A stretch of DNA of 64,000 bases from a virus (taxonomy: Duplodnaviria; Caudoviricetes). The DNA lies in the IMG/VR virus record IMGVR_UViG_3300013121_000025, positions 64,001 through 128,000 of that record. One strand, given 5' to 3'. The position numbers and the translations under genes were made by a program. The notes under the pieces were generated by a model, which worked only from the letters and a program-made list of their open reading frames with translations, was not told where the DNA came from and did not search any database. Positions 1-64,000 of this stretch are shown here, piece after piece; position 1 is the first letter of the stretch, and every line of letters starts with the position of its first letter.

Positions 1-544
1 TTACCATTAATGTTTTACCAGTTGGTTTGAGAATCCGAAGAAATTCTGAGAATAAAGACAATTCACGAACTGTACTTACTTCATCACATAATATATAATC
101 AACAACGTCATTAGGCAAAGTGCTAGACATTAGTTGGACATCAGAATAATGAGTTACTTTAATTACTGAACCGTTAGTGAGGATAATATTAGTATTTGTG
201 ATTGAAGCATTTAACCCTTTTTGTAAACAAATACTCTTTAACACACCAAATGCGTTTTTGGCCATAGGAGCATTCATTGTAACGAATAAAATTGTATTTT
301 TTTCTTTTAAAGCAGTGGTTAAGGCAGTAGCAAGAAGACAAGTAGTTCCTCCCACTTGTCTTCCTTTTAATACTAAAGTATGATCATTATGCAACGCACT
401 TGAGATTATATGATTTTGATATTCTGCTAGAGTAATACCAAGCATATCCTCAATTTCTTTGAACGAAGGGGTAACTGCTGTATCTTTATTATATATTTGT
501 GATAATGTGGATGTTAATTTATTTTTATAGATATGATCTATCAT
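1..544 (-). CDS. Terminase large-subunit ATPase-domain homolog with degenerate Walker A (partial, runs off window; absent from ORF track)
   Basis: Manual translation from ATG at 544 (RBS AGAGG upstream) is open to base 1: MIDHIYKNKL...AEYQNHII...LVLKGRQVGGTTCLLA...NTILFV...LTNGSVIKV...VDYILCDEV...LKPTGKTLMV. YQ adenine-binding motif, K-x-RQ-x-G-[G]-TT, NGS and hhhhDE match T4 gp17-type ATPases; lies directly after TerS. Confidence 0.75.
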   Translation of the reverse strand, partial: MIDHIYKNKLTSTLSQIYNKDTAVTPSFKEIEDMLGITLAEYQNHIISSALHNDHTLVLKGRQVGGTTCLLATALTTALKEKNTILFVTMNAPMAKNAFGVLKSICLQKGLNASITNTNIILTNGSVIKVTHYSDVQLMSSTLPNDVVDYILCDEVSTVRELSLFSEFLRILKPTGKTLMV

Positions 545-595
545 ATACTTACCTCTGTGGTAAATATATTTATTTTGGTATTTTTCGAAGATCCC

Positions 596-1060
596 TTACT
601 CTGTGTCGTCTTGTGGCGGACTTTCTAATACTCTACCTGTTTTAAGAGACTTGAGTAGTTCATTTCTGTCAAAGATAAGGTTATTTTGAGTATAATTATT
701 TTTACTTGTTACTTTTTCAAGTTTGTCTTTATTTGCCTTCATGACAGCTTTTTTATCAGCAGCGGCTAATGCAGCATTTAAAAATTGAACAGCCACTTCA
801 CGGGATTTGTTTTTATATTTTGGCTCAATATCATCTAATTGTTCAATAGTTTCATGAAATGTTTCCATAGCAGCATCGTAAACTTCTTCAAATTGTTGCT
901 CAATCTCTTTATCCTTATCATCATATGTAGGATGTTCAACTACAGCAATTTCAGTATTACGTTGTGTTGTTTCGACAATAGTAGTGCTGGGCTCGATTCC
1001 AAATAATTCTTCCATTGGATGATCAGTCATTTCTTCAACTTTAATATATTTGTCACTCAT
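596..1060 (-). CDS. Terminase small subunit (gp16-like)
   Basis: 154 aa, acidic helical core, C-terminal TQNNLIFDRNELLKSL typical of T4-like TerS; position between gp4 and TerL-like ORF. Confidence 0.65.
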   Translation of the reverse strand: MSDKYIKVEEMTDHPMEELFGIEPSTTIVETTQRNTEIAVVEHPTYDDKDKEIEQQFEEVYDAAMETFHETIEQLDDIEPKYKNKSREVAVQFLNAALAAADKKAVMKANKDKLEKVTSKNNYTQNNLIFDRNELLKSLKTGRVLESPPQDDTE

Positions 1061-1062
1061 AA

Positions 1063-1506
1063 CTACCTCATAAACAATTGTTGTTCTGTAACAATTCTAA
1101 ATTGAATATTGCGTTGGTTGCACCATGCTCTCGCAGCTTCCCATTTTGCTTGATTAATAGCATACACAATATTTTCATATAATCTTGTTTTCTGTTTTCG
1201 TGCTTTCGAGAGAACTGTTTGTGATGAAGGTTTAATTTCCAACATTTCACTTATTACCTCATTATCCTTATTAATATATTGTACATATAAGTCTGGATAA
1301 TATTTGTGAAGTTTATTATCTGTTGGTTTTAAGTATGGTATACCAACAGGCTCACTAGACCACTTAAGAACCTTAATATTATTGTCTAAAAAATTAAAAC
1401 AATGTAGTTCCCACGATGATCTATATATTATCTTACTTAAATCCCCAATATATTTGTCAGGATTTTTAGGTTGATAGTATCCTTTTCGAAAGTTTGTCGT
1501 CTTCAT
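1063..1506 (-). CDS. gp4: Head completion nuclease (T4 gp4-like, TnsA-N fold)
   Basis: YYQPKNPDKYIGD...IYRSSWE...WSSE...YYPD...EIKP...NQAKWEAA motifs. Confidence 0.9.
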   Translation of the reverse strand: MKTTNFRKGYYQPKNPDKYIGDLSKIIYRSSWELHCFNFLDNNIKVLKWSSEPVGIPYLKPTDNKLHKYYPDLYVQYINKDNEVISEMLEIKPSSQTVLSKARKQKTRLYENIVYAINQAKWEAARAWCNQRNIQFRIVTEQQLFMR

Positions 1507-2879
1507 TCTCTATTTAGAGTGCTATTTGTAGGAGTTGACATTAACGCTGGTGACGCTGGAACTCTTTTCAAGTTGGTTTTATCACCAGCTTGTGTCAATA
1601 CATAATTAACTTCTTTTGCTATATCTTCGTGTTTAGTAGATATTAAAGGAATAATATTAATATTATCATAAGCCCATGTTACAGTAATTGCACTAGCATC
1701 ATTCGTAGCATTGTTTAATTGATCTAATTGCATATCAATAATTTTTGGATTAATTAAACGATACACGTCACAAAATGCACCGCCATGAGTAAAATGATAA
1801 ATGGTAATTTGACTTAAAATAGATTGTGTTACTGTACTATCGTCCATAATAGATAAGGAAGCAGCGTTATTATGAACTGGTAATTCTGGTGCTGTTTTTT
1901 TCCCATTGTGTTGATTACTTCTATCAAAACTATTAATTAATCCATTTATATCTTTCCCATCATATATTCCTTGTGAGGTTGTATCCTTTGAAATGTTAGT
2001 AATAGGAATCATAATTTGCATATATGTATTGATAAATGCTAATACAGATGATAATTGATCATCATAAAACGACATTGATATTGGTTTAAAGGATGTTTTC
2101 TTAATCAATTTTGAACGATAATTGTAATAATTCACATCTTCAGTATCATATTCTACTTGAGGGCGATCACAAGATTTAACCATAAATGCTGCTGGAAGGT
2201 CCCCAATTTGTTGATATGTTGGATTGTAATCAAACTTAACAGCATACTTCCAAGGAAACTTCGGACCACCAAAAATATCAACATAATCTTGAGCATAGTT
2301 TGGATGTGATTGTACTTCTATTACTGTTTCTGGTTTTTTCTTAAAAAATGGATCAAGCAATCTTGCCCCTAATTTAAATAAATTCGCAAAGTCTCTTGTA
2401 TACTGTGGAATTGTTTCTAAATTGAATTCACCATTTTTTAATTTATCAACAATGTCGTCACCAGCTGCAACAGCAGAGTTAACAGTACTTGGATTGATTT
2501 TATTAATAGCACCAAATACATCATTTCCTGTTAATGTCGGATTGCCTTGTTCGTCTGATCCACCAACTCTCGCAACAAAATCAACGACCCCTTTACCGCC
2601 ACTATTAATCAAATTTGTAAGTCCGGGACCACCAGCAATTGCTGTTTGATGGATTGCCGTTAATCCTTTTGTTGCTTTTCCTAATGCTTGAATATTTGAT
2701 AGTTTTCCAATTGCACCAAGAAATGTTGCGGAACCTTGGGATCCTTGTCCTTGTTTAACATCTGTTATTTTAAATTTAACAGAATTAGAAACAACGTTGG
2801 TTCCATCGGAATCAATACTTGGAGTAGGAGGATCAATTATCCCCTTAATGATTTTTTTTCCTTCACTAAAAACTGACAT
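1503..2879 (-). CDS. Tail-tube-fold protein with long N-terminal extension (tube initiator/gp48-gp54-like)
   Basis: C-terminal half VKSCDRPQVEYDTEDVNYYN...FKPISMSFYDD...ITVTWAYD parallels the adjacent gp19 sequence. Confidence 0.65.
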   Translation of the reverse strand: MSVFSEGKKIIKGIIDPPTPSIDSDGTNVVSNSVKFKITDVKQGQGSQGSATFLGAIGKLSNIQALGKATKGLTAIHQTAIAGGPGLTNLINSGGKGVVDFVARVGGSDEQGNPTLTGNDVFGAINKINPSTVNSAVAAGDDIVDKLKNGEFNLETIPQYTRDFANLFKLGARLLDPFFKKKPETVIEVQSHPNYAQDYVDIFGGPKFPWKYAVKFDYNPTYQQIGDLPAAFMVKSCDRPQVEYDTEDVNYYNYRSKLIKKTSFKPISMSFYDDQLSSVLAFINTYMQIMIPITNISKDTTSQGIYDGKDINGLINSFDRSNQHNGKKTAPELPVHNNAASLSIMDDSTVTQSILSQITIYHFTHGGAFCDVYRLINPKIIDMQLDQLNNATNDASAITVTWAYDNINIIPLISTKHEDIAKEVNYVLTQAGDKTNLKRVPASPALMSTPTNSTLNRE

Positions 2880-2902
2880 ATATCAATACTCGTATGTTAA
2901 TG

Positions 2903-2910
2903 TATTTATA
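2903..2910 (-). promoter_or_regulatory. T4-type late promoter TATAAATA
   Basis: Exact T4 gp55 consensus on minus strand ~24 nt upstream of ATG 2879. Confidence 0.75.
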
Positions 2911-2940
2911 AAAAAGGAAAGGGGCGCCGAAGCGCCCCTT
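2910..2940 (-). terminator. Rho-independent terminator after tail tube gene
   Basis: AAGGGGCGC-TTCG-GCGCCCCTT stem-loop followed by T-rich tract on minus strand. Confidence 0.8.
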
Positions 2941-2958
2941 GTTTGTTTCTTAAAGTGA

Positions 2959-3549
2959 TTATGCACCACCAATTGCAATACCTTGATTATGACCATCGAC
3001 ACCAACATAAGTGTTATGAACTTGATATGCATGGTCAATGGAAACAGATAATGTAATCTTAACTGCTTCATTTGCTGAGTAATCGAAGGTGTCATAGTTT
3101 GCAGTTTGTACCCAGCAACCTTGAACGTTCCATGTTTCAAGAACAGCTTCATTACCATCGAGGGCTTCAATCTTTGTAGCAAACTTATAAACAGATGCTT
3201 CTGGTGCAGAGGCTAACCATGGACCTAATACACCTGTTAAGTATTGCTGTTTCTGTAATTGTTCTTGAATAACCTTAGATGCACTTCCTGTTACATCATC
3301 TTCAATAACAATTTCTAATGGTTCCCATGTGTGTTTTGAAGCAACAAATACTTTTGAATTGTAACGGTTAACTTCGACCTTTTCCCAAGAAACGTTAGGA
3401 CGTGAACATGTAACTACCTGCATCGAAACAGGAATCGAAGACGATCCACCACCGAAACCTGTAAAGGTTACACGGAAGCGATTCTTTAATTTTGGTTGTA
3501 AAATACCAGTACCAACGCCTGGAATACCGATGTCCATTATAGTGGCCAT
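2959..3549 (-). CDS. gp19: Tail tube protein (gp19-like)
   Basis: QPKLKNRFRVTF...RPNVSW...WEPLEIVIEDD...LETWNVQGCW...DYSANEAVKITLSVSIDHA; directly downstream of sheath; AGGAG RBS. Confidence 0.9.
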   Translation of the reverse strand: MATIMDIGIPGVGTGILQPKLKNRFRVTFTGFGGGSSSIPVSMQVVTCSRPNVSWEKVEVNRYNSKVFVASKHTWEPLEIVIEDDVTGSASKVIQEQLQKQQYLTGVLGPWLASAPEASVYKFATKIEALDGNEAVLETWNVQGCWVQTANYDTFDYSANEAVKITLSVSIDHAYQVHNTYVGVDGHNQGIAIGGA

Positions 3550-3595
3550 TTTTTATCTCCTAAAAAGTGAAATATATAATTTCTGTTGTATGTAC

Positions 3596-3603
3596 TATTT
3601 ATA
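3596..3603 (-). promoter_or_regulatory. Late promoter TATAAATA (tail tube)
   Basis: Exact consensus upstream of gp19. Confidence 0.75.
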
Positions 3604-3631
3604 ATAATTGCCCGATTTCTTAAACAATATC

Positions 3632-3657
3632 AAAAAGGCCCCTTTCGGGGCCTTTTT
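3632..3657 (-). terminator. Rho-independent terminator after sheath gene
   Basis: AAAAAGGCCCC-tttc-GGGGCCTTTTT perfect inverted repeat with A/T tails. Confidence 0.85.
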
Positions 3658-3659
3658 AA

Positions 3660-6158
3660 TTAGATATCAGCACCAGTTGTTAATACTTGAATTGGTACGT
3701 AAATGAATTCTGCTGCCTTAGTTGGCTTAATACCAACATATACATATAACTCATTACGATCAATTCTATCTGATGTATTAAGTGATTCATCGGATACAAC
3801 TATGAAGTCATATAAACCTTGCTTCACAACAATATCATTCAACAATCCAGTAAACATTGCAACAATGTTATCACGTGTTAATTGTGTGTTTGGCTGGAAC
3901 ACGAACGGCATTGACGCTTTACGTAATGCACGCTTAAGGTATCCAACTAATCTCGCAACGTTAACACGGTCTGTCGCTTGAGCAGCATTACCAGCAGTCT
4001 TTTGACCCCATACAATGATTCCACGTTGTGGGAATGCAACGATTGGGTTAAGGTTCTTGTAGTAATCATACATGTTATCACGTTGACCTTGGTTAAGTGC
4101 CAACTCAACGAATGTTGTCGCAGTTCCAAGTGTTCCACGAACATATCCTACACGATCAATACCAGTTACTAAACCACGTGTTGTTCCAGCAGGTGCCCAC
4201 CACAAGTCAGAGATACTATCACTGAATGCATATGTACGAAGAGCAATTGCAGAAGACGGAACTAATACTTCAGAACCATCTAAGTTTGTTCCCATACCGT
4301 GTGGGTAGTAGTAAGCCAAGTTGAACGATGTTACACGATTTGTAGTAGACATCCACTCAACAACAGCATCTGCGTTCTTATTCATTGGAACGTCACCAAT
4401 CACGAACACTTCATCTTTCAATTCTTGTGCAAGAGACACTAAGTTTGAAGTACATTCGTAGAAACCTGGGCAAAGAACAAGGTTGTATTCATATGTTTCA
4501 GAACGAATGTCTTCGTTATTAACAATTACACTCTTAAGTGCTTTTACGATTGTTGCTCTACGTTGAGCATCAGTAGCACCCAAAGAAGTAGCATTGATGT
4601 ATTCCATTGTCATTTGATAATCTTCAGATACTGCAATGAAGAAATCACGTGCTTCACCAGCATCCCAACGCAATTCTTCTTCGTGGAAAAATTCAAGTAC
4701 GCATGATGTATCAATTACACCAGGACTTGCGTCGTTAGCAACATCAGAACCTGATTCAAGAGTAATAACATCCCCAGCAACGCTTGCTACAGTGTATGCA
4801 TTTGACAATAAAATTCTATTGTTATCAACATTTTCTGCTAAAGTAACACGAATCTTATCACCTGCAACAACATCTGTACCAAAATCATAACCAGTTACTG
4901 TGATTGTGTCTTGAGCTGGGCTTGCGCCGTTATTGTCGAAGATAACTTCATAACTTTGATATGTAGCTGGGAAAATTTGCATTACCGCAGAAATATCAGG
5001 ATTGGTTGCATTCATTGTACCACCAGAGGATGTTGCAAACACGTCTTCTGGAGAACCACCAGCTGATTCAAGAATCAATGTATCATTCTCGATGTATGTA
5101 GAAGTTAAGAATGTACCACCACTATATACTTTGTAGTATGGTTTATCAGGGTTGTTATCATTATCAGAATCTTCTGCATTTGAGATTACAATCTTCATAG
5201 AGCTTGTAACGTCAGAGAAGTTTCCGCCATCTTTACGAACGATGAAATCATAACCAGCAGGAACACCATTTACAGTTGTGTTGTAATCGTTATGTACTAA
5301 TTTGATCTGATTAACTGTTTCGATTGCTTCTGCAACGTTAGAAATTGTTAATACTTTGTTCCATAAGGTCGATGTAACACCAGCGTTTACTGGATATGTA
5401 GGATCAACAGCACTGCCTTCGACACCAAGGTAATAATCACCATTAGCAACAGGAGTTGAAGTGATGGTATCGTACATGGTTAATGGTAAGGAAGTTTGAT
5501 CTTCATAGAAAGTTGGACGTGTATAACGGAAGGTGTCATTATCAAAATATACATTCAATCCGTCTACATCAATGCCCATATTTTCTTCAAGAACTTCGCT
5601 AATAATTGCCAACAATTCGTCAGAATTAACTGCTGATTTATATGCGATATCAAGCGGATCAAGAATTCCGTTATCGGCATTTAAATTATCAAGATAAGAT
5701 TGAACACGGCTTTCAATAATGTATGCTAAGCCTAAAGGAAGTGGATCAAGAACATTTGTGACGTTGTGAGTCATTTTTCTTAACCACAATTCGTCAAGAG
5801 TTTCACGATCGTCATTTAAGTTAACTGGCGCACGAACAGTATATGCTTTTGCACCCGCTCCTAAGAAATGGTTAAGTGTGAACAAACCATATTCGTTTCT
5901 TGCGTCACCGTGCATCGGATTACCATCAGCGTCAGTTTTAAATACTGGAGTACCATACAAACGTACGCTTTGTGTTAAAGAAGTGATTGTGCGAACAACA
6001 CCTGATTCATATGTTCCTAATGCTGGATCGCCAGATGAATTAAGTTTTTCGCTTGCTGTTGCCATAACAATTAATGGAGTAGTAACTCCGCCTGCTGGAA
6101 CAAATTGACTAGATTCAGTAACGGTAACTGAAACTCCAGGGGATATAAGTGATGCCAT
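3660..6158 (-). CDS. gp18: Tail sheath protein with large internal insertion
   Basis: N-terminal LISPGVSVTV; C-terminal WWAPAGTTRG, NPIVAFPQRGIIVWGQKT, DRVNVARL, VFQPNTQLTR, GIKPTKAAEFIYVPI. Confidence 0.95.
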   Translation of the reverse strand: MASLISPGVSVTVTESSQFVPAGGVTTPLIVMATASEKLNSSGDPALGTYESGVVRTITSLTQSVRLYGTPVFKTDADGNPMHGDARNEYGLFTLNHFLGAGAKAYTVRAPVNLNDDRETLDELWLRKMTHNVTNVLDPLPLGLAYIIESRVQSYLDNLNADNGILDPLDIAYKSAVNSDELLAIISEVLEENMGIDVDGLNVYFDNDTFRYTRPTFYEDQTSLPLTMYDTITSTPVANGDYYLGVEGSAVDPTYPVNAGVTSTLWNKVLTISNVAEAIETVNQIKLVHNDYNTTVNGVPAGYDFIVRKDGGNFSDVTSSMKIVISNAEDSDNDNNPDKPYYKVYSGGTFLTSTYIENDTLILESAGGSPEDVFATSSGGTMNATNPDISAVMQIFPATYQSYEVIFDNNGASPAQDTITVTGYDFGTDVVAGDKIRVTLAENVDNNRILLSNAYTVASVAGDVITLESGSDVANDASPGVIDTSCVLEFFHEEELRWDAGEARDFFIAVSEDYQMTMEYINATSLGATDAQRRATIVKALKSVIVNNEDIRSETYEYNLVLCPGFYECTSNLVSLAQELKDEVFVIGDVPMNKNADAVVEWMSTTNRVTSFNLAYYYPHGMGTNLDGSEVLVPSSAIALRTYAFSDSISDLWWAPAGTTRGLVTGIDRVGYVRGTLGTATTFVELALNQGQRDNMYDYYKNLNPIVAFPQRGIIVWGQKTAGNAAQATDRVNVARLVGYLKRALRKASMPFVFQPNTQLTRDNIVAMFTGLLNDIVVKQGLYDFIVVSDESLNTSDRIDRNELYVYVGIKPTKAAEFIYVPIQVLTTGADI

Positions 6159-6189
6159 GATTTTTAACTCCTAAATAAGTATGTGATAG

Positions 6190-6197
6190 TATTTATT
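6190..6197 (-). promoter_or_regulatory. Late promoter AATAAATA (sheath)
   Basis: TAAATA core ~32 nt upstream of gp18 ATG. Confidence 0.65.
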
Positions 6198-6235
6198 ATT
6201 AGGAACCATATATAATTAATTTTTGTAGAGAACAC

Positions 6236-8056
6236 ATGAACAAAGATCATTTTTTAACTCACTTACGAGCTATTAAAATTCTAAAAGAAAACAATACTCT
6301 ATCAGTGCATTGGAAAACGTTTAGAGAGAAATTTCCTAATGAATGTATAACATTAATGGAATTAACTTCATTCTTACCAAGTGATTTTCCTATAAATCTA
6401 CGTTGGTTAATACTAATAAATGACATCAATGAAGTAGGTAAGTGTAAAGTATGTGGAGAGCTAACAACTTTTGATGCTTTTAATAAACGATTTAATTTAT
6501 TTTGTCGTAATAAAAACGGAAAATCATGTGCAATGCAAGATAGAGACATAAGAGATAAAAAAGATGATACAACTTTAACACGATATGGTGTGAAAAATAT
6601 TGCCAATATTCAAGCTACTACTAATAAACGAAAACAAACTATGTTGTCTCGTTATGGAGTAGACAGTGCATGTAAGATGGAAGGTAATAAAAGTCTAATT
6701 AAATACACCGACCAACTAAAAGAAAAACAAAGGGAGGGATGTTTTGAAAAATATGGTGTTTATAATTTTAACGAGTTAAAAGTGCCTAATCATATCCGTG
6801 AGTTGTGTAGTAATTATAATTGGATGTATAATCAATACATAACATTGCAAAAAGATAAAACAGATATTTGTTCTGAATTTGGAATTTCAAGTTATACATT
6901 AAGAAAATATTTAAACCAACATAATTTAACAGAAGAATTCAAAACACAACAATTAAACAAACAATTATCAGAATATTTAACCCAATTTACTGATACTAAA
7001 CATTTGCGAGATAAGAATTGGTTAACTGCTCTTTTTACTAATTATTATATCAGTCGTCAACAACTAGCGGACCATTTTAATGTATCAAGATCATATATTG
7101 ATAAATTGTGCAACGATTTTAATATATTAGATGTATCAAAATCGAACCACGAGAGTTCTTTTGAAACAAGTTTTTGTTCTTTTTTAACAAATCATAATAT
7201 TGAATTCGAAAAAAATAATAAAACGATAATTGCTCCTTATGAACTTGATTGTTACATACCAACCTTACGTTTAGCGATTGAATTATGTGGAATAAGATGG
7301 CATTCAGAGTTAAAAGGTAAAGATAAACACTACCATAAAAGAAAATGGCAAATGTGTCAAGATAATGGAATACAACTTATTCAAATTTGGGACAACGAGT
7401 GGAAGAATAGTGCAGATATAGTAAAATCTAAAATTCTTAATGCTTGTAAGAAAGCTTCTTCGATTTATGCAAGAAAAACTAAACTAATACAATTAACAAC
7501 CGAACAAGAACGAACATTTTTTAGTAAATCACATTTACAAGGACACCTCAATAGTACTATATGTTATGGATTAGAATTCAATAATACTATAGTTGCTGCA
7601 ATGTCTTTTATTAAATCGCGTTATAATAAACAATTTCAATGGGAACTTTTACGTTTTGCAAATTTGCCATCAACGCACGTGGTAGGAGGGGCAAGTAAAA
7701 TATTAAAATATTTCGAGCATGCTCACCATCCTAGTTCATTGATTAGTTATTGTGATATGAGATGGGGAACAGGTAACATGTATTTAAAAACAGGGTTCAC
7801 ATTGTCTCATATCAGCAATCCGAGTTATTATTATTTCAATATTAATGCTCCATTAAAACTATATCATCGATCAGCATATCAAAAACATAAATTAAAAGAA
7901 AAATTATTATCTTTTGATCCAATGAAAACAGAGTGGGATAACATGAAAGATAATAATTTTGATAGAATTTGGGATTGTGGGAACAAAGTGTTTATAAAAC
8001 ATTATGTGGAATTAGATACGTCTTCAACTAATATATTAGCTGTGCCAGAGGAATAA
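6236..8056 (+). mobile_element. Free-standing Hef-like homing endonuclease gene (zinc-finger, YGV repeats, Vsr-like PD-(D/E)XK nuclease, C-terminal GNAT-like domain), antisense within the late operon
   Basis: CKVCG; three (T/S/E)-(R/K)-YGV repeats; ELDCYIPTLRLAIELCGIRWHS; IQLIQIWDNEW; IYARK...HLQG...WELLRFA...VVGGASKILKYF...ISYCDMRW...RIWDCG; only plus-strand gene in a minus-strand block. Confidence 0.8.
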
Positions 8057-8778
8057 TTAGTGGATTCAAACCCATCTAATGTAGTGGTTATATAGTTCTC
8101 AAACGCATCGTTAGTACTCAAAATACTTAATTTTGTGAATACTTTATTAACGAAAGTTTTCTTTTGTTCAGCAGGAACGCCTAACCATATAGGCAAATTA
8201 AATTTCAACTCTGTGGTAATTAAACGTGGATTTTCATTAGCAGGATATTCTTCACGTAAATCTATTCCTGTCAATTCAACCATAGTAATTTTAGTCATAT
8301 CAAACAATGCATCTGATTTTTGAATTTGTACAATAGGATCAAAATAAACTAATATTTGCTCAAGGATTTGTCGTTGTTGATTAGAATTGGAAGTAATGAT
8401 GGATAACTCCATTTCCATATCATAAGGAACAGGCATCACTTGTTTAACCATTTTAATATCTGTAGGGAATACACCACCCAACGGAAGATATGTAAATTCT
8501 CTCGTTGTTCCTGTTCCTTTCATTCTTTCCTTTGATATGTTTAATCCTGTCATATAAGCACTCATCATAGGAATCTTAATAAGTGCGTTTTGAGTATTAT
8601 TGGCAATTATTGATGCTGTTACACGATCTTTGCTGCCATATACAATAGGAACTGGTAAATCATGAACGTTACCGTCACGACGAACGCCAGTTTTTACAAT
8701 CAATCCTTCAAAAATGGCCATAAATTGTATTTGAAATTTAGCAATTTGTTCTTCGAAAAAATACCCTTCGTATGCCAT
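8002..8778 (-). CDS. gp15: Tail sheath stabiliser/terminator (gp15-like)
   Basis: YFFEEQI...VPIVYG...IPMMS...PVPYDMEMELSI...QILEQILVYFDP. Confidence 0.85.
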   Translation of the reverse strand: MAYEGYFFEEQIAKFQIQFMAIFEGLIVKTGVRRDGNVHDLPVPIVYGSKDRVTASIIANNTQNALIKIPMMSAYMTGLNISKERMKGTGTTREFTYLPLGGVFPTDIKMVKQVMPVPYDMEMELSIITSNSNQQRQILEQILVYFDPIVQIQKSDALFDMTKITMVELTGIDLREEYPANENPRLITTELKFNLPIWLGVPAEQKKTFVNKVFTKLSILSTNDAFENYITTTLDGFESTNYSSGTANILVEDVSNST

Positions 8779-10331
8779 TATGATTTACCTACTTTATCGT
8801 TTGCAATTGATCCGCTGCTTATTGTTTGATTTTGTAATGTTGGTTTTGTCTTATTAAATTCAAAACGACGATCAGCTTCACAAAAAATCCATTTATTCTT
8901 AATTGCACTAAATCTAAACAATCTTGGCGGAATGTTATTATTTACACTCGAATATGTTAAGCGGTGATACGCCTTATCTGAAGGGCGCGTTGGAAAAGTA
9001 TCTCCTTCGGTATATGGTTCAGCATTAGGTGGTAAGCCGTCTTCAATATATACACCTTTCTTTGGAAGATTTGTTTTTGCACTTATACTCTTACTTGGAG
9101 GAGCGTTTTCATCTTTAGGAATTTCAGCAACAAAGAACGAATCCGCACCACGTTCAGGTGTGTTTTCTTTAGCTTGTTGGAAAATTCTATCACTAATTTC
9201 ATCAACATTCTGGTATTGTTCATCCCCATTTTGAGCGAATCCAATAGCATCTTTGTCTTTTCTAAATCCATTAACTAAATCCATTGTTTCTTGTGATGCA
9301 AATATAGGATGTGCTACAATTTTCTGTAATGTTGGCCTCCACCCAGGTGTATAACCTTCGGTTGCCCACGATACATCTGTAACTTCAAGATATTTTTTTA
9401 CTGGTTGTAAAGTAGTAGTATATTGTGTCTCGTTCGGAACTTCTAGTATATCTCCAATCACTATCGGACGACCAAGAATTCTAATCGTGTCAACAAACGC
9501 AGTAATGAAAGTGAATGGGAAATTTGTTGTTGAAATTCCCATTTTTGATAACTCAGAACGAACATCGACTAATTCATAATACATCTTAACTTGTAGTGCT
9601 TCAGTATTATAATCACGATCTCTACTTTCTATAAATCCATACTGATCTTGTAAACCACCAAATTGTGTTTGTTCATTATTAGCAAATGCTAATTTCATAA
9701 CATGCCAACTATCTGTTGCACCGCCGTTAAACGCAGTTGGACGAATTCTCCAATATCTGGATTTAACTGATGGTTTAACATTATATGTATGACTTTGATC
9801 GTCGTCTGTTAATGTTAAAATTGAAACGCCAAACCAATCCCTACCATTCTGTGAACGCTCAAGTCGAACTTTTGTTGCTCTATTTTGTGAAAGAGCAGCT
9901 TGTTGAATTGTTACTTCAGTAACCATATAAGTGTTCTCTGTCTCGACACCATATATTGTACGTCCTGCAGCAATTAAAGGACCATAATCATAACCAATAA
10001 AAGAATTTGTTAATACGGCATTTCCTTTTTGTGTTGATTTCCAACCAGTGCAAGGGGTTACAGTAAAGACGTCTGATGATGGTAAAGAAGATACTTCACC
10101 AGATGAAATCGAATTACCGTATCCATTTCCAATTGTAGTTCTATTTTGTTCATGTATTCCGAGTAATTTAAAAACATTAATGTTCGAAGCACCCATTTTA
10201 AGATGCTCCGTAACATATAATTCTTGTAAATTAGAATCAGTGCTCTCGGATAATGAGAACAATGGATTACACATTAATCCCCAAGGATCATTATTAAGAC
10301 GTTCTTGGATTGTTGGATTTTCACAAGTCAT
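8778..10331 (-). CDS. gp14: Neck protein gp14-like with inserted F5/8 type C (discoidin/CBM32-like) domain
   Basis: Position between gp13 and gp15; LQD..F.ESRDRDY, ELSKMG, LGRPIVIGDILEVP neck motifs; insert with TEVTIQQ..RATKVRLERSQNGRDW..SRYWRIRP. Confidence 0.7.
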   Translation of the reverse strand: MTCENPTIQERLNNDPWGLMCNPLFSLSESTDSNLQELYVTEHLKMGASNINVFKLLGIHEQNRTTIGNGYGNSISSGEVSSLPSSDVFTVTPCTGWKSTQKGNAVLTNSFIGYDYGPLIAAGRTIYGVETENTYMVTEVTIQQAALSQNRATKVRLERSQNGRDWFGVSILTLTDDDQSHTYNVKPSVKSRYWRIRPTAFNGGATDSWHVMKLAFANNEQTQFGGLQDQYGFIESRDRDYNTEALQVKMYYELVDVRSELSKMGISTTNFPFTFITAFVDTIRILGRPIVIGDILEVPNETQYTTTLQPVKKYLEVTDVSWATEGYTPGWRPTLQKIVAHPIFASQETMDLVNGFRKDKDAIGFAQNGDEQYQNVDEISDRIFQQAKENTPERGADSFFVAEIPKDENAPPSKSISAKTNLPKKGVYIEDGLPPNAEPYTEGDTFPTRPSDKAYHRLTYSSVNNNIPPRLFRFSAIKNKWIFCEADRRFEFNKTKPTLQNQTISSGSIANDKVGKS

Positions 10332-10334
10332 GTT

Positions 10335-13277
10335 TTAACCTATAATAATATCAGCACCAATGCCGATGTTTTCAATTTCACTTGCAATATATTCATCGAT
10401 ATCTGTGTAACATTGATCAATTAATTCTTGACCAGCTGTTCTCATATCTGTTGCATTTAATGTTACACCACCACCAGCACCTGGTAGAGTAGAGAATTTA
10501 CCTCTTATTTCCGCCAACATTAACATCGCAAATCCTGTTGCAAATTTTTCTAACCATACTTTACATATTCTGTCTTTCATTAATTCTTGTTCTGTACGTT
10601 CAACAATAACGTCTAACAAAATACGTTCATTAGAACCAAATGTTTGATGGAAATATAACTTTCTATTATCTTCATCAAATGTAAACATTAAGTTTGCAGC
10701 AAACATCATGTTCATTAATTCGATATAGTCACTCATAATATGATAACTTACTAAATCGAAACTTCCCATTTGATATAAATGTTGCAACATTGCTTGACCG
10801 TATGCACCTTGTCCTGTTGCATTACCTAAGAACGAAGATTGAATGCGATATGCAGCCATAACACGTGAAATCTTATGGAATCCTACTGTTTTATCTGATA
10901 ATTCATAAATCTGACGACCAGGAACAATATTCATAAAGAAGAATCCACGTTTGTATGCACTTGAGCTTCTTGCTCTAAATTCTTCTAATGCTTTTCTTAT
11001 ACAATGATCTAATTGTTCTGCAGTCAATTCAACATTGATTGATGGACTTCCTAAACGTTGTAATACATAGGTCATCAATTGTTTGCGTTCGTCTGATGAA
11101 CCATCTGATCCAACACCTTCGATCGCATAACCTTGAACATCAGGAATCTCATCTCTTCCTGGTTCCATTAATTTAATAAAAGTTGGAATAGAAATAGATG
11201 TAAATAGTGTTCCATCTGTTATTCTTACATATGCCTGACTTCCTAATTCACCTGTAATGAATACCATATTACCTTGGTCGTTTAATACTACATAAGCATC
11301 AGGGGTTCCTTCTACCCATGCACCATCTGTCCATGTATAAAGTAATGTATCTAAAGTATTGTAATATGTGTAACCTTCAACTGGAGTATATGGAGTAGTC
11401 TGATAAGTACTGCTTATCCAAGTACTACCGTTCCAATAAAATAATCCTGGTAAATCAGAGTCGAACCAATATGTTCCAGAAGCGATTGCATTTCTGTCAA
11501 TATCACTTATAAATGGTGTAAATGTTACCCATGCGCTTCCGTTCCAATATTTCCAAACTTCATCTGATGCATTATACCATACGTCATTTGTGTTAGGTAA
11601 ATTTGGTGCATGACTGTATTCCATTACTTCAGTTTCAATCCAATCAATACCATCCCATACATAATATAATTCTGTATCAGTATTAAACCAAGCAGTGCCA
11701 GCATCTAATGTAGGAACTGCTGCAGGATCATTTGTTGATTGAATAAAGTTAGTAACATTTACCCAACCATTAGGACTTGCAAATGTCCAAACATATAATT
11801 CATCTGTATTAGAATTCCACCATAATTGGCAAGAATCTCTGTCTGTTGGATCTGCATGATATATTGTAACAGACGTAATGATCCAAGTTGTACCGTTCCA
11901 AATACGTAAGACATCAGATGAATCTAACCACATATCATCGACAGCAGGATCTGTTGGAGCGGTTCCTATCGTAAGAGGACTTAATGATTCACTCCAAACA
12001 TTATCGACGGTATAAACATACATTGTTTCTGTTTCATAATTAAACCATAAACTACCTGTTGTAATAGCATTAGGATCATTAGAATCGTAAATTACTTCAA
12101 CAGCAACCCATTGATTACAATCTTCTTTCCATTGATAAAGAATTTTTGTAGTTGTATTGTACCAATATGTACCAATATCAGGATATGATGCTGTAGATGG
12201 ATCTTCATTTGTGGAATACATCAAAATATCACACCAAACGACCCCATTCCATTTATGTAACGTTGTACCATCAAACCAATATGATGATTGCTTTAACGCA
12301 CTTGTAGGATCGATATCAGATGTTACATAACTAGTGGTGTTCCATGCTGATCCCGTCCATTGTTTAAGTATAGAGGTTGAATTTTTAAACCAATATTCTC
12401 CAGTAGCAATAACTATCGGATCGTCATCTAATGTAACTGTTGGAGCAGCAGTATGTTCTTCACCATCCCAAACATAAACTGTATCATTACTTGTATTATA
12501 ATACAAAGCACCGGCATTTGGCAGTCCTGCACTTTGAGGATAGTTTGACATCAAACGTAATTCGAGATTAATAGCATCGACTAAATCGCCAAATGTTTGC
12601 GCGTCTGCGCCATCAATAGTGATAACAGTTCCTGTTGTATCTTTAGGATCAAGGAAGATGTTAAACGTGTACGAAGTAGTTGAAGATAATCCTGTTGAAT
12701 CACCTGCATTAGCACCTGTAGAGATATTCGAAATTCCCCACAAGTTAATATCGAAAAGACTTGAATTATCAACAGCACCAAGTAATACTAATTGGTAAGA
12801 TGGTAATTGTTCACGTTTGTTAGGACTATCGACACCTGTTGGAAGGGAATATGCGTGGGTTCCTTCTCTATGATATCTTAATTGTTTATCAACAGCATAA
12901 CCTGAAATATAAACAGGAGTGTTAGCAGGTAAGTTAGTAATGTCAAAGAATGTAGTATCTTTATCATCATAAAATGCTCCAATTACCAATGCTGTTCCGA
13001 TTGTATCCCCTGCATGAAGGTTTTGTGAAGCAGTTGGATCAGCAGTATAAACTATTTTATTCGTTGGTGTTGTTGATAAGGAAGCTGCAACAGTATCGTA
13101 AGTTATTACAATACCGTTATATGCTTGATTATCTTCGTTACAGCCAAACGCTGGAGATGGAATATTCCACGACACTCTTCCTGTCGTAGGACCAGTTTTT
13201 GTGAAAGTTAACGTAATTTGTAAACCTTCAAGTCTAATTTGGTTTGGTGCATCAGCTGGTGGTTGGAGACGTGACAT
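10335..13277 (-). CDS. gp13: Neck protein gp13-like with ~730-aa N-terminal extension including 11 Trp-rich repeats
   Basis: C-terminal YVLQRLGSPSINVELTAEQLDHCIRKAL...LAEIRGKFSTLPGAGGGVTLNA is the gp13 signature. Confidence 0.85.
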   Translation of the reverse strand: MSRLQPPADAPNQIRLEGLQITLTFTKTGPTTGRVSWNIPSPAFGCNEDNQAYNGIVITYDTVAASLSTTPTNKIVYTADPTASQNLHAGDTIGTALVIGAFYDDKDTTFFDITNLPANTPVYISGYAVDKQLRYHREGTHAYSLPTGVDSPNKREQLPSYQLVLLGAVDNSSLFDINLWGISNISTGANAGDSTGLSSTTSYTFNIFLDPKDTTGTVITIDGADAQTFGDLVDAINLELRLMSNYPQSAGLPNAGALYYNTSNDTVYVWDGEEHTAAPTVTLDDDPIVIATGEYWFKNSTSILKQWTGSAWNTTSYVTSDIDPTSALKQSSYWFDGTTLHKWNGVVWCDILMYSTNEDPSTASYPDIGTYWYNTTTKILYQWKEDCNQWVAVEVIYDSNDPNAITTGSLWFNYETETMYVYTVDNVWSESLSPLTIGTAPTDPAVDDMWLDSSDVLRIWNGTTWIITSVTIYHADPTDRDSCQLWWNSNTDELYVWTFASPNGWVNVTNFIQSTNDPAAVPTLDAGTAWFNTDTELYYVWDGIDWIETEVMEYSHAPNLPNTNDVWYNASDEVWKYWNGSAWVTFTPFISDIDRNAIASGTYWFDSDLPGLFYWNGSTWISSTYQTTPYTPVEGYTYYNTLDTLLYTWTDGAWVEGTPDAYVVLNDQGNMVFITGELGSQAYVRITDGTLFTSISIPTFIKLMEPGRDEIPDVQGYAIEGVGSDGSSDERKQLMTYVLQRLGSPSINVELTAEQLDHCIRKALEEFRARSSSAYKRGFFFMNIVPGRQIYELSDKTVGFHKISRVMAAYRIQSSFLGNATGQGAYGQAMLQHLYQMGSFDLVSYHIMSDYIELMNMMFAANLMFTFDEDNRKLYFHQTFGSNERILLDVIVERTEQELMKDRICKVWLEKFATGFAMLMLAEIRGKFSTLPGAGGGVTLNATDMRTAGQELIDQCYTDIDEYIASEIENIGIGADIIIG

Positions 13278-13300
13278 TGAAATACCCAGGTTTTGTTAGG

Positions 13301-13308
13301 TATTTATT
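13301..13308 (-). promoter_or_regulatory. Late promoter AATAAATA (neck operon)
   Basis: TAAATA core ~24 nt upstream of gp13 ATG. Confidence 0.6.
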
Positions 13309-13760
13309 CAATTTGCCAATTCACTTAGTACATCTACGAGGTGTAATTGTATTCTTTTGAATTGGTACATGCTTATATTTTGATGGTCTAATAATAATAA
13401 ATCCAAATAGGAAGCAATATCTGTTAACCCGACACGTGGTAATATTTGTTTGTCCTCAATTCTTTTTAAGAAATCAATAAGGGGATCAATATATTCTTGT
13501 TTGAGTACACTTCGTTTAGTGTCATATGAGAAATAGTAACTTTCGACAAATTCGTACAAAGATTTTTTTGCATCTTCAAATTGATCATATGGAATTGGAG
13601 TGCCATTTAAAGTTGTTTTAAGATGGGTAGTTGTTGGTTGCATAAGGAAAAACATCTTCGCTGCAACTGTAGTATCGTATAAATCTTCTAATGTGGGATT
13701 ACCAGGTTGGAAACTTTTATTTGCTAAATCTGTTAATAGTACACTCAATCTTTTAGTCAT
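13308..13760 (-). CDS. Hypothetical protein
   Basis: 150-aa ORF overlapping the upstream stop (ATGACTAA coupling); no recognisable motif. Confidence 0.7.
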   Translation of the reverse strand: MTKRLSVLLTDLANKSFQPGNPTLEDLYDTTVAAKMFFLMQPTTTHLKTTLNGTPIPYDQFEDAKKSLYEFVESYYFSYDTKRSVLKQEYIDPLIDFLKRIEDKQILPRVGLTDIASYLDLLLLDHQNISMYQFKRIQLHLVDVLSELAN

Positions 13761-14139
13761 TTTCTTCCTCTTTTTCTTCTTTTTCTTTAAAATTCATTTT
13801 TGAAAGCCACGAGTCAATATTAGTATTATTATCTAGCCAATTTAATATCTTTTCGTTTTTCCATGATAATGTATATTTTGTATTTGGGTCAACGGAATCA
13901 ACATCTAAAAAGGATATAGAATGTATTAATGGTGTTTGATAAGTTGGCCATGAACATTCAACCATTACTGTGCACTTAGGCTTGAGAGAGATTTCTTTTC
14001 TTGTTTGGTCTTGTTCAATAACCGGTAATTTACAGTACTTTTTCATAATATATCTTGTAGTAGTAATCGGCGTTCGTGAAAGGGATTCAACGAGAATTTC
14101 TTTCGATATTAAGTATTCTTTAAACGAATTAGGCTTCAT
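13753..14139 (-). CDS. Hypothetical late protein with capsid-targeting-like N-terminus
   Basis: Starts MKPNSFKEYL...LVES, resembling T4 internal-protein CTS (MKTYQEF..E); own TATAAATA promoter. Confidence 0.65.
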   Translation of the reverse strand: MKPNSFKEYLISKEILVESLSRTPITTTRYIMKKYCKLPVIEQDQTRKEISLKPKCTVMVECSWPTYQTPLIHSISFLDVDSVDPNTKYTLSWKNEKILNWLDNNTNIDSWLSKMNFKEKEEKEEEND

Positions 14140-14166
14140 TAAAATATTTTACAATCCAATTTCAAA

Positions 14167-14174
14167 TATTTATA
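14167..14174 (-). promoter_or_regulatory. Late promoter TATAAATA
   Basis: Exact consensus downstream of the MCP terminator. Confidence 0.7.
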
Positions 14175-14195
14175 AGAAAGGTTTTGATGGAAAAT

Positions 14196-14224
14196 AAAAA
14201 ACCCGGCCACGGCCGGGTTTTTTA
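14196..14224 (-). terminator. Rho-independent terminator after major capsid gene
   Basis: AAAAAACCCGGCC-ac-GGCCGGGTTTTTTT. Confidence 0.85.
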
Positions 14225-14244
14225 CTATAACATTTCTTCGTGTA

Positions 14245-15663
14245 TTAAGCGAAGGACATATCTGTGATGTTCAACTTAGCGTAGTAGTCCGCTGAGTTGC
14301 CAAGAGATGTCTGGCTGTTGGTGAAGATTGCCTTACCGTAACGTGTCATTAAACTTACAACTGGTTGGAATGTAAGTGGGTTAACAACAACACCAGAAGA
14401 CATTAATGGGATATATGGGCAGTAGAAGTAACCTGCGTCTGTCTCACCATTTCCACCTTTATAACCTACTAACACTGTATCATTACCTGAACCATAAGAA
14501 ACTGGTGAGGATGGATATACAGAGTCAACATCTGTAGATACTACGTTGTTCCAAAGGTAGCTGTACACTTTAATTGTACCGTTTAAAGTACCAACTAATT
14601 GTGTATTGTTTGGACCTTTGAAAGAGCCTTGTGTTGCTGGAGCAAACACAGATTTAGCAGCTGTTTGAAGAGCAGTAACAACCATTGGGCTAACTACGAT
14701 GTAGTTACCTGGTCCTTTACGTGTCTTGCGAGCGATTTCGTTAGCAAGGTAGTTGATCATTACTGATAAACCAGCTAAACGGTCGCCAACATAAGCTGGC
14801 TTGTAGTTACCGATTGCACCAACGGAACCGTCGTATGCACCAACTGTACCTGCAAGAGCAAGTAAGTCGCCGATAACTTCTGCGTCGATGTCCTGAACGA
14901 TCTGTGCAGACAATGCAGTTGTCATTTCGTTCTCGAGGTCGAGACCGTGACCAGCATTAAGATCCTGCATAGCTTCGATTGTCCATCCAGCTTGCAATTT
15001 ACGTGAACCAGCTTCAACAGCCTGGCTGATTACTTCAAGTGACATTTTACGTCCACCTGAACCTTCAATTTGACCACCGTGACCACCGCGATGTAAACCA
15101 ACGCCGCTTGTAATGGTTGCGAATGCAGAATCTGCAGTTTCGTCTAACCAGTAGTTACCATCAGCACCTGTACCAGTGATGTCACCTGGTGTACCTGGAC
15201 CGATGCCAGAAGCACCAGCAGATTCACCTACGCCAACTGTGCCTGCTTTACCAGAGTAGAAGCCATAGATTGGGTTAGAACCAGCTACAGAGTTGTAGTG
15301 ATCGTTACCAAACGCTTCTGAACCAGCAGCGATAGACTTAGCATTACCGAACTGATCGGTACCTGCAACAGCTTCAGCGTATTTATAACGTAATGAATAT
15401 ACAAGGCCAACTGGACCTGTCATTGGCTGTACGCCAACAAGTTCGGTTGCAATTGTGCCAGGGATGATACGACGAATCATTGGAATCATGATCTTGCGGA
15501 AACCAGCAATATCAGCACCACGTGTCGCGCCATCAGCAGCATTTTCTCTAAGGATTAAATCTTTTTGGTTCTCGAGAAGAGGGGCTACAATTTTCTTCTT
15601 TTGAGAATCCAATCCTTCGAGGAGAGTATTTTTAACTTCAGCCCAATTTTGTAAAATGTCCAT
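14245..15663 (-). CDS. gp23: Major capsid protein
   Basis: LLENQ, IPMIRRIIPGTIATELVGVQPMTGPVGLVYSLRY, SRKLQAGWTIEAMQDL, DAGYFYCPYIPL, FQPVVSLMTRYG. Confidence 0.97.
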   Translation of the reverse strand: MDILQNWAEVKNTLLEGLDSQKKKIVAPLLENQKDLILRENAADGATRGADIAGFRKIMIPMIRRIIPGTIATELVGVQPMTGPVGLVYSLRYKYAEAVAGTDQFGNAKSIAAGSEAFGNDHYNSVAGSNPIYGFYSGKAGTVGVGESAGASGIGPGTPGDITGTGADGNYWLDETADSAFATITSGVGLHRGGHGGQIEGSGGRKMSLEVISQAVEAGSRKLQAGWTIEAMQDLNAGHGLDLENEMTTALSAQIVQDIDAEVIGDLLALAGTVGAYDGSVGAIGNYKPAYVGDRLAGLSVMINYLANEIARKTRKGPGNYIVVSPMVVTALQTAAKSVFAPATQGSFKGPNNTQLVGTLNGTIKVYSYLWNNVVSTDVDSVYPSSPVSYGSGNDTVLVGYKGGNGETDAGYFYCPYIPLMSSGVVVNPLTFQPVVSLMTRYGKAIFTNSQTSLGNSADYYAKLNITDMSFA

Positions 15664-15693
15664 GTTTTTTCTCCTAAATTATGACATTAAAAA

Positions 15694-16617
15694 TTATTCA
15701 TCGATACCTGATAAACGACGAAGCTTTGCTTTCATTTCTGCAATTGCTGGGTCTTCAACAGACTCATTAACTACAGTTTTTACTTCATCATCACCAGACT
15801 TAACGATTGTCTTTTTATCGTTCTTGGATACGTCATCGGAAGATCCTTCAGCGAGTACTTTATTTTCCTTCTCTTTTGAATCGTCTGACTCTCTAACCAC
15901 ACGGCCGATGAATTGTTTAAATCCTTCGTCGAGTTGGTTAGTTGGAAGTTTTGCGAGAATAGTCTCCATCACTTCACGTTTTTTACCGCTAAGAGGAGCC
16001 AAGAGTTCCTTCAACTTAGCGTTACGAACTTGCTCGTCGATCTGAGCCTTAGACTCTTTCAACTGGCGGTTAGCCTTTTGGAGCTGTTCGCGTGTTTCTT
16101 TTAATTCTACTTCAACCTTTGAACCGTCAACGAAATTCTTACGATATTCATTTACGAATGCTTCAAATACATTACGTCCGAATTCGGATTCCTTAACACG
16201 ATTCATGTCTTCTTTCAATTCTTCCATTTCAGCAGCTAAACGAAGTTCTAAGAATGCATCAATTTTCTCAACTAATGTGTTGATATCAGATTGTAATTGA
16301 ACTTTCATTTTTGCCTTTTCTTCAACAATCTTTTCAGCATATTCTGCTTCAAGGTCACGGAAACGAGAAATGTCTTCTCTTAAATCTTCAAATTCCTTTA
16401 CACAAAACTCACTTACTTTTGAATCGATTGCTTCAATCAACGCATCACGCTCTACTGCCCACTGTTCCTTAAGTTCTGCACGAACTACGGTTTCGGTCTC
16501 AGCACGAGCAACTGCTTTTGCTTCATTTAATTCTGCGGTAATTGCTTCTTGCAACTGAACTTTTACATCTTCTGTAAGAATGTCAGCGCTAAGCAATTTT
16601 GCTAATAGTTCATTCAT
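15694..16617 (-). CDS. gp22: Prohead core scaffolding protein
   Basis: Coiled-coil, Glu-rich, FGRNVFEAF motif, C-terminal LRRLSGI; between protease and MCP. Confidence 0.85.
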   Translation of the reverse strand: MNELLAKLLSADILTEDVKVQLQEAITAELNEAKAVARAETETVVRAELKEQWAVERDALIEAIDSKVSEFCVKEFEDLREDISRFRDLEAEYAEKIVEEKAKMKVQLQSDINTLVEKIDAFLELRLAAEMEELKEDMNRVKESEFGRNVFEAFVNEYRKNFVDGSKVEVELKETREQLQKANRQLKESKAQIDEQVRNAKLKELLAPLSGKKREVMETILAKLPTNQLDEGFKQFIGRVVRESDDSKEKENKVLAEGSSDDVSKNDKKTIVKSGDDEVKTVVNESVEDPAIAEMKAKLRRLSGIDE

Positions 16618-16653
16618 TGTGTTTCTCCTATAGACAATGGGTTATGTCAATAT

Positions 16654-16661
16654 TATTTAGT
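16654..16661 (-). promoter_or_regulatory. Late promoter ACTAAATA (gp22-gp23)
   Basis: TAAATA core ~37 nt upstream of gp22 ATG. Confidence 0.6.
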
Positions 16662-16702
16662 ATATAACTTCTTAATATTTAAGAGATTTTTTATGTGATG
16701 TT

Positions 16703-16739
16703 AAAACTCCACTAAAATCAATCATTTAGTGGAGTTTTT
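16703..16739 (-). terminator. Stem-loop/terminator after gp21
   Basis: AAAACTCCACTAAA...TTTAGTGGAGTTTT 14-bp inverted repeat. Confidence 0.7.
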
Positions 16740-16754
16740 GATTTTTGATATTTT

Positions 16755-17390
16755 TTAATTTTTCTTGTGAAGACAAGAGGTTATGAATTTTTTAATCTCT
16801 TGCTCAAAGTATTTCTGTGCTGCTTTATCGTCTTTTAATTGTTCTGCTAATGTAATTGCTTTATATCCATGAGCATCATTCATCAAAGATTCATAAATGG
16901 TTGATGGAGTAGCTAATTGAGCACTTGGTGTAGCAACTAAGTCTACTGTAATGAAAGTAAACCCTTCAACAATACCTTGCTCGTTGACACCACCAGCTCC
17001 TCTACTTGAAACACCCATACGAACGCCGCTCTCAATTAATTTGCGAGCAATGTTACCCATCGGAGTGTCAATAATTTTTGCTTTACCAATGGCATTATTT
17101 CCTTCCATACGTAATTCAGTAATTACGTGCGAAATGCGATCAAGGTTAATGGTTAATGTTTGTGGATGATCTAACTCACCAAAAATTCCATTCTGTTCCT
17201 TAATCATTTGATTTGCTGTTTCTACAGCACGAAGCATTTCAGTAAGTGGATATACACGTCCGTTACGATTTTTTGCTTCTGCTTGCATAAAGATACCTGA
17301 TAAGAAACAATTCTTACCATCAACAGCTGCTTCTTGAATAAGATTGCACGCTGTTGGATTTAATGACTCAATGAGAAGTTGTGACTTCAT
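16755..17390 (-). CDS. gp21: Prohead protease
   Basis: LSGIFMQAEAKNRNGRVYP, GELDHP, INLDRISH, TPMGNI, GVSSRGAG, TVDLVATPSA. Confidence 0.95.
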   Translation of the reverse strand: MKSQLLIESLNPTACNLIQEAAVDGKNCFLSGIFMQAEAKNRNGRVYPLTEMLRAVETANQMIKEQNGIFGELDHPQTLTINLDRISHVITELRMEGNNAIGKAKIIDTPMGNIARKLIESGVRMGVSSRGAGGVNEQGIVEGFTFITVDLVATPSAQLATPSTIYESLMNDAHGYKAITLAEQLKDDKAAQKYFEQEIKKFITSCLHKKN

Positions 17391-17393
17391 AAA

Positions 17394-17555
17394 TTACCCC
17401 TGTGTAGGTTTTTCGACCTCAGTATTATTTGTTGGGGAACTGATTATCTCTTTCGATTTATCAGTCATGTAAGTACGAAACATCGCTCGTGCTTCTTCGT
17501 CCTTTTTATTGATAATCGAATCAATAACGTCCAACAATATTTCTTTCTTGTCCAT
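17394..17555 (-). CDS. Small prohead core protein (T4 gp67-like), 53 aa; absent from ORF track
   Basis: MDKKEILLDVIDSIINKKDEEARAMFRTYMTDKSKEII...; AGGAG RBS at 17566-17570; CCTAAATA at 17590-17597; syntenic with T4 gp67 between gp20 and gp21. Confidence 0.7.
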   Translation of the reverse strand: MDKKEILLDVIDSIINKKDEEARAMFRTYMTDKSKEIISSPTNNTEVEKPTQG

Positions 17556-17588
17556 AATGTATTTACTCCTAATGGTTATTTTTATGTA

Positions 17589-19325
17589 TTATTTAGGTGG
17601 TTCTTCAGCTGGAGGTGCTTCTTCTGCTGGCGCTTCTAAGTCTTCTAACCCTTCTTCACCACCTAAATCACCACCCAGATCTTCTAAATCACCACCGCCT
17701 AAAGTCTCATCGCCTGCAGCCATATCAGCACTTAAATCAGGGCCTCCACCAAGGCCACCGCCACCTAATCCGCCGCCACCACCTAATCCACCAAGACCGC
17801 CACCGCCTTCTACAGGTTCTTCAGCTGGTCCATATATCTTCTTGTAGTATTGTGGATCGTTAGCTTTTACTCCACGTTCTTGTGCTAACAAGCGTTCGTT
17901 ACGTAACATCTCATCTTCTTCCATCTGAGCAAATCTCATTAACAAGTAACGTTTTGAGAAGAAACCTTCCATACTTGCTGCAGAAGACAATACAGAAAGA
18001 ATTTGATTATCTGCTTCTTGTTGTTTGTATAATCCGAAGTTAGTTGGTTCTGGTAATGTTAATTCCCATGCTGTTGGATCGAACTTGATACCTAACGTAC
18101 GTAAGAAATTTTTAAATTCAATGTCCATTGCTTTTGATATAGGACGCTGTAATCTCATACAATATGTCGCAAAACGTAATTCTTCAATTGTTGCTTGTCC
18201 TACACGACCATCGTTGAAAATAGGATTTGAGTCTTTTCCAACACTCATATATGATGTAGGAATACGTAATCCACGAAATACTCTATCTTGGAAATACTCG
18301 ATATCTTCTAAGTTAGACAATCCTTGACCACCAGGCAATACTTCTACTTTACTACCTTTACCATCAGAACGCTGTGAGAAGAAGAAATCTTCGTTTGTGC
18401 TGTGTGGATTATATACGCTTTCGATTGCAGCAGTTCCGTCTTTCCCTTGTGTAGGAATTTTCTTTTGACGAATTTCGTTCTTAACTTGCTCAAGATATTG
18501 TTTTGTACGATGTGGAGGCATCTTACCCACATCAATGTAGAATACACGACGTTCAGGTGCACGAACGATACGATAAATGATAATCGCTTGTTCTAATAAT
18601 TCTTTTTGTTTGTATGCTCTATATACAGGCTTTAATACTGACTCACCGAACGGAGCAACATCTGACATGGAATCACAAAGAGAAATATGAATAATTTCTG
18701 CTGTGCTTCTTGTTTCTGTCGAGTATTCATGACCAGATAATGTATAACCACCAGTTGTATTATTAGCTCTCTTGGTATCATCTCTTACTAACCATCCAGC
18801 AATATCAGTGATATCATCTTCATTAACGATAGCACCTGTTACTAATTTTGGTGGTATATGAATCCATTCTTTTGTGTCACCACGTTTTTTGTCAAAATAG
18901 CAATCACCATATTTGATTAATGTGCGAGCTAAGTTGAATAATCTGGAATCTAAATCTTGAATTTCTACCCAATAACGTAGGGCAGCAGCAATTGTTTCAT
19001 GTTGAGAAAAACGAATATTTGTTTCTACATCTTTAAATTTTATCTTGAATGGTAATCCAGACTTCTGATCACGCTGTGTCATTTCTTCTGCAATTGTGTC
19101 TAATGCACGAGCAACATCGACATCATCATCCATCATATCATATTCACGATATTTGGTAATTCTTGTGGATGATCCTTGAACTAAACGTTGATACCATGAG
19201 TGAGAAGAAAATAACGCACCACCACTTACGTCTTGACTATCGACAATAGCCTTAGTGTCAGGAGTAGGATTGATGATTTTGTAAAAACGTTCAAGTTTAT
19301 TTGTGGCCATATAAGGATATCTCAT
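17589..19325 (-). CDS. gp20: Portal protein with Gly/acidic low-complexity C-terminal tail
   Basis: LLEQAIIIYRIVRAPERRVFYIDVGKMP, EDFFF, SKVEVLPGGQGL, LRIPTSYM, EELRF; start may be ATG 19310. Confidence 0.97.
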   Translation of the reverse strand: MRYPYMATNKLERFYKIINPTPDTKAIVDSQDVSGGALFSSHSWYQRLVQGSSTRITKYREYDMMDDDVDVARALDTIAEEMTQRDQKSGLPFKIKFKDVETNIRFSQHETIAAALRYWVEIQDLDSRLFNLARTLIKYGDCYFDKKRGDTKEWIHIPPKLVTGAIVNEDDITDIAGWLVRDDTKRANNTTGGYTLSGHEYSTETRSTAEIIHISLCDSMSDVAPFGESVLKPVYRAYKQKELLEQAIIIYRIVRAPERRVFYIDVGKMPPHRTKQYLEQVKNEIRQKKIPTQGKDGTAAIESVYNPHSTNEDFFFSQRSDGKGSKVEVLPGGQGLSNLEDIEYFQDRVFRGLRIPTSYMSVGKDSNPIFNDGRVGQATIEELRFATYCMRLQRPISKAMDIEFKNFLRTLGIKFDPTAWELTLPEPTNFGLYKQQEADNQILSVLSSAASMEGFFSKRYLLMRFAQMEEDEMLRNERLLAQERGVKANDPQYYKKIYGPAEEPVEGGGGLGGLGGGGGLGGGGLGGGPDLSADMAAGDETLGGGDLEDLGGDLGGEEGLEDLEAPAEEAPPAEEPPK

Positions 19326-19344
19326 TTATAGATGATAATATCCT

Positions 19345-19352
19345 TATTTAGT
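19345..19352 (-). promoter_or_regulatory. Late promoter ACTAAATA (portal)
   Basis: TAAATA core upstream of gp20. Confidence 0.6.
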
Positions 19353-19354
19353 CT

Positions 19355-21706
19355 TTATGAAAGGTAGGTTCTCACTGTATCGTCTTTAGGACGATTTCTG
19401 CGTAATTTACTTGCAACATCCTTATTTGTTTCGGCCATTGCGACAGTATATTCGTTATTAGCAGTAATTAATGCAACAAGTTTTTTCGTTTCGTTAAGTA
19501 ATTCTTCAAGATTTGTTAATTGATCACTGCCCTTAAATGTTACTTCCGAAGGACCTTTGTCTTTTTCACTTTCCTTTTCTTTTTCAACTTGCTTCATTGC
19601 TTCGCGTTGAATCTTAATTTCTTCAATTTGCTTCGAAGGAGAGGTAGGAGCTAAGCCTCGTTTAGCAAGAGCTTCATCAGCTTGTCGCTTGAGCATTGCA
19701 CGATATTGTTCAGCTTCTTTATTTAACTGTTTTTGTTTTTCTTCTTCTGCCTTTGCTGCATCAGTACCTGGTTTCCCTAATAATCCTGTTGCTCCTTCGT
19801 ATATTTTACCACCAAGCCAATAACTACCAGCAGCAACAGCAGCGACTTTTGCAACAGGATTTAAGATACCTATCAATCTTGAAAAGAATCCACCCGATCC
19901 AGAGAACATTGATCCGAGGTTTTTAAACCATCCAGCCATGTTTGAGAATCCGTTAACAATGGCTGTTCTTAATGCAGTAAACCATCCACCTACTTTTTGA
20001 CTAATTCTTGCCCAAAGACCTGGACCAGTAGAACCTGCAGCAGATCCTGAAGATCCAAACAATCCTTTCACTTTACCAAATAACTTGACTGAGAGTAATG
20101 CTGCTGCTAATGCACCTAACACTTTAACTAAGCCCAATCCTGTAAATGACATAAATGAGTTTTTGATTTCTAGTAACACGCTTAATATGTTACCCATTAT
20201 TACCTGACTATTCTCTAATACTTTTGTATTAACACCCATCTTTTCAACTAATACGTTATTAGCCACTTGTATTTGATTGATAAGTCCGTCAGATTTATCA
20301 TTCATTGTATCGATTGCTAATTCGAATTGTGGACCCATTCCTCTCATAGTTTCGAAACGCTTACTAGCTTCACCCATAAGATCACTCATTTGTTTTGTCT
20401 CTTTTTCGTTCTTTCCAACTTTACGCATTAGTGCACCTAATTCTGCACCTTTAGAAGACATTCCAACAATGCCCATCATGGCTTGCATTTTAAGAGATTT
20501 TTTCAAACGTTCTTTATATGTTTCTCCACTTATTTGTTTAATGAATCCTGTAACAGCTTGCGCTTGTTCTTTTGTCATCTTTTTAGTAGTCATTAAATAT
20601 GCTTCATTTGCCAAAGTATTAGCAACATATTGTTGACGTTGTATTGGATTTAAACGTAACATTAAACTTCTATGTTCAGAATCATTAGCTATCTGCTCTG
20701 CCATTTGTGCAAATTCTTCAGCAGTAACCCCTAATTGCGTTCTTAATAAATTTAACGTTCTTGTTAGTCCTCCGTTTACCAATTTATTAGCAGCGGTTAC
20801 GCTCGATCCAGTACTAGCAATTGCTCTTGTTAACGCAGCTTGAGCCTTTTTTGCGGCAATAGGATCAACTTCAATTCCTGCTTTTGCCCATTCACGTGCA
20901 CCTTCATTCAACATAGTCACAAATTCATCCATGCCACCTCGTAACCCATGAGCGGTTGTCATATATTCTTTTTGTAACGCAACAGTATCTTCAAACGACA
21001 TACCCAATCTTACAGATTGAATATACAAATCAAAGAATCCCATATTATGTCTATTTGCTAAAATCAATTCATCAGAAGACTTTTTAACAGCACTTATGAA
21101 ATACTCCCACGTGGCCATAGATTGAATTGTTTTCTTAGCAAAATCACCTATTGCGTTCTTTGCATCGTGGCCTCTTCTACGAAGATGTTCGAACATAGTA
21201 TTAGTACGCATGAACTGGTTATCTAATTCTTTTAATTTTAAAATGATAGCATCACGTTCTTCTAACGATGCTTGTTTTAATTTTTCTTGCAGTTCTTGAC
21301 GGACACGATTGTATTCACGTTCAGTTTGAATGTTACTATAACGATAATCAATTTCTTTTTTATATGCTTCTACTAATTGCTTACTTGTCATGTTAGCTTT
21401 ACGACGATCGATCATATCACGATAACGATCAGCAACTTCTTGTCTATGTTGTTCTTGCTTCTTTTTATTACTAAGTGTTTCTAATCTTGATCTTACAGAC
21501 AATAAAGAGTTTAATTCCTTTTCACGAGATTGTCTATGTGCATCGATTTTTTGTTTAAATTTAGCAGCTTCGACCTGATTCTTGGCAACTTTAAGATAAG
21601 CTACCATGGAATCTTCCATAACTTTAGACACGTCTTCGATAACGTGTGTGTTTAATTTAATTTCTTGTGCAAGTTTTGCGACGGTAAGGTTATCAAGATT
21701 GGCCAT
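19355..21706 (-). CDS. Putative tape measure protein
   Basis: 783 aa, helical/coiled-coil, Ala/Met/Gly-rich, with hydrophobic and amphipathic W/F-spaced segments near the C-terminus; downstream of gp26/gp51-like chaperones. Confidence 0.7.
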   Translation of the reverse strand: MANLDNLTVAKLAQEIKLNTHVIEDVSKVMEDSMVAYLKVAKNQVEAAKFKQKIDAHRQSREKELNSLLSVRSRLETLSNKKKQEQHRQEVADRYRDMIDRRKANMTSKQLVEAYKKEIDYRYSNIQTEREYNRVRQELQEKLKQASLEERDAIILKLKELDNQFMRTNTMFEHLRRRGHDAKNAIGDFAKKTIQSMATWEYFISAVKKSSDELILANRHNMGFFDLYIQSVRLGMSFEDTVALQKEYMTTAHGLRGGMDEFVTMLNEGAREWAKAGIEVDPIAAKKAQAALTRAIASTGSSVTAANKLVNGGLTRTLNLLRTQLGVTAEEFAQMAEQIANDSEHRSLMLRLNPIQRQQYVANTLANEAYLMTTKKMTKEQAQAVTGFIKQISGETYKERLKKSLKMQAMMGIVGMSSKGAELGALMRKVGKNEKETKQMSDLMGEASKRFETMRGMGPQFELAIDTMNDKSDGLINQIQVANNVLVEKMGVNTKVLENSQVIMGNILSVLLEIKNSFMSFTGLGLVKVLGALAAALLSVKLFGKVKGLFGSSGSAAGSTGPGLWARISQKVGGWFTALRTAIVNGFSNMAGWFKNLGSMFSGSGGFFSRLIGILNPVAKVAAVAAGSYWLGGKIYEGATGLLGKPGTDAAKAEEEKQKQLNKEAEQYRAMLKRQADEALAKRGLAPTSPSKQIEEIKIQREAMKQVEKEKESEKDKGPSEVTFKGSDQLTNLEELLNETKKLVALITANNEYTVAMAETNKDVASKLRRNRPKDDTVRTYLS

Positions 21707-21709
21707 ACA

Positions 21710-21892
21710 TTATCCTACAATTTTCTTCACTCTACGAGCAGGAATACGTTTCTTATTGTCAATTTCATATACAATAAGATCTGATACTCGCTCAACATTA
21801 GTAATCATTCCTTCTGATATAGTACCACTGCAACCACAAACGCTGCTATCATAAATGATTCTAGTACCTACTGATAAAGGATGATTAATCAT
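21710..21892 (-). CDS. Small hypothetical protein (60 aa, SH3/KOW-like beta pattern)
   Basis: ATG 21892 overlaps the protease stop (ATGATTAA), GGAG RBS at 21903-21906; MINHPLSVGTRIIY...EGMITNV...VYEID. Confidence 0.6.
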   Translation of the reverse strand: MINHPLSVGTRIIYDSSVCGCSGTISEGMITNVERVSDLIVYEIDNKKRIPARRVKKIVG

Positions 21893-22706
21893 TGAAGTAT
21901 TTCTCCACAATTTCCTTAATCCACTCAAGTTCGACTTCATCAGATTCTTGTAAAGGATCAACAAGAAATTTACCCTTCTCAAAGAAACTGTGACCAAGTA
22001 ATATCTTATGTGGCATATCGCCTCTATCATTTAAATTAAATTCAACATCCTGGAATTCACCTTGTTCACATTTAACGTTGAGTTTAATAACAGGACGTTT
22101 ATCAACACCATTGTCAGCTGTTTGAATGTCTGATGTGGACGTTTGGTTCATAGTAATACGTTTACCATCAAAAACAAATGATACAGATTCCCCTGATGCT
22201 TTTATTTGTTCAGCGTGTAAACAACTCTGACCGGCCCCTGTATCTACCTTAGCTTCATATGTATTGTTTCCTAGTTGTGGAAACTGAATGTCAAGTGTTT
22301 TCCCGATAACATGTTGTTCAGATTCTTGAATTCTGATTAAATTGCTTACTCTATTACGAGCAATACTTACGCATTTTGCTGGAATTAATGATAAACCATT
22401 AGTTTTCCATCCGAAAACTAATAAGGTGTTCGGGGTTTCAAATGAATCTTCGATATTATTATTCGAAGAACGGTGAAGATCCTTAACGCTTCCTACCTTA
22501 AGATCGTATGCAACCCACGTAATTTGTTTCTTTTCTTCAAGTTGTTTAAAGTTTAACAAATTGAAAGAGCTGCCCTGCTCTCCTGAATTGAAATACTTGT
22601 AGATAAATTGCTCATTAATAGCAATTTCATCAGGCATTGCATCAAATTCTTGGTTTACAAAGGCTGTATTCAATGCTGAAATGCTTGGATATTGAAGAAT
22701 TTTCAT
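21885..22706 (-). CDS. Retropepsin-like aspartic protease ('putative ATP-dependent zinc protease'/RimK-associated family) with extra N-terminal domain
   Basis: YEAKVDTGAGQSCLHA...KRPVIKL...EFNLNDRGDMPHKILLG..F...FLVDP; ATG 22706 has AGGA RBS; CATAAATA at 22730-22737. Confidence 0.85.
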   Translation of the reverse strand: MKILQYPSISALNTAFVNQEFDAMPDEIAINEQFIYKYFNSGEQGSSFNLLNFKQLEEKKQITWVAYDLKVGSVKDLHRSSNNNIEDSFETPNTLLVFGWKTNGLSLIPAKCVSIARNRVSNLIRIQESEQHVIGKTLDIQFPQLGNNTYEAKVDTGAGQSCLHAEQIKASGESVSFVFDGKRITMNQTSTSDIQTADNGVDKRPVIKLNVKCEQGEFQDVEFNLNDRGDMPHKILLGHSFFEKGKFLVDPLQESDEVELEWIKEIVEKYFND

Positions 22707-22740
22707 TGTGTTTCCTATCAATCATACATTATTTATGGTA

Positions 22741-22971
22741 TTAGTATATTGGAACCATAGCATCTTTCTGACTCTTAATACGCTCATTAATGAAATCGAA
22801 CATCTTCATTCTTTCTAATGGAGCCAAGTCAAATGTTGCATCATATTGTACAGCACCTCTCATGTAATAGGACAACTCGATTAATTGTTCTATTAGATTG
22901 TTTGCTGATTTTTGTAAATCCTGAAACAACTGCTTAATGTCAGCTGGTGTACCGTGTCTCAGGATTAGATA
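22741..22971 (-). CDS. gp51-like tail/baseplate assembly chaperone C-terminal module, probably reached by -1 frameshift from the gp26-like gene
   Basis: LIELSYYMRGAVQYDATFDLAPLERMKMFDFINER; no in-frame ATG before the conserved region and no RBS; -1 frame open back to T TTT TTT at 22977-22971. Confidence 0.7.
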   Translation of the reverse strand, partial: YLILRHGTPADIKQLFQDLQKSANNLIEQLIELSYYMRGAVQYDATFDLAPLERMKMFDFINERIKSQKDAMVPIY

Positions 22972-23804
22972 AAAAAAGTTAATGGGTTAGCATTTACATT
23001 AAGCTCAATCTCAGTATCACAATCTTTACATTTTGTTTTATGAGTATGTGTCAAACCCCAGTTACTAATTTCTTCTATCCTTTTACTAATTTCTTCTATC
23101 CACATTACAGGAATAGCGCTTAACCATTCTGCTATTGATCCTATATCAGTAATACCATCAACATCGCTGATTGAGAAAATAAACACAGCAAATAAGTTTC
23201 TACGACGTTCGTCTTCTGTTGTTTCTTTATCCATATGTTGAATAATGTCAATAGCGTGTTTAGCTTTCAATGGACGAAGATTCACTTTATATGATGAATC
23301 CCCTTCACCAACCACTACACTATACTTACTAGCAAGAGTAGTAGGATCAATTTTCTTACATGCTGCAAGAATAGGAGTTAATGACACATCATACTTGTGT
23401 TCTTTAGCGTTTTCACAATCGTGTGTATTATAGATAGTATATGTATCACCGTAAGAAATTTTTGTAAGAGCCAACATGATATAATCTAAATCACGTGAGA
23501 ATAAATCTAAAGGCTTCTCAACACCTGGTACACATCGTCTGATAACACGTTCAATTGCTCTACCATCTAACAACAAATCTGGAGATTTTAAATCCAATTC
23601 GTCATTAGCAGTAAATGTGTACATTTCCAATTCGCCGTTTTTAACGGTTGATGATAATTCACCATTTTTATATAAAAGTCCACAGGAAGGGATACGATGA
23701 ACTTCGGGCGGAATTCGTTTAAGTTTGTTAAGTAGGATGTTTGCTTGAGGAGTTACTGATGGTGTTTCTAATTGTTCTACAAGTTTTTGTGTTTCGTCTG
23801 TCAT
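22965..23804 (-). CDS. gp26: gp26-like baseplate hub/tail assembly chaperone
   Basis: IPSCGLLY...FTANDELDLKSPDLLLDGRAIERVIRRCVP...DLDYIMLAL..ISYG; terminal CKDC...NPLTFFI. Confidence 0.8.
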   Translation of the reverse strand: MTDETQKLVEQLETPSVTPQANILLNKLKRIPPEVHRIPSCGLLYKNGELSSTVKNGELEMYTFTANDELDLKSPDLLLDGRAIERVIRRCVPGVEKPLDLFSRDLDYIMLALTKISYGDTYTIYNTHDCENAKEHKYDVSLTPILAACKKIDPTTLASKYSVVVGEGDSSYKVNLRPLKAKHAIDIIQHMDKETTEDERRRNLFAVFIFSISDVDGITDIGSIAEWLSAIPVMWIEEISKRIEEISNWGLTHTHKTKCKDCDTEIELNVNANPLTFFI

Positions 23805-23828
23805 ATAATATACCTATATTTGTAAGTA

Positions 23829-23836
23829 TATTTATA
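23829..23836 (-). promoter_or_regulatory. Late promoter TATAAATA (gp26)
   Basis: Exact consensus 25 nt upstream of ATG. Confidence 0.75.
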
Positions 23837-23857
23837 TCACAGATTACTTAAGAAATT

Positions 23858-24583
23858 TCACGCTAAATACCACATAGAAAGAATATGTGCAATATCTTTT
23901 GCAGGAATCTCACCTGTTCTTAACAGATTGGCACGTTTAGCCAACATTTGTCTACGATATTTTACACCAATGTTGTTTTCGAGAGGACGTCTAAAAAACG
24001 ATGATGCGAATTGTTGTATTTTTGAGACATCAGAGCTTGTATAATTAATCGTTTCACGTGGAATATATAAAAAATTATCAGAACCAAATACCTTAGCGAT
24101 TTCAGCCAACCTCGTTGGCATATCCTCATATACTGATGAAATGAATTGTGGATCTAATGAACGTGGTTCTATTTCTGTACGTTTTTTAGCCAACTGTTGG
24201 GAGGTTTCTTCATCCACGTGGGTGTAAACTAATGCTACATCATAACCAAGGGATTGTAATAAAGTCACACGACGTTCGAAGTTATTTTTTGCGTCAGCAG
24301 TTGTTTCGAATATAATTGGATTACCATTTATAACATGGCTGAATAAAAATCGCTCAACTTCGTTTTTGATATTATTAAAAATATGTTGTTCGTGTTTATT
24401 AACATCACCTTCTAATCCCAATCTACGTGTTTCAGAATGTCTCATGTTATCAGTGTTTAAATAACCATGATTTGCAGGAACTGCTATCATATCATATAAC
24501 GAAGATTTACCACTCGCTGGAGGACCAGCTAAAATCAAGGCTTTAAAAGAGACAGGTGGAAAGGCTATTTCATTAAGTAACAT
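23858..24583 (-). CDS. Zeta-toxin/AAA_33-like P-loop kinase
   Basis: ILAGPPASGKSS Walker A, LNTD, IIFETTA, LGYDVALVYTHVDEETS...KR...R lid; AATAAATA at 24605-24612. Confidence 0.8.
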   Translation of the reverse strand: MLLNEIAFPPVSFKALILAGPPASGKSSLYDMIAVPANHGYLNTDNMRHSETRRLGLEGDVNKHEQHIFNNIKNEVERFLFSHVINGNPIIFETTADAKNNFERRVTLLQSLGYDVALVYTHVDEETSQQLAKKRTEIEPRSLDPQFISSVYEDMPTRLAEIAKVFGSDNFLYIPRETINYTSSDVSKIQQFASSFFRRPLENNIGVKYRRQMLAKRANLLRTGEIPAKDIAHILSMWYLA

Positions 24584-24585
24584 AG

Positions 24586-25287
24586 TTAGAATTTCATAAT
24601 ATCGTATTTATTAGAGTTTAAAAGATAATAATGTGAACAGTCAATAAACATAAACTCTGTCGGACGACTAGAGGTTTTAAACGTGCTTACATCTGCTTTT
24701 GTTAAGTTTTTAATATAGTTCATAGTTTCATCGAATTGATTTTTAATAATACGTTTACGATGAATGGAATCAATCGGTGTTCCTCGTTTACTATTCAACT
24801 CAAATGAATATTCTGATTCTTTCTCAAATTGCTTGAATACTTGCTCTTCATCATAACCTTGTGCTATATAATGTGCAATAGTAGGTTGTACAACAATAGA
24901 ATCCATGACTTCTGGAGAATATATTACTTTACTGTTATTAGTGGGAATAAAATAATAAACCATTCCATATACAGTCGCACCTTCGACATCATCTAAAGCA
25001 AAAGCTGCTCTATCACGAACGTTTTTGTGTCCTGTTTTAAATTGAATAATTTCATTTAATGTTTGATGTTTAAACTCAGAAGAATTACGTGGCTTTCGTT
25101 TAGTATTGACAGGCATTTTAAGAACATCATATCTTTTTTGTATGCCTCTATATAATGGTTGTATATCTTTATTCTTCACTCTCTCAAGATATATGGAGCA
25201 TTCTTTCTTGATTTCATCAAAATCTGTAAATTCAACAGTTTTTTCACGAACAGAAGAATGGTTGGCTATTAAGTCTAATAATTTCAT
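24586..25287 (-). CDS. Hypothetical late protein, possible ADP-ribosyltransferase-fold effector
   Basis: PLYRGI...RKPRNS...R..AF...A.VYG.VYYFIP...PTEFMF pattern resembles R-S-E ART core; AATAAATA at 25309-25316. Confidence 0.45.
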   Translation of the reverse strand: MKLLDLIANHSSVREKTVEFTDFDEIKKECSIYLERVKNKDIQPLYRGIQKRYDVLKMPVNTKRKPRNSSEFKHQTLNEIIQFKTGHKNVRDRAAFALDDVEGATVYGMVYYFIPTNNSKVIYSPEVMDSIVVQPTIAHYIAQGYDEEQVFKQFEKESEYSFELNSKRGTPIDSIHRKRIIKNQFDETMNYIKNLTKADVSTFKTSSRPTEFMFIDCSHYYLLNSNKYDIMKF

Positions 25288-25314
25288 GATAATTACACAT
25301 TTATAGTGTATTTA

Positions 25315-27927
25315 TTACCTAATAACAGAATATGCCTTGTGCCACCATGAAGGTATTTGACTATGCATTCTTGTATATAAGTAATTCCAAGATTCATCAA
25401 GAATATATGTGGTACCATAATCTTCTTTTGATCGAACAATACGTCCACATGCTTGTAATACTTGTATAATCGCTTGTTCTTGGTACCATTCATTTGATTC
25501 TTCCATTCTTGCTTTTACCCACTGGTCGCCAAGATAAGGATAAGGTGTTTTTACAATAATACCAAATCTTGCTAAATCATCTTTTAAATCTAATCCTTCA
25601 GTAATACTTGGAGAGATTAAAATTGCTGGGTTCGGAGTTTCAATAAATGCTTGAATGACAGAGTTTCTATCATCACCCGAATCAGGGTTATGATGAAAGA
25701 TTTGTTGATCCACCTTAAGATTTTCAACTAACCATTCTGCTATACTGAAATTAGCTGTATGAATAATTCCTTTATCTTTTTGATGTAAATTGCAAATTGT
25801 CTTTACGCCTTTTAGCATGTGCTCACGAGATTTAGTATTTTGAGGCTTATCCCAATCAACATTCATCTTCATGTGTGGAATGAATCTCACCTTTCTGTTT
25901 TCAGGTGGGAATTCAGAAACAAGTGAAATATAAGCTGCTTCTTCTTTTGGAATGCCTAATTTCTTACAATAACCCTCAAAACTTGGAATTGTAGCAGACA
26001 TAAAAAGAAACTTATCCGCATATGGACCAAGATACTTACTAAAGATTTGATCAGCGTGTAGACGTTTGAATTTGATATTCATCTTATCATGTACTAATAC
26101 CCAATCCTTATCCAAATCATGTTTAGATACAGATTCAAGAGATGTTACAGATGTTAAATGTTCACATAATTCTGTGTATTCTTTAATTAGATCAATCTCA
26201 TCAGGGGCTAAATGTTTTTGTTCAAGCAATGGAGTTACAGTTTGTTCCATTGTATTGACGGTTTGATCTAATGCAGGTAGATATGTATCTCTCACCCATT
26301 GATATGCTTTATTTTTGTCAGAAAAGTAAGTCCATTTTAGATGAACTTGTTCCATTCTAGATTTGGTAATATGGATTGCATTATATTCACATAGAATATT
26401 TTCTAAAGAATGTGCTTCATCACATATCATTAATTGTCTTCGTTCGAAGTCACCAACAACGGAGAATTGCAAGAGTGCTAATTCGTAATTAAGAACCATA
26501 TTGGAAGAAGTTGCAGCTTTTGATTTTGCATTTTTATGGTTACAATCATTGCATTTTGGTTTAATTAATCCGCCAATTGCACAATTAGTTCTTTTTGATT
26601 TGCATTCATAATTTGACTTGCCATATAAACCAATCAAGTTGGTCAAAGGATTATTATTGAAATCATTTTCATATTGCTTTTGTAATATGCGTTGTGGTGT
26701 CAATATGAATGAATTACCGAATCCGTTTGCTAAGAAGCGGGAAAATGTTATACCTATATCACTTTTCCCACTATTGTGAGTAACAGTGAAATCGTCCAAC
26801 ATATATAAATGATCTTTATCTAACAAAAAACCGTAAAAATTGTCGTTGTTAACATACTCTACAGAAAATCCTGTCACATGTGGTCGCTTCTGTTGCTGTC
26901 GAATAGAAGCTTGTTTTCTTTTTATTTTAGTTGGTATTAAATGGGTGTGCCCTGAAATACATACATCATAATATATATTTCCTTTGACCATTCTATCATA
27001 AATGGTTACAGTAAAACCTACACTGTGTGCAATAAAGGAGACATCATCACGTAATTTAGATGACTTAGTGGTATATACAAAGCAGTTTGATGAATTGTGT
27101 CCATCTGTATCGATTAAACCAGCTAAAATATTCAAGCGAGAGTCGATCGATGATATTTTGTATACATGTGGAATAAATTTATTTTCAGATGTTAAACCAT
27201 ACAACTGTAGATTTTTAAGTTTGTTGATTAAATGATTAATTCTTGGTATGGAATTGATACGCTCTGATACAAAGCGGTATGTATGGGCCTTTGATTGTGT
27301 TTTATATTTTTTAATAGTACAATCAAAATGCTCTGCTATATTGTTTAGATAAGATTCGATTTCTGGATCCATAGAAGTAACATCAATGCTGTGTGTTATT
27401 GATCCATCACCCAATAACACACCTAATAAGTACGGATCTATTGGTAATTCCAATCCTTCGGTTGTAAATGAAATTGATTGTGGTTTGTATAATTTCACAT
27501 TTCGTTTAAAGTCATTGCTTTGATTTAGATAATCATGCACAGATATATTGATAATATTTTTTCCGTCAAAACCATATCTTCTAGCTGGCGTGGTAATCAC
27601 TGATAAAATATGATCTTCATTTACATAGAATGATTTTCCTTTGATTGGTTTGATTCTGTATATTTTGCCATATCCATTGAATAATTTAAGAACACGACGT
27701 GGTGACGAATCAGGTCCCATTAATATGTCATTTGGTTGCACATCTTCAACGTTGCGTAATGTTCCATCGAACATTACGACTTTGGTCCCTTTTGTATGGC
27801 AACCAACAGGTGCATTCAATATGAAATATTTCTTATCTCTATTTGCTTCAAGCCATTCCAGTGCTTGTATTTGCGGATCTCTTGGTTGTTTTGATTTATC
27901 TGGCCAATAACTAAGTATATTTGACAT
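25315..27927 (-). CDS. dinG: DinG/XPD-family SF2 helicase containing an intein
   Basis: Q motif PRDPQ; spliced Walker A NAPVG|SGKS; four-Cys Fe-S region GKSNYEC..NC..KCNDC; ICDEAH; MSAT; EGLDL; QACGRIVRSKEDYG. Confidence 0.9.
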   Translation of the reverse strand: MSNILSYWPDKSKQPRDPQIQALEWLEANRDKKYFILNAPVGCHTKGTKVVMFDGTLRNVEDVQPNDILMGPDSSPRRVLKLFNGYGKIYRIKPIKGKSFYVNEDHILSVITTPARRYGFDGKNIINISVHDYLNQSNDFKRNVKLYKPQSISFTTEGLELPIDPYLLGVLLGDGSITHSIDVTSMDPEIESYLNNIAEHFDCTIKKYKTQSKAHTYRFVSERINSIPRINHLINKLKNLQLYGLTSENKFIPHVYKISSIDSRLNILAGLIDTDGHNSSNCFVYTTKSSKLRDDVSFIAHSVGFTVTIYDRMVKGNIYYDVCISGHTHLIPTKIKRKQASIRQQQKRPHVTGFSVEYVNNDNFYGFLLDKDHLYMLDDFTVTHNSGKSDIGITFSRFLANGFGNSFILTPQRILQKQYENDFNNNPLTNLIGLYGKSNYECKSKRTNCAIGGLIKPKCNDCNHKNAKSKAATSSNMVLNYELALLQFSVVGDFERRQLMICDEAHSLENILCEYNAIHITKSRMEQVHLKWTYFSDKNKAYQWVRDTYLPALDQTVNTMEQTVTPLLEQKHLAPDEIDLIKEYTELCEHLTSVTSLESVSKHDLDKDWVLVHDKMNIKFKRLHADQIFSKYLGPYADKFLFMSATIPSFEGYCKKLGIPKEEAAYISLVSEFPPENRKVRFIPHMKMNVDWDKPQNTKSREHMLKGVKTICNLHQKDKGIIHTANFSIAEWLVENLKVDQQIFHHNPDSGDDRNSVIQAFIETPNPAILISPSITEGLDLKDDLARFGIIVKTPYPYLGDQWVKARMEESNEWYQEQAIIQVLQACGRIVRSKEDYGTTYILDESWNYLYTRMHSQIPSWWHKAYSVIR
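26773..27801 (-). mobile_element. Class 1 intein (343 aa) with LAGLIDADG endonuclease, in DinG Walker A
   Basis: Begins CHTKGT, block B VNEDH, LLGVLLGDG and LAGLIDTDG, ends VTHN followed by Ser. Confidence 0.95.
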
Positions 27928-27956
27928 GTATATTTCTCAAAAATGATTATTCGGTG

Positions 27957-27985
27957 ATTTTACGCGATTTATCGCGTAATGTCAA
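27957..27985 (-). promoter_or_regulatory. sigma70 promoter for helicase, embedded in a palindrome
   Basis: Minus strand TTGACA-ttacgcgataaatcgcg(17)-TAAAAT, ~30 nt upstream of ATG 27927. Confidence 0.8.
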
Positions 27986-28025
27986 CCGAATCGAGTTCCT
28001 GTTGGAACTCGCGTGATTTGTGTTC

Positions 28026-28413
28026 AAAAAATGAATAATTAATATATTCATTCACTTCGTTCATTCATATATTAATTATTAGCGCTTTTAAATCCATTGA
28101 AATCCTAGAATTTGATCCCCCGTTTAGAGTAGAGTACACACACTACTCAGGGGTATGAAACGGTAACACGCCCCAGTCACTCATTATGACCATAGAGATT
28201 AGAATTAAAATTCATTTTTGAATATATCAATGGATAATGGTCTCATAAAGATAGCACCACCCGTTCACAAGGAAGATCATCTAATCCTCTTCCAAGGCAT
28301 GACGACGATATTGTGAAATCCATCACTTAATACGCAAACAACGTACCACCGCCCAACGATTCGTATCAATTATTACAGATTAGATGTGTAATAATCGAAT
28401 TGTAAAATTCATG
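28026..28413 (-). ncRNA. Candidate structured non-coding RNA / origin-associated transcript (unknown family)
   Basis: No ORF of 60 aa or more; upstream TTGACT-17-TATTTT; several stems, an H-type pseudoknot and a 9-bp long-range pairing; terminal hairpin followed by U6. Confidence 0.55.
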
Positions 28414-28419
28414 AAAATA

Positions 28420-28448
28420 AAAATACTTCGGTTTAAAACGAAAGTCAA
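28420..28448 (-). promoter_or_regulatory. sigma70-type promoter into the non-coding locus
   Basis: Minus strand TTGACT-ttcgttttaaaccgaag(17)-TATTTT. Confidence 0.55.
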
Positions 28449-28452
28449 CGAA

Positions 28453-29052
28453 TTATTTTTTACCTTTTTTAGTAAGCATTTTATTTTTTATTGTGTCTAC
28501 TTTTGATGAAATGGTTAACCATTCTTGAATGCTATCATAAGAACGTTCATTTCTGGCTTGAATAACTTTCGCTAATTTAAAGAAAACAGAAGCATCCACT
28601 ATCATAAATTCTTCATGATAGCGTAAGAAATTATTCATTTCAGCGTTTGTAATATCCATAAAATGATAAGGCAACACACAATATGTACCTTTTCTTGATG
28701 TTCTGAAAAATAATAATGGAGTTCGTTTGGAATTAATAGCATCAAATAATGCTTCACCAATCCATCCATCAAGATCAGTATCATAATCGTTTATTAATTT
28801 TCCGAGATTTGGTTTGTCACCATAATTCTTACATTCAATACTAAATCTGAACCACGATGGACAGATAATATCCGAACCGAGGGCCTTTTTTGTAGAATCT
28901 TCTAAGTTTTGATTTTTTTCGTAATTTGACAAACCCATAATAGCACCAGAACTTGGTGTACGAGCGAATTCTTCTGTTTCGAATGCTTGATTGAGCAAAT
29001 CTCTCATCTCACGTTCGAGACGATTTCCCTTTGCTTTACTTTTACTAGTCAT
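28453..29052 (-). CDS. Holliday junction resolvase (Hjc/T5 D14-like PD-(D/E)XK)
   Basis: SKAKGNRLERE...FARTPSSGA...GSDII...FSIECKNY...PLLFFR. Confidence 0.85.
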   Translation of the reverse strand: MTSKSKAKGNRLEREMRDLLNQAFETEEFARTPSSGAIMGLSNYEKNQNLEDSTKKALGSDIICPSWFRFSIECKNYGDKPNLGKLINDYDTDLDGWIGEALFDAINSKRTPLLFFRTSRKGTYCVLPYHFMDITNAEMNNFLRYHEEFMIVDASVFFKLAKVIQARNERSYDSIQEWLTISSKVDTIKNKMLTKKGKK

Positions 29053-29303
29053 ATAATACCCATCGCACGTTTATATGCTTCATCAGGATCGACAGTTGTG
29101 CCTGATGAATTAACGATTTGTTTCATAACATCAAATAATTGATCTATTTCAACATCAGTAATAAACAAATCTATTTGCACTTGTGACGACAAATTTCGTA
29201 TATTAACTTCGTTATCAATATAATGCTTAATTTCGTCGATGGTAAGAGCACATTCATTCAATAAGAATTCCCTTAACTCATCATCAGTTACATTTGTGCT
29301 CAT
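29049..29303 (-). CDS. Hypothetical protein
   Basis: 84-aa ORF, AAGGA RBS, ATGA coupling to resolvase; ends PDEAYKRAMGII. Confidence 0.65.
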   Translation of the reverse strand: MSTNVTDDELREFLLNECALTIDEIKHYIDNEVNIRNLSSQVQIDLFITDVEIDQLFDVMKQIVNSSGTTVDPDEAYKRAMGII

Positions 29304-29327
29304 ATTATATCCTTATTTTGAAAATAT

Positions 29328-32132
29328 TTATGTTTCTTTAATTTGCGAGAAACCATTACTCATTTGTACAGTGAGAATATTCTCGAAGATATTCTCCACT
29401 TCGTCTCTATGTGAGATAATATATACAGATAAGTTTTCTTGTTTTGCTTTGCGTTTGATTAATTTCGCAGCAGCTTGAATGCCTAATGCATCTAAGCCCA
29501 CATCCAACACTTCATCAAACATACAAATATTGATAGGATCATGTAATTTCTGTAACAAATCTCTAAATGCTAATGATAATGATAAGTTAACACGAGCTCT
29601 TTGTCCATTAGATAAATTACCAAAGTCGATCTCACGACCATAACTAGATATACGAGCTGTGAGTTCTGAGGTAAATTCAACTTTATGTGGCAATCCTAAT
29701 TCGTTAAGGTATTCTTTAAGTTGTTTATTAAGATATGGTAAATTCTTTTCGAGCAATACCTTTCTCACGAAAGAATCTTTTTTGGTTAAAATCTTTTGTA
29801 AGAATTTTTGATGTTCGAGTAATTTTGTCAATTCATTAATCTCATCATAATTAATAGATGGCAATGCAATACTTTCTAATTCTTTTAAAGGTTCGATGAA
29901 AGGATTTACAGCTGTTTCAAGATCTGCGAGTTTCTGTTTAGCAGAATTAACCTCTTGTTGTTTAGCTGATAAGTCTTTCATATTATCGAAATGTGCAAGC
30001 TTATATAATGCTTCTAATTCTTTTACTATTTTAGTAGATTGTTTTTCCATTATATCTACAGCAATTGAATACTCTTTAATTTTAGGAGTATTTGTTTCAA
30101 TTGCTGCTAATAATTCATTTAATTTTGTCTTCGTATCAGCATAATGTTGATGACAATATGGACACTCATGATTATTAAGTTGTTTAATTTCATTCTTCCA
30201 TTTTGTTTCGTTTGTGAGCAAAGTATTTAAATCCTTTGCGATAACATTCTTTTCTGATTTTAATTTAGTGAGTTGGTTTGTCTTTTCACTAATGGAGTTA
30301 ATGATTTCTAATTCAGCTTCGAAGTCAAAATCTTTGAATTTCTCTAAAGTATTTTGAATTGAAACGCGTTGGTTATTATTCGTATCTTGCCAAGTCTTAA
30401 TTCTATTCTTAGCAGATATTAATTGTTGTTCATGACGTTGATGTTCACCTTTAACAGCTTCTATTTTAAATTCAGCTTGTTTAATAGCTACTTGTGTATC
30501 TTTAATTTTTTCCTTAAGAACATCAGCCTTAACAGACAATTCTGTTAACCCATTTAAATGTTCCATAATTGCAGTTTGTTCAGCAGACGTTAATTCTAAA
30601 AATGGAACACGTGTAGCAGAGAATACAACAATATGAACAAACATATCATACGGAATTCCTATAATTTGTTCGATATAAGCATTAGTATTAGCTATACTAT
30701 CTCTTGTAACATCTTTATCGTTAATCCAAAGTTTAACATAGTTACCATCTTTCGCTTTTCGAGCACGTTCTATTTTAATAACATCTTCGCCTTTCTCAAA
30801 TGTTGTAGTAACAACCATGTTCTTTTTATTGATATTATTAATTAGGTTATCTTTTGAGATGTTAGATAATGCTTTATCATATGCAGCAAAAGTAAGAGCA
30901 TTAAGCAACGTTGTGTTATGAGTTACAATAAAATCATTTGTAATATATAATTTATCAGGATGATCAACTGAAATACACTGTGCTTCTTTTTTTCCTACAT
31001 ATTCAACATTAGAAATGCGTAATCCACTATTTCCGTATTGAGATATCTCATTAAGTAAACTTTTCTTTCGAGAGCATTTAACTAGATTTGTTTGATTTTT
31101 ATATCTTATAGTAATATCGTATGCTAACTTACCTGGAATTTTAATTCTGTCTTTATTATAATAAAAAGGACGTCTAATACGTACAGACGCAATACCACCT
31201 AATGATCTAACAAGATATTGTACTTGTTCAGATAATTGTTTACTAGTCGTACAAAATGAAAGTCCGTGTGTTTTTGAGACGAAACCATCAGTATCAATAA
31301 GTCCTGCAAGTAATTCTTCTTTTTGTTTAACACTAGTATTCATCATGTATATTTCAGGAATAAATTTCTCATGGGAATATACGTCTTTTAATCCTAATTC
31401 TGTTATAATTCGTGTTAAGTGTTTAAAAGACCCTTTAATTCTCCAATTTAATCCATCTTCACCACTTAACGTGGCTTGTAATGTGGTTAATTTATTATTA
31501 ATTGCATTTATTACATCATGATCTTTGTTTGTAAATGTTATACCTTTATCAGTAAAGCCACCATCTCCTAATAAACATCCTAGTAGATAAGGATCTAAGG
31601 GTAAATCAACATCAGGAACATCAGGATGTGTTACCAACGGAACGAAAATATTATACCAAGCTTTCTTTTTTTCTTTTGCTTTCGATAAAAGAGGAATAAG
31701 ATCTTTTGTGGATAATAGTTTCGATTGTCTCGATTTTCCATCTTTAACCCACATATGACTTTCTACTTTCCATAAATGCTCGGAACAAGCCTCTACATAT
31801 CTTCCATCTTGAAATGTTACTTTATAAATGTCGACTGCTCCTTGAGGATACACACCTACAACGCTACATATTTCACCTGAAGGCGTAGTTACTTTATCAT
31901 TAACTTTTATTTCTCCCATGGTTGTCCAACCTGAAGGAGTTTTAATTTTACTATCGAGAGTTAATGCTTTTCCCAATCCATTGCTCGTTACTCCAAATAC
32001 AGTACTATCTAAGTTTTCACCTAGAATTAAAGTAGTACCAATATGATCAAATGTAAAGGTGGTAGTATTATTACCATATGACATGAAATTACGTAATGTA
32101 ACTTCTTTGAATTTTATTATTTTTCCACTCAT
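29328..32132 (-). CDS. gp46: Recombination endonuclease ATPase subunit (gp46/SbcC/Rad50) containing an intein
   Basis: LRNFMSYG, Walker A NGLGK|TT, CPYC zinc hook, LSNGQRAR signature, MFDEVLD, IISH. Confidence 0.95.
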   Translation of the reverse strand: MSGKIIKFKEVTLRNFMSYGNNTTTFTFDHIGTTLILGENLDSTVFGVTSNGLGKALTLDSKIKTPSGWTTMGEIKVNDKVTTPSGEICSVVGVYPQGAVDIYKVTFQDGRYVEACSEHLWKVESHMWVKDGKSRQSKLLSTKDLIPLLSKAKEKKKAWYNIFVPLVTHPDVPDVDLPLDPYLLGCLLGDGGFTDKGITFTNKDHDVINAINNKLTTLQATLSGEDGLNWRIKGSFKHLTRIITELGLKDVYSHEKFIPEIYMMNTSVKQKEELLAGLIDTDGFVSKTHGLSFCTTSKQLSEQVQYLVRSLGGIASVRIRRPFYYNKDRIKIPGKLAYDITIRYKNQTNLVKCSRKKSLLNEISQYGNSGLRISNVEYVGKKEAQCISVDHPDKLYITNDFIVTHNTTLLNALTFAAYDKALSNISKDNLINNINKKNMVVTTTFEKGEDVIKIERARKAKDGNYVKLWINDKDVTRDSIANTNAYIEQIIGIPYDMFVHIVVFSATRVPFLELTSAEQTAIMEHLNGLTELSVKADVLKEKIKDTQVAIKQAEFKIEAVKGEHQRHEQQLISAKNRIKTWQDTNNNQRVSIQNTLEKFKDFDFEAELEIINSISEKTNQLTKLKSEKNVIAKDLNTLLTNETKWKNEIKQLNNHECPYCHQHYADTKTKLNELLAAIETNTPKIKEYSIAVDIMEKQSTKIVKELEALYKLAHFDNMKDLSAKQQEVNSAKQKLADLETAVNPFIEPLKELESIALPSINYDEINELTKLLEHQKFLQKILTKKDSFVRKVLLEKNLPYLNKQLKEYLNELGLPHKVEFTSELTARISSYGREIDFGNLSNGQRARVNLSLSLAFRDLLQKLHDPINICMFDEVLDVGLDALGIQAAAKLIKRKAKQENLSVYIISHRDEVENIFENILTVQMSNGFSQIKET
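30915..31967 (-). mobile_element. Class 3 (Ala-start, WCT) intein (351 aa) with LAGLIDADG endonuclease, in gp46 Walker A
   Basis: Begins ALTLDS; ACSEHLW (Trp), AQCISV (Cys), VTHN (Thr); Thr at +1; LLGCLLGDG and LAGLIDTDG. Confidence 0.93.
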
Positions 32133-33205
32133 AATTCTGAATATATCCTAATCAATAATTGGTTATCTAATTGTTCGTTGTCAATATTATTAAGAAGTTT
32201 AACCACTAAATCGTCGATTGTTGTAATATCATCTATTTCTACAGATATATCTTCAGACTCAGTATTAGTTAACGAATCCTCTTTTGCACCTGATTCTTCT
32301 AAAATTAAATCACGTGGTTTAAATACAGCACTAAAATTATGTTTTAATGTTTGAATTTCTTCGTATGATGTTTCAGTATCGATTATACACTTAACATAAG
32401 AGTTAGTAGGTATATCTACTTTTACAGCACGCATATCTGAAAATGATAATTTGAAATATTTTGGGCAATCTTCCCAATTATGAAATACCATATTATCAGT
32501 ATCATGATCGTATATCATACAACCACGATCGGTGTCATTTACGTCACCGAAGTTTGTCGGAAACGTATTTCCGATATATGTGATATTATTAATAGTTTGA
32601 CGTTTATGAAAGTGTCCTGAAAAAATATGTTTCGGACCTTTGAAATCTTCTACATCAGGACCAGACATCATTCTATTAGTTGATCCTGTTACTACGAAAC
32701 CTTTAAACTCAAAATGACCCCACCATGTTTTATATTTGAGGTATTGTTTAAGATTCTTATATTCCTCGTGGAATAAAAACGGTGAAAGGAAAGCTCCACC
32801 ATTCCCTATTTCAGGAAATACAGTAGGTTCATCGATTAGGATGAAATTTTCAAATTCTTTGAAGTGAATTAATGAATGAATATCTCTAGTATTTCTATGA
32901 TATAAATCATGATTTCCGATAATAAAGTATATTGGCAATCCTAATTCATTCAATAAAGAAGCACTTTTATAAGACCAATTCATTGTAGCAATATTAAGAG
33001 ATGAACGACACTCAAACCAATCACCCATGAAAATGATAGCTTGAATGTCATTGTTAAATTTAATTATGGATATTAACCAATTAATATAATTATAACAATC
33101 AATGTTGTGTTGTTCTTGGTTGCTTTTTGCTCCAAAATGTATATCTGTGAAACAAATTACTTTGTTAATATTTGTTTTTTTAATTGTTTCCATTCTGATT
33201 CCCAT
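32129..33205 (-). CDS. gp47: Recombination endonuclease nuclease subunit (gp47/SbcD/Mre11)
   Basis: FTDIHFG, MGDWF, IGNHD, GHFE, SGHFH metallophosphoesterase motifs; true start may be ATG 33193. Confidence 0.95.
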   Translation of the reverse strand: MGIRMETIKKTNINKVICFTDIHFGAKSNQEQHNIDCYNYINWLISIIKFNNDIQAIIFMGDWFECRSSLNIATMNWSYKSASLLNELGLPIYFIIGNHDLYHRNTRDIHSLIHFKEFENFILIDEPTVFPEIGNGGAFLSPFLFHEEYKNLKQYLKYKTWWGHFEFKGFVVTGSTNRMMSGPDVEDFKGPKHIFSGHFHKRQTINNITYIGNTFPTNFGDVNDTDRGCMIYDHDTDNMVFHNWEDCPKYFKLSFSDMRAVKVDIPTNSYVKCIIDTETSYEEIQTLKHNFSAVFKPRDLILEESGAKEDSLTNTESEDISVEIDDITTIDDLVVKLLNNIDNEQLDNQLLIRIYSEL

Positions 33206-33400
33206 ATAGTTATTAAGTTATATCCTAAATTTTGTATTTGTTGTTCTTTGGATAAAGTTTGTTTATATAAAAAATCTGCTGTTTATAGTTATAGGAGTTG
33301 TCATATTAATAAAATTAATATTTTGATAGTTATACTTGTCACCATGACGAATCTTACATCGTGTAAGAAAAACATCTAATGATATTTTAGTTTTAATCAT
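33157..33400 (-). pseudogene. Internally deleted, frameshifted homing endonuclease remnant
   Basis: Frame 1 (33400-33263): MIKTKISLDVFLTRCKIRHGDKYNYQNINFINMTTPITI (HGDKYxY repeat). Frame 2 (to 33157): TADFLYKQTLSKEQQIQNLGYNLITIWESEWKQLKK (Vsr-like C-terminus). Confidence 0.75.
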
Positions 33401-33884
33401 CACTACCCCATCCATGATACATTGAATCTACGCATGTAGAATCTGAATCCGAATGTGCATGATCTATTTGGAATGTAAAAGATGGATTCAGACCATTTTC
33501 AATAAGAAGAGTGTCACGAATATCACGTTGTCTCTTTTCAGCGTTAAGATATTGAGAAAAACTATGTTTAATACATTGTGTATAGAAAGCGAAAGGATTA
33601 TTACTTTTTTCAGGATCGAATGCTTTCCACGTACGACACAACATCATCATAGCGTATGCTTGCATATCAGTATTATATGTATAATTTACATAATTACCTT
33701 TGTTAGCATATCTATAACATAAAAGTTGCAACATTTTTGCAAGTTCGTTGGTCATTTTATTCTGTTCTTTGCTTAATTTGATTTGGGTCATCAAATCTTT
33801 GTTGTTTAGGTAGTTTTTCTTCTTTGCTGGTTTTGGTTGATTGATATCAAACTCTACTTCTTCTAAATTATTGTTATCTGTCAT
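33393..33884 (-). CDS. gp55: Late-transcription sigma factor
   Basis: NYLNNKDL...YTYNTDM...FDPEKSNNPFAFYTQCIKHSF..YLNAEKRQ. Confidence 0.92.
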   Translation of the reverse strand: MTDNNNLEEVEFDINQPKPAKKKNYLNNKDLMTQIKLSKEQNKMTNELAKMLQLLCYRYANKGNYVNYTYNTDMQAYAMMMLCRTWKAFDPEKSNNPFAFYTQCIKHSFSQYLNAEKRQRDIRDTLLIENGLNPSFTFQIDHAHSDSDSTCVDSMYHGWGSDD

Positions 33885-33926
33885 TTTTTAACTCTTTGAT
33901 ACCTTTAGGTATCACCTTCATTCATG

Positions 33927-33955
33927 ATTATATACGAAATTTTACTTAAGGTCAA
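33927..33955 (-). promoter_or_regulatory. sigma70 promoter for gp55-gp47-gp46 operon
   Basis: Minus strand TTGACC-ttaagtaaaatttcgta(17)-TATAAT. Confidence 0.8.
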
Positions 33956-33959
33956 CCTG

Positions 33960-33967
33960 GATAAATA
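33960..33967 (+). promoter_or_regulatory. Late promoter GATAAATA (baseplate operon)
   Basis: TAAATA core 24 nt upstream of ATG 33991, back-to-back with the gp55 promoter. Confidence 0.65.
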
Positions 33968-33990
33968 AAGAAAATAGGTTTTAAGTTATT

Positions 33991-34611
33991 ATGGCTGACG
34001 TATTGTCCAACATTACCATGAAAGTAAGTCTCCGTGAAATTGGAGCTACTTCTATGGATCGTATATTTACTTATAAGACTACTCCGACTATAAGTGAAGC
34101 CCAAACAGTCGAATATAAACAATTCAATCCTGTACACGCTCCAGGATCTATTAACACGTTCGTAAATTCACCTTCGAGAACCTTTTCGTTTGGTGATGTA
34201 AAGTTAATTTCAAGAACTCAACGAGAGGCCACGGAAACTCTTAAAAACATACGTTTATTGAGATCATGGACAAAGCCTGTATTTGGATTAGGGGTAACAC
34301 CAGATGCATTCAAGAATGATCCTAATTCATTTTCTAATGAAGACATATTAGGAGCACCACCACGTGTATTATTTTTAAGTGCTTACACAAATCATGGCGA
34401 TGTAAATGGAATTCTCAAAAATATTCCTGTTGTAGTTACTTCCTTAACATTCAATTATCCAAACGATGTGGATTATATGATTTTACAAGATGGATCAGCA
34501 GTGCCTGTGGTTATGAATGTTGAAATTTCTGTTACAGAAACTCACTCTCCGATTGAGTACACAAAATTTAGTTTAGCAAAATATCGTAACGGCGATATGG
34601 TGAGGTTCTAA
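33991..34611 (+). CDS. Tube-fold baseplate/tail-tube initiator protein
   Basis: TPTISEAQTVEY...F.NSPSRTF...GAPPRVLFLSAY...NIPVVVTSLTFNYPNDVDY...VPVVMNVEISVTETHSP. Confidence 0.7.
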   Translation: MADVLSNITMKVSLREIGATSMDRIFTYKTTPTISEAQTVEYKQFNPVHAPGSINTFVNSPSRTFSFGDVKLISRTQREATETLKNIRLLRSWTKPVFGLGVTPDAFKNDPNSFSNEDILGAPPRVLFLSAYTNHGDVNGILKNIPVVVTSLTFNYPNDVDYMILQDGSAVPVVMNVEISVTETHSPIEYTKFSLAKYRNGDMVRF

Positions 34612-34952
34612 TGACTGGTAAAAGTTCTGTAGACGATTTTAATAGTCGTTATGTACAAGGTGGATTAACAGATGTGTTCCCTAATCGTTTAGGGTGGTGG
34701 GAGAGAAGAACATTTGCATCACATCCTACTGATAAGGAGTTTGTGATACCAGCAGAGTATCATCAACGTCCTGACAAATTAGCTTACGATATATACGGTA
34801 GAACAGATTATTACTTCTTTTTACTCCAACGTAATAACATAATTGATATTTTTGATGAATTCGTAACAGGCAAAACTATCTTTTTACCAACCCCGACAAG
34901 AATGTCGTTGGAATTCATGAGTAAACAACCTGGCGGAAACAAGAGAACATAA
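34611..34952 (+). CDS. gp53: Baseplate wedge LysM-like protein (gp53-like)
   Basis: YHQRPDKLAYDIYG...FLLQRNNIID...GKTIFLP. Confidence 0.8.
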   Translation: MTGKSSVDDFNSRYVQGGLTDVFPNRLGWWERRTFASHPTDKEFVIPAEYHQRPDKLAYDIYGRTDYYFFLLQRNNIIDIFDEFVTGKTIFLPTPTRMSLEFMSKQPGGNKRT

Positions 34953-34958
34953 TATAAT

Positions 34959-37289
34959 ATGTCAACCCCTGAAAATCCACTTAATTTTTACAGATCATAT
35001 GCATATCAGCATATTTTGTTTGCAGCTAATAGTACTTCTGCATTGAAACAATTAGTTAATGATAATAACTTTGATGTTGCTTCAACATATAACCAAAAGT
35101 CACCACGTAAGCTGAATGACATAAAGGCTAATGTACGTACAGTGACAGGTACACGGGGTGAGAAAAATGTTACCCTAGGACAATATGTGGTAATGTTAAA
35201 TTCCACTCAAGATGTAGATTTCTTTATTGAAGATTTGTCATGGAGTTCAATTATGATTCCGACCACTAACACTGGTTTAAGTCAAAGAAGTGTTGGTACC
35301 GAAGGAGTAATGACTATTATTGAACCCAATGGTGCAAGATTTTATAATTATTTGAATAATGTGTTTAATGCTTTAGATTGTGATCCAGCGGGCATTGTGT
35401 TCGCAATAAAAACGATTTTCATTGGATATCCTACAGAAGGCCATCCTGATATTAATTCAAATATACCTCATGCGATTACTACTATTAGACCATTTTTATT
35501 TTCAATTTATGATATCACAAGCAAATACGATGAAACAGGTGGTACATATACTATATCATTTTTAGGTAATGCAAACGGAACTGCTAACATCAGTGCATTT
35601 TCAACTATTCCGCCAGGAACTAATGGAGCATTAATAGGATATAACCCTGGTGAAAATAATTCATCAGGTAAAACCTTAGAAGAAGTGCTTGATACTTTTC
35701 AAAAATTTATGAATAAGAAGTCAATAGAAGCAGCTCGTGAATATCGTGATTATATTACTAAAAAAACACCAAGAGAAGTTGACGATAAACGTTATAAAAA
35801 TCGACCTGTAACATATAGAATTATTTTAGATGACGAATATAAAAACGACACATATGTGGTTGATAATTTACCAGAATATCTTACTGACGCAACTCCAGAT
35901 CAAGGGTCAGTCGTATTTTCACCAGACGAAAGTATTCAACATGCTATTGAAACTATTATGATGATGTGTTCGAAAGTAAATGATGAGGCATCAACTGGAG
36001 TTACTAATGATTTAGGGTTAGTAGATCATTATGATTTCAAAATATTAACAGTCGTTGATTCTGCTGTCAACGAATTATCGCTAGATGAAATGTTACAATT
36101 AACAAATGAAAATACAGCTTTACCTGATGGACAATTACCTCCAGGTTTATTCGAAATTATATTCTATATTAAACGTCAACGTGTAGCAAAACACGGGCCG
36201 CAAGATATATCAAAATTAGATCAAGCTACATTACAAGCAAATACTATTGAATTTGATTATTTGTATACAGGAAAGAATATTGATATTGTTGAATTTGATA
36301 TGACTTTGAATATGGGATTTTTAATGTACATGTCATTACATCCTTATTCAACATTTAATACTCAATCTGAACAATTAAAGAAAAAAAGTAACATTGATGA
36401 ACCAGTTGTAATTAACGGAACACAAGGTCATCAGACTTTAAGAGGTCAATCCCCTATTCCTGTCGCGAAGCCAGGAACAGACGCGGTTACTATGAGTAAT
36501 TTACCAAACGGTTTAAAATATGGTAGTGCAAGAGCATTATTAAACAAAATTGCAACATTATCTGCAATTGATTGTAAGATAAAAATTCGTGGTAATCCAG
36601 ACTTGTTAAATGATTATTCAATTGACCCTTTTGAAAATGTTAATGTGGGCAAGGTCCACAATAATATCTATAAGCAACCAGGGCTGGTTAAAGTTAATAT
36701 AAGAATGCCTGTTGATGATGAGAAGGAAGATCCAACAGACATGTTAATGAATGCTCGTCCTATTACTGAACCTTTTTGGTTTGAGGGTAGATATATTATT
36801 TTTGAAATTCTCCATGAATTTAAAGGTGGAGAATTTACACAAGAATTGAGTTTGATAGCATTAGTCGAAGACGATCCGTTTAAAGAGGCATTAGGAATTA
36901 CTGAGAAACCAGTACCTACCACAAGTCTTACTCCTTATACTGATGTTTATTTTATTCAGAAACGACAAGTTGATTTTGAAATCGAACAAGCTGAACGTAC
37001 AGCAGAAGATAAATTAACAGATGATCAAGTTGCCCTTCTTGCAGCTAAACCAGTATCATTAGAAGAAGTACGTAGAACCACAGAAGGATTTGATAAATTA
37101 AGTAAACAACAACAAATAGATAAAGTAGTAGAAAGAAATAAAGCATATAATAACGAAATCGTAAACCGAATGAAAGCAACAGGAATTCAAGGCGAATATA
37201 ATGATATAATGAAAAAAGTTAATAGTGATCGAGTCGAACAACAACAATCTATTGAACAAGATAGAATTAAACAAGGATTATCGAAATAA
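34959..37289 (+). CDS. Baseplate hub protein (gp27-like)
   Basis: NPL..YRSYAY start, EPNGARF, FDYLYTGKNIDIVEFD, IKIRGNPDL, FEGRYIIFEILHEFKGGEFTQEL; between gp53 and gp5. Confidence 0.65.
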   Translation: MSTPENPLNFYRSYAYQHILFAANSTSALKQLVNDNNFDVASTYNQKSPRKLNDIKANVRTVTGTRGEKNVTLGQYVVMLNSTQDVDFFIEDLSWSSIMIPTTNTGLSQRSVGTEGVMTIIEPNGARFYNYLNNVFNALDCDPAGIVFAIKTIFIGYPTEGHPDINSNIPHAITTIRPFLFSIYDITSKYDETGGTYTISFLGNANGTANISAFSTIPPGTNGALIGYNPGENNSSGKTLEEVLDTFQKFMNKKSIEAAREYRDYITKKTPREVDDKRYKNRPVTYRIILDDEYKNDTYVVDNLPEYLTDATPDQGSVVFSPDESIQHAIETIMMMCSKVNDEASTGVTNDLGLVDHYDFKILTVVDSAVNELSLDEMLQLTNENTALPDGQLPPGLFEIIFYIKRQRVAKHGPQDISKLDQATLQANTIEFDYLYTGKNIDIVEFDMTLNMGFLMYMSLHPYSTFNTQSEQLKKKSNIDEPVVINGTQGHQTLRGQSPIPVAKPGTDAVTMSNLPNGLKYGSARALLNKIATLSAIDCKIKIRGNPDLLNDYSIDPFENVNVGKVHNNIYKQPGLVKVNIRMPVDDEKEDPTDMLMNARPITEPFWFEGRYIIFEILHEFKGGEFTQELSLIALVEDDPFKEALGITEKPVPTTSLTPYTDVYFIQKRQVDFEIEQAERTAEDKLTDDQVALLAAKPVSLEEVRRTTEGFDKLSKQQQIDKVVERNKAYNNEIVNRMKATGIQGEYNDIMKKVNSDRVEQQQSIEQDRIKQGLSK

Positions 37290-38845
37290 TGTTTGGCATA
37301 CATAATGAAATACATAGACAGAAAGCATCCTCAACTTCCCTCTTTGCGTTAACAAGAGGGATTGTTGTTGATACTGATGATCCTCAACAGAAAGGACGTC
37401 TTCGTATATGCTGCCCTCGTCTAGGTGATGATCCTAAATCTCTTACCACGCAAGATGGATATCCAATTCCGTGGGCAACTTACGTATCACCATTTGCTGG
37501 TATGTCTGATGATATTGTAAGAGGTCCTAACTCTATACCATCAGATGGTCCTGTTGAATATGGATTATGGGCCGTTCCTACTGTAGGAGCAGTTGCGATC
37601 GTTGCATTAATAGATGGATATGTTGGTTCAAGAGTATGGATTGGATGTGAACATGGAGATAAATTATCCCACACCTTACCTCATGGACGTTATTTTAGAA
37701 GTGAAGATGGTGTCACGGGTCCTTATACTTCAACAGAACAACCTATTAATCCATTATCTGAATCTATTAAACGAGCGTTTGGTGATCAATATGAATACAT
37801 AACTCGTGGTGCAGATTATACAGTATCTGCATTGCCTGAAGGATTTATGGATAGAGTTATTAGTGAGCGTGTTGACGATAAAGACGCTGCTATTCGTTTA
37901 CCGAACGGCACTATTATTGATTACAATCAAGGGTATGGTCATCCACGAAGAGCAAATAACAAAAAAGACAGTCAAACAGTATCATTAACAACTCCTGGTT
38001 TTCACTCATTATCAATGGATGATCGAGCTGAAAATTGTCGTATAAGAATTAGAACAACGTCAGGACATCAAATTTTATTAGATGATACTAATGAACGCAT
38101 ATTAATCAATACTGCTGGTGGAAAATCATTTATTGAGATGGATTCAAATGGTAATATTGATATTCATGCAGAACGTCAATTATCATTTCACAGTAATAAA
38201 GATATGTCTTTTACTACTGATGGTAAAATGAGATTTAGATCACAAAAAGGTATGCATTTTATATCAGCAAATGATGATATTCGTTTTAATACATCAGAAG
38301 ATGTTCATTTCATTTCTAAAAATATGAGAACATCATTATCAGAATCTATGTATGTTAGCACAAATAAAGAAATCAATTTTAAGAGCAATGAGAATATTAA
38401 TGTCCAATCAGGATCATCAATTAATATAAAATCTACTGAGAATACAAATATACAAGCATCTTCTACATTAAATGCAAAAGGTGGTATATTAAATCTTCAA
38501 TCAAACGAAGTAACAAATGTAGTAAGTGGTGGATTAATATTACAAACTGCTCCTATTATTCACTTAAATGGACCGACAGCTGCACCAGCTGATTCTGCAG
38601 ACTCTGCTAGTGACGCTGATTCTAAATTTGCGTATTCAACAATAAGAGTACCATTTAGAAAGAATGGTAACGGTCAGCCGTGGTCACATGGTATGTTAAA
38701 TTTAAGTGTTACTGATAAGGATACATCAAATAACATGATTGATTATTATGTATATGACAATTTCGAATTTTCGTATGAAGACAGTAGAGTTGGTAAGTAT
38801 GAACACGGTGAATTAATTATCCGTGGAGGCAATTGGCGTAGATGA
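37289..38845 (+). CDS. gp5: Baseplate central spike (gp5/VgrG-like OB fold + beta-helix, no lysozyme)
   Basis: GIVVDTDDPQQKGRLRICCP, WATYVSPF, YGLWAVPTVG, RIRTTSGHQILLDDTNERI, repetitive beta-helix, IHLNGP. Confidence 0.85.
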   Translation: MFGIHNEIHRQKASSTSLFALTRGIVVDTDDPQQKGRLRICCPRLGDDPKSLTTQDGYPIPWATYVSPFAGMSDDIVRGPNSIPSDGPVEYGLWAVPTVGAVAIVALIDGYVGSRVWIGCEHGDKLSHTLPHGRYFRSEDGVTGPYTSTEQPINPLSESIKRAFGDQYEYITRGADYTVSALPEGFMDRVISERVDDKDAAIRLPNGTIIDYNQGYGHPRRANNKKDSQTVSLTTPGFHSLSMDDRAENCRIRIRTTSGHQILLDDTNERILINTAGGKSFIEMDSNGNIDIHAERQLSFHSNKDMSFTTDGKMRFRSQKGMHFISANDDIRFNTSEDVHFISKNMRTSLSESMYVSTNKEINFKSNENINVQSGSSINIKSTENTNIQASSTLNAKGGILNLQSNEVTNVVSGGLILQTAPIIHLNGPTAAPADSADSASDADSKFAYSTIRVPFRKNGNGQPWSHGMLNLSVTDKDTSNNMIDYYVYDNFEFSYEDSRVGKYEHGELIIRGGNWRR

Positions 38846-38882
38846 TACGTTTTAATAAATATTGGATATATGAGAAACATCA

Positions 38883-39251
38883 ATGGCACGTTATAAAGGT
38901 TATTCTTCATCAAATTACGAAACAAATGGCACATTCTTATTAACTGATGTGCAACTTGTTAAAACAGATTTATTAAATCATTTGTTTACACGTCGTGGTG
39001 AACGTGTAAGGATGCCTGGATTTGGTACAACTATACCTGATTTGGTATTTGAAATGTTGGATGAGACCTTAATTGATGTTTTGTATGAACAAATTACTAA
39101 CGTGGTCAATTACGATCCACGAATTTCGATGGTATCATTGAATATCACTCCAGATTTTGATACTAATTCTGTTGCTGTAGCATTAGTTGTTAGGTATGTG
39201 GAATTGAACACAACAGAAGTAATAAATTTTAATATTGAGTTCACAGGTTAA
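38883..39251 (+). CDS. gp25: Baseplate wedge/sheath initiator (gp25-like)
   Basis: LVKTDLLNHLFTRRGERVRMPGFGTTIPDLVFE...YDPRI; AATAAATA at 38854-38861. Confidence 0.92.
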   Translation: MARYKGYSSSNYETNGTFLLTDVQLVKTDLLNHLFTRRGERVRMPGFGTTIPDLVFEMLDETLIDVLYEQITNVVNYDPRISMVSLNITPDFDTNSVAVALVVRYVELNTTEVINFNIEFTG

Positions 39252-39262
39252 GAGGAAAGCAA

Positions 39263-42200
39263 ATGACAAGACAGATAGCAAGAGCAGAAAGTTGGCAACG
39301 TGTATACGAAGCTTTCCAAGACATTAATTTTGCTGGATTTGATTATTATACTATCAAATCTGGTATGCTTGATTATTTAAAACTACACTTTCCTGAATCA
39401 TTTAATGATTACATTGAATCGAGTGAGTTAATATCAATCATTGAAATGTTCGCATATGTGTGCGAAGTGTTAGCATATCGTTTTGATATGAATGCTCACG
39501 AGAACATTCTTTCTTTAGCAGAGAGAAAGAAAGGTGTATTGCGTCTTGCTAAGTTACTCTCATATACAGCATCCAGAAACATCCCGCTTCGTGGATTAGT
39601 TAAAATAACTTCAATTTCTACTACAGAAACGTTATATGATTCACGTGGTATTAATTTAGCTAATAAGAAGATCTCATGGAATGATACTAATAATATTAAC
39701 TGGAAAGAACAATTTATTCTTGTAATGAATAAAATCTTACAGCAACAATTTGGTACAGTTTATCCATCTGATAGAGTGCAAGTTGATGACATTTTGTTTG
39801 AATTATACAAACTAAACAATAATCCTCTTTCGAGCGGCGTACTAACATATAATGTTACGGCTAATAGTAAATCAGTACCGATGGAATTGGTGCCTGTCTC
39901 ATTAACAGAGTCAGGTCCTATCGAACGTAGACCAGAGCGTTCGAGTAATTTTAGTGTATTATATGCATCAGATGGAATTGGCGACTCGTCAGACTTTACT
40001 GGTTTCTTTATGTATACCAAACAAGGTTCCTTACAGCGTATTACCACAACCTTCGACGGAATTACGCCAAATCAAGTTTATAATATAGATGTTTCTAACA
40101 TTAACGATATTGATGTATGGGTTAATAATGTAAACAGCGAATCTGGTGCAGTATTAAAAGAGCGTGTTGTAGATTTATTAGGTCGTGATCTTGGTTATTT
40201 TGGTGAATGGGAGCAAGTTGATACTTCTAATTCAAAAAACATTTTATTCAATAATAATCCTAAGCGTAATAAATTTGAAATCGAAACATTAGAAGACGAT
40301 AAGGTTAAGTTAATCTTTGGTGACGGGGAATTTGCTGACATTCCTCAAGGAACATTCGACATATGGTTCAGAACATCTTTAAACGAAGAAATTGTCGTTC
40401 CGAAATCAGAAATCGTAAACAAAACTGCTACACTTAAGTACCAAAGTGAATTAAATGTACCACAGACACTTACTATTACATTTAGTGCTGTCAATGCATT
40501 AGCAAATAATGCTCCGTCTGAATCTGTTGAATCAATTAAACGTTTAGCATCTACAGTATATTATACACAAGATCGTATGGTAAATGGAGTAGATTATAAT
40601 TCGTATATTTTACAAGATCCTTCTGTGTTAAAAGTCAAAACTGTTAACAGAACGTTCGTTGGAGATTCAAAATATATTAAGTGGCACGATCCATCAGGAT
40701 CATATGAAAATGTAAAAGTTTTTGGTGATGATTTAAGAGTATTTTATATTGATGATACTGTTCAAGTATCAATACCAGCCTTTACACCACGCGAAGAAGT
40801 TGTTAATAATTACATTCAATCTAAATTAGGCGAATCTGGTGTACAATTGTTTCATATTACTAATAACATTCCGACAAACAGAACAACATTTACTGCTAGT
40901 GAGTTAACACAAATTAATAATACTGTACAGCAAGCGATCGATACAAATGCAGGATTTCCAGTATTAGTAGCATTTATTAAAACTGATACTAAAGGTTATT
41001 CTGGAATTAGATTTAATCCTATACCTGAATTTGCCAATGAGGACAGTTTAGATAATGGATTAGTAACATATTTAGAATCTAATGATATTGCATGCTCTAT
41101 AACGATCGACGGTATTGAATACAATTTTGATATTACAACAACAGATTTTAATAGTACTGATCTCCCAACATTATTACGTATTCGTGACGTGTTACAAGAA
41201 AAAATAACAACTGCAATTCTTTCTACAGACAATGTGGAAATAATTGATAAAACGATTTTCATAAAGAGTACAACAACTGGAAGCACTTCTAGTATTGTTT
41301 TAAACTTACCATTTTTACAACTTCTTACTAACGATCCTGAAGTAACTACTTCTGTTAATGGGGTTAACTCAGGAACTTGGATAGCGTACTCTACTGATGT
41401 TGAGTTATTAACTCCTTATACTTTTAGTATCGCATACACTTCGCCAAATTGGGATGTAACAAGTAGTGAAATTTCAATGCAGTGTGAAAGTCCAACTACA
41501 AAGTTTTGGAATACTAATAAGACTACAACAGTGAGTGAATTCACCTACGATGTCGAACGTGATAAGATTGTGTTACTTAAGGCAAACTATGATAAAACAG
41601 GAGAAGCATTACTTTCTTCATACATTGAATTAGATGTTGTGGGAATGGTAAATGAAACAGATACTGAAAATATCGGATTGCCTAATATTAATCGTTTACA
41701 AGTAATATCACAAGATTTAAATAATGATTTAATTCCTGATGATCCGTATTTGTATAATGAATTATTGAATAAAACCATTTATACTCATACTGTTGCAAGT
41801 ACCCCAGCTGTTGTGTATGGTCCAGTTATGATAGGGGATGAAGTATTTGAATGGAAAGCAGGATACGATAATGTTGAAGTGTATTTAAATGATACTAAAC
41901 TTAATGCTACTCAGTTTATCGAATGTGACGAAAACGGTGATCCTGTTAATAATGGTGATCTTGTATCGTATGTTAAGATTCCTGATGCAGTATTCGAGGA
42001 TAACATTGAATTGAAAAAAATCGATTATTTGTTCTTCAAACGTGATAACGTAAATTCCCCTTATGTATATTATTGTGCTGACAACGAGATTTCTTCTGAT
42101 GAAGAAGATACTTGGTTTACTACACACGAAGATGATGAAGCACTAATACAACGTTATCGTGGTCGTAATGGATTAAACTTTGCGTGGTACTATATTGCTC

Positions 42201-42784
42201 CTAATTATACTCTCGTTGATCCTGCTCCAACGAATATTCATGATATGTTTATTCTTACAAGAGGATACTACCAACAATATAAACAATGGTTATCAGGGGC
42301 AATCTCAGAACCAACTAAACCATCAACATATGAGTTGCGCACATCTTATTCAACATTACTTAAAAGTAAGATGTTCTCTGATACTGTAATTCCGTATAGT
42401 GGTAATGTGAAATTAATTATCGGATCTAAAGCGATACCAGAGTTACAATCAAAGATTCGCATTGTTAAATCACCAACGTCTAGATTAACTGATAATGAAA
42501 TTAAAACGCAAGTGGTTAGTCACGTCAAAGATTTCTTTGATGTTAACTACTGGGAATTTGGTGAGACTTTCAGTTTCACAGAATTGTCAGCTTTGATTCA
42601 TTCTAGAATGTCAAGTGATATTAAGACTATTGTAATTGTGCCATTATATTCAACTACTGTATTTGGCGACTTGTATGAGATTAATGCTCGTGAAAATGAG
42701 ATTATACAGCCTGATATATCTGTAACAGATATAGAGATCGTTGAATCCCTTAATGCTCGCACATTGAAACAATATCCGTACTAA
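39263..42784 (+). CDS. gp6: Baseplate wedge protein (gp6-like), enlarged
   Basis: DYYTIKSGMLDYL...FNDYIESSE...LAERKKGVLRLAKLLSY; LIFGDG; ESVESIK...YYTQDRMVNGVDY. Confidence 0.9.
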   Translation: MTRQIARAESWQRVYEAFQDINFAGFDYYTIKSGMLDYLKLHFPESFNDYIESSELISIIEMFAYVCEVLAYRFDMNAHENILSLAERKKGVLRLAKLLSYTASRNIPLRGLVKITSISTTETLYDSRGINLANKKISWNDTNNINWKEQFILVMNKILQQQFGTVYPSDRVQVDDILFELYKLNNNPLSSGVLTYNVTANSKSVPMELVPVSLTESGPIERRPERSSNFSVLYASDGIGDSSDFTGFFMYTKQGSLQRITTTFDGITPNQVYNIDVSNINDIDVWVNNVNSESGAVLKERVVDLLGRDLGYFGEWEQVDTSNSKNILFNNNPKRNKFEIETLEDDKVKLIFGDGEFADIPQGTFDIWFRTSLNEEIVVPKSEIVNKTATLKYQSELNVPQTLTITFSAVNALANNAPSESVESIKRLASTVYYTQDRMVNGVDYNSYILQDPSVLKVKTVNRTFVGDSKYIKWHDPSGSYENVKVFGDDLRVFYIDDTVQVSIPAFTPREEVVNNYIQSKLGESGVQLFHITNNIPTNRTTFTASELTQINNTVQQAIDTNAGFPVLVAFIKTDTKGYSGIRFNPIPEFANEDSLDNGLVTYLESNDIACSITIDGIEYNFDITTTDFNSTDLPTLLRIRDVLQEKITTAILSTDNVEIIDKTIFIKSTTTGSTSSIVLNLPFLQLLTNDPEVTTSVNGVNSGTWIAYSTDVELLTPYTFSIAYTSPNWDVTSSEISMQCESPTTKFWNTNKTTTVSEFTYDVERDKIVLLKANYDKTGEALLSSYIELDVVGMVNETDTENIGLPNINRLQVISQDLNNDLIPDDPYLYNELLNKTIYTHTVASTPAVVYGPVMIGDEVFEWKAGYDNVEVYLNDTKLNATQFIECDENGDPVNNGDLVSYVKIPDAVFEDNIELKKIDYLFFKRDNVNSPYVYYCADNEISSDEEDTWFTTHEDDEALIQRYRGRNGLNFAWYYIAPNYTLVDPAPTNIHDMFILTRGYYQQYKQWLSGAISEPTKPSTYELRTSYSTLLKSKMFSDTVIPYSGNVKLIIGSKAIPELQSKIRIVKSPTSRLTDNEIKTQVVSHVKDFFDVNYWEFGETFSFTELSALIHSRMSSDIKTIVIVPLYSTTVFGDLYEINARENEIIQPDISVTDIEIVESLNARTLKQYPY

Positions 42785-42787
42785 GAA

Positions 42788-42824
42788 ATAGGGAGTTTTT
42801 AACAGAACTCCCTATCCATAAATA
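42788..42824 (+). promoter_or_regulatory. Hairpin followed by late promoter CATAAATA
   Basis: ATAGGGAGTT...AACTCCCTAT 10-bp inverted repeat (42788-42815) then CATAAATA (42817-42824). Confidence 0.6.
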
Positions 42825-42849
42825 CATCAAATAATTTAATTGGATAGTT

Positions 42850-45800
42850 ATGTCTAATACTACAGATTACACTAAGAACAATATTAATTTGTTTGATATG
42901 CTCCCTTCGCGCCACAAAACAAACTTCAATAGAAGCTTGTTTAATAATACATTTAATCGTGCGCTTACAAAAACAGAATTAACATATGTGTCAGGTAACA
43001 TTGGCAACACAACTGTCAATCGACTTTCTGAAGACTCCCCACATAGACAAGCATTTCAATTACAGCCGTTAGTATCAGCTATTGTATCCACTGTAGACTA
43101 TACCTTGTCTTTCGAAAATTTACTTAATGAGTTATCAATGATTGGGGTTGATACTTCTGTATACAATCAGTGGGGTGATACAACAGTATTCAATTATGCA
43201 CCACCTATTGACACGGATAAATTAATTAATTACTTAGATTATTATTGGGTGGATTCAACTACCGCTAATCCAATTCCTCAATATATTACCATTAAAAATA
43301 TTGAGAACACAATTCAAGCATTAATTTATCAGAAAGAACGTGAACTCGAACAATTTAGTACACGTGCTATTGTTGAATTAGCATCTTCTCCATCAGCATT
43401 TGTGATTGAAGGAGACTTTACCTCAGTGTTTACCCCTTATTCTCCTTTTAGAATTACAGGATCTACATCTAATAATGGGTTATGGGCTGTTAGTGAGAGT
43501 TATTTACTTGATAATAAAACTTATATTGTTCCTACACAAAACATCTCGTTTGTTGGAACAAATTACGGAACTATAAACTTAAATGTTCAGAGAACTCTTT
43601 TAAGAAATTTGTTAACAATTTACGGATTCTCAACTCAAACATTAACTACATTTGCTAATACAAATGCTCTTAATGATATTATTACCTATAGAAAGCAACT
43701 TTTAACAGACAAAGGAATTTCGTCTGATACCCTCGCTTCACAAGATCCATTGTTGTTAAGTTTGATTATTTCAAACTCAGGTACATTGTCAACAGAAGAA
43801 CAAGCACATTTTGACACCTTTAGTAATTATTATTTAAACGATTGGTCTACAGACAATAAATGGAAACATAAACTTGATTTAACAGTAGCAGACGCCGCTG
43901 TAGGTATTCAAGCGGTTATGCCTATTATTGAATATTCACATACTCTTGAATTGAACGAGTGGTCTTTTACTGTTCATAAGTGGAAACATAGAGAAACAGT
44001 GAACGATCCATGGGTCGAAACAACTGTGCAACCAACTCTAACACAATTAAATAGTCCTTCATTTCAATCATTATGGTTATATGTCGGAATCGATGATGTG
44101 TATCCTGTATCACAACCTGAATTATTATCTTCACCAATAGAATTACACTCTATTAATACAGAATTAAACTTTACAGCACCTCCTGTAAATCAATTGTATT
44201 CGTTTGTAATCAATAATCTATCAGTATTATATGGTTTTAATGATGTTAGTGTGTATATTGATGGTGAACGTCAATATGGTAATTATGAAGAAGTATACGC
44301 TCCGACGTCTCCGAGATATGTAACAGGAATTTTATTTGATGATACTATTGAACCTCAATCTACTGCTGAAAGTGTAACTATAATTTTAGGCGCGCGTGCA
44401 CAGGCTGATCAAGGTAGAAATATTCGTGTTGTAAAAATGGAAGACGGTTCTACAAAACGTGTTAGCTTAGTGCAATATAGAAAAATTGAACAAGTAAAAC
44501 GTCCAGGTGAAATTAAATATCCACAATTTAATTTATACAATCCCGATGGAACCCACAGTAACAAAACCTCTTCTTTATTTGCATTTAAAGAAGATGCAAC
44601 TTATTCGTTAAACACAAATATTAACAAACGAATTGTTAATGTTGGTAATTTGTATTCATTTGTTCAATCAATGACTGATAGTAATACATTGCAATTATAT
44701 GCCTGCAAAGATTTAAATTCTGTGACAACTGATAATCCACAAGGATTTCAAACTATATGGAGAACAGGTGTAACACCAACTACATATACTCCTACAGTTG
44801 TTGATGAGAATAGAAATTCAGCAACCTTAGATAACGGTTTTTGGGAAATGCCATCGCAATGGACAAATAATATTGCGCATGAAAATCGTATTGATATAAC
44901 ATCTATTGAATTGTTGAATCATTTTAGTACAATGAATAAGCAACAAGTTATTCCACCTACTTTCTTTAGCAACAATCAAAACGCATGTCGTTTACAATTT
45001 AATATTGATTATAGTGTTGGTGGAACGATTAAAGAACATAATTTAAGTTACGATCGTTTAATCTCGTCAATTTTTACAACAGCTAACACTCCTGTAAGTG
45101 TTATTCGTTTTGGTCAGCTACAATATGAAGGATTGTTATCATTAATTAGAAATAGTTATGAAGATACAATTAATAGTTTGTTGTTAGAAACTTCAGAATC
45201 GTATATTACTGATCTTTCAACTTCAGTTGTCGATTATCTTATTAATGCGTTTGAGACAAATTCATTCTATTCTCAAATCTTTGGCGACACAACGATGTAT
45301 AATGATGGTGTCGGAATTAAAAACTGGGTACAAACCTTGCCTGGTGCAAGATTGAAGAATGCTGTACATCCTGTTATTTTACATGATGAGACGCGTGGTG
45401 TTTATAAATTACGTCATCACGATGATCATCTTTCAGATATCCATATCGATCAAGCAACATTGAATGATATTAAGCGCAGTTTAATTAATACTAGAATAGA
45501 TGTTAGTCCGACACGTAAACGTGGATGGACTCCTTCAACTGCTGCCGATTATGGTACTCCAGAAAGCACGTTCGGAGCAATTTCGTATACACGTTTATTG
45601 CAGAACGATTATTGGTTAGAGAATAATGGTGATTTATATCGTTTCGAAGTTGTTGCGATTCAAACAACACCTCCAAACCCTGCACTATACGAAAACAAAT
45701 ATTATCTTGATAGTAGTACTGGCGATGTTTACGTAAGTGATGGTACATCATGGATTCTCGATAGTATCGAGAATGCTTGGACATTAATTGATCTTGTTGA

Positions 45801-48800
45801 TATGTATGCTTCTTTGTTATTAGAAGTTGAAACACGTTTATATGAAGCATCAAAGGATGAAGAAGTTGTTTGGGATAATGATGAGTATAATATCGAAAAC
45901 GTTGAACGAGACTTTTTAACATATATGAAGAGTAGAGGAATTTCTTCACCATATGTAACTGATTTTAGTGCAAGTGATCCATTCACATGGAACTATACAG
46001 GAGCAATTCCACAAAATTTACCTTATACAGAAGCAGCATCTTTATGGGCAGCTAGATGGCATACCATATATCAGAATATTTTTAATACTCCATACCCACA
46101 TTTAGAGCCATGGAGATTACAAGGTTATACTGACAAACCAATATGGTGGGACGACGAATACGCAGATCAAACAAACACTCGTCGTTGGTCTACTACAATG
46201 TGGAATAGAATCAAACAGAGAAAGATTCCTGTTGGGAAAGAATTGCCTAACGGAACGATTTCCACAAACACTAATTTTCAACAGCCGTCATTACAAGCGT
46301 ATAGTTTTGTTTGTGTTAATATTTCAGGAACAACTTATAGCGGATATGCACCTGATGATTTGCTTCCGCCATTTGTATCAGACGTTAACTTAGCTTCTTA
46401 CACATTCATTAACGATCAAACAGTGATGGATGGTGTTGATATTGATGCTGGATATTCATTTGGGGAAGAAGGACCATATGAATGGGATTGGAAAAATTCT
46501 GCTGCATATTATTACACTCAGATTATCAATGGATTTATTAATCAACCAGTACGTTTTATGCATAAGACCTGGGGATATGATTATATTGATGTTGGTTATT
46601 TAAATATCGAAACAACTTTGAATAAAGTAGTATCACATACGGATGATGTATTTCATGGGGATGTTGTTAACAATGAAGTAAAGAAGTTCAAAGGATTAAA
46701 TCAATGGTATGTTAACCAGAGTCGTTACCAAAATAATGATTTAAAGACATCGGACTTTTTACATTTATGGAAAAATTGGGAACCTAAGTATGGTTACCAA
46801 ACTAATTCATTCGTTGATACAAATTCTATTGTTGCAAAAACAAAGAATTTTGAAATCGATTCACACAATAAATATGTTGTGATTAAAAGAAACCAAGCAG
46901 CAAAAACACATTGGTTAGATTCTCTTAAAATAACTGTGAGTGAATATGGTTCACTAAGAAACAATAGTGATATTAAAACTCCTAAGGGCGATGGTCACGA
47001 CTGGACGTTTACAATTGATAACTTTATTAATGAATCACGTGAAATAAGTTATTATGGGGTCAAGGATTTTGATTTCGTTGTATCTGATTTGGAAGAAAGT
47101 TTATTAGAAACAGAAGGAAACCATACTTTCGAAACTGGTGATGTTGTTACTTTCTACACAACACGTAAACTTCCTTCACCTTTACAGTATTATCAAGAAT
47201 ATTTCATTATCAAAATTTCTGATAATGAATTTAAAGTTGCTGATACTTATGAAGATGCGTTAATTGGTACATATATTGTTTTGAATAACATAGAGACTTC
47301 TGGTATTCATAGAGTACATTCATATACTCAGCAATTCTATGCATATGGTGGAGAACAAACATCAGAAGTTTGGTTTCACAATGAAATCGACAAAACAGTG
47401 ATAAACACTGTTTCGTTTCCTTTCACTATAACAGGTATTCAGAACGTAATTGATTTTATAGATGGTTATTCATCATATATGACTGATGATGGTTTTGTGT
47501 TCAATCACACTGATGTATTAGAAGAAGATTTTAATACAGGAACCACTATATCTTGGCAAACAGAACAAGAACGTTTTATTAACAATGTGTATAAAGGCAT
47601 TGGGGTTAATAATACTCCAAAAACGAAAACTATTAAGGCACACGAATATACTGTAGATTTACAGTTAAATCAGATTGTATTGAATAATCCTAACATTAGT
47701 TTCGAGGATGGGGACGAAGTTTACATAATTTCGGGACAAGTACCTCCGCAAGGACTTGTCATGAATCATCCATATTACCTTATTACGATTGAACCATCAT
47801 TGGGACGTTATAAATTAGCAACAACATATAGTAATGCTATTAATAATATTGCAACATTGATCTCATCTATTGGAGCTGGTAAACACTATATTTCAACACG
47901 CGTTGGTACAACAGTTGAAAGTTTTGATTATTGTGAAGTTAATCCTTTTAAGAATAATATTTGGATTAATACTCCGACTGGTATCGTTTCTGATGTCTTA
48001 CAAGGACCATATGAAGAAATCAAAATGGATTATACCTTGTATGATCAACACGGGAAGGTATTCACACAAGATGACATTCAAGTTTATCGTGAAGATACCA
48101 TCACACGAGTACATGTGTTTCCAAATCTAATCAATCCTGACTTACAAGTTGTTGATGAAACAAATTACAACAATCTTCATATTAGTGGTTGGAAAGTTTA
48201 TATTGATGAATATGAACATGTTATTTTGTTTGATGATTATATGGATGATGGTACATTAATTCATGATTCATATCTTGGTTTATACGTCCCATACGTTTCA
48301 ATCGAAATGGATAAGCAAACACAACTTGTAAAACGTCCGTCTGTTGGAGGATTCATTTTACACGATGGTGAATTAATAAGAAACTTGGAAGGTTCTGTAG
48401 AAGACCATGCTAATATGTTTAGTGTATACGATGCACGCGAAACGAACGAATTAACTCGTCGTGCACGTGAGTCAATTGGATTTAGTAAAAATACCAATTT
48501 ATCACTTGTCGGTTCTAACAAGAAGTCCAACTTCGTATTTTGGAGAGGAGCAATTCAGCAGAAAGGTTCTGTTGCGTCAATCGAAGCATTTAACAATTCT
48601 TCTAACTATGTTAATACTTTTGTTGATGAAGTTTGGGCATACAAGCAAGCAACTTTTGGAAACATTACTGAAGAACAATATCCAAGAATCAAAATGCGTG
48701 TAACTGATGAATTCAGACATGATTTGCGTTATGAATTAAATTACGATGCAGATGGAAATTATCAATCACATTTTAATCCTATTCATTTTAATGATCGTTC

Positions 48801-51684
48801 ACGTTGGATGAACTTACCTGATATAACTCCAGGATTGCCACTAACGAACACAATTCGTCTCGAGGCTGATGTTCATAGTATTCAAACGTTTGATACAGTA
48901 AGTGCTGATGATTATGTAGTATTAAATGCATTCTGTGATAATGTAAAAGTATATGGTAACAATGTATTATTAGTTGAAGGAATTAACTATCGTGTAGTAA
49001 CTAATAGATTATTACAATTTATCACAAGTCACACAAACGTAACTTTATATAACATAGTTCCATCTAGAACTAAACATTCGCCAATGTATATCGAAGATAC
49101 GGTTGCGAATACAGTTTCTGAGCGTCCGTTCTTATGGGATCCTGCACGTGGATATCATAATCATAAAGCGTTAGCATATATTGATTTGATTTCAGATGCT
49201 AATCCAACAAAACAAATTATTGAATCTAAAATTAGTGCAAGTAAAGATATGTTGTTTGATTATGCAACATTTACTGCTGCTGATATTCATGTTAATACTT
49301 TAACAGTAGGACAACGTTTAAAAGAAACAAGTTTAGTTGTTGTCAACGGTGTAGTAATGCGTATGGGAGCTGACTACGATTATACAATTTCTGATTATGA
49401 TATTGTATGGAGTGATGATGTAATAGAGCAAATTAACTCTACAGATCAAATTACTGTTATTAATGTATTAGGAAATGGAACAATATTAATTGATTTACAA
49501 ACAGGAGCAGATGTTAATAATGGCATTGTTACATTACCACAATCTATGGTATATGTACCATTTACTAATAGTATTTTTGTAATGGTCAATGGTAGTACTT
49601 TAGAGTCGGGTGTTGATTTTGATGAACAAGATCAACTTACTTTCAAGTTAAATGTTGAACTTGAACAAGACGATGAAGTATTAATTATGGTTGTTAATAC
49701 CATAATCGACAAGTATGAATATGATGTTTCCTCTATTGTCGACAATACGATCGAATTTGAGTTCTATCATGATGTATATTCATACTTGGTATTAATAAAC
49801 GGTAAGATTTTAACACCTGGTATTGATTACGAAGAAACAGCAAAGTTGACAGGAATTGTTATAAATTCTGATATTGTTTTAAATGATATTACAGATAAGA
49901 TAACAGTATTTGCGAACAGAATCATCGATACTACTGAGGTATATGATCAAGCATGGACAAATAAACGTGTAGGAACAGTATGGTGGAATACCAATTCTCT
50001 TAACTATAAATTATATCATGATCCAAAGTTCTTTACAAGTACTGAAGAGCAATTAATCAATTGGGGTGCCTTAGGTCTCGATTCGACTGTTGAATTATTA
50101 GAATGGACAAAATCTTCTGTTCCGCCTGAAGAGTATGATGCTCTTGCGTTAAAACAAGAAGGTGATATTACTATTCCTGCGAACGATCGTGCTACAGGAA
50201 CAGCACGTAAGTTTGCAACATATAACGGTGAGTTCTTCGATGAGCGCAAATTTAAAATTGAGTTTTATCGTGCGACAGTGAATAATTTTGATGATGATAT
50301 TATATACAATTTAAGTGGTATACAGAAACAATTATTTGTTCCTGATGCCAATGTAATTGTATACGTTAACAATCAGACCAGATCATGGATGAAATTACGC
50401 AATTTTGATATCAATGATTATTTGCCATATGATTTGGTAAGAATTGAATTAAACATTCGTAAAATTACATTCCCAAGAATTGTTGTGGATGTTAATAGCG
50501 ATAAAACTCTTGAATCAGATACCGGGTTGCTTCCGAACACTGTATACTCATTCCAAGTATTATACAACAAGACCATTTACACATTTACATTTAAGTGGAC
50601 AGTAGAAGAAACTATCACATATCAGATGTTAACTGATTATTTAAATGGGTTTATGCCTTCGTTCTTAGAAGTTGAAATGACTGATGATGGTAATATTAGT
50701 ATTAAAGGAATTAAATCGTCTCCTGAGACCACGATGTCTATTGTTAATGATTTATTGTTTAAGAAATTAACAGACTATGTTACCATAAATGATATGGAAG
50801 CATTTGCTTTATCTAATGAATATCTCGACAACTTTGATGAGCAATATGATTATGTTGAAGTAACACGTTCGAACAATGGAGTTCCTCAAACAGAATATTA
50901 TTTCTGGGTATCGAATAAGAAAATTGCACAACATAAGAGAAAAATATCATTAACAGAAATGGCAAGTATTTTAACTTATCCAACAACCTCTTATTTTGTG
51001 CTCAAAGATTTTGTTAAGACTGTAAGTGATAATGAGTTATTAAATGATAGATATACCAGCTTAATTGTTAGAAATCTTCAGAATCAACTTGTTGTGGATA
51101 ATCGTAATGTGTTAATTGTAACACAAAATAAGACATTGCGTGACATGGGATCATTTAGAATTGATACTACTCGTAAGAATCAACACGAGCAATGGGGATT
51201 ATTTAGACAACATTCTACAGCACGTATTACTGAAACGTTGTGGAATAAGTTAAAAGATACTATTGTCGGATTTAAGGTAACTGATAGTAATATTGCAGAC
51301 ACAAATACTCCTGTTCCATCTTATGACAGAGTATTGTTTGATCAAACAAATAATACTGCGACTCGTTATGGAATTCGTGAAGGACAAGCGTTCGGTGATA
51401 AAGAACAATTATTAAATACTATTAAACAATTTATCATGAAACACGATGTTGATACATATCCTGTTGATAAGTTTACATTAATAACAACAACAGACTTTGA
51501 AGATAATGATAGTTTAATAGAGTTTATGGACACCATTTATAATGATTTTCCAATAAAGACTGTTAATGCTTTGTTCTTTGAATGTTTAATGGATGCGGTA
51601 TCTGTTCAGCCTCATTTAACAGATCTAATGAAAACATCGTTTATATCAATACATACAGTTAATACTCTTTTGGATGGTGAATAA
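42850..51684 (+). CDS. Giant baseplate wedge/structural protein (gp7-like), 2944 aa
   Basis: Follows gp6; NLFDMLP start, YAPPIDTDKLINYLDYYW, PFTWNY, PHLEPW; repeated VxVNG..L..GxDY and H.F..GD.V...P..L...YY modules. Confidence 0.65.
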   Translation: MSNTTDYTKNNINLFDMLPSRHKTNFNRSLFNNTFNRALTKTELTYVSGNIGNTTVNRLSEDSPHRQAFQLQPLVSAIVSTVDYTLSFENLLNELSMIGVDTSVYNQWGDTTVFNYAPPIDTDKLINYLDYYWVDSTTANPIPQYITIKNIENTIQALIYQKERELEQFSTRAIVELASSPSAFVIEGDFTSVFTPYSPFRITGSTSNNGLWAVSESYLLDNKTYIVPTQNISFVGTNYGTINLNVQRTLLRNLLTIYGFSTQTLTTFANTNALNDIITYRKQLLTDKGISSDTLASQDPLLLSLIISNSGTLSTEEQAHFDTFSNYYLNDWSTDNKWKHKLDLTVADAAVGIQAVMPIIEYSHTLELNEWSFTVHKWKHRETVNDPWVETTVQPTLTQLNSPSFQSLWLYVGIDDVYPVSQPELLSSPIELHSINTELNFTAPPVNQLYSFVINNLSVLYGFNDVSVYIDGERQYGNYEEVYAPTSPRYVTGILFDDTIEPQSTAESVTIILGARAQADQGRNIRVVKMEDGSTKRVSLVQYRKIEQVKRPGEIKYPQFNLYNPDGTHSNKTSSLFAFKEDATYSLNTNINKRIVNVGNLYSFVQSMTDSNTLQLYACKDLNSVTTDNPQGFQTIWRTGVTPTTYTPTVVDENRNSATLDNGFWEMPSQWTNNIAHENRIDITSIELLNHFSTMNKQQVIPPTFFSNNQNACRLQFNIDYSVGGTIKEHNLSYDRLISSIFTTANTPVSVIRFGQLQYEGLLSLIRNSYEDTINSLLLETSESYITDLSTSVVDYLINAFETNSFYSQIFGDTTMYNDGVGIKNWVQTLPGARLKNAVHPVILHDETRGVYKLRHHDDHLSDIHIDQATLNDIKRSLINTRIDVSPTRKRGWTPSTAADYGTPESTFGAISYTRLLQNDYWLENNGDLYRFEVVAIQTTPPNPALYENKYYLDSSTGDVYVSDGTSWILDSIENAWTLIDLVDMYASLLLEVETRLYEASKDEEVVWDNDEYNIENVERDFLTYMKSRGISSPYVTDFSASDPFTWNYTGAIPQNLPYTEAASLWAARWHTIYQNIFNTPYPHLEPWRLQGYTDKPIWWDDEYADQTNTRRWSTTMWNRIKQRKIPVGKELPNGTISTNTNFQQPSLQAYSFVCVNISGTTYSGYAPDDLLPPFVSDVNLASYTFINDQTVMDGVDIDAGYSFGEEGPYEWDWKNSAAYYYTQIINGFINQPVRFMHKTWGYDYIDVGYLNIETTLNKVVSHTDDVFHGDVVNNEVKKFKGLNQWYVNQSRYQNNDLKTSDFLHLWKNWEPKYGYQTNSFVDTNSIVAKTKNFEIDSHNKYVVIKRNQAAKTHWLDSLKITVSEYGSLRNNSDIKTPKGDGHDWTFTIDNFINESREISYYGVKDFDFVVSDLEESLLETEGNHTFETGDVVTFYTTRKLPSPLQYYQEYFIIKISDNEFKVADTYEDALIGTYIVLNNIETSGIHRVHSYTQQFYAYGGEQTSEVWFHNEIDKTVINTVSFPFTITGIQNVIDFIDGYSSYMTDDGFVFNHTDVLEEDFNTGTTISWQTEQERFINNVYKGIGVNNTPKTKTIKAHEYTVDLQLNQIVLNNPNISFEDGDEVYIISGQVPPQGLVMNHPYYLITIEPSLGRYKLATTYSNAINNIATLISSIGAGKHYISTRVGTTVESFDYCEVNPFKNNIWINTPTGIVSDVLQGPYEEIKMDYTLYDQHGKVFTQDDIQVYREDTITRVHVFPNLINPDLQVVDETNYNNLHISGWKVYIDEYEHVILFDDYMDDGTLIHDSYLGLYVPYVSIEMDKQTQLVKRPSVGGFILHDGELIRNLEGSVEDHANMFSVYDARETNELTRRARESIGFSKNTNLSLVGSNKKSNFVFWRGAIQQKGSVASIEAFNNSSNYVNTFVDEVWAYKQATFGNITEEQYPRIKMRVTDEFRHDLRYELNYDADGNYQSHFNPIHFNDRSRWMNLPDITPGLPLTNTIRLEADVHSIQTFDTVSADDYVVLNAFCDNVKVYGNNVLLVEGINYRVVTNRLLQFITSHTNVTLYNIVPSRTKHSPMYIEDTVANTVSERPFLWDPARGYHNHKALAYIDLISDANPTKQIIESKISASKDMLFDYATFTAADIHVNTLTVGQRLKETSLVVVNGVVMRMGADYDYTISDYDIVWSDDVIEQINSTDQITVINVLGNGTILIDLQTGADVNNGIVTLPQSMVYVPFTNSIFVMVNGSTLESGVDFDEQDQLTFKLNVELEQDDEVLIMVVNTIIDKYEYDVSSIVDNTIEFEFYHDVYSYLVLINGKILTPGIDYEETAKLTGIVINSDIVLNDITDKITVFANRIIDTTEVYDQAWTNKRVGTVWWNTNSLNYKLYHDPKFFTSTEEQLINWGALGLDSTVELLEWTKSSVPPEEYDALALKQEGDITIPANDRATGTARKFATYNGEFFDERKFKIEFYRATVNNFDDDIIYNLSGIQKQLFVPDANVIVYVNNQTRSWMKLRNFDINDYLPYDLVRIELNIRKITFPRIVVDVNSDKTLESDTGLLPNTVYSFQVLYNKTIYTFTFKWTVEETITYQMLTDYLNGFMPSFLEVEMTDDGNISIKGIKSSPETTMSIVNDLLFKKLTDYVTINDMEAFALSNEYLDNFDEQYDYVEVTRSNNGVPQTEYYFWVSNKKIAQHKRKISLTEMASILTYPTTSYFVLKDFVKTVSDNELLNDRYTSLIVRNLQNQLVVDNRNVLIVTQNKTLRDMGSFRIDTTRKNQHEQWGLFRQHSTARITETLWNKLKDTIVGFKVTDSNIADTNTPVPSYDRVLFDQTNNTATRYGIREGQAFGDKEQLLNTIKQFIMKHDVDTYPVDKFTLITTTDFEDNDSLIEFMDTIYNDFPIKTVNALFFECLMDAVSVQPHLTDLMKTSFISIHTVNTLLDGE

Positions 51685-53510
51685 TGTCAAAGACAGATAA
51701 AACTAATGATTTATTAACATATGTAAATGATGTTAAACCATATAGTTCAAAAGTATTAGATGTTACAGAAGAATATATTCATTCTGAAACAGCGACTTCA
51801 ACTGTTTCAGATCAATATACTATTGCAGTAGCTCGTGATTGTAATTATAATATTGACTTCTTTAAACCATATGACGTGGTCGAAGCATTCACATATACCG
51901 ATAATGATGGTACTGTCACTCAAGATTTGCTTCCTAAAGTGACACAAGATTATGTTGTAGCAAAAGTTAACTTATGTGTGGACGCTGTAGAAGGATGTTC
52001 AACTTATTACAGCCCTGGAATTAGTCCTACAGAAAATGTATATTATATTGATTTTTACTTGCATGATGTTAACGTATTGCCGGGAGAGTTAGCAGTAGGT
52101 ATTATCGAATACACTGATGAATTATTAGATTTACCATGGACAATGCCTTCAAATAATAACCAATTAATTGGTTATTATCCGACAGATTATGGATATAAGT
52201 CTGACGGTAACGGATTTAATAATAACGTTGATACATTATTTGCTGAAACATACACAAGTTGGGATGTAATTCGTGTCGAAATTGATTTTGATACAGCAAG
52301 AGTTAATTTCTATAAATTTAATGATCCATCATATGATTTGATGGGTTATTATACAATCGATCCAGATTTAAAATATTGTTTTGCTGTAAGTATGAAAAAT
52401 GAAAACGGCGAGAGTCCCTTCGGAGGAACAACGATTAGTCTTATTGCTCCTCCTGCACCACCGCCTGTTCCGTATGCAAATGCTTATTCAACACAATTAC
52501 AAAATCAAGTTATTATTTGTACTAATATTGTAACACTAACAGGATACGTTGAAGTTGGTAATGGGGCACCTGCACCAACTTCTTCAGACGTTTTGTGGGA
52601 ATTATTAGTAGGAAGTGGTATTACGTTTATCGAAGCCACTGACCCTGTATTAGCAACAGATATTGATCCTAATACAACAACAATATATAAGACTACTTAT
52701 CGATATAGTTCTAATAACACAGATCCAAAAACGTTTAAAGTAACGTTCTTCGATAATACTTCATTAGAAACATTTGCGATTTATACAGTAAACCATACAC
52801 CATCAGACACGATGGAGATGAATGCTAGATTATCCTCTGACACTAATCCTGTAGATAATATCGACACCATAGGGTTTGCTACTGTAACTAGTATAGATTG
52901 GTTAGATTATAACTATGATCCATTATTATACCAAGGTGAAGTACCGGAGCCGGTGGGCGGGTTTAAGTCATCAATTCAAGCATTGTATAATTTATCGACA
53001 TTTCCATATGTTAGACCAGATAAAGCAATGTATATTGCTGAGTCAAAATTATACGAAATTGCCACATATGATTGGGAAAAAGTATATCAATCCTTTTCTG
53101 CAACAGACGATCCTGTGTTCACGGATTTAGGAGAAGGAACGTTTAGAGTTGATACTCTTTATAAAACCTTAGATGATATAGAATCTATTGAGGTAGTTAG
53201 TAGTGTAACCTTTACAAATACCAATCCCGACAAAATCACTAATATAGTAGAAGAGATTGAGTTGGGTGCAGCATATTCTATCTCTCTTTCTACCTCCAAT
53301 TCTTTGGGATGGTTTGTATATGATGATAACGCTGAATATGAATATATGACATCAATGCCTCAACTTAGTGATGGAGACGTGGTTTCCAATTTATCACAAT
53401 CGAGAGGGTATGCTGTGACTGGTGCTGAGGAATTAATAATTAATATACCGAAAGTTGCAACAAGGCAAGTGTTTGTAGTTGTTCATAACGAACAAATTTT
53501 TATCGGATAA
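51684..53510 (+). CDS. Structural protein with SPRY/B30.2-like and PKD-like domains
   Basis: YVNDVKPYSSKV N-terminus; YYIDF..LAVGI..IGY...YGY.SDG..DVIRVEIDFDTARVNFYK..YCFAVS (SPRY-like); VTLTG..VLWELLVG (PKD-like). Confidence 0.55.
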   Translation: MSKTDKTNDLLTYVNDVKPYSSKVLDVTEEYIHSETATSTVSDQYTIAVARDCNYNIDFFKPYDVVEAFTYTDNDGTVTQDLLPKVTQDYVVAKVNLCVDAVEGCSTYYSPGISPTENVYYIDFYLHDVNVLPGELAVGIIEYTDELLDLPWTMPSNNNQLIGYYPTDYGYKSDGNGFNNNVDTLFAETYTSWDVIRVEIDFDTARVNFYKFNDPSYDLMGYYTIDPDLKYCFAVSMKNENGESPFGGTTISLIAPPAPPPVPYANAYSTQLQNQVIICTNIVTLTGYVEVGNGAPAPTSSDVLWELLVGSGITFIEATDPVLATDIDPNTTTIYKTTYRYSSNNTDPKTFKVTFFDNTSLETFAIYTVNHTPSDTMEMNARLSSDTNPVDNIDTIGFATVTSIDWLDYNYDPLLYQGEVPEPVGGFKSSIQALYNLSTFPYVRPDKAMYIAESKLYEIATYDWEKVYQSFSATDDPVFTDLGEGTFRVDTLYKTLDDIESIEVVSSVTFTNTNPDKITNIVEEIELGAAYSISLSTSNSLGWFVYDDNAEYEYMTSMPQLSDGDVVSNLSQSRGYAVTGAEELIINIPKVATRQVFVVVHNEQIFIG

Positions 53511-53546
53511 CTTTAACATAAATATGAATATCGTCGGAGAAAGAAC

Positions 53547-56500
53547 GTGAGAAATAAATTTAAAGGTGAAATTGAACTTACAATACGTAATATTGATGAC
53601 AATAGCATCGTGAGTTCTGAAACAATTTACAATGTGTGCACAGATGTTTTAGATTTATTGGTATACAATCCAAAACATTCGTCATTGTCAATAGGGTTAT
53701 CAAACGAATCATACAATCCTTCAACAGGAGCTGGTGTTGGTGGAGTATTCGTACACACTTCTCCACTTCCGTTTACAAACGGAAAAACATGGATAACAAA
53801 ACCTCTCGATGGCTCAACAGCATTAAACTACGCGTCATTATACGGTCGTACATCGAATAGTGAATATGTCGATACTATTCAACGTAAAGTTGGTCCTCTC
53901 ACGATTAAATCTATTGGTTTATATGGGGTGGTTGCACCTCAAACGAGCGATACTAGAAACATTAAAAATGTTCTGTATGCATATAGAACATTAACAAATG
54001 CAGTCGAAGTATCCTCTTCACAAATAGTAGATATTAGATACAGAATTTATCTTCCTGTATCTTATACAGGTGCAAATATTAGTGAGTCGTTAGCCGAAGC
54101 ATTATTTCCAACATTATGGAAGCAAGGAACGACTAGTTTATTGTCAGCAACGTTGACCCCTTTTTATTGGGAAGATGCAACAACATTACGATACAAAGGA
54201 AACGTGTTCGGAAATGTATGCAGTATAAATTCTATCCAAGGTTCAGCTATTTCAAAAGTATCACTAAGTTTATTAGCAAACGTTAATACCACTGGAATTG
54301 GTCAAGCGTTTAGAACTTCAGCAGTTAATATGAAGTACAACAGTGCATATGTACCAATGATGAGTAATCCGCTCCATACAACAGGGGCAGAGTTAGTTTC
54401 ATGCATATATGCAAAGAAAAATACTTCATTAACTCCATTTACCGCACGTCCTGAATCTATTTGGATGGACGGAACATCTATGGTAGGAACAGTTACTCCG
54501 ATTGTGGATGAAGCAGCATATGACGCTTCATATGGTCTTGATCAATTACCGAGAATTGTAAGATTAATAGTAACAAATCCATCTGGAAATTACAAATATC
54601 ATTTTAAAACAAGACCATTTATTTCTTTTAATGGTAATACATATAAAGAGGATCCAATAACTCTTGGTTTCACAAATAATTATCTTACAGCGTTTAGTGA
54701 AGATGTAGTAGATCAATCAACAATTCCATCTTTTACGATTGGAACTCCATCAGCAGCGTTACGAACATCACTTACTGATGTTGTAGTACAAAAAATAAGT
54801 AACAAATATGCAATTTCATTAAATCAAAATGAATTTGCAATACATGACGTAATTAAAAATGATGTGTATCCTGTTAATATGTATACAACAAATACAGATG
54901 TTACACATTCATTCGCAAATATAAGTAAACAGCGTACTGTTGATACTGTTAATATATTGAGTAATAAAATAGAATGTACATCTCATGATTATTCCAATGG
55001 TGATACATTATGGTTTGATTCTGATGACACAATGCCAGGCGGTATTTCAAAACGTACAACATATTATGTAATTAATGCTACTGCTAATGATTTCCAAATA
55101 TCCACCTCTTCTGGTGGCACAGCAGTGACAATTACAAGTGAAGGGGCTGGTACAATTACTTTCCAAGCAACACACTCTTTTGTCCAAGCAACAGAAATGT
55201 TTACAGCGACAATTGTCAACGAAGGAATTTCAACACCGACAGAAATGTTTTTAATAGCTGACAAGTCAACCACAGTTGGTGGATTATATGCTGTTATTAT
55301 TGATGATGTTACATCAATTAAAATCGTTCCTATTACAACAGGAGGAAGTCCTGCATCCTTCCCTAACGATGGCGTAAGACCAATTCATGGTGTTTATATT
55401 ACTGTTGATACATCAATCCCAACTAGTCCATATAGTCCTTCAAGAAGTATTTGGGTTGCATATCGTGATGGTTTGACAACAGACGGTGGATTCTTAGTTA
55501 CAGCTGATGTTGATTCTTCTCCAGCATTAGATTTGTCAGATGAGTTAACATGGGATAGTACAACTTATACTACAGTAACTGTAAGCAACAACGTAAAAAC
55601 ATCATTAGGTGGCACTACTCCTACTCGTACATGGGCAAATTTACATTCTATTAAAGTTTCTCCAAATCAAAACTATGTAGCATTTTTGAATGCTAATACT
55701 GCACAAATTACAGCTGGAGATAATTATTACAATCACCGTACATATTCTTTTAATACGAGCACAAGTGCAGTTACAATGGCTGGTTCAAAATGCACAACAG
55801 GAGTTGTCGGAAGTTATGATATAACTAATAGTTATGTTCTTTCTACAACTGATTTTGCAGGTGATATTGGATCTGTTAAACGTATGACGCATGGTACCTC
55901 AACTATTACTTCTACAGCTTCTATCGGAACTGATAGTAATTTAGTGTTATTGAGAGGCGAAACAGAAGATTATGTTTTAAATAGAACAGGATATGTAAAA
56001 GTATCAGATTTAACTGTGTCATCTTTTGCGACTGTTAATGGTAACTGGAGTTCAACAGGCACTTCTATGTGCAAAACAGCATATCTTGGTAATGGACTCA
56101 TATTTACAATGACCTCTACGTCAACGTTGCTTTCTGTAATTCCTAACCCTAATACTGCATCTTCTAACCATGGTGCAACTGGTGCAACATTAGCAGAAGG
56201 AGTATTTGAGGAATTTGTTTGGACAACATATGCATACGATGGAAGCGATTGGTATGTAACATCATTAAACGAACCTGCTACGGCAAACAAGAAGTTTTTA
56301 TCCGCTCCATCTCATGATCTTATTGATGGTATATCAGTAACATTTGATCAATTTGGTACAACACCGACAAACTATCTTGCCACAGGTGGTAGATATTATG
56401 ACATTTATGTATGTCCAGGTGTAATTCGTGACGATTTAACAGATATTTCTATCGAGCAACCAGTTTATAACTTTACAACTGAATATGTTGATACATTTAG

Positions 56501-57629
56501 TGATGAATATGCTGTTGCAATTTCTCAAGTACCACTAAGTGGTAATATGAAATTCCATGATAAAACTGTTGGATCTAGAATGACAATTCAAAATAGTTTA
56601 AGTTCTGGTTATCAAATTGCAGGAGCATATGGAAATTCTGTGAGTGGGGCAATTGAACCAAATGTAGTAATAAGTGATGTTCCGTTTCCTGCTACAACAA
56701 CTGCTACTAATTATGGAGTCGCGTGTACAGTAAATGCTAACAGTATTACTGCTACAGGTCATCATTTTGAAGAAGGGGATCCAGTATATTTCACCTCCAC
56801 AGATATTAACGTTGAAACAGGATTAGTAGCAGGAACTGTGTATTATGCTAAGAATGTAGCCTCTTCACCAATGACATTATCTGCTACTGCGAATGGCCCA
56901 GCGTTGTCCTATTCTGCAAGCACTGTGTCAGGTAGTGTTTTACGTGGATTATATCAAACATTGAAATTTAAAACCGTGTCTCCAGTTATTAATATTATAC
57001 CAATGACAGGTATTGCGACAGCAGCTATTGCCACTTTGAATGTAGCTGTCACAGCATCAAATAAATGGACCATGACTGGATGGGTTGTTAATGCTTCAAG
57101 TACTGATGATTATGATTTAGATAATGATATTATTTTTGTTCGTAGAAATACATTAACTAATAAATTAGAAGCAGGAGTAATCCAATCTTCTGGTGTTCCA
57201 CAAATGCTTGCTTATACGACAGGAACTGCAGGAACAGTCACAAGTGAATTGTTCATATCAGTATTCAATTCTTGTGGAGTTTATGATCAAACATTAAAAT
57301 TACCAATGTTCAGATATCCTGTTGTTCATGTTGGTAATGAAGCATTCTCGCAAGGGGTGTTTGATCCTTTATTCAGAAGTGTTGAAGATTTAACAGCATC
57401 GACAGAGCGTGAAACTACAAATGGTCCTACAATATCATTCACAACACTTCCTCATACAATCGTATTAGATGGTAATACATTAACAACAAGTTCGATAAAC
57501 AGAAGATGTTTAACATTACCAACAGCTGCAAATACTGTTAGTATTGCATCAGGATCAGGATTGTTGATTTTCCATCCAAATAATGAAGGTGATTCATTAA
57601 CTGTAAATATATTATGTCTAAAGAAGTGA
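53547..57629 (+). CDS. Large tail fibre/baseplate-associated protein, paralog A
   Basis: 1360 aa, Thr/Ser-rich beta protein; GTG start with GGAG RBS; CATAAATA at 53517-53524. Confidence 0.6.
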   Translation: MRNKFKGEIELTIRNIDDNSIVSSETIYNVCTDVLDLLVYNPKHSSLSIGLSNESYNPSTGAGVGGVFVHTSPLPFTNGKTWITKPLDGSTALNYASLYGRTSNSEYVDTIQRKVGPLTIKSIGLYGVVAPQTSDTRNIKNVLYAYRTLTNAVEVSSSQIVDIRYRIYLPVSYTGANISESLAEALFPTLWKQGTTSLLSATLTPFYWEDATTLRYKGNVFGNVCSINSIQGSAISKVSLSLLANVNTTGIGQAFRTSAVNMKYNSAYVPMMSNPLHTTGAELVSCIYAKKNTSLTPFTARPESIWMDGTSMVGTVTPIVDEAAYDASYGLDQLPRIVRLIVTNPSGNYKYHFKTRPFISFNGNTYKEDPITLGFTNNYLTAFSEDVVDQSTIPSFTIGTPSAALRTSLTDVVVQKISNKYAISLNQNEFAIHDVIKNDVYPVNMYTTNTDVTHSFANISKQRTVDTVNILSNKIECTSHDYSNGDTLWFDSDDTMPGGISKRTTYYVINATANDFQISTSSGGTAVTITSEGAGTITFQATHSFVQATEMFTATIVNEGISTPTEMFLIADKSTTVGGLYAVIIDDVTSIKIVPITTGGSPASFPNDGVRPIHGVYITVDTSIPTSPYSPSRSIWVAYRDGLTTDGGFLVTADVDSSPALDLSDELTWDSTTYTTVTVSNNVKTSLGGTTPTRTWANLHSIKVSPNQNYVAFLNANTAQITAGDNYYNHRTYSFNTSTSAVTMAGSKCTTGVVGSYDITNSYVLSTTDFAGDIGSVKRMTHGTSTITSTASIGTDSNLVLLRGETEDYVLNRTGYVKVSDLTVSSFATVNGNWSSTGTSMCKTAYLGNGLIFTMTSTSTLLSVIPNPNTASSNHGATGATLAEGVFEEFVWTTYAYDGSDWYVTSLNEPATANKKFLSAPSHDLIDGISVTFDQFGTTPTNYLATGGRYYDIYVCPGVIRDDLTDISIEQPVYNFTTEYVDTFSDEYAVAISQVPLSGNMKFHDKTVGSRMTIQNSLSSGYQIAGAYGNSVSGAIEPNVVISDVPFPATTTATNYGVACTVNANSITATGHHFEEGDPVYFTSTDINVETGLVAGTVYYAKNVASSPMTLSATANGPALSYSASTVSGSVLRGLYQTLKFKTVSPVINIIPMTGIATAAIATLNVAVTASNKWTMTGWVVNASSTDDYDLDNDIIFVRRNTLTNKLEAGVIQSSGVPQMLAYTTGTAGTVTSELFISVFNSCGVYDQTLKLPMFRYPVVHVGNEAFSQGVFDPLFRSVEDLTASTERETTNGPTISFTTLPHTIVLDGNTLTTSSINRRCLTLPTAANTVSIASGSGLLIFHPNNEGDSLTVNILCLKK

Positions 57630-57635
57630 TAACGC

Positions 57636-60600
57636 ATGAATATTAAATTCAAAGGTGAAGTACAAGTTGATATTTTCGAAGAGAAAAACAATGAAAGAGT
57701 GTTAGTTGACAGTAAAGTATATTATAACACTTGTACAGAGTCATTATTAACAATGTGGTTCACAATGACTCTGTATAATTTATTTGATGCAGAGATTGCT
57801 CTTTCGACTGAAAAAATTAAAAGCGGACAAAAAGGCTTTACGTATTTAAAATATGTCAACGAAGCAGTTAGTGGAGGTAGTGGAGTAGGAGCTAACCCAG
57901 CTATTTTAAGTCAACTTGGAATTGATAACACTGGTACGCAGGTATCAGGGTTTCCTGTTGTAGTAGGAGATGAATATATAAGTTTCAAAACTATATTCAC
58001 TGCTCCTACTGTTCAACGTACTATCCAAAATATATTGTTGATTAATAAAAATACTTTTACAGACATAAATGGATTTAAAGTATATGCGTATCTTGATCTT
58101 ATCACACCGTGTTATCAAAATCCAGGACAGCAAGTTCAAGTAACTTATAATATATACTTTCCGACTTCTATTCCAGCTGGTAATTATAACGAACGGTTGA
58201 TTTCAACTGCTATTAAAAATCATACTAGTAATGTGTACAGAAAACGTAAATCGGGATCACAAGTATATGAGATTGGGCACACATTAAACATGGTTTCTCA
58301 ATTCCAGAAGCCATTTAGTGAACGTAGATTATTTTCAGAACAAAATACAAATTGCACTCAATCACCGACAGGAAAATATTTTCCTGCTTCGTACGTTGAT
58401 AATAATGTAACATATGTAGAACCGATGGAAACTCCTATCAGTCTCACGTTTAATGATCAAATTGGTAATTTTTATAGATCAGCACATATTCCAGCTGTGA
58501 CAAGTTATTCAAATCATATTCCGATGTTACAACAATTATATTACACTTCAACAGACGATGCTGTTAAGAGAGTTTTCCCAAAGACAAATGCGTCAACTCT
58601 TCCATTTATTGATCCTGAATCAGTATTAACAACACCGACTATGACAGCAACTTCAGATAATACATTTAATGCTGCTGATCCTTATAGTTTTCCACAAATT
58701 TATAAAGTGGAGATGTATAATGATGGATATAATTTTAAACAACGTAAAACTACAGGATTGATTGAAAATACATATAAAGAACGGGCAATTGCATTAAATT
58801 ACCCATCTGCAATAATGAATGCTAGTACGCCAGTACCAGATCCACAACAATATATGTGGTATGAAACAAATTATTTAACAGATCAATCAAAACAATTTGT
58901 ATTTGATCAAAACGCAACAAAGATTTATAGATTAAGCGATACAAAAGTATTGTTTCTAAAATCATCTGAAATGATGGTGTATGATGTAGTGGAAGACGAT
59001 GCAATAATGATTAATTATTATTGCAGTAATGTTACAGGAATTGGTTTAACACATGAATTTCGTCAAGCAACTCCTATTTTCGAATCGGCAGCATCTCCAC
59101 AAGGAACAATGACATTCCTTGTGGCTGACAAGTCTACAACAACAGGTGGCTTATATGTTGTTGATATTTCTGATATAGAAGATATAACAGTGACTAAAAT
59201 TACATCTGTTCCTGAATTAGATAATCCTATCCATGGTGTATATCTTCGTAACGATGTTGTTTATGTTGCATACCGCACAGATACGTCAGCTAATGGTGGA
59301 TTAATTAAAAGTACATCTGTCGGACCGTTATGGGATCCAAACGATTCTTTAAGTTGGGACACAAGTATTAACTTAGGTGGTACAAACGCAAGTATTCAAG
59401 GCGCGATTACGTCATGGGCAAATGTAAACACGATAAAAGTTTCAGAGAATGAAGATTTTATTGCATTTAGATCATCAGCTCATAATAATGTGTATGTATA
59501 TGATATTTCTCTTGCAACTACTACTAATAAAGGAGCCTTAGCTTCTGGTGGTGCAGTTAATAATACTAAGTATGGAGTCGAACATTATTACGATGTAACT
59601 GATACATATGTTTATTACATTACAGGAAGTGCTTCAGGTAAAGCAGACACTCTTAAACGTGTAGAATTATCGGGGGCAACGGCTGAAACAGTTTTGTTAG
59701 GAACAGACGTTAACACAAACATACTTACAACTGTTAAAATCAATAGTGATTATTATGTATTAAGTTCTTATAGAACAAGTTATGTCGAAGGAACGCCCCC
59801 AAGTCAAGTAACATACTATGATAATAATATTATTGCTGTTAATGTAAATTCAGGTTCACCATTAACCACAGATGATATAATTTCAGTTTCAACTAACAGC
59901 AGTGTATGGTATGAATTGAAAAATAGACAGGACATGTTTAAACATTCGACCCTTAATAGATTCGAATCGAATTCATTAATGTCAAATTTCCCAGTATATC
60001 TCGGAAATGGTTTAATATGTTCAATTAATCATGTTTACTATGGTACATTAGGTAGTACTATTAATGCAACAACGTTTGTTGTATCATATCTTCCATCGCC
60101 AAGCGAAGATCCAATGCATGGAATATTTGAAACAGAAATGTGGGATGAGTACGGGTGGAACAGCGGTTGGGTATTAGATGATCCTAATCATAAAACAATT
60201 CATGCGACTTCAGAAGAATTAATTAATGGGATATATGTATCCTTCCCGGAGGACGCAGGAGATTATGTTCCTGGTGTAGATGGAAAATATTATTTGATTT
60301 ATGCCTGTGACGGTATATTTAAATTTAACCACCATAAAGTAACAATTCCACCACCGAGAGTAATGTTATCTTCTGAGAATACTTATTCAACGACTACAAC
60401 TATTCCATCAACTAATACATTTGTTGTTCGTGATTTAGAAGTTGGTTCTATTAGAACACGACCTTCAGCACCCAATACTACATGGTACAGAGATGGTAAA
60501 GGTACAGCAAACCCTGATACGTACATATGCGACATTCCGTTTGCTAATTACGGAGCTCCAACCGTTACATTTGATAATAGTAACAGTAGATTATTATGCA

Positions 60601-61484
60601 CGGGACATCAATTTGAAGATCGTGATATCGTTAGAATTGTGTTAGGAACTGGAGCAACAATTCCAACAGGATTGAACACAACAACTGATTATTATATTCG
60701 TGTAATTGACGATAATTATATTACATTGACTACAAGTCAAGGCACATTAGTTACGTTTACTACCAATGGATCTGGAACTATTAGTCTACAACCGAAATAC
60801 ATGACTTTGACTTGTAAACCATATGCTGATGTATTATCATTTAGTACTCCTACATATTATGGTTTATCATTATCAACATTATATTGTTTGATAACTACTG
60901 ATAAAAATACAGATAGATGGACCACTCAGATACAAGTTGGAGGAGATCCTACTATTCCAGCCCCTGTAATTTCTTCAGTACAAAATTTAAAAGATGAAGG
61001 AGGAAACACGCTTTCGTTGTTTAAGTTTAAATATAACATATTTACATCACAATTAGAGATTTATATTGTGAATGATTCAAGAGTAAGTGAAGCAAATCAA
61101 GTGGAAGTATTAGTAAGAACTATATCAATGCTCAGTTCACAATATTTAAAGATCGAAAACGGTGGTGTGTATGATATGCGATTAACTATACCACATGTAT
61201 CATCACATATTATTGTACCTGTTGGTGATTCGAATTTATTAACTGGTTTTTATAATGAAAACTTCTTTAAAGTAACTACATGGAAATATACTGATAACTA
61301 TATTAATATTGAACAACCTTCATCTCCACCAGAATTTTATCCATCAAATTTCTTATCGAGCACAGGCCCGTCTACATCCGTAACTTCAGCATATGTTGCT
61401 GCTGGTACAGGGTTAATATTCTTTAGTCTTGCTGATGCTGGTAAGGACGTTGAGATAAATTTAAATTGGGTGGAGACCTTTTGA
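57636..61484 (+). CDS. Large tail fibre/baseplate-associated protein, paralog B
   Basis: 1282 aa; shares KFKGE, ADKSTTxGGLY, PIHGVY, YLGNGLI and GxGLxxF blocks with upstream gene. Confidence 0.6.
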   Translation: MNIKFKGEVQVDIFEEKNNERVLVDSKVYYNTCTESLLTMWFTMTLYNLFDAEIALSTEKIKSGQKGFTYLKYVNEAVSGGSGVGANPAILSQLGIDNTGTQVSGFPVVVGDEYISFKTIFTAPTVQRTIQNILLINKNTFTDINGFKVYAYLDLITPCYQNPGQQVQVTYNIYFPTSIPAGNYNERLISTAIKNHTSNVYRKRKSGSQVYEIGHTLNMVSQFQKPFSERRLFSEQNTNCTQSPTGKYFPASYVDNNVTYVEPMETPISLTFNDQIGNFYRSAHIPAVTSYSNHIPMLQQLYYTSTDDAVKRVFPKTNASTLPFIDPESVLTTPTMTATSDNTFNAADPYSFPQIYKVEMYNDGYNFKQRKTTGLIENTYKERAIALNYPSAIMNASTPVPDPQQYMWYETNYLTDQSKQFVFDQNATKIYRLSDTKVLFLKSSEMMVYDVVEDDAIMINYYCSNVTGIGLTHEFRQATPIFESAASPQGTMTFLVADKSTTTGGLYVVDISDIEDITVTKITSVPELDNPIHGVYLRNDVVYVAYRTDTSANGGLIKSTSVGPLWDPNDSLSWDTSINLGGTNASIQGAITSWANVNTIKVSENEDFIAFRSSAHNNVYVYDISLATTTNKGALASGGAVNNTKYGVEHYYDVTDTYVYYITGSASGKADTLKRVELSGATAETVLLGTDVNTNILTTVKINSDYYVLSSYRTSYVEGTPPSQVTYYDNNIIAVNVNSGSPLTTDDIISVSTNSSVWYELKNRQDMFKHSTLNRFESNSLMSNFPVYLGNGLICSINHVYYGTLGSTINATTFVVSYLPSPSEDPMHGIFETEMWDEYGWNSGWVLDDPNHKTIHATSEELINGIYVSFPEDAGDYVPGVDGKYYLIYACDGIFKFNHHKVTIPPPRVMLSSENTYSTTTTIPSTNTFVVRDLEVGSIRTRPSAPNTTWYRDGKGTANPDTYICDIPFANYGAPTVTFDNSNSRLLCTGHQFEDRDIVRIVLGTGATIPTGLNTTTDYYIRVIDDNYITLTTSQGTLVTFTTNGSGTISLQPKYMTLTCKPYADVLSFSTPTYYGLSLSTLYCLITTDKNTDRWTTQIQVGGDPTIPAPVISSVQNLKDEGGNTLSLFKFKYNIFTSQLEIYIVNDSRVSEANQVEVLVRTISMLSSQYLKIENGGVYDMRLTIPHVSSHIIVPVGDSNLLTGFYNENFFKVTTWKYTDNYINIEQPSSPPEFYPSNFLSSTGPSTSVTSAYVAAGTGLIFFSLADAGKDVEINLNWVETF

Positions 61485-61515
61485 GTAAATATAATATCAG
61501 TGGAGTAAAATAGTC

Positions 61516-61740
61516 ATGAGTGAGTATAAGACATCTGATATTGTTTTAGCAGCCTCCCTTAAAATCAAAGGTTACGATTTGTCGAGAATCGATTTAGATG
61601 GGAACAAAGGGATATTTGTGTTTAACGATGTCGATCAAACATTTTTGTTAGATTTCGACTTAGGTAAAATAACTGTTGAGCCTGTATCTTTTAATAATAC
61701 AATTAGACAATTAACAACGAGTGTTAGACGATTAATATGA
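61516..61740 (+). CDS. Small hypothetical protein (DUF5659-like)
   Basis: YKTSDIVLAASLKIKGY...GIFVF...VEPVSF; GGAG RBS; AGTAAATA at 61484-61491. Confidence 0.6.
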   Translation: MSEYKTSDIVLAASLKIKGYDLSRIDLDGNKGIFVFNDVDQTFLLDFDLGKITVEPVSFNNTIRQLTTSVRRLI

Positions 61741-62738
61741 AAATTAATAAGACATACAATGATAAACCTAGTGTTACCGTATCAGGTCATGTTACAGCAC
61801 ATGACGATTTAGGTAATCTCTTGTTAGATGACCACAATGACATTCATCCAAGAAACTTCGCACGAATTTTCGCAAGAGCATTAGCCGGGGAACAAAATTC
61901 TTCTGTATATAGAATGGCTTTTGGTAATGGTGGCACTACTACAGATGCATTGTATACTATTACATACAAAACTCCTAACACTGGCGAAGATCCTGATACA
62001 ACACGTTGGGCATCAAGATTGTATAACGAAATTTATAGTAAGACAATTTCAGATATTTCAAGCATGGTTAATTCATCCAACCCACTTGAATCCAAAGTTG
62101 TCATTACAGTTACATTAGAAAATGATGAACCTCGTTCACAGTCACAAACAGATAACTTACCTCCGTCACAAATTCCATCAGAACCTGTAGTTATTGATGA
62201 GATTGGATTATATACATCTGGTGCACCAAATTTAGCTACTAATGGCACATTACAAATTAATTTTAACACTCCGACATTAACAGAAGATGATGTAATTGTT
62301 GGAGTCACATCATTGGCAAATTCATTTGATGTTAATGTAGACTCTGAAACACCGTCATTTATTACAGTAACAGCTACAATTGTTGGTCCAGTAACAATAA
62401 CCTATGGTAATTTAATTGATGAATTGAATAATCAATTTACTAATAACGAATTACCTATTACTGCTTCATTTGAGAACGGTAGTATTATTTTAACAAATAA
62501 TACATATGGTAGTACATCAATAATTGAAATAGATAATGATGAATTGTTTAATGTATTGCCTGCTTATATTGAAACATTGGATCCTGTTCCAGGTGAAGAT
62601 GCTGGAGTCGAAGACAATTCGAGCGATCAATCATTAGAACGTGAACGTTTATTGACTCATATTATATTTTCACCAATATTAAAATCATCAAACAGAACAA
62701 TTATTATTAATTATACATTGACTATAAGCGTCGAATAA
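61737..62738 (+). CDS. Baseplate/tail-fibre attachment protein
   Basis: VSGHV...HNDIH...MAFGNGGT...IDEIGLY...LLTHIIFSPILKSSNRTIIINYTL, fibre-collar-like fold with inserted module. Confidence 0.6.
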   Translation: MKINKTYNDKPSVTVSGHVTAHDDLGNLLLDDHNDIHPRNFARIFARALAGEQNSSVYRMAFGNGGTTTDALYTITYKTPNTGEDPDTTRWASRLYNEIYSKTISDISSMVNSSNPLESKVVITVTLENDEPRSQSQTDNLPPSQIPSEPVVIDEIGLYTSGAPNLATNGTLQINFNTPTLTEDDVIVGVTSLANSFDVNVDSETPSFITVTATIVGPVTITYGNLIDELNNQFTNNELPITASFENGSIILTNNTYGSTSIIEIDNDELFNVLPAYIETLDPVPGEDAGVEDNSSDQSLERERLLTHIIFSPILKSSNRTIIINYTLTISVE

Positions 62739-62757
62739 AGTATACTAATAATAAATA
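62718..62757 (+). promoter_or_regulatory. Tandem sigma70 (TTGACT-17-TATACT) and late (AATAAATA) promoters
   Basis: TTGACT 62718-62723, TATACT 62741-62746, AATAAATA 62750-62757. Confidence 0.6.
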
Positions 62758-62790
62758 GTCATAAGCACAATTGTAGTAGTGGGGGTGTTT

Positions 62791-63321
62791 ATGGAAGAAC
62801 GAATACCATATGAGCACGCTCGTGAACTCATTCAAAATGGTGATATAATTTTTATTCGTAATAAAGGATTATTTCATCATAAACTTATTACTTGGTTTAC
62901 TAAATCTGATCACATCCACGTTGGAATAGCATTTTGGGCTACATTTGAGTGCGGACCTCATTTAATGATATCTGAGGCAAATGGAGGAGCACAACGTCGT
63001 ATTGTTAATTTAAGTCACTATAAAGATCATTCTATGGATATTATTAAAGCTCCAAGACCATGGAACGAAATATCCTCGCGTGCTTTAGAAAGATTAGGGC
63101 AAGTACAATATAATTGGATTCAAGCAGGATATATTGGAGTAAGTGAACTATTTCAAAATACGTTCGGAATTAATATGCCTGATGTAGACATGCCTGGAGA
63201 GATTTGTTCAGAATTTGTTGCGAATGTTTTAGAATTACCATACAATCATATGAGTCCTGCAGCGTTATTTCGCCATCTTCATTATGATTTAAGTCACGAG
63301 ATAAGAGTTAGAACACAATAA
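62791..63321 (+). CDS. Permuted papain-like NlpC/P60 amidase (YiiX/YaeF, C92-like)
   Basis: IQNGDIIF...TKSDHIHVGI...ISEA...LGQVQYNW...ICSEFVA (His before Cys); ATG 62791 has GGGGG RBS. Confidence 0.85.
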   Translation: MEERIPYEHARELIQNGDIIFIRNKGLFHHKLITWFTKSDHIHVGIAFWATFECGPHLMISEANGGAQRRIVNLSHYKDHSMDIIKAPRPWNEISSRALERLGQVQYNWIQAGYIGVSELFQNTFGINMPDVDMPGEICSEFVANVLELPYNHMSPAALFRHLHYDLSHEIRVRTQ

Positions 63322-63347
63322 AAAAGGGCGCTCATAGCGCCCTTTTT
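63320..63347. terminator. Bidirectional rho-independent terminator between convergent genes
   Basis: AAAAAAGGGCGCT-cat-AGCGCCCTTTTT. Confidence 0.85.
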
Positions 63348-63358
63348 CTGCTTAGTTA

Positions 63359-63733
63359 TTAAGCACTATTTTGACCTGTTTGATCTACTAATGCTACTGC
63401 TAACCCACCACCAGCAATACCAAACTTAGGTTTGATAATTTGGCCAGACGGAGTAATCATTTTAACTAATTGATGGAAGTATACTAACGCATTCATTCCA
63501 TTTCCGAGAGTGATTTGTGACATTAAATCCCAAAGTTCGTAATTCTTAGAATTACGGTTGTTAATAATGTCAAACATTCTTGAAAGATCAATAGAATCAA
63601 GATCTTGTAATTTTACAAAGTAAATATTACCACGATGATCTTTTTTCATAATTGCACATTCAACGAAAAGACCGTTTTGGTTTAAATCAATCCATTCAAC
63701 GTGATTGTATTTTGATTTTTTTGTACTTACCAT
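63359..63733 (-). CDS. Hypothetical late protein
   Basis: 124 aa, AGGAG RBS, CCTAAATA at 63762-63769; HVEWIDL...YELWDLMSQITLGNGMNALVYFHQLVK. Confidence 0.7.
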   Translation of the reverse strand: MVSTKKSKYNHVEWIDLNQNGLFVECAIMKKDHRGNIYFVKLQDLDSIDLSRMFDIINNRNSKNYELWDLMSQITLGNGMNALVYFHQLVKMITPSGQIIKPKFGIAGGGLAVALVDQTGQNSA

Positions 63734-63795
63734 GATATAATCTCCTAATATGGTATAAAACTATTTAGGATATAAAAAAATAAGGATACCAATAG

Positions 63796-64000
63796 TTATG
63801 CTATTCTGTGTAGTCCAGAAGGATATGAGCCTGGTTTTGACGAAGTATTAACAATTCTTCTATTCTGAGAGGCATTATAAGAGAAATGATACCATGTAGA
63901 AGGACCACCACGTGTCTCAAAAATAAACTGATCGTAACCAATGTCTTTTAATAAAAAATCTCTTGCAAATATATATTTGCTATCTTTAGTCATTTTAATA
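63796..64000 (-). CDS. C-terminal part of a peptidase M15-like endolysin/cell-wall hydrolase (partial)
   Basis: Frame open to window end; YDQFIFE...WYHFSY...NRR matches the DQLIxE...W(I/V)HxS motif. Confidence 0.6.
   Translation of the reverse strand, partial: IKMTKDSKYIFARDFLLKDIGYDQFIFETRGGPSTWYHFSYNASQNRRIVNTSSKPGSYPSGLHRIA

Follow-up and report, generated by a model that had tools for sequence, protein, structure and literature searches.

Introduction

Large, intricately folded RNA classes are rare, and those with a solved function are mostly ribozymes, sensors or the cores of ribonucleoproteins. Other RNAs act in replication as primers, and ColE1 ori/ssiA and T4 oriF/oriG are the precedents for R-loop priming accompanied by hairpins in the displaced strand. 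To our knowledge, the T4 origins need no elaborate RNA fold. Origins commonly adjoin their replication genes, and cGNAg mini-hairpins are known from DNA triloop data to be specially stable as DNA. R-loop unwinding is known in the DinG helicase family from the E. coli enzyme, and we know of no RNA dedicated to a DinG/XPD-type helicase outside CRISPR type IV. ROOL and GOLLD are large ornate non-coding RNAs of phages and prophages that had no assigned function when they were found (PMC12286853).

The window analyzed here is a stretch of 64,000 nucleotides (positions 64,001 to 128,000 of IMG/VR record IMGVR_UViG_3300013121_000025) from an uncultured jumbo phage of the T4-like group. Such phages come from sludge, sediment and other environmental metagenomes. 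We describe a structured RNA encoded on the minus strand of this window, its conservation in related phages, and the roles that it may play beside the helicase gene that invariably follows it.

Genomic context

A sequence-only reading of the window had singled out one long non-coding stretch as the only one of its kind, and this proved correct: positions 27928-28452 (525 bases) form the sole internal gap of at least 300 nt when open reading frames of at least 80 aa are counted. The gap is flanked on one side by a PDDEXK_15 nuclease gene (28453-29052, minus strand) and on the other by a minus-strand gene for a DinG/Rad3-type helicase of 870 aa (25315-27927; Helicase_C_2, Hom_end_hint and LAGLIDADG_3 domains), which has a LAGLIDADG intein in its P-loop and is the invariable downstream neighbor of the RNA. 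The locus lies within a gp46/47-resolvase-helicase block of replication and recombination functions, and the RNA is single-copy on the 153-kb contig.

The helicase gene has a promoter sequence of its own, TTGACA-17-TAAAAT (27985-27957, minus strand), which agrees with the consensus at 11 of 12 positions and is the top match in the region. An inverted repeat, TTACGCGAT/ATCGCGTAA (27979-27960), spans its spacer and -10 box. In most inspected relatives, too, a sigma70-type promoter separates the RNA from the helicase start, the case of L054 being unclear, and in one clade of relatives this promoter stands only 7 nt before the ATG. A promoter-like site on the plus strand (27921-27950), which overlaps the start codon of the helicase, seems incidental.

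Conservation of the RNA

Relatives were sought by alignment of the helicase protein first and then with a pattern built from RNA motifs only. The resulting family has 18 members, the window and at least 17 related phage loci. A covariance model made from five sequences (R1) matched 13 further loci with E-values from 1e-17 to 3e-4; seven of the members recovered with the five-sequence model lie in contigs that had been retrieved by helicase similarity alone, and the RNA-motif pattern added six more from metagenome and viral collections. Each of these six is followed on its own strand, after 300-400 nt, by a helicase gene; seven chance matches to the pattern had neither a model match nor a helicase. 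A full-length profile used with nhmmer found seven relatives (E-values 1e-72 to 1e-90). Other routes were less productive: a DNA similarity search with positions 27800-28600 against 50,697 phage records gave no match, a first strict DNA pattern returned known members only, and the PDDEXK nuclease by itself retrieved no relatives from viral contigs, whereas the helicase alignment succeeded.

In all 18 loci the RNA lies directly upstream of a DinG/XPD-type helicase gene on the same strand, and its upstream neighbor varies. Sequence conservation of the 5' domain is confined to the clade of the window. The most conserved part of the RNA is the part nearest the terminator, here called the 3' core, which is kept across phage clades with helicases that are only 45-66% identical. 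In L061 (helicase 50% identical) and L007 (47%), both rather close relatives, the RNA was not found beside the helicase within the DNA at hand, which argues against an obligatory helicase cofactor.

The base pairing was evaluated on a MAFFT alignment that was built without fitting to the structure. Across seven sequences and 75 pairs, 94% of the pair cells are paired, compared with 44-50% when the partners are slid, and compensatory changes occur in 35 of the 75 pairs, compared with 7-15 in the slid controls; none of 500 shuffles reaches the observed values. For the 3' core over 18 loci, 93% of the cells are paired (34-57% when slid), the covariation score is 0.715 as opposed to about 0.1, and 13 of 16 pairs show compensatory changes. 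Compensatory pairs thus occur beyond what relatedness would give, as is general for a conserved structured non-coding RNA, with slid-partner and shuffle controls far below the observed values. Covariation and conservation in relatives, on which the sequence-only reading had made its folded RNA depend, are accordingly present in 18 loci. Single-sequence folding is only mildly better than that of shuffled sequences (z = -2.1), so the case for a structured RNA rests on covariation and not on fold energy.

Fold of the RNA

The strand is fixed as minus because many invariant G-U pairs would be C-A on the other strand. Covariation in the aligned sequences shows a fold of about 13 helices, including a covarying pseudoknot. 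At the 5' end stands hairpin P1 (UCGAUUAUUAC/GUAAUAAUUGA; 28398-28366), with a partly conserved loop and compensatory changes in 9 of its 11 pairs. It is followed by a three-way junction (28353-28304) composed of P2 (GGCGGU/AUCGUC), P2a (GGUACGU/GCGUAUU, with tandem G-U pairs) and P2b (GUGA/UCAC), in which 95-100% of the cells are paired; P2 and P2b have one compensatory pair each and P2a is invariant. The next segment, AUGCC (28300-28296), is tentatively assigned from RNAalifold as the 5' strand of a long-range helix, P3, with GGGAU at 28119-28115, both strands of which are invariant and hence show zero covariation. Hairpin P4 (GGAAGAG/AUCUUCC; 28293-28271) has compensatory changes in all seven pairs, and P5 (GGGUGGUG/CAUUAUCC; 28262-28232) is 100% paired with three compensatory pairs. 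P5 encloses an insertion of 40-70 nt in relatives, which the window lacks. Two small hairpins, P6 (UUGA/UCAA; 28230-28218) and P7 (GAAUU/AAUUC; 28213-28202), were read by eye in alignment A8 (overall 28230-28202); by the same reading, made with no formal count, these positions form a hairpin in seven of seven sequences with differing stems.

The conserved 3' core (28195-28111) comprises UAUGG, the hairpins H1 (28191-28175), H2 (28174-28150) and H3 (28148-28127), and the tail UAAACGGGGGAU. H2 contains a conserved C.A beside an invariant G-U, and H3 has compensatory changes in four of six pairs. The loop of H2, CCGUUU (28163-28158), pairs with AAACGG (28125-28120) in a pseudoknot (28163-28120) that covaries and is kept in 12 of 12 distinct sequences by at least four different sequence pairs, the variants being CCGUUC/GAACGG, CCCCUU/AAGGGG, CCCG(A)UUUU/AAAACGGG and, in L021, CCCCC/GGGGG. 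This pairing was left out of the covariance model. The bases UAUGG and YCUAAA were also considered as an 11-nt tetraloop receptor, which was rejected since H3 and the pseudoknot use the same bases.

Four stems had been drawn from the sequence alone, and compensatory changes confirm three of them: ATTATTACA/TGTAATAAT is P1, GGAAGA/TCTTCC is P4 and GAGTAG/CTACTC is H3. The fourth, GACCAT/ATGGTC, has to be given up, as its proposed partner changes in relatives without compensation; GAGACCAU pairs instead with GGGUGGUG in P5, and AUGGUC is part of H1. As for the two crossing pairings and the run of five G residues noted at the same time, one crossing is a true pseudoknot by covariation, and the remainder of the G run is predicted to pair with AUGCC (28300-28296), a pairing that does not covary. 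In contigs from four DNA runs, which cover the locus in pieces, there are no joints, and three natural variants from other samples, at 28336, 28354 and 28392, fall respectively in a loop, at an unpaired base and in a change from A-U to G-U.

Transcript boundaries

The primary transcript is predicted to be about 385 nt long (28413-28026, minus strand), bounded by a candidate promoter and a terminator, with the conserved folded body at 28406-28111, so that the RNA as a whole measures about 300-385 nt. The candidate promoter, TTGACT-17-TATTTT (28448-28420, minus strand), agrees with the consensus at 9 of 12 positions. The boxes are present where the sequence-only reading had placed them, but as a promoter they are at chance level for this AT-rich region, with 12 such matches against 15 expected. 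Relatives have A/T-rich, -10-like boxes 11-16 nt ahead of a conserved UACAAUUCG and no clearly conserved -35 box.

The putative 3' end is a hairpin resembling an intrinsic terminator (28080-28026, minus strand): a 14-bp A/U stem (28080-28067 with 28047-28034) with the tip GAACGAAGUGA, followed by CA and U6 (28031-28026). The sequence-only reading had noted both the hairpin and the U run; they are present, the hairpin at 28080-28034, and relatives have a long hairpin and a U run at the same place. In L051, L052, L054, L056 and L059 the stems are of 12-17 bp, stand at the same position and are unrelated in sequence; a U run of 4-5 follows the stem in all of these except L051, which has only UUUCGUCU. 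A stem-loop followed by a U tract at a conserved position is what characterizes a Rho-independent terminator, and on these sequence features the AT-rich hairpin with U6 is expected to behave as one. Its stem is too poor in G-C pairs for a consensus terminator scanner, which did not report it. Together with the separate helicase promoter, the terminator delimits the RNA as a unit of its own.

Pairing that would be mutually exclusive between a sensor and the terminator was sought in seven members, and in six of them the 5' arm of the terminator pairs with the RNA body no better than shuffled arms do, with no common site. An anti-terminator made from 7-8-mers common to P6 and the 3' arm of the terminator was rejected, such matches being at chance level for AU-rich sequence.

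Comparison with catalogued RNA families

Comparison with Rfam covered the window and eight relatives, and the families included RNase P, tmRNA, 6S, group I and II introns, riboswitches, small ribozymes, ROOL and GOLLD. None of the 4227 families of Rfam 15 reached its gathering threshold for the window or for L003-L005. At E-values up to 5-10, the window, L003 and five other members gave only chance matches to snoRNA, miRNA and IRES models, outside or across the element. ARAGORN found zero tRNA or tmRNA genes in the window, in 34 related loci and on the whole 153-kb contig. The earlier remark that the element has no signature of tRNA, tmRNA, RNase P or a group I intron is thereby borne out for the window and the eight relatives. 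A group I intron was considered because the topology of the 3' core is like that of P3/P7/P8, and was rejected: the RNA has no equivalent of P4-P6 and no Rfam match, and it lies outside any gene. A literature search returned no description of an RNA of this type. The RNA thus very probably represents a real structured family of a new class, of which it would be the first example. An independent, undescribed class of phage non-coding RNA had been the fallback of the sequence-only reading, and it is now well supported by the covarying fold in 18 loci, the lack of an Rfam match, and the RNA's own terminator and separate helicase promoter.

A second RNA occupies the same position in cultured jumbo phages, none of which is known to carry the type found in the window. 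XacN1, Xoo-sp13 and CM1 carry a conserved RNA of about 470-520 nt upstream of the same helicase and on the same strand (L003:5158-5661, L004:5160-5669 and L005:5097-5679). This XacN1-type RNA is different from the window RNA and larger; its structure includes a long-range helix of 13 bp (AAUAAACCCCCCG/CGGGGGGUUUAUU). The two RNAs have in common the short motifs GUUACCG, ACGGGGGG and AAUGGU..UAUGAGU. The XacN1-type RNA has no Rfam match, nhmmer with its profile found only its own three genomes, and covariance model R2 has no match in the XacN1-type loci. Homology between the two is unproven, since neither nhmmer nor R2 connects them. This possibly related RNA of Xanthomonas and Stenotrophomonas phages makes bench tests feasible.

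Proposed function

We lean, by a small measure, toward the view that the RNA works as a free folded RNA and not as a primer or a leader. Minus-strand transcription would start at about 28413 from the RNA's own promoter and stop at the A/U-rich terminator (28080-28026), both ends being predicted from sequence. The RNA would be made early and independently of the helicase mRNA, which is served by a different promoter. The 5' domain of the RNA contains the three-way junction, and in its 3' core the H2 loop pairs with the tail after H3. The G-rich tail probably docks on the 5' domain as well, which would close the molecule into a globular fold. The folded RNA would most likely be a partner or regulator of the helicase, or of the surrounding replication-recombination machinery. 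Such a role is suggested by the retention of the 3' core at 45-66% helicase identity, by its constant position upstream of the helicase and by the changing upstream gene. That the partner is specifically the helicase is a tentative idea, and we rather doubt it. It is less likely still that the RNA is a dedicated subunit or allosteric regulator of the phage DinG/XPD-type helicase with the XacN1-type RNA as its counterpart in cultured phages.

The layout of the locus, with a folded RNA, a terminator hairpin and a gene on one strand, is also the standard one for an attenuation leader, and the RNA could gate terminator read-through into the helicase and later genes, either as a riboswitch-like sensor or by modifying the polymerase as the put RNAs of phage HK022 do. 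A leader would fit both the retention of the RNA-helicase link in 18 of 18 loci with a varying upstream gene and the strongest conservation nearest the terminator. However, the sigma70-type promoter that lies past the terminator and before the start codon of the helicase, present in the window (11/12) and most inspected relatives, makes the helicase independent of read-through. Moreover, 45-60 poorly conserved nucleotides separate the core from the terminator, no anti-terminator pairing beats shuffled controls, and a length of 250-370 nt exceeds that of nearly all known sensors of this kind, so that we regard a leader as improbable. We give as little credence to a trans-acting RNA unrelated to the helicase, whether an anti-defense decoy, a ribozyme (possibly self-cleaving) or an ornate, self-assembling RNA of the ROOL or GOLLD kind, with its position a matter of inherited gene order. 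The RNA's terminator and candidate promoter, its absence from beside the helicase in L061 and L007, and the occupation of the same position in XacN1-type phages by another, larger structured RNA, as if the slot tolerated exchange, are consistent with such an RNA. Against it, the helicase link holds at 45-66% helicase identity while the other flank changes, six of six loci found without use of the helicase still adjoin one, and no known ribozyme family matches.

The sequence-only reading had preferred a replication origin primed by RNA. The transcript would keep an R-loop in the AT-rich DNA past the core and its 3' end would prime the leading strand toward the helicase gene, while mini-hairpins in the displaced strand would recruit priming or helicase-loading factors and the helicase would process the structure. 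The locus does lie inside the gp46/47-resolvase-helicase block, and the 85 nt after the RNA core have 21% G+C compared with 34% for the window. On the RNA-sense strand, C(GNA)G-closed mini-hairpins number 2.7 per kb in the 330 nt after the core, ten times the 0.27 per kb found elsewhere in the loci, and they stand at a near-constant 48-59 nt in 9 of the 12 loci having them. The neighboring replication gene, the very AT-rich stretch and these hairpins would suit an origin just as well as a folded RNA that acts beside the helicase. A cGNAg hairpin is, however, also found in L061, which is without the RNA, and these hairpins may therefore be ordinary terminator tips. The hairpin of the window had been called strand-specific, but standard DNA energy parameters give it equal stability on the two strands (-6.6 and -6.3 kcal/mol). 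The cumulative GC-skew minimum of the contig falls within about 5 kb of the locus, yet the turn is not at the locus: in GC and AT skew the minimum is near contig position 96-98 kb, where the skew changes sign, and the RNA lies at 92 kb. Read without regard to gene orientation, this minimum is uninformative. No iterons were found by sequence comparison, which gave self-matches only. Of the G run, two bases are taken up by the covarying pseudoknot and the remainder is predicted to pair with the invariant AUGCC, so a role as a DNA anchor is unnecessary to explain the run, although pairing with DNA would be compatible with these contacts. The hairpin and U run resemble a terminator that releases RNA, and the dense tertiary-type conservation (invariant junction bases, C.A beside G-U) is what one expects of an RNA that functions through its fold, and we know of no R-loop primer that requires it. 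The overall interpretation offered by that reading thus stands with regard to a new class of non-coding RNA, while its primer R-loop of the ColE1/T4 kind with a single-stranded DNA hairpin is supported by no computed result, and we judge an origin of this kind to have a low probability.

If a free, folded RNA does serve as the dedicated subunit or regulator of the helicase, the result would be a ribonucleoprotein helicase unrelated to CRISPR: during jumbo-phage replication, its action on R-loops, forks or recombination intermediates would be directed or gated by a globular, pseudoknotted RNA of 250-370 nt. Either a helicase cofactor or a structured replication initiator would be a new type of RNA-protein or RNA-DNA mechanism in phage DNA metabolism, and a free ornate RNA would extend the small group of ornate RNAs to lytic jumbo phages. 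The fixed genomic partner, a DinG/XPD-type helicase, provides a concrete experimental handle, and the comparative support is unusually clean.

Relation to known systems

In the topology of its 3' core, a stem with a loop that pairs with the 3' tail and a hairpin inserted between them, the RNA resembles the preQ1-II riboswitch, an H-type pseudoknot aptamer with an embedded hairpin, and the core lies likewise just upstream of a terminator. Unlike preQ1-II, the window RNA has 200-280 nt of further conserved structure upstream and no Rfam match, a promoter separates it from the gene, and no expression-platform pairing was found.

ColE1/pMB1 RNA II and T4 oriF/oriG are comparable in that a non-coding transcript (a predicted one here) that is folded, made from a promoter and a few hundred nucleotides long lies among replication functions; it has a run of G toward the 3' part, AT-rich DNA comes after it, and stable hairpins lie on the strand that would be displaced. 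The G run of the window RNA differs from that of RNA II in pairing within the RNA, two bases by covariation and the rest by prediction, and in contrast to both systems a terminator-like hairpin with U6 marks the predicted end of the RNA, with no antisense regulator and no iterons seen.

With ROOL and GOLLD the RNA shares a length of several hundred nucleotides, many helices, pseudoknots, strong covariation, a location in phage genomes and the lack of an assigned biochemical job when found. Their Rfam models do not match it, and its constant neighbor is a helicase gene, whereas ROOL and GOLLD usually lie near tRNA genes; no tRNA was found on the contig of the window RNA.

The omega-RNAs of IscB and TnpB, group II intron RNA and the pRNA of phi29 are similar as structured RNAs of 150-400 nt that stay beside one particular protein gene across wide divergence. 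Unlike these, the window RNA has no guide-like variable segment and no mobile-element ends, and its would-be partner is not a nuclease, a reverse transcriptase or a packaging ATPase but a DinG/XPD-type helicase.

Genomic context

The window derives from a 153.6-kb IMG/VR viral contig with 34% G+C that is estimated to be only about 44% complete, and its source is therefore a jumbo phage. When the window was scanned for internal gaps of at least 300 nt free of any ORF of at least 80 aa, positions 27928-28452 were the sole gap recovered, as expected from the sequence-only reading, which had called this the only long non-coding stretch. All of the genes around the gap lie on the minus strand and are, in order, a gp46-like SMC ATPase (29328-32132), a small ORF, a PDDEXK_15 nuclease (28453-29052) that adjoins the gap upstream, directly after the gap a DinG/Rad3-type helicase (25315-27927) whose P-loop contains a LAGLIDADG intein, and a zeta-like kinase. 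LAGLIDADG homing-endonuclease matches are found in both the helicase and the gp46-like ATPase; in the helicase a Hint/intein domain was detected too, and the insert interrupts the P-loop between APVG and C. The ATPase probably also carries an intein, judging from the endonuclease matches alone. The helicases of relatives L051-L060 are intein-free and 521-604 aa long. The RNA encoded in the gap is single-copy in the contig.

No family in Rfam 15 matched any part of the window at gathering thresholds, and the gap region gave only chance matches at E values up to 10, which places the RNA outside known families. Neither the window nor the entire contig contains a tRNA or tmRNA according to ARAGORN, and the single-sequence fold is only modestly better than shuffles (z = -2.1), so the case depends on relatives. 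We found no description of an RNA of this kind in the literature.

Identification of relatives

A DNA similarity search of phage records gave no match. By helicase, the nearest cultured relatives (41-44% identity) are the Xanthomonas phages Xoo-sp13 and XacN1 and the Stenotrophomonas phages CM1 and RAS14, and the three examined (Xoo-sp13, XacN1, CM1) have a 640-820-nt gap with strongly conserved blocks directly upstream of the helicase. A helicase alignment led to 42 IMG/VR loci; a 200-1000-nt gap occupies this position in most of those with 39-49% helicase identity and is missing from the group with 30-32% identity. Inspection by eye revealed an 85-nt module (window 28195-28111), the 3' core, common to L006, L008, L009 and L010. 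A covariance model built from these four loci and the window was tested on contigs P0001-P0009, chosen purely by helicase protein similarity (50-66% identical), where it matched the gap that precedes the helicase in L052, L055, L060, L054, L051, L056/L057 and L059 (E 7e-17 to 3e-4). Upstream, family member L060 carries a RuvC-like gene.

A second search used a DNA pattern of the RNA motifs only and returned ten stretches from metagenome and four from viral collections, 13 of them distinct. Six matched the covariance model (E 1e-17 to 1e-13), and the same six, and no others, are followed on the same strand by the helicase at a distance of 300-400 nt; the remaining seven showed neither model match nor helicase. 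The association between RNA and helicase thus persists in a search to which the helicase made no contribution.

Structure of the RNA

The window and six close relatives were aligned over the full RNA with MAFFT, a consensus was derived with RNAalifold, the pseudoknot was added and pairs were counted. The resulting fold has 75 pairs in 12 helices, with 94.0% of cells paired compared to 44-50% when 3' partners were slid by 1-3 columns, compensatory changes in 35 pairs (7-15 in slid controls) and a covariation score of 0.461 (0.10-0.14). None of 500 shuffles equaled any observed measure, and the structured RNA proposed from the sequence is thus supported by covariation. The many invariant G-U pairs identify the minus strand as the RNA strand.

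The consensus comprises, on the minus strand, P1 (28398-28366), a three-way junction of P2, P2a and P2b (28353-28304), P4 (28293-28271) and P5 (28262-28232), which in relatives encloses a 40-70-nt insertion missing from the window. Two small hairpins, P6 and P7 (28230-28202), were recognized by eye outside the formal count; all seven sequences have a hairpin at these positions, with differing stems. H1 (28191-28175), H2 (28174-28150) and H3 (28148-28127) follow. Natural single-base variants at 28336, 28354 and 28392, found in contigs of two other public runs (X1, labelled activated sludge, and X2), fall in a loop, at an unpaired base and at an A-U pair that becomes G-U, and preserve the structure.

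Across 18 loci, 93% of cells in the 3' core are paired compared to 34-57% in controls, and 13 of its 16 pairs show compensatory changes. The H2 loop CCGUUU (28163-28158) forms a pseudoknot with AAACGG (28125-28120) that is kept in every member though part of no model, as CCGUUC/GAACGG in L056 and L059, CCCCUU/AAGGGG in L010, CCCG(A)UUUU/AAAACGGG in L009 and CCCCC/GGGGG in L021. This pseudoknot covaries, in line with the crossing pairings noted earlier from the sequence. The rest of the tail, GGGAU, is predicted by RNAalifold to pair with invariant AUGCC (28300-28296), and could stack on the pseudoknot; this predicted helix shows no sequence variation. Near 28170/28154 in H2, 11 of 18 members have a C.A opposition beside an invariant G-U, an arrangement that frequently serves as a metal-ion or protein binding site.

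Recognition by the full-length profile is confined to the clade of the window; what the other clades have in common with it is the 3' core, and their 5' parts are conserved within each clade. Weak but correctly placed matches in L021, L031 and L039 (E 0.15-0.3) suggest further divergent members. In L061 and L007, which are fairly close relatives, this RNA is missing beside the helicase in the available DNA. In the cultured jumbo phages Xoo-sp13, XacN1 and CM1, the same helicase is immediately preceded by a conserved RNA of about 470-520 nt (loci L003:5158-5661, L004:5160-5669 and L005:5097-5679). This RNA is itself structured: it includes a long-range helix of 13 bp, and compensatory changes affect 25 pairs in the three genomes. 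It has no Rfam match, and neither profile nor covariance-model searches linked it to the window-type RNA. In XacN1, the 162-nt ORF313, which is annotated antisense to part of this RNA, is probably spurious. Directly upstream of the helicase in L012 (about 3110-3290, plus strand) is a tRNA-like sequence not called by ARAGORN, with acceptor and D-arm start GCUGUUUUGGUGAAAUGG..., T arm and 3' end AAAGGUUCGAUUCCUUUAAACAGCCA, and an interrupting insert of about 100 nt.

Boundaries and transcription

We infer that the RNA is transcribed, and where it starts and stops. Past the core, a 14-bp A/U hairpin (28080-28034) is followed by CA and U6, as had been described. At this position the relatives show 12-17-bp stems whose sequences are unrelated, with U runs next in four of five; the element behaves as an intrinsic terminator. 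After it comes a helicase promoter, TTGACA-17-TAAAAT (27985-27957, minus strand), which at 11 of 12 consensus positions is the best sigma70-type match in the region and has a comparable counterpart in most relatives inspected. A perfect 9-bp inverted repeat, TTACGCGAT/ATCGCGTAA (27960-27979, minus strand), spans its spacer and -10 element and looks like an operator. In the clade of L072, L074, L075 and L065, only about 7 nt separate a conserved TATAAT from the helicase ATG and there is no Shine-Dalgarno sequence, which suggests a leaderless helicase mRNA. The minus-strand promoter proposed for the RNA itself (28448-28420) is a plausible candidate, with a match at chance level and no clear conservation.

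Possible roles of the RNA

A leader or attenuator of the helicase would fit the layout, but is contradicted by the promoter lying between terminator and helicase, which would let the helicase be transcribed independently and make the RNA a separate unit; moreover, no anti-terminator pairing was better than shuffled controls.

The sequence-only reading had proposed that the folded RNA may prime replication through an R-loop, as in ColE1 and T4, which we consider unlikely. The locus does lie within a replication-recombination block, and the 85 nt 3' of the core are only 21% G+C. Mini-hairpins with a C-G closing a GAA or GCA triloop, often with tandem G.A flanks, occur in 12 of the 18 loci within 330 nt past the core (in the window, tip GAACGAAGUGA, about 28062-28052); this C(GNA)G-closed type, specially stable as DNA, is 10-fold enriched on the RNA-sense strand and lies 48-59 nt past the core in 9 of the 12. 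Such hairpins could represent either signals acting at the DNA level or the tips of terminators. Several points argue against the model. L061, which is without the RNA, has such a mini-hairpin too. The downstream hairpin reads as a terminator, and in the window it is equally stable on either DNA strand, contrary to the strand-specific ssDNA hairpin envisaged. The cumulative GC and AT skew minimum, at contig about 96-98 kb (window about 32-34 kb), where the skew changes sign, is another possible counter-argument, since it lies upstream of the RNA by about 5 kb. Within the G run, two bases belong to the covarying pseudoknot and the others are predicted to pair inside the RNA, whose dense conservation is typical of functional tertiary structure.

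The comparisons show that the RNA exists, and show its strand, fold, family and synteny; it is best read as a free-standing folded ncRNA that represents a new class. As to function, its strict, one-sided synteny with the DinG/XPD-type helicase suggests that it works with this enzyme or the surrounding machinery.

Follow-up and report, generated by a model that had tools for sequence, protein, structure and literature searches.

The window, a stretch of 64,000 nucleotides, covers positions 64,001 to 128,000 of the IMG/VR record IMGVR_UViG_3300013121_000025, a linear sequence of 153,652 bp with a CheckV completeness of 44%. The phage genome has a G+C content of 34%, its gene order on the minus strand is T4-like, and its source is an uncultured T4-like jumbo phage; an ORF of 2944 aa encodes a virion structural protein (PHROGs). 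The T4-like order on the minus strand comprises a gp55-type late sigma factor gene, the genes of an SbcD-like and an SbcC-like protein (gp47/gp46-type), of which the SbcC-like one contains a LAGLIDADG intein, an ORF of 84 aa, a PDDEXK_15 nuclease gene (28453–29052), a spacer of 525 nt (27928–28452), and the gene of an intein-containing DinG/XPD-type helicase of 870 aa (25315–27927). LAGLIDADG/Hint inteins are located near the P-loops of both the DinG-like helicase (25315–27927) and the SbcC/gp46-like protein (29328–32132), and the helicases of the relatives L123–L136 are ~530 aa long and intein-free. The two genes flanking the spacer are co-oriented, and the sense strand of the spacer contains no ORF of 20 codons or more. 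No tRNA or tmRNA was detected in a scan of the window, a blastn search of the spacer against phage GenBank records gave no match, and the PDDEXK protein, used as an anchor, retrieved no relatives from IMG/VR.

The hairpin studied here, HP1, lies in this spacer (28034–28080, minus strand) on the sense strand of the flanking genes. Its outer stem consists of 14 bp, all A-T, formed by two arms of 14 nt (28067–28080 with 28034–28047) that are 100% complementary and separated by 19 nt. On the minus strand, the centre (28048–28066) reads GA-AT-GA-AC-GAA-GT-GA-AT-GA, exactly as given in the preliminary description, and can pair as GA/GA, AT/AT, GA/GA, and AC/GT up to a GAA triloop closed by C-G. The complete hairpin thus predicted contains 18 Watson-Crick pairs and four G·A pairs. 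Where the minus strand has G·A pairs, T·C and C·T face each other on the plus strand. The hairpin was originally described as folding fully on one strand only, and this holds for RNA parameters, with which pairing runs through the whole centre on the minus strand (−10.3 kcal/mol) but stops short of the 19 nt on the plus strand (−6.7 kcal/mol). It does not hold for DNA parameters, with which the centre is open on both strands (−6.1 for minus versus −5.8 for plus; z-scores of about −5.5 and −6.4). Because the DNA parameters favor neither strand, any extra stability of HP1 as DNA rests on the literature (PMC13037366).

HP1 has a fold z-score of about −5.5 and is a rare object in this genome. The pattern search suggested in the preliminary description finds the core once in the window, against 0.03 matches expected from shuffled sequences, and no other long cGNAg hairpin of the 153.6-kb record has G·A mismatches. 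Markov simulations of the record gave a mean of 0.5 matches with at least two G·A pairs, all of them far shorter than HP1. A perfect inverted repeat of 14 bp is expected ~0.07 times per whole record, as estimated from the base composition. HP1 is unlikely to have arisen by chance. Two more perfect C-GNA-G hairpins are present in the record outside the window, at 135753–135773 (minus strand, 9 bp, GAA loop) and 137157–137179 (plus strand, 10 bp, GGA loop). Logan contigs from four DNA runs, two labeled sludge or wastewater and two with no organism on record, cover the spacer partly; none bridges HP1, and one stops inside it. The sequencing runs listed for the spacer include no RNA run.

Several other elements were recognized in the spacer, all on the minus strand. 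Directly past the stop codon of the PDDEXK gene, a promoter-like sequence, P1 (TTGACT-17-TATTTT, 28420–28448), points into the spacer, and L123, one of the relatives described below, has TTGACA-17-TTTAAT at the equivalent position. The ~300 nt after P1 have a G+C content above that of the flanks and are followed by an A+T-rich linker and then by HP1. A conserved core (28105–28189), structured according to the covariation described below, consists of GGGCGY..GTTACCGTTT..RTACCC, a variable hairpin, and CTAAACGGGGGAT; a possible pseudoknot, CCGTTT/AAACGG, was also noted in it. An A-rich stretch, TTTAAAAG (28085–28093), precedes HP1, and a U6 run (T6 in the DNA, 28026–28031) begins two bases (CA) past it, which gives the hairpin the look of an intrinsic terminator. 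TTTAAAAG can pair with the U run, adding a stem of 8 bp across an internal loop (RNA fold of 28020–28095, −13.3 kcal/mol). A non-coding transcription unit reaching from P1 to the U run would span ~390 nt (28026–28412). On the helicase side, HP2 (27992–28011), with a stem of 8 bp and a loop of 4 nt, ends 6 nt ahead of the −35 box of P2 (TTGACA-17-TAAAAT, 27957–27985), a sigma-70-type helicase promoter that matches the consensus at 11 of 12 positions. HP1 is separated from the TTGACA of P2 by 48 nt. A perfect 9-bp inverted repeat, TTACGCGAT-AA-ATCGCGTAA (27960–27979), fills the spacer of P2 and overlaps its −10 box; in sequence it looks like an operator.

Relatives were found by a search with the helicase C-extein, which gave the IMG/VR locus L123 (44% identity) and 17 metagenome loci (50% or less); the amino-acid identity of the helicase to its relatives is 42–50%. 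Most loci with enough upstream DNA have an ORF-free spacer of 390–580 nt directly ahead of the helicase gene. A block consisting of GGGCGY..GTTACCGTTT..RTACCCTTG, a variable hairpin, and CTAAACGGGGGAT is common to the window, L124, L126, L130, L131, L138, L141, L142, L143, and L245. Compensatory changes were found in 11 of its 13 predicted pairs, and 89.8% of the cells are paired (alignment A3); none of 500 shuffles was as good, and no slid control came close. Rfam 15 gave no match at E ≤ 1 for 27800–28600 of the window, none at the gathering score in eight loci with the GA-hairpin core, and noise only for L245 (600–1150). A conserved element of predicted structure with no Rfam match precedes HP1. 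Searches of IMG/VR with the DNA patterns CTAAACGGGGGATYA, TGGCTATTNNATTAGCA, and TTACGAAGTNNNNNTTGAT returned nearly all chance matches and gained L245 and perhaps L150. A helicase subclade without the RNA core, represented by L125 (4658–4817) and L129 (60–252), has a different conserved upstream element of ~70 nt with an ATAAATT box. In both loci, this element is followed by a cGAAg hairpin before the helicase promoter, and in L125 ACGAAGT comes next.

Every relative has a long hairpin ~45–75 nt past the core, beyond a linker of 80–85% A+T. The set of homologues comprises 12 loci, namely the window with HP1 and 11 others. In the full-length alignment, the HP1 triloop falls into one column block in seven of eight sequences; the exception, L124, was misplaced by MAFFT, and its hairpin apex lands further right. 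The loops of the 12 homologues are GAA (7), GCA (4), and AAA (1), all closed by C-G, so that 11 of them have a C-GNA-G loop. Tandem G·A pairs are also present in L132, L124, L126, L245, and L138, and L131, L141, L142, L143, L130, and L125 each have one or two isolated A·G oppositions. Reading by hand shows three purine-purine mismatches in the L245 hairpin, together with two bulged bases, a C and an A. The curated pairings of 11 hairpins comprise 151 Watson-Crick pairs, 29 mismatches, and 8 G·T pairs; read on the gene-sense strand, A·G and G·A oppositions account for 26 of these stem mismatches. In the seven symmetric and unambiguous hairpins, they make up 14 of 17 mismatches, compared with an expectation of 28% (p ~4e-6). 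The G·A oppositions singled out in the preliminary description are therefore retained at the homologous loci, where 12 loci keep the hairpin and A·G or G·A is nearly the only type of mismatch. In each of the 12 homologues, the fold is more stable on the gene-sense than on the antisense strand, and the excess of G·T (8) over C·A (1) pairs indicates selection on the sense strand. A gap-free, loop-centered alignment of 11 hairpins has a covariation score of 0.461, compared with 0.194 for shuffled alignments (0 of 500 as high) and at most 0.198 for slid ones. In ~141 kb of DNA from the relatives, long hairpins in the style of HP1 occur at this site only. The observation of HP1 is real, non-random, and evolutionarily conserved. 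Judged from the aligned sequences, purine-purine mismatches together with a C-GNA-G triloop are the conserved design of the HP1 site.

The outer stems of the homologues are unrelated in sequence, yet paired, as in L132 (AGCTATTACAATTT), L126 (AATTAGCCA), and L131 (AAAAACATTG). This bears on the reading of HP1 as a double-stranded DNA site, where the A+T-rich arms or a repeat would bind a dimeric protein, or as a functionless chance palindrome. The centre of HP1 is also readable as a direct repeat, TGAATGAA-N5-TGAATGAA, because AT is self-complementary, and the L132 linker has direct repeats of words resembling AATAATTAATA. Relatives have AC/GT or CG/CG at such steps, however, and therefore the hairpin reading is the conserved one. 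With arms that differ wholly between relatives while the pairing is kept, mismatch types that are strand-specific, and the low expectation for a perfect 14-bp inverted repeat, both the double-stranded site and the chance palindrome are very improbable. A plain double-stranded operator was rejected on the ground that the arm sequences are not conserved. Repeats of other kinds were noted in two relatives. In L123 (3690–3750), three direct repeats of 19 bp reach into the −35 box of the helicase promoter, and in L132 (4890–4935 and 4654–4740) there are two A+T-rich repeats of 21 bp, and the 3′ half of the hairpin is duplicated in tandem.

In most relatives, the hairpin is followed by ACGAAGT, ACGCAGT, or GCGAAGC, and a TTGAYT-17-TATAAT promoter occupies the position of P2. 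The mini-hairpin stands exactly 5 nt ahead of the −35 box in six of ten relatives, and in the window HP2 sits in its place, 6 nt ahead. Such spacing would suit a cis-regulatory or insulating module of the early helicase promoter, made up of HP1 and HP2 or ACGAAGT and independent of the upstream sequence. This module might be a terminator–promoter cassette, or else a hairpin to which a phage protein binds to control helicase read-through or expression. Cassettes of the former kind are known from T4-like phages as promoter-early stem-loops (PeSLs), composites of a terminator and a promoter (Arbiol et al. 2010, PMC2839356; Comeau et al. 2014, PMC4122927). Like them, HP1 and HP2 are stem-loops of a T4-like phage that immediately precede an early promoter close to the sigma-70 consensus, a combination on record in this group (PMC4122927). 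The operator-like inverted repeat inside P2 and the retention of the hairpin where the RNA core is absent point in the same direction. However, PeSLs are dispersed in multiple copies in hyperplastic regions and have short G+C-rich stems of the form GN-loop-CN, A3-4G3-loop-C3T3-4 (PMC2839356; PMC4122927). HP1, by contrast, is A+T-rich, 47 nt long, present in a single copy in 153 kb and at one conserved locus, with a mismatch design of its own, and its style is confined to one site in the relatives. The constant spacing may merely reflect common descent. We regard a promoter module, in either variant, as unlikely. HP1 also differs by its single copy from REP-like dispersed hairpin cassettes, which occur in multiple copies at gene ends.

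The core of HP1 is found well beyond this group of phages. An IMG/VR scan with the pattern T-GA-NN-GA-N-CGAAG-N-GA-NN-GA-A gave at least 119 loci. Among the matches listed, both variable steps are complementary in 81 of 120, compared with ~1/64 expected. These 81 use at least 14 different cores (AC/GT, AG/CT, GG/CC, GT/AC, CT/AG, and others), and further cores with G·T wobbles occur. A control pattern with AG for GA gave 66 matches, none of them with both steps complementary. The double-GA/cGAAg hairpin, as predicted from these matches, is a recurrent strand-specific design in phage genomes beyond this window. Among the matches listed, 53 of 83 GA hairpins are intergenic and 11 of 83 have a T run, counts that support no conclusion on RNA versus DNA because the gene calls are crude and copies of one SSU5-like element are over-represented; no consistent orientation relative to the upstream gene was seen among them.

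This over-represented element, which accounts for 32 of the matches listed, belongs to SSU5-like enterobacterial phage-plasmids. It consists of two adjacent GA/cGAAg hairpins with the closing stem ACCTGAA/TTCAGGT, located at the annotated 5′ end of an RNase H gene on the strand opposite all annotated genes. It is 88–99% conserved across Escherichia, Salmonella, and Klebsiella elements; examples are L122 (Salmonella phage SSU5, NC_018843; 3075–3150), L036, L017, and L021, among others.

Here, we propose that HP1 is the 3′-terminal stem-loop of an uncatalogued structured RNA of ~390 nt, just upstream of the DinG-like helicase gene in a clade of T4-like jumbo phages; of the readings considered this is the most likely, and we give it about an even chance. 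Transcription would start at P1, and the transcript would pass the conserved core, whose pseudoknot-like structure is predicted from covariation. It would then cross the A/U-rich linker of ~45 nt and end at HP1 or be protected by it. In the window, HP1 with CA-U6 probably serves as a weak intrinsic terminator and as a block to 3′-exonucleases. The small hairpin HP2 and the helicase's own early promoter, P2, would follow. The G·A mismatches and the C-GNA-G triloop would confine the stability of the long hairpin to the sense strand. This design may have been favored by recognition by a partner protein, or it may leave no perfect duplex or palindrome for RNase III or SbcCD-type nucleases to cut.

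The RNA reading is preferred because HP1 lies on the sense strand of all neighboring genes and closes, on its 3′ side, a structured unit that has no ORF and is preceded by a promoter, and because of the G·T wobbles and the U run here and in three relatives. In these respects, and in the A run before and the U6 after the hairpin, it resembles the 3′-terminal hairpins and intrinsic terminators of bacterial and phage non-coding RNAs. Of the two marks of an intrinsic terminator, the U run is present (CA and T6, 28033–28026, minus strand), but the G+C-rich stem is not. The outer stem of HP1 has no G-C pair, and only two are found at the apex, whereas the evident terminators of this genome are G+C-rich tetraloop hairpins; a terminator consensus scan does not call HP1. 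Unlike terminators of non-coding RNAs, HP1 has a C-GNA-G triloop in place of a GNRA or UNCG tetraloop and keeps purine-purine mismatches in its stem. A comparable T run past the hairpin is found in ~4 of the 12 homologues (window, L131, L142, and L138), and termination cannot be the conserved function because most relatives have no such run. L125 and L129 keep the hairpin without the RNA core, and the module may therefore belong to the upstream region of the helicase rather than to the RNA. Against an RNA, too, C-GNA-G triloops, the ACGAAGT mini-hairpin with its 2-bp stem, and tandem G·A pairs are untypical choices for RNA hairpins.

These choices are better known from DNA. Tandem G·A pairs after a pyrimidine are a feature of very stable DNA hairpins. 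C-GNA-G triloops are likewise features of exceptionally stable DNA hairpins, and mini-hairpins of the type d(GCGAAGC) or d(GCGNAGC) are found in the complementary-strand origins of G4, St-1, and alpha3, as CCGAAGG in the ssiA of RSF1010, and as GCGGAGC in the virion-RNA-polymerase promoter P2 of N4 (PMC13037366). HP1 shares with them the C-GNA-G triloop with a sheared G·A pair, the apex ACGAAGT, and the strand specificity, and ACGAAGT or GCGAAGC recurs in the tail of the locus in its relatives. HP1 may accordingly be thought of as a single-stranded DNA signal on the displaced minus-sense strand, for example in an R-loop formed by the structured transcript upstream, after the model of ColE1 RNA II with its pas or of the T4 origins oriF and oriG, that serves as a loading or priming site for a helicase or primase beside the helicase gene. 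The preliminary description had arrived at a functional single-stranded DNA structure of this kind. Strand alone cannot decide between RNA and DNA because the displaced strand of an R-loop has the sequence of the RNA, and the observed strand fits. A linker of 80–85% A+T lies ahead of the hairpin in all relatives, direct repeats of 19–21 bp are present in the tail region of L123 and L132, and the element is always linked to a helicase gene. The persistence of the hairpin in L125 and L129 and, in SSU5-like phage-plasmids, its position opposite all annotated neighbors would also be consistent with DNA.

Several observations weigh against single-stranded DNA. The cumulative GC skew has no extremum at HP1, its minimum being ~5 kb off at a gene-strand switch, and DNA nearest-neighbor folding gives neither strand an advantage. 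The G·T wobbles and the U run suit RNA equally. The N-terminal domain of gp59, the T4 helicase loader (gp59_N), had no match in the 44%-complete record, a search in which control genomes likewise gave no signal. To our knowledge, T4-type primase does not require hairpins. The known mini-hairpin signals work on genomes that are single-stranded by nature, or on injected strands, and have identified primases or polymerases, whereas HP1 belongs to a double-stranded DNA phage of the T4-like type, lies on the transcribed strand, and has no such enzyme linked to it. The promoters of N4 type have a stem of 5–7 bp, a purine-centered loop of 3 nt, and a giant T7-like virion RNA polymerase encoded by the phage. 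The loop of HP1 fits this type, but its stem has 22 positions with mismatches; the T7/N4-type RNA polymerase domain PF00940 had no match in the 44%-complete record, and the control genomes gave no signal either. We consider the single-stranded DNA signal possible but rather unlikely. What stands of the original proposal is a strand-specific folded element, retained in 12 loci with covarying stems and a more stable sense strand in each. Its action as single-stranded DNA is not supported: a hairpin on the transcribed strand, terminal to a structured unit with its own promoter and followed by U6, suits RNA no less well, and the site has no skew extremum. The single-strand structural reading of HP1 is supported, and its assignment to DNA is not.

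The RNA and DNA features could be combined in an RNA-primed origin. The structured transcript of the spacer would form an R-loop, and the displaced sense strand would fold HP1 and ACGAAGT and recruit the helicase or primosome. DNA-type hairpins would resist SSB, and the site would be comparable with ColE1 and its pas, beside the gene of a DinG-like, R-loop-active helicase. The likeness to ColE1 RNA II with pas (n′ site) is one of architecture only: in both, a promoter is followed by several hundred nucleotides of structured untranslated RNA and then by a hairpin, which in ColE1 lies on the displaced strand. Nothing at HP1 points to processing by RNase H, to a hybrid that persists, or to recognition of the PriA type. 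Both the origin itself and the part assigned in it to SSB-resistant hairpins appear decidedly unlikely.

A terminal hairpin of a non-coding RNA unit is of a known kind, and it is the conserved G·A/GNA design that is unusual in HP1. Because the core motif covaries in many unrelated viral contigs and the AG control does not, it is a general and as yet unexplained building block. If HP1 is the tail of an RNA, it would show where a conserved and previously undescribed phage RNA, associated with a helicase gene, ends on its 3′ side, and a design of G·A mismatches and a GNA triloop that is known mainly from DNA chemistry would have been selected in vivo. Should HP1 function as DNA instead, a large double-stranded DNA phage would provide a rare example of a strand-specific signal built on DNA structure, one that may offer a lead to the replication start of these uncultured jumbo phages.
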